Below are positions 1 to 64,000 of a DNA stretch of 64,000 nucleotides, in pieces. A program made the position numbers and the translations under genes. The notes beneath the pieces were generated by a model. It ran no database searches and was not told where the DNA came from. It worked only from the letters and a program-made list of their open reading frames with translations. Within the stretch, counting starts at the first letter, position 1, and each line of letters starts with the position of its first letter. The stretch is taken from the NCBI GenBank assembly GCA_031292375.1, contig JARLHF010000004.1, forward strand, positions 479-64,478. Reading direction: 5' to 3'. The DNA is from Chlamydiales bacterium. Its GTDB lineage: Bacteria > Chlamydiota > Chlamydiia > Chlamydiales > VFKH01.

Positions 1-18541: not shown

Positions 18542-19318
18542 TTGCCAGTTTTTATGAAATTAGTATTGTATATGGATATTCATCTACCTATAGCTGCACC
18601 TCCTTGGACTCATCTTGGCAAAAAACTGGAAAGCGCTTTTCGAAAAGCTATTTATGAATTTCAAATGCTTGAAAAAAATACTTCTATAGCTGTTGCCCTC
18701 AGTGGAGGTAAAGATAGCCTGACCCTTCTATTTCTATTAAAAGCTATATGTGGGCATGGATTTCCACCATTTGACATCCATGCCATACATGTGGGCGGTG
18801 AATTTTCTTGTGGAGCAGGTGTTCAAGAAAATTTTCTTCGAGCTATATGCAATAAACTTAACATACCCTTTCATGTGCGCATATCCACGCAAAAACAAGA
18901 AACATTAGAATGCTATAGCTGTTCTCGAGAACGAAGGCGTTTAATCTTTGATTGCGCAAAAAGTGTGGGCGCCCACACTATTGCATTTGGCCATCACAGG
19001 GATGATAGCGCTCAAACCCTTCTCATGAATCTACTTCACAAAGGCGAATTTGCTGCAAATCTTCCTAAAATTTACATGCATGACTATGACGTAACCATTA
19101 TCCGCCCATTAATCTATCTATCAGAAAATGAAATCAGAACTTTTGCCAAAATGTATGGTTTTGAAAGAATAACCTGTCAATGCCCTGTAGGACAAGATTC
19201 AATGCGAAAAAAGAGCGATAAGCTCTTGGATGAACTAGAAAATCTTTTTCCCAATGCAAGAGCCAATATAGCAAGAGCTGGGCTTCTCTATGGCTCTACA
19301 AAAGCAAGTAAACCTTAA
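18542..19318 (+). CDS. ttcA: tRNA 2-thiocytidine biosynthesis protein TtcA-like PP-loop ATPase
   Basis: PP-loop SGGKDS, Cys pairs ([13 protein letters not shown]), HHRDD motif. The start may be the Met at 18572. Confidence 0.8.
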
Positions 19319-20835
19319 AATTCCTTTTTATCCTCCCATTTTTGCCTTAAAATCCCTTTGGCATAACACCACTCCCGCTTCAAAGCTCCTCCAAAAAGAG
19401 ATGAATCAGAAGCTGCCTTTAGCAATTTAATGCGCTCTCTTATATTATTCCATTTAGCTTCTTGCATTGTTATTGGACCTTCTACTTTAACGCGTTTTTC
19501 ATCAAACTTATTCCATACCTTATATAATTCTTTAGCAGAAGATGCTCTAGATACTTGATCTGTCATCACATTTAACTCTTCACTCGACTTGTCACTAAAG
19601 ATAACTACTGCTCGGCTGATTAGCTTTGCCTTCAAATGCAAAAGCAGCTCCTCTTTCGCTTCTTTTACATATGCCTTCATGTTTTTCTCTGAAAGAAGCA
19701 TCCTTCCCACATCATTAGCTTTTTTTCCACCAAGTGTTTGAAGGTGTGGATGAATTCTCTTACAAAGTGTTTTGTAGGATTTTTCAATGATTTCTTCTGA
19801 TACTGCGGGCTTATAAAAAAAGGAATTTACATTATTAAAATGCTTTTCCTTAACATAAGTACCCACTTTTTCAGCTATAAACACGGCTGAAAATCCAGTC
19901 CAAAGAGAATAACCAACAATCATGCCTATACCAAATGCAGGAAAAATAACACCCAAAATAGTTGCAACAACTCCCAAGGTATAGGTTACAACTTTTAACA
20001 TCTCTGTCTTTATTTTTGAGCGCAGCATTTCTCTTGCATCCCTAATACAATCTACTGCATCAACAAATAGTTTTTCACTGCTCCCACCTTTTTCTAGCTT
20101 TTCTAACCCGCTTTTAATGCGTTCATAAGCATGAGCGCCAAGAACTCTTTCCAATTCTACTTTCATTTGGGCATCTAAAAATGTCCACATCTCATCTATG
20201 TTTTTTTGAGGAAACTTTTCCAGTCTACTTTCAAGCTTTTCAAGATTTGCTTTCATTCTCTCTTTAAAGTGTGTTTCTAAAAAATATTCCAAAACTTTTT
20301 TTACTTGCTGTTCAGGAGAGAGCTTTTCATCTGCTAAAATACGATCTATTTCCTGAGCTGCTTTATTACTTTTATAACAGCAAATTGCATGGTCAATTGC
20401 GTACCATACATAAATAACCGCATTTAATACCAAAGTAAGAGCACCTATTATACGCAAAGCTGCCGTTGCAACTACTTTAAGAGCAGAAAGCAATGTAGGC
20501 ATTCCCCATAATATGCAACTTACAAAATCGATTACATCTCTAACAAGATTTAATACATAACGAGAAATATCCCTCCCAAGCCCCATCATCGTAGCCTTAA
20601 TGAGGTTTTTTATCCCATTTGCTATACGATAAAGAGCAACTCCTGCTAATGCAATGGGGGCCACCTCTTTTGCAGCCACACCAAGAATACCTACAGTACC
20701 AAGTGGATGTATCGCATCTTGTGCTATACTATGAACCTGTATTGCGGTTGCAGCCACTGGATTGCTCAACCTAATAACATGCCCAAGTCTAGTTGTGGGC
20801 GCTATAAAGTCGGGATTTAGTCTAGTAGGGTCCAT
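19315..20835 (-). CDS. Inc-like membrane protein (two bilobed hydrophobic domains)
   Basis: 506 aa with long paired hydrophobic stretches at about aa 45-70/105-150 and 280-330. The rest is coiled-coil/charged. No signal peptide. Confidence 0.6.
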   Translation of the reverse strand: MDPTRLNPDFIAPTTRLGHVIRLSNPVAATAIQVHSIAQDAIHPLGTVGILGVAAKEVAPIALAGVALYRIANGIKNLIKATMMGLGRDISRYVLNLVRDVIDFVSCILWGMPTLLSALKVVATAALRIIGALTLVLNAVIYVWYAIDHAICCYKSNKAAQEIDRILADEKLSPEQQVKKVLEYFLETHFKERMKANLEKLESRLEKFPQKNIDEMWTFLDAQMKVELERVLGAHAYERIKSGLEKLEKGGSSEKLFVDAVDCIRDAREMLRSKIKTEMLKVVTYTLGVVATILGVIFPAFGIGMIVGYSLWTGFSAVFIAEKVGTYVKEKHFNNVNSFFYKPAVSEEIIEKSYKTLCKRIHPHLQTLGGKKANDVGRMLLSEKNMKAYVKEAKEELLLHLKAKLISRAVVIFSDKSSEELNVMTDQVSRASSAKELYKVWNKFDEKRVKVEGPITMQEAKWNNIRERIKLLKAASDSSLFGGALKREWCYAKGILRQKWEDKKEF

Positions 20836-20874
20836 AACCTCAAGTAAATTTAGCTAATTTTTTATGTCTATGTT

Positions 20875-21306
20875 ATGATCAAATACATGAACGGATTCTT
20901 TAGCAAAAATTTTAATTTGTCAATATTATTAGCAATACTAACGAGCTGCTCTCCATCTTCTCAAGAAGAATTTATAACAGAGGCAGAGAGCCATAGCCGT
21001 ATGCTTGTAAAGGAACTAGAAACAATACATACAAAAGAAGAGCTTCTAAAAAAGAAAGCTTCAATTAGAAAAGGTTTTACATCTCTTGTGCATACGGCCA
21101 TACAAGCAAGAAAATTTCAAGAAAACCATTTGTCAAACTCTAGTAACTTAGAACTTGATAACTTCGAGCCTTTTTGGGGGATTAGACTAAAAGAGGAGCT
21201 TAAACGAATCTACCTTCTAGATGGGGGAAGAGAGCTCATTGAATCTTATCAAAAAGATGCCCTTGAAACATTAGATCTCTTTGAAAAAACTAAAAAGGGT
21301 GATTAA
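20875..21306 (+). CDS. Hypothetical lipoprotein
   Basis: Signal peptide with lipobox LTSC. Confidence 0.6.
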   Translation: MIKYMNGFFSKNFNLSILLAILTSCSPSSQEEFITEAESHSRMLVKELETIHTKEELLKKKASIRKGFTSLVHTAIQARKFQENHLSNSSNLELDNFEPFWGIRLKEELKRIYLLDGGRELIESYQKDALETLDLFEKTKKGD

Positions 21307-22075
21307 ATAACGCGTTAAACATCTCTTTTCGAGCTTCATATTCACTATGATGTGTAAGTTCATTTACATAAACAGGCACGCAGGCAATATAACCCTTTTG
21401 AAGTAACGAGATATCACTCTCCTCATCCTCTTCAAATAAGGACAATCCACCACCTAGCCAGTAATAAGAAAACCCTTCAGGATGAGATCTTTCTATTGGA
21501 TCACCTCGCCAATAACTTTTGCCCTGACGAGCTAAACGAATACCCACAATATCTTCTACCGCAGATGGCACATTAACATTTAAAAGAGTTCCACTTGGAA
21601 GCGGATGAGCAAGTAGGTGCTTTGCGATTCTGGCAACATACTTTTCAGCAATAGAAAAATTAGGGATCGAGTAGTCTATAGAAGAAATTGCAATACTTGG
21701 AATATCTCTCATCACAGCCTCAATGGCTCCACCAACAGTTCCGCTATGGAAAATGCTGCGTCCTGCATTTGAGCCTTTATTGATTCCTGAGATAACTAAA
21801 TCAGGAGCCTTTTCTAAAAAAACGCTCAAAGCCATTTTGACGCAATCTGCAGGTGTTCCTTGAACTGCCCAAGAATCACACTCTCCTTGCCACTTCATTT
21901 TATGAACTAATAATGGACTATTGAGAGAAATACCAGCGCCTACCCCTGATTTCTCGGTTAACGGTGCAACTACGCTAATATCTGCATATTCTTGCAATCC
22001 CTTCCAAAGATGGAAAAGTCCATCTGAATGAATTCCATCATCATTAGTAAGAAGAATATGAGGTCGCTTATCCAT
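21290..22075 (-). CDS. surE: 5'/3'-nucleotidase SurE
   Basis: ILLTNDDGIHSDGL N-terminal motif and GINKGSNAG, SGTVGGAIEA. Confidence 0.93.
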   Translation of the reverse strand: MDKRPHILLTNDDGIHSDGLFHLWKGLQEYADISVVAPLTEKSGVGAGISLNSPLLVHKMKWQGECDSWAVQGTPADCVKMALSVFLEKAPDLVISGINKGSNAGRSIFHSGTVGGAIEAVMRDIPSIAISSIDYSIPNFSIAEKYVARIAKHLLAHPLPSGTLLNVNVPSAVEDIVGIRLARQGKSYWRGDPIERSHPEGFSYYWLGGGLSLFEEDEESDISLLQKGYIACVPVYVNELTHHSEYEARKEMFNALFNHPF

Positions 22076-22202
22076 ACTATTTTACAATCCTTATCTATCA
22101 AACGACCATGGATTTTATCCTATATGGCACATTTTATGATATATACAAAAAATGCTTGTGAAAAATTCATGGAATGCATATCTTTGTCGCTTGAATTTGT
22201 AC

Positions 22203-22275
22203 GGGCGTATAGCTCAGTTGGTAGAGCGCCTGTCTTACACACAGGTGGTCATAGGTTCGAGTCCTTTTGCGCCCA
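22203..22275 (+). tRNA. tRNA-Val (TAC)
   Basis: GGGCGTATAGCTCAGTTGGTAGAGCGCCTGTCTTACACACAGG...GGTTCGAGTCC...GCCCA. Anticodon loop CTTACAC. Confidence 0.9.
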
Positions 22276-22333
22276 TTGCTGTACAATTAAGTAATATGCA
22301 AATTTTTAGTTCGCTTATTTGTGTATATGTTTT

Positions 22334-22407
22334 GCGGGAGTAGTTCAATTGGTTAGAGCACCGGCCTGTCACGCCGGAAGTTGCGGGTTCAAATCCCGTC
22401 TCTCGCG
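22334..22407 (+). tRNA. tRNA-Asp (GTC)
   Basis: GCGGGAGTAGTTCAATTGGTTAGAGCACCGGCCTGTCACGCCGG...GGTTCAAATCC...CTCTCGCG. Anticodon loop CTGTCAC. Confidence 0.9.
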
Positions 22408-22442
22408 TTCTTTTGTAAAGACTAATTTAATCTGGGAGCAGT

Positions 22443-23360
22443 ATGAAATCACATCAGTCATTGCCTCGTTCTTGGATTTTTTATGTTTTTAATTTCTTTT
22501 GGCTAGCGCTAGGGGCCTTCCTTGCGGCTGTCGCTGTTAAAGTCTTTTTAGCTCCCAACAACTTAATTGACGGCGGCATAGTAGGTGCCTCTATGATTGG
22601 AGCCTATCTATTTGGACCAAAATACCTTTCTTTTTTATATATTGCGCTCAATCTACCTTTCCTTTATCTGGCCTACAAGTTAATTGGAAAGACCTTTGTG
22701 ATTCAGATGTGCCTTGCAGTTCTTATGTTTGCAGGATTTGCTTTCCTTCTAGAAGATGTCACTCCCTTTCATGGCGAAAGCTTAGAAATCATCTTCCTTG
22801 CAGGTGTTGCCCTAGGGGCAGGTAGCGGCCTTGTCATACGCAAGGGAGCCTCATTAGATGGCACAGAAATTCTTGCTATCATCATAAACAGGAAAAGAGG
22901 CTTTACTGTCGGTCAAGTCATCTTGTTTATCAACATATTCATATTTGCAGCAGCCGGAATTATCTATCAAGATTGGCATACCGCATTACAGTCCTTAATG
23001 ATTTATATTGTAGCAAGCAAGGTCATGGATACCGTCATAGTTGGTTTTGAAGAAACAAAATCTGTAATCGTTGTTTCTGCTGAATCAAAGAAAATTGCAG
23101 ATGCTGTGATGAGCGAACTTGGGATTGGTCTTACAATACTTTATGGGAAGCGTGGTTATTCTCAAAGCGAACAAGAGATTCTCTACATCATTGTAGAGCG
23201 CTTGCAACTTGCAGAATTAAAAGAAATTGTCCATAGAGAAGATCTCTCAGCATTTATCGCCGTTGAGAACTTGCACGAGGTAATCAATGGAAGGATCAAT
23301 GTTTCTCACAAAACTAAGCTCCTAAGAAAACGCCTAAAGCATGAAGCGCTAAAAAGTTAA
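22443..23360 (+). CDS. YitT family membrane protein (DUF2179 C-terminal domain)
   Basis: Motif APNNLIDGGIVGASMI, polytopic N-terminal part, soluble C-terminal domain. Confidence 0.8.
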   Translation: MKSHQSLPRSWIFYVFNFFWLALGAFLAAVAVKVFLAPNNLIDGGIVGASMIGAYLFGPKYLSFLYIALNLPFLYLAYKLIGKTFVIQMCLAVLMFAGFAFLLEDVTPFHGESLEIIFLAGVALGAGSGLVIRKGASLDGTEILAIIINRKRGFTVGQVILFINIFIFAAAGIIYQDWHTALQSLMIYIVASKVMDTVIVGFEETKSVIVVSAESKKIADAVMSELGIGLTILYGKRGYSQSEQEILYIIVERLQLAELKEIVHREDLSAFIAVENLHEVINGRINVSHKTKLLRKRLKHEALKS

Positions 23361-23947
23361 TAACCAGTCCAAACTGGATATAAATCGTGCTTTATACCCA
23401 ACCCATCAAGAGTTTTTCCTACAACAAAATTTTCTACATCATCTAACGTCTTAGGAAGATTATACCAAGCAGGAACAGGCGGAATAATTACTGCCCCCAT
23501 ACGAGAAAGTGTAAGCATATGCTCTAAATGAATAGAAGATAAGGGTGCCTCTCTTGGAACAATTACAAGAGGCCTTCTTTCTTTTAGAGAAACATCGGCA
23601 GCCCTTCTTAAAAGATTATCCGAAAGTCCAATAGCAATGGCTGCAAGAGTTGCCATACTACAAGGAATTACAAGCATACCTCTTACTTTATAAGAACCAC
23701 TTGCAATGGACGCTCCAAAATTATTAATAGAATGCACAGTAAGGTTTTTTTGTATATCATCATCAAAGCTTTCAATAAACCCAGCACTCGAACCAAACCC
23801 TTGACCCATCTCTTGCCTTGCCGTCATAAAAGCTGCTTTTGAAATGACAAGATCTACAAAATAACCAGCTCTTACAACCGCTTGAACTGCTTTATATGCT
23901 AATATAATACCAGATGCACCACTTACTCCAATCACTATTCGATCCAC
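23357..23947 (-). CDS. ubiX: Flavin prenyltransferase UbiX
   Basis: RIVIGVSGASGIILAYK flavoprotein N-terminus and the PCSMATLAAIAIG motif. Confidence 0.9.
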   Translation of the reverse strand: MDRIVIGVSGASGIILAYKAVQAVVRAGYFVDLVISKAAFMTARQEMGQGFGSSAGFIESFDDDIQKNLTVHSINNFGASIASGSYKVRGMLVIPCSMATLAAIAIGLSDNLLRRAADVSLKERRPLVIVPREAPLSSIHLEHMLTLSRMGAVIIPPVPAWYNLPKTLDDVENFVVGKTLDGLGIKHDLYPVWTGY

Positions 23948-24840
23948 AAAATAGCTCCCAATGTAAATACAAACTGGGTAACTGCAATTAAACTGTTACA
24001 TGTAAAAAAAGCTCTATGCAATCGTTTTAGATTATTTGGTTGTACAATTACATGCTGATAAATAAACAGACAAACCACAATCATAAGGCCTATATAATAT
24101 AGAAATGTAACCGATGCAGCTATACCTGCTAAAACAAAAAACACAACAGATGCACAATGTAACATACGAGCTATTCGAAGTGAATTAAGTATTCCAAAGC
24201 GCGCAGGGATACTGTTTACAGAATGCTCTCTATCAAAATCTATGTCCTGAGTAGCATAAACAATATCCATACCACTTATCCAAAACAATATAGAACTTCC
24301 AAGAAAAAGAGGCGTCCACCCAAAAAAGGCATTTTCATGGGTACTAAAACCATAAGAGCCTGTAACTGCCACCCAACCAAGAAAAGGTGCAAAAAACTCG
24401 ATTAAACCAAGCACAAAATGGCAAAAAAAGGTATAGCGCTTAGTATAAGAATAAAGCCAAAGTAACATGGAAATAATTAATGAAAAAAGTAAACACCATG
24501 TATTTAACATAGCGCAAGAAAAGATAAATAATACCAAGCTTATCCAGGCAACACAACCAACTTGCAGCTTTGTAACCTCTCCGGATGGCAAAGAGCGCCC
24601 TTTTGTACGAGGATTGAGCGCGTCCATTTCAGAATCAATTAAACGATTAAACGACATACCAGAAGTTCTTGCAGCACTAAATGCTACAAAAATCCAAAAC
24701 CAAATGCTCCAATTTCCAAAATCAAAATGATTTCTAAAAGAGGCATTTGCAAAGGGCAACAAAGCGCCAATTAATGCCCAAGGAAGCCCAAACAGAGTTT
24801 GCTCTATCATAACGAGCTTTTTAAAAGCTTTCCAACTCAT
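23935..24840 (-). CDS. ubiA: UbiA-family aromatic prenyltransferase (4-hydroxybenzoate polyprenyltransferase-like; possibly a menaquinone/futalosine-route enzyme)
   Basis: NRLIDSEMDALNPRT Asp-rich motif, second motif YATQDIDFD, ~9 TM segments. Confidence 0.85.
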   Translation of the reverse strand: MSWKAFKKLVMIEQTLFGLPWALIGALLPFANASFRNHFDFGNWSIWFWIFVAFSAARTSGMSFNRLIDSEMDALNPRTKGRSLPSGEVTKLQVGCVAWISLVLFIFSCAMLNTWCLLFSLIISMLLWLYSYTKRYTFFCHFVLGLIEFFAPFLGWVAVTGSYGFSTHENAFFGWTPLFLGSSILFWISGMDIVYATQDIDFDREHSVNSIPARFGILNSLRIARMLHCASVVFFVLAGIAASVTFLYYIGLMIVVCLFIYQHVIVQPNNLKRLHRAFFTCNSLIAVTQFVFTLGAILWIE

Positions 24841-25085
24841 TTTTGCCCCAATAAATTTTTAACAAGCTCCTCACCCCTCGACGTAAGTGCAATACTTTTT
24901 TCTCCTGTCTTTTTTATGAAGTTTGCCTGCGTTAAAATGTTAACGATAGGCTTTACAACCTTCTCAGAAAGCCCTAATTCAGAGCCTACAGCAAAGCAAT
25001 CCTTACTATTCAACTGACTACCACTTTTCTTTGCAAGCTCATACAGCTTTAAAATATAATGCTCTTCTTTTGTACGACCATTCAT
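24837..25085 (-). CDS. Small winged-helix-like protein
   Basis: 82 aa with 4-nt overlaps with both cysS (upstream) and ubiA (downstream). wHTH-like LSEKVVKPIVNILTQANFIKKTGEKSIALTSRG. Confidence 0.6.
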   Translation of the reverse strand: MNGRTKEEHYILKLYELAKKSGSQLNSKDCFAVGSELGLSEKVVKPIVNILTQANFIKKTGEKSIALTSRGEELVKNLLGQK

Positions 25086-26527
25086 CTAGTCACCCTCTTC
25101 AACCTTGCTGTACCTTGCGTATCTTCAATTATGTAACCTCTATCATGGATTTCCTTTCTTAAAGTATCTGATAGAGACCACTCTTTTGCTTTCCTTGCAT
25201 TTTCTCTTTTAAATAAAAGTTCTTTGATATCTTCTGGGATTTCCTCTTGAGCATCTTGCACAAAAATAACTCCTAAAACCGTATCGCATTGCTTTAACAT
25301 TTCAAGAATCAATAAGGCCTCTTTTTTTGAAACTTGGTTGCGATCACAAAATACATTTACATCTCTTACAAAATCAAAGAGAGCAGCAAGAGCTTGCGCC
25401 ATATTTAAGTCATCAGCCAATGCCTTTGCAAAGGCATTTAATGTTTTATTGATCAATACCTGAATATCTACATCTACGTGCTTTTCTTGAGATTCAAGTT
25501 CTTTCAGTCTGCCTATAAAGTCATGTAAACGTTGCAGTGAGCCTTTTGCTGCATCAAGACCTGCAAAAGTAAAGTTAAGCTGTATGCGATAATGAGTCTG
25601 AAGCAATAAATAACGTATCTGAGTGCTACTATAACCCTTTTTTAAAAGGTCTCTTAAAGTATAAAAATTTCCAAGACTCTTAGACATCTTTTTATGATCG
25701 ACTAGAAGATGCTCTGAATGCATCCATAGCTTCACAAAAGCATGTCCTGTACATGCCTCAGACTGTGCTATCTCATTTTCATGATGAGGGAAGATATTGT
25801 CTACGGCTCCCACATGGATATCAATTGTTTCATCAAGAAGAGAAATTGCCATGGCAGAGCACTCTAAATGCCACCCAGGCCTTCCAGGGCCAAAAGGACT
25901 TTGCCAAAACACTTCTCCATCACGTGTTGGGTCATATTTTTTCCAAAGAACAAAGTCTGCAACAGTTTCTTTTTCATACTCATCTGTCGCAATTCGATTG
26001 GATGCACCCACTTGCAATTCATCTAAACATAAGTGTGAAAGCTTTCCATATCCTGAAAATTCTTTAATAGCATAATAAACACTTCCATCCAAGCCAATGT
26101 AGGCCACTTTTTTTTCTAAAAGCTTTTCAATCATTCGAATCATTTCATTGATATAATCTGTAGCTGCCGGATAAGCCTCTGCAGGAGTAATGCCAAGTGT
26201 CTTAATATCTTCAAAAAAAGCTTCTTTAAAAGGCTTTGTATATTCATCTAGTGTAATATTTTTTGCGATAGCCCCTCTTATGGTTTTGTCGTCAACATCT
26301 GTAAGATTCATAATTTGGCGCACTTCTAAACCAAAAAACCTCAACGTACGAACCAGAACATCTTCAAAAACATAAGTCCTAAAATTTCCAATATGAGCAA
26401 AATCGTACACAGTAGGCCCACATGTATACATCGAAACTTTTCCTGGAATAATGGGAGAAAATTCTTCTTTTTTTCTTGTTTCTGTGTTGTAAAACTTCAA
26501 TGGAATTTCATAAAAACTACTTTGCAT
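25082..26527 (-). CDS. cysS: Cysteine--tRNA ligase
   Basis: HIGN (AHIGNFRTY) and KMSKS motifs; zinc-site WHLEC. Confidence 0.96.
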   Translation of the reverse strand: MQSSFYEIPLKFYNTETRKKEEFSPIIPGKVSMYTCGPTVYDFAHIGNFRTYVFEDVLVRTLRFFGLEVRQIMNLTDVDDKTIRGAIAKNITLDEYTKPFKEAFFEDIKTLGITPAEAYPAATDYINEMIRMIEKLLEKKVAYIGLDGSVYYAIKEFSGYGKLSHLCLDELQVGASNRIATDEYEKETVADFVLWKKYDPTRDGEVFWQSPFGPGRPGWHLECSAMAISLLDETIDIHVGAVDNIFPHHENEIAQSEACTGHAFVKLWMHSEHLLVDHKKMSKSLGNFYTLRDLLKKGYSSTQIRYLLLQTHYRIQLNFTFAGLDAAKGSLQRLHDFIGRLKELESQEKHVDVDIQVLINKTLNAFAKALADDLNMAQALAALFDFVRDVNVFCDRNQVSKKEALLILEMLKQCDTVLGVIFVQDAQEEIPEDIKELLFKRENARKAKEWSLSDTLRKEIHDRGYIIEDTQGTARLKRVTR

Positions 26528-26554
26528 AAAAATGACTACAACCTCTTGTATACA

Positions 26555-26722
26555 TTAGACTTCTTGCGTAATTACATTTGCTTGTTAAAATTGTCTTTTT
26601 TGACATCTTTATCGTTAAATTTTTCAACCATATGTTCACATATGGTTGAAAAATTTATCAATAAATCTACTCAAAAAATTTCAATTTTTCTAAGCAAAGC
26701 TAATTATGCAAGAAGTCTATTA
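26555..26722. mobile_element. 168-bp palindromic MITE-like element, copy C (best-preserved central hairpin)
   Basis: TA-flanked inverted termini. Central perfect hairpin TCAACCATAT-GTTCAC-ATATGGTTGA. Confidence 0.8.
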
Positions 26723-26769
26723 TCACCTAGAGATTCTCATAACTCCAAAATTATGTCTAAAAGAATATT

Positions 26770-27552
26770 CTACGCTTCTAACTTTTCAATATGTTTATGT
26801 ATGTACTCACGAAGAGCATAACCTTCTAGGCGCTGCTGAAGCACTTTAAAATTTTCTATAACACTTCTAATATCCAATATCCCAATATCAATATCCATAC
26901 GAGGACATTGTGCCATATCTTCAGAAGGACTTTTCCAAGAACTCATTTTTTCTTTAAGTAACCCACCTACCTCTAGAGAAATTTTCTTTACTAAAAGATC
27001 TATATCCATCTGCTTATTTTCAAAAATAACATTATCTATTAAATCTTCAGCCTCTTTTGTAAGATCCCTTATTCTTACATAAAGTTTTCCCATGTTAGGT
27101 TTTGCACTTTTTAAGTTGGACATTACGCCGTAGTAACTTTCTATATCCAAACTTCCCTGCATTTCCCTTTGTAAACGATATATTTCCAGGATTCGTCCAA
27201 TACAAAGATTACCCTTTTTTATAGCGGCATCATCCAAAACCCATTTTTTTGCAACTGTCATTTTAAAGTACTGCTCAATAAAACAAGAAGTGCTTAAATC
27301 CTTTACTCGATCCCATTCATCTGGGGCAAGAAACTTATTTATAACCTCTTTTAAAGCACTAAAACAATCAGAAATTTCTTCTTCCAAAATCTCTTGATTA
27401 AGTTTAGTTTGAAGCTTTTCACATTTTGTTTTTTCTTTTTTCAAAAGATAAAAAAAACCTACCTTATCTTTTTCATCGATGGTAATTTTTTTCTTTTTTT
27501 TAAAAAAAAGAAATTTATTAAAAGCTTTTTTGAGTAGCTTCATACGATTCAT
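26770..27552 (-). CDS. Hypothetical protein, third gene of the paralogue operon
   Basis: 260 aa, Lys-rich N-terminus, helical/charged. ATGA overlap with the upstream gene. Confidence 0.6.
   Translation of the reverse strand: MNRMKLLKKAFNKFLFFKKKKKITIDEKDKVGFFYLLKKEKTKCEKLQTKLNQEILEEEISDCFSALKEVINKFLAPDEWDRVKDLSTSCFIEQYFKMTVAKKWVLDDAAIKKGNLCIGRILEIYRLQREMQGSLDIESYYGVMSNLKSAKPNMGKLYVRIRDLTKEAEDLIDNVIFENKQMDIDLLVKKISLEVGGLLKEKMSSWKSPSEDMAQCPRMDIDIGILDIRSVIENFKVLQQRLEGYALREYIHKHIEKLEA

Positions 27553-64000: not shown

Follow-up and report, generated by a model that had tools for sequence, protein, structure and literature searches.

The Correia/NEMIS repeats of Neisseria, ERIC, RUP, EFAR of Enterococcus faecalis and RPE of Rickettsia are intergenic elements of 100–170 bp that form long stem-loops. 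All of them are frequently transcribed together with neighboring genes, and Correia hairpins are cut by RNase III. The duplication made by Correia elements is TA, and for most of these hairpin repeats a transposase partner has not been identified. Direct repeats of 2–3 bp are made by the ISL2 group, as is known from ISfinder. ISCaa3 belongs to this group of the IS5 family; related elements were noted in Orientia, Legionella, Regiella and Parachlamydia, and those of cyanobacteria form the sister group (PMC3196728). The signature of bacterial IS5 elements is a 5'-ANT-3' duplication, which is also found in the eukaryotic Pangu group (PMC4482050).

Herein, we describe a family of palindromic repeats in a 64-kb stretch of DNA, referred to as the window. 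Its proteins identify the host as an uncultured Parachlamydiaceae-like chlamydia of the amoeba type. The CysS protein encoded in the window is ~65% identical to Protochlamydia amoebophila proteins and 72% identical to its best database match, and Pfam hits to Omptin and, weakly, to Pom are on record for a neighboring gene. We propose, with a probability of roughly 85%, that the repeats are a family of non-coding hairpin MITEs that was moved by an IS5-family, ISCaa3-like transposase and that duplicates an A-N-T target. An initial annotation of this DNA had already called the elements MITE-like, and the label is right: the family is non-autonomous and hairpin-forming, and in its length (less than ~500 bp), its terminal inverted repeats (TIRs), its duplication of fixed length, its dispersed copies and its termini shared with ISs it has the appearance of a standard bacterial MITE.

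Copies, boundaries and target duplication

The window contains four copies of a 162-bp element, one of them clipped at the window edge, and one 81-bp derivative. These copies, their duplications and their neighbors are as follows.

1..148, plus strand: copy A, element positions 15-162, the left 14 nt being lost to the window edge (nhmmer E 2e-37)
149-151: right ATT duplication of copy A
277-1638, plus strand: Na/alanine symporter gene (Pfam-assigned), with copy A 125 bp upstream
14386-14814, plus strand: 142-aa ORF with a CxCxSG..CC motif, the 5' neighbor of copy B, with copy B 38 bp downstream
14853..15014, plus strand: copy B, 162 bp (nhmmer E 1.4e-45)
14850-14852 and 15015-15017: ATT duplications of copy B
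15127, plus strand: methyltransferase gene, the 3' neighbor of copy B, with copy B 112 bp upstream
26527, minus strand: start of cysS, 29 bp from copy C, which lies upstream of it and is flanked by two minus-strand genes
26557..26718, plus strand: copy C, 162 bp, the copy named in the initial annotation
26554-26556 and 26719-26721: ATT duplications of copy C
Within copy C: perfected central stem, CAACCATATG/CATATGGTTG
26770-27552, minus strand: ORF on the other side of copy C, which lies 51 bp downstream of its stop
53122, minus strand: start of an MFS transporter gene, with copy D 55 bp upstream
53178..53339, minus strand: copy D, 162 bp, inverted relative to copies A–C
53175-53177 and 53340-53342: ATT duplications of copy D
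Within copy D: perfected central stem with a swapped pair, CAAGCATATG/CATATGCTTG
53472-53547, minus strand: tRNA-Arg, on the other side of copy D
59439, minus strand, and 59617, plus strand: starts of a hydrolase gene and a phosphoribosyltransferase gene, with copy E in the divergent region between them
59517..59597, no strand assigned: copy E, 81 bp
59514-59516 and 59598-59600: ATT duplications of copy E
Within copy E: a mini-element of ~50 bp (terminus, GCTTTACTTATA, terminus), its left terminus split after base 12-14 by an unrelated palindrome
59527..59561, no strand assigned: the palindrome nested in copy E, 35 nt, ATATACACAAACAA-gttcaagaa-TTGTTTGTGTATA

Repeat finding delimited a family of 162–171 nt at 1-151, 14849-15019, 26553-26723 and, inverted, 53174-53344. 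Repeat finding and a profile built from nine members recovered copies A–D and no others in the 64 kb. In a multiple alignment, copy E (~59515-59601) had just the ends in common with the full copies. The pairwise identity of the window copies is 94–98%, with 96–98% among copies B, C and D and 94% between copies A and C. The count of termini and the repeat and profile searches place the five copies within a few bases of where the initial annotation had put them. Its length of 168 bp, however, has to be corrected to 162 bp once the duplicated target is excluded. Copy E had been described as a deleted derivative; it is indeed a short copy, but a simple deletion does not describe a mini-element with a palindrome inside its left terminus. 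The 35-nt palindrome inside copy E is a member of a second, separate repeat family of the window.

Mapping of genes and ORFs agrees with the earlier statement that all copies are intergenic; copy C lies between co-directional genes. Copies A to E are located 125, 112, 29, 55 and 19 bp upstream of the next start codon, respectively, and both orientations relative to the downstream gene are found among them. The element has no coding capacity. Spurious read-through ORFs of 66 and 76 aa cross copies B and D, and their products are similar low-complexity peptides, so the false peptides that had been reported are real artifacts of these copies.

The TIRs of the element are 18 bp long (AGACTTCTTGCRTAATTA). 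The terminus GACTTCTTGCRTAATTA was matched eight times in the window when up to two mismatches were allowed, and all eight matches were exact, while only 0.04 matches were expected from shuffles; the claim of inverted-repeat termini is therefore upheld. The full element reads AGACTTCTTGCRTAATTA...TAATTAYGCAAGAAGTCT, with a length of 162 bp and a 3-bp A-N-T target duplication. In the window copies, ATT is found on both sides (for the edge-clipped copy A, on the right side).

To define the flanks beyond the window, the exact sequence TAGACTTCTTGCRTAATTA was searched for in public genomes, which gave at least 120 stretches, and the flanks of 133 ends were inspected. At position -3, 95% of the 139 non-redundant ends had an A; the next base was variable. 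Identical 3-bp flanks were found in 30 out of 36 two-ended elements, and these were always A-N-T (ATT in 14, AAT in 12, AGT in three and ACT in one). The middle base was the same on both sides in 32 of the 36 elements, against a chance expectation of 0.36 (binomial P ~1e-10). Since an extension of the terminus would require the complementary base instead, the matching middle base indicates a duplication. Four further elements, found by an internal pattern that left the flank unconstrained, had the flanks AAT/AAT, AAT/AAT, ATT/ATT and ATT/ATT. For loci L001–L120, a T at position -1 was required by the search pattern itself; the evidence that this base belongs to the duplication comes from the window copies, L125/L126 and L128/L131–L133. 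The TA flanks described in the initial annotation are thus replaced by a 3-bp A-N-T repeat (ATT in the window), with its matched middle base and its conserved A at -3.

Spread of the terminus and of the family

The exact terminus was present in more than 120 DNA stretches from Bacteria, CPR bacteria and Archaea. Among bacteria, the exact 19-mer was found in many Chlamydiota MAGs, in Rickettsia/Tisiphia, in Amoebophilus, Cytophagales and other Bacteroidota, in Microcystis, Oscillatoria and Acaryochloris, and in Spiroplasma, Eubacterium, Clostridiales and Sulfurimonas. The CPR bacteria with the 19-mer were Paceibacterota and Gottesmanbacteria. Archaeal MAGs with the 19-mer were those of Nitrososphaerales, Methanolliviera, Syntrophoarchaeum and Nitrosocosmicus, the last with more than 20 contigs in which it was mostly located at an end. 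A dnl1-type ATP-dependent DNA ligase is encoded on one of the Nitrosocosmicus contigs that have the terminus. This is consistent with the contig being genuinely archaeal, while contamination of MAGs is possible in general. The sequence just inside the terminus falls into ~58 unrelated clusters, which suggests that only the end, the presumed binding site of the transposase, is common to these elements.

Exact matches to the window proteins were found only in the Logan assemblies of runs SRR23300978 and SRR23300979, which represent the same strain. One Logan contig (L134) stops inside copy D and another (L122) inside copy E, and contigs that break in these copies indicate that they are repeats in that genome too. 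No empty site or presence-absence polymorphism was found by exact-protein look-ups of the flanking genes, for which the same-strain assemblies alone matched; the nearest other CysS, at 72% identity, comes from an organism too distant to compare individual insertion sites. Copies of the same family in other chlamydial MAGs adjoin different genes, and the flanks of the window copies are unrelated to each other. The only neighbor that recurred across genomes was a YchJ-like gene (L128 and L133), and there both the distance and the duplication differ. The initial annotation had named copies at orthologous positions as an observation that would speak against mobility; the insertion sites in other genomes proved to be non-orthologous. 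A search of the plasmids in PLSDB gave no match.

A wider interpretation of these data is that the termini define a pan-prokaryotic "Tourist-like" superfamily, characterized by AGACTTCTTGCRTAATTA and A-N-T, which would comprise dozens of unrelated MITE and IS families with recent moves between domains, and that, in addition, the hairpin of at least the chlamydial 162-bp elements is actively maintained for mobilization or for use by the host. Such a superfamily would span Chlamydiota, Rickettsiales, Bacteroidota, cyanobacteria, Spiroplasma, Firmicutes, CPR, Nitrososphaerales, Methanolliviera and Syntrophoarchaeum. We hold this combined interpretation only tentatively and regard it as rather doubtful. 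One locus (L037, 5659-5820) has the 162-bp backbone with both termini swapped in concert to AGACATCTTTCAAAAC, a sequence close to the terminus of an IS of Neochlamydia AcF84. This concerted swap fits the superfamily with a maintained hairpin.

Pairing of the arms

The fold of each copy is a single long hairpin with 65 pairs, and its energy is -45.5 kcal/mol for DNA (z -13.2) and -68.1 and -70.0 kcal/mol for RNA of the two strands (z ~-15). The description of the element as a single long hairpin made of imperfectly complementary halves is fully borne out by these values. To evaluate covariation of the arms, we used nine gap-free full-length members, three from the window and six from chlamydial/PVC MAGs and metagenomes, and a structure derived from one of these nine related sequences. 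In this set, 93.3% of the cells pair on the predicted hairpin. Changes on both sides were found in 16 out of 65 pairs, compared to 5.5 ± 1.6 in shuffles, and none of 500 shuffles reached 16. When the structure was shifted by 1–3 columns, at most three double-change pairs were obtained. Ten of the 16 double-change pairs are internal, beyond the termini.

Among the four window copies there are 12 variable columns, five of which (72, 89, 91, 92 and 93) are located in the central stem. In seven other copies the right arm reads GCTCTCAAAA and leaves an internal loop, which is the ancestral state. In copies C and D, the loop became the exact complement of the left arm via adjacent changes in one arm (columns 89 and 91–93). 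Copies C and D differ from each other at three columns, two of which are the partner pair 72/89 (C-G in copy C, G-C in copy D). We estimate that the chance of this pair difference under random substitutions is below 1%, and the compensatory pair that had been reported between these two copies is genuine. At pair 70/91, where copies B–D have A-T and other genomes G-C, copy A retains an A.C intermediate, indicating that stepwise compensation occurs too.

Perfect short palindromes were found elsewhere, composed of the left arm and its own complement (L037 and L093) or of the right arm and its own complement (L065). They occur alongside simple deletion derivatives, in which the left arm is followed by the complement of the right arm (L128 and L133). 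An established source of mutations at quasipalindromes is intramolecular template switching (for example, PMC7202029 and PMC8604942). Clustered changes in one arm together with arm duplication are the signature of this process, and correction of a quasipalindrome by template switching can yield clustered one-arm changes without selection.

The covariation could also mean that the hairpin itself is selected because its structure serves as a signal in RNA or DNA, for example as an RNase III site, an mRNA stabilizer or attenuator, or a cruciform bound by a protein. In favor of such a signal are the excess of doubly changed pairs over the shuffled and slid controls, which extends beyond the termini, the intermediate in copy A, and the location of every copy in a 5' or intercistronic region. 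However, no Rfam model matched the element at gathering thresholds, and in E-value mode the only matches were plant miRNA-precursor models, which are generic long hairpins, at 18–36 bits versus cut-offs of 83–211. Scans of copies B, C and D revealed no promoter or terminator consensus inside the element. Relative to the downstream gene, copies of either orientation are found, and the insertion sites are non-orthologous. The numbers of G.T and A.C mismatch cells are similar (14 and 8), so that neither strand is favored as RNA. In addition, columns 89 and 91–93 all shift in one arm towards complementarity, and the palindromes in which the same arm occurs twice (L037 and L065) point to templated mutation. 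We therefore judge a selected signal to be improbable.

Because there is no strand bias and multi-base changes are clustered, upkeep at the DNA level is favored over selection on RNA. Most likely, pairing is maintained at the DNA level, by template-switch homogenization of the arms or by a constraint of transposition, and selection for a particular RNA is probably not what keeps the arms paired. Of the earlier suggestion of selection on structure, the strong covariation of the arms stands, while the lack of clear strand asymmetry and the clustered one-arm changes call for caution over the selective part.

Proposed transposase partner and comparison with known systems

Several larger elements carry a transposase between termini of this kind. 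A contig of Methanolliviera (L106) contains an element of ~1.1 kb with one exact terminus and the other differing at three of 18 positions. Its ORF of 307 aa matches Pfam DDE_Tnp_4 (2.4e-21), HTH_Tnp_4 (3.1e-13) and DDE_Tnp_1, with weak NCBIfam IS5 matches. In Spiroplasma ixodetis (L063), an element of 1064 bp with an AAT/AAT duplication encodes a transposase of the DDE_Tnp_4/HTH_Tnp_4 family; one of its ends is an exact terminus and the other has a single mismatch. In Neochlamydia sp. AcF65 (L126), an intact IS of 943 bp encodes an IS5 family transposase, P0008, which carries a frameshift. The ends of this IS, AGACTTCTTGCTTAAATA and AGGCTTCTTGAGTAATTA, both depart from the MITE terminus at two of 18 positions. 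The IS of Neochlamydia AcF84 has the terminus AGACCTCTTTCGAAACT, which is five of 18 positions off, and ATT/ATT flanks were found at both Neochlamydia loci (L125 and L126). A copy of ISCaa3 has the terminus AGAGATCTTCTGAAACC, likewise five of 18 positions off, and A-N-T flanks, with ATT on one side and AAT on the other. The MITE terminus compared with these ISs was AGACTTCTTGCGTAATTA.

In chlamydial MAGs, a homologous gene starts ~58 nt after the exact terminus (MGKYE.LK...RLTG..R.TFEKM). At two loci (L113 and L051), N-terminal codons are fused to the C-terminal ~38 codons of the transposase beside an exact terminus; these appear to be classic chlamydial internal-deletion derivatives. The reconstructed chlamydial transposase had 1746 database homologues at E<=1e-10. 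Among the 120 homologues listed of these 1746, all had PF13613 and nearly all had PF01609 and PF13359 as well. Those listed include the "IS5-like element ISCaa3 family transposase" of Amoebophilus asiaticus and IS5 family transposases of Neochlamydia, Legionella, Orientia, Rickettsia/Tisiphia, Wolbachia, Spiroplasma and Nostoc. The Orientia transposases are ~52% identical to the chlamydial query. The termini, the type of transposase and the ANT duplication fit a derivative of the IS5 family, ISL2 group, and the MITEs are presumably of this ISCaa3-like origin. The AcF65 IS may be a candidate for cross-mobilization of the MITE.

Within the 64-kb window, no transposase of the IS5/ISCaa3 type was found by tblastn with archaeal and chlamydial queries at E<=1, in agreement with the initial annotation, which had reported none. 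An autonomous partner was also looked for in the same sample; the short Logan contigs with the closest transposases (P0003 and P0005) were from other runs.

The initial annotation had proposed a TA-inserting MITE of the IS630/Tc1-mariner superfamily, with its mariner-like enzyme encoded in another part of the genome. Bacteria commonly harbor MITEs derived from IS630, such as mISOt2 of Orientia, and every copy here reads ...T-A-GACTTC...GAAGTC-T-A..., which resembles TA flanks. This apparent TA, however, is composed of the last base of the duplication and the first base of the element. TA insertion leaves unexplained the conserved A at -3 and a direct repeat of 3 bp whose middle base agrees, and every transposase found within or beside these termini is of the IS5-family DDE_Tnp_4/HTH_Tnp_4 type, with none of the IS630 type. 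For these two reasons, the A-N-T duplication and the enzymes at the termini, the IS630/Tc1-mariner proposal is rejected as very improbable. A REP/BIME-like palindrome spread by a RAYT (an IS200/IS605-type tyrosine transposase), or another non-DDE repeat, would likewise be palindromic, intergenic and multi-copy, but with its 162 bp, 18-bp inverted termini, 3-bp duplication and DDE partner the element is so unlike REPs, which make no target duplication and are described in PMC3733652 as 20–40 bp long with a GTAG or CGTC tag at one end, that we give this possibility practically no credence.

We thus return to non-coding hairpin MITEs moved by an ISCaa3-like enzyme. A transposase of the IS5-family type, encoded elsewhere in the genome or formerly present, would bind both termini, excise the element and re-insert it at A-N-T sites in AT-rich intergenic DNA by a 3-nt staggered cut. 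The two halves are related copies of one arm, so that a single strand folds to a hairpin of ~65 bp. The arms could then be kept alike via either of two routes. In the first, intramolecular template switching would correct one arm against the other, and it may also have generated the perfect short palindromic derivatives. In the second, an equivalent transposase-binding sequence would be needed at both ends. Since the copies lie either between co-directional genes or 16–125 bp ahead of a start codon, a transcript crossing one of them would carry a long dsRNA stem, a plausible target for RNase III or block to translation; the cleavage of Correia hairpins is the precedent for this side effect.

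In the searchable literature we found neither this terminus, whose sequence gave unrelated primer matches only, nor any account of MITEs in Chlamydiae. The elements leave existing knowledge of how MITEs work unchanged. They are of practical concern, as false ORFs arise from the copies and short-read assemblies of this organism break at them (two Logan contigs); with the copies masked, gene calling and binning of environmental chlamydiae would become better. They offer a marker of transposition that is concrete and datable, in a phylum commonly deemed genomically quiet, and tie chlamydial transposition to the pool of ISCaa3-type ISs common to amoeba-associated bacteria. The co-varying arms provide a clean natural case in which selection can be weighed against template-switch mutagenesis as the source of "compensatory" changes in palindromic repeats, while the wide spread of an identical terminus gives a handle on IS traffic between domains.

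The closest known systems are the ISs of the ISCaa3/ISCaa2 type (IS5 family, ISL2 group) of Amoebophilus asiaticus, with relatives in Neochlamydia, Parachlamydia, Orientia, Legionella, Rickettsia, Wolbachia, Spiroplasma and cyanobacteria (PMC3196728). The architecture of the terminus is alike (AGAC/G.TCTT..., 18–22 bp), A-N-T flanks are shared, and DDE_Tnp_4 and HTH_Tnp_4 were found on the exact MITE terminus in the chlamydial remnants. The host range is shared as well, enriched in intracellular and protist-associated bacteria and with cyanobacteria as neighbors. In contrast to these ISs, the window elements are non-coding, 162 bp rather than 0.9–1.1 kb long and unrelated in their internal sequence. 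The termini of ISCaa3 and of the AcF84 IS are also more distant from the MITE terminus than are those of AcF65, the nearest intact chlamydial IS found.

A similar pairing of MITE and IS is described in the obligate intracellular Orientia tsutsugamushi, where mISOt1, present in many copies, shares its termini with the IS5-family IS ISOt1 (PMC2575882). Its sequence differs from that of the window element, and the text of PMC2575882 gives no termini or duplications. We infer that the Orientia match to our query (P0027) is ISOt1. A "novel widespread MITE" of Cardinium (PMC9769881) was considered and set aside, as it is IS982-derived and unrelated.

The long hairpin repeats of the Correia, ERIC and EFAR types are alike in shape, while their termini and duplication differ from those of the window element. 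EFAR had been suggested by the 37% GC and the palindromic repeats of 170 bp, and was dropped because the host is chlamydial and the partner IS5-like.

Eukaryotic Tourist MITEs, PIF/Harbinger and Pangu elements have homologous transposases (DDE_Tnp_4/IS5-related) and a 3-bp duplication in AT-rich DNA, and the target of Pangu is exactly 5'-ANT-3', as is the case here (PMC4482050). PIF/Harbinger elements differ in that their duplication is TWA and a second, Myb-like protein is needed, while here the hosts are prokaryotic and no second ORF was seen. In the Tourist/PIF-Harbinger system, many unrelated MITE families are united by terminus and duplication alone, comparable to the 58 subterminal clusters that share the terminus described here.

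Short derivatives of the hairpin element

Seven loci outside the window (public genome stretches, L-numbers) carried shortened members of the MITE family, ranging from 42 to 75 bp:

L037 2938-3012; L093 5545-5619; L065 5409-5482; L082 7822-7863
L089 534-584; L128 4676-4750; L133 5843-5917

Some are perfect palindromes in which one arm is doubled (left+left' or right+right'); others are plain left+right' deletions. The occurrence of doubled-arm palindromes alongside left+right' deletions suggests that the short derivatives arose by fold-back or template switching.

Spread of the terminus and effect on assemblies

In a scan of genome contigs, the exact 19-nt terminus (the MITE end plus the flanking T) was present in at least 120 stretches (L001-L120) whose source taxa lie very far apart, Archaea and CPR bacteria among them; some of the MAGs may be contaminated. 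One Nitrosocosmicus contig with the terminus carries an archaeal-type DNA ligase, in keeping with true archaeal DNA. The terminus frequently lies ~35 nt from a contig end, and one and the same element forms the end of more than 20 contigs of the Nitrosocosmicus MAG JAKDMR01. Two short-read Logan contigs of the window's own organism, L122 and L134 (SRR23300978, SRR23300979), stop inside copies E and D; these copies fragment assemblies of its genome.

Other repeats in the window

The window also holds a second repeat family, with six matches to ACACAAACAAGTTCAAGAAT at up to 3 mismatches vs 0.01 expected:

13726-13798, 15075-15100, 44626-44671, 53435-53477 and 59527-59561: second-family repeats, in 5' intergenic regions

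ACACAAACAAGTTCAAGAAT is mostly contained in a 35-nt palindrome, ATATACACAAACAA-gttcaagaa-TTGTTTGTGTATAT. The family lies ~60-95 nt from MITE copies B and D and is nested within copy E; a search of all 133 fetched loci found it in none. It may act as an operator or promoter motif (compare its reverse complement, ATTCTTGAAC...), or else represent a separate mini-palindrome.

Repeats were also seen within genes:

10552-11739, minus strand: ORF enclosing four tandem imperfect units (10999-11571; ~144 nt each, 71-81% identical)
27549-29048, minus strand: gene of 499 aa
29072-30577, minus strand: adjacent gene of 501 aa

Given its tandem units, the ORF encodes a protein with internal repeats. The adjacent genes have a 169-nt stretch in common at 72% identity (repeat D5) and are probably tandem paralogues.

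Exchanged termini and chlamydial insertion sequences

L037 5659-5820: 162-bp hairpin backbone with other termini (MAG labelled Verrucomicrobia, JAEYWL010000028)
L123 1378-2808 and L096 5172-6418: ISCaa3-like IS of Chlamydiae with termini AGACATCTTGCATAACC

The L037 element has the hairpin backbone of the window MITE, with both ends exchanged in concert for AGACATCTTTCAAAAC... This looks like a terminus swap, whereupon the mobilising transposase would change. In the AGACATCTTGCATAACC-ended chlamydial IS, ~1.43 kb in length, a passenger ORF lies 3' of the transposase gene within the inverted repeats, and matches Pfam 23S_rRNA_IVP, a four-helix-bundle protein. The exchanged L037 ends resemble the terminus AGACCTCTTTCGAAACT of a different ISCaa3-like IS, that of Neochlamydia AcF84.
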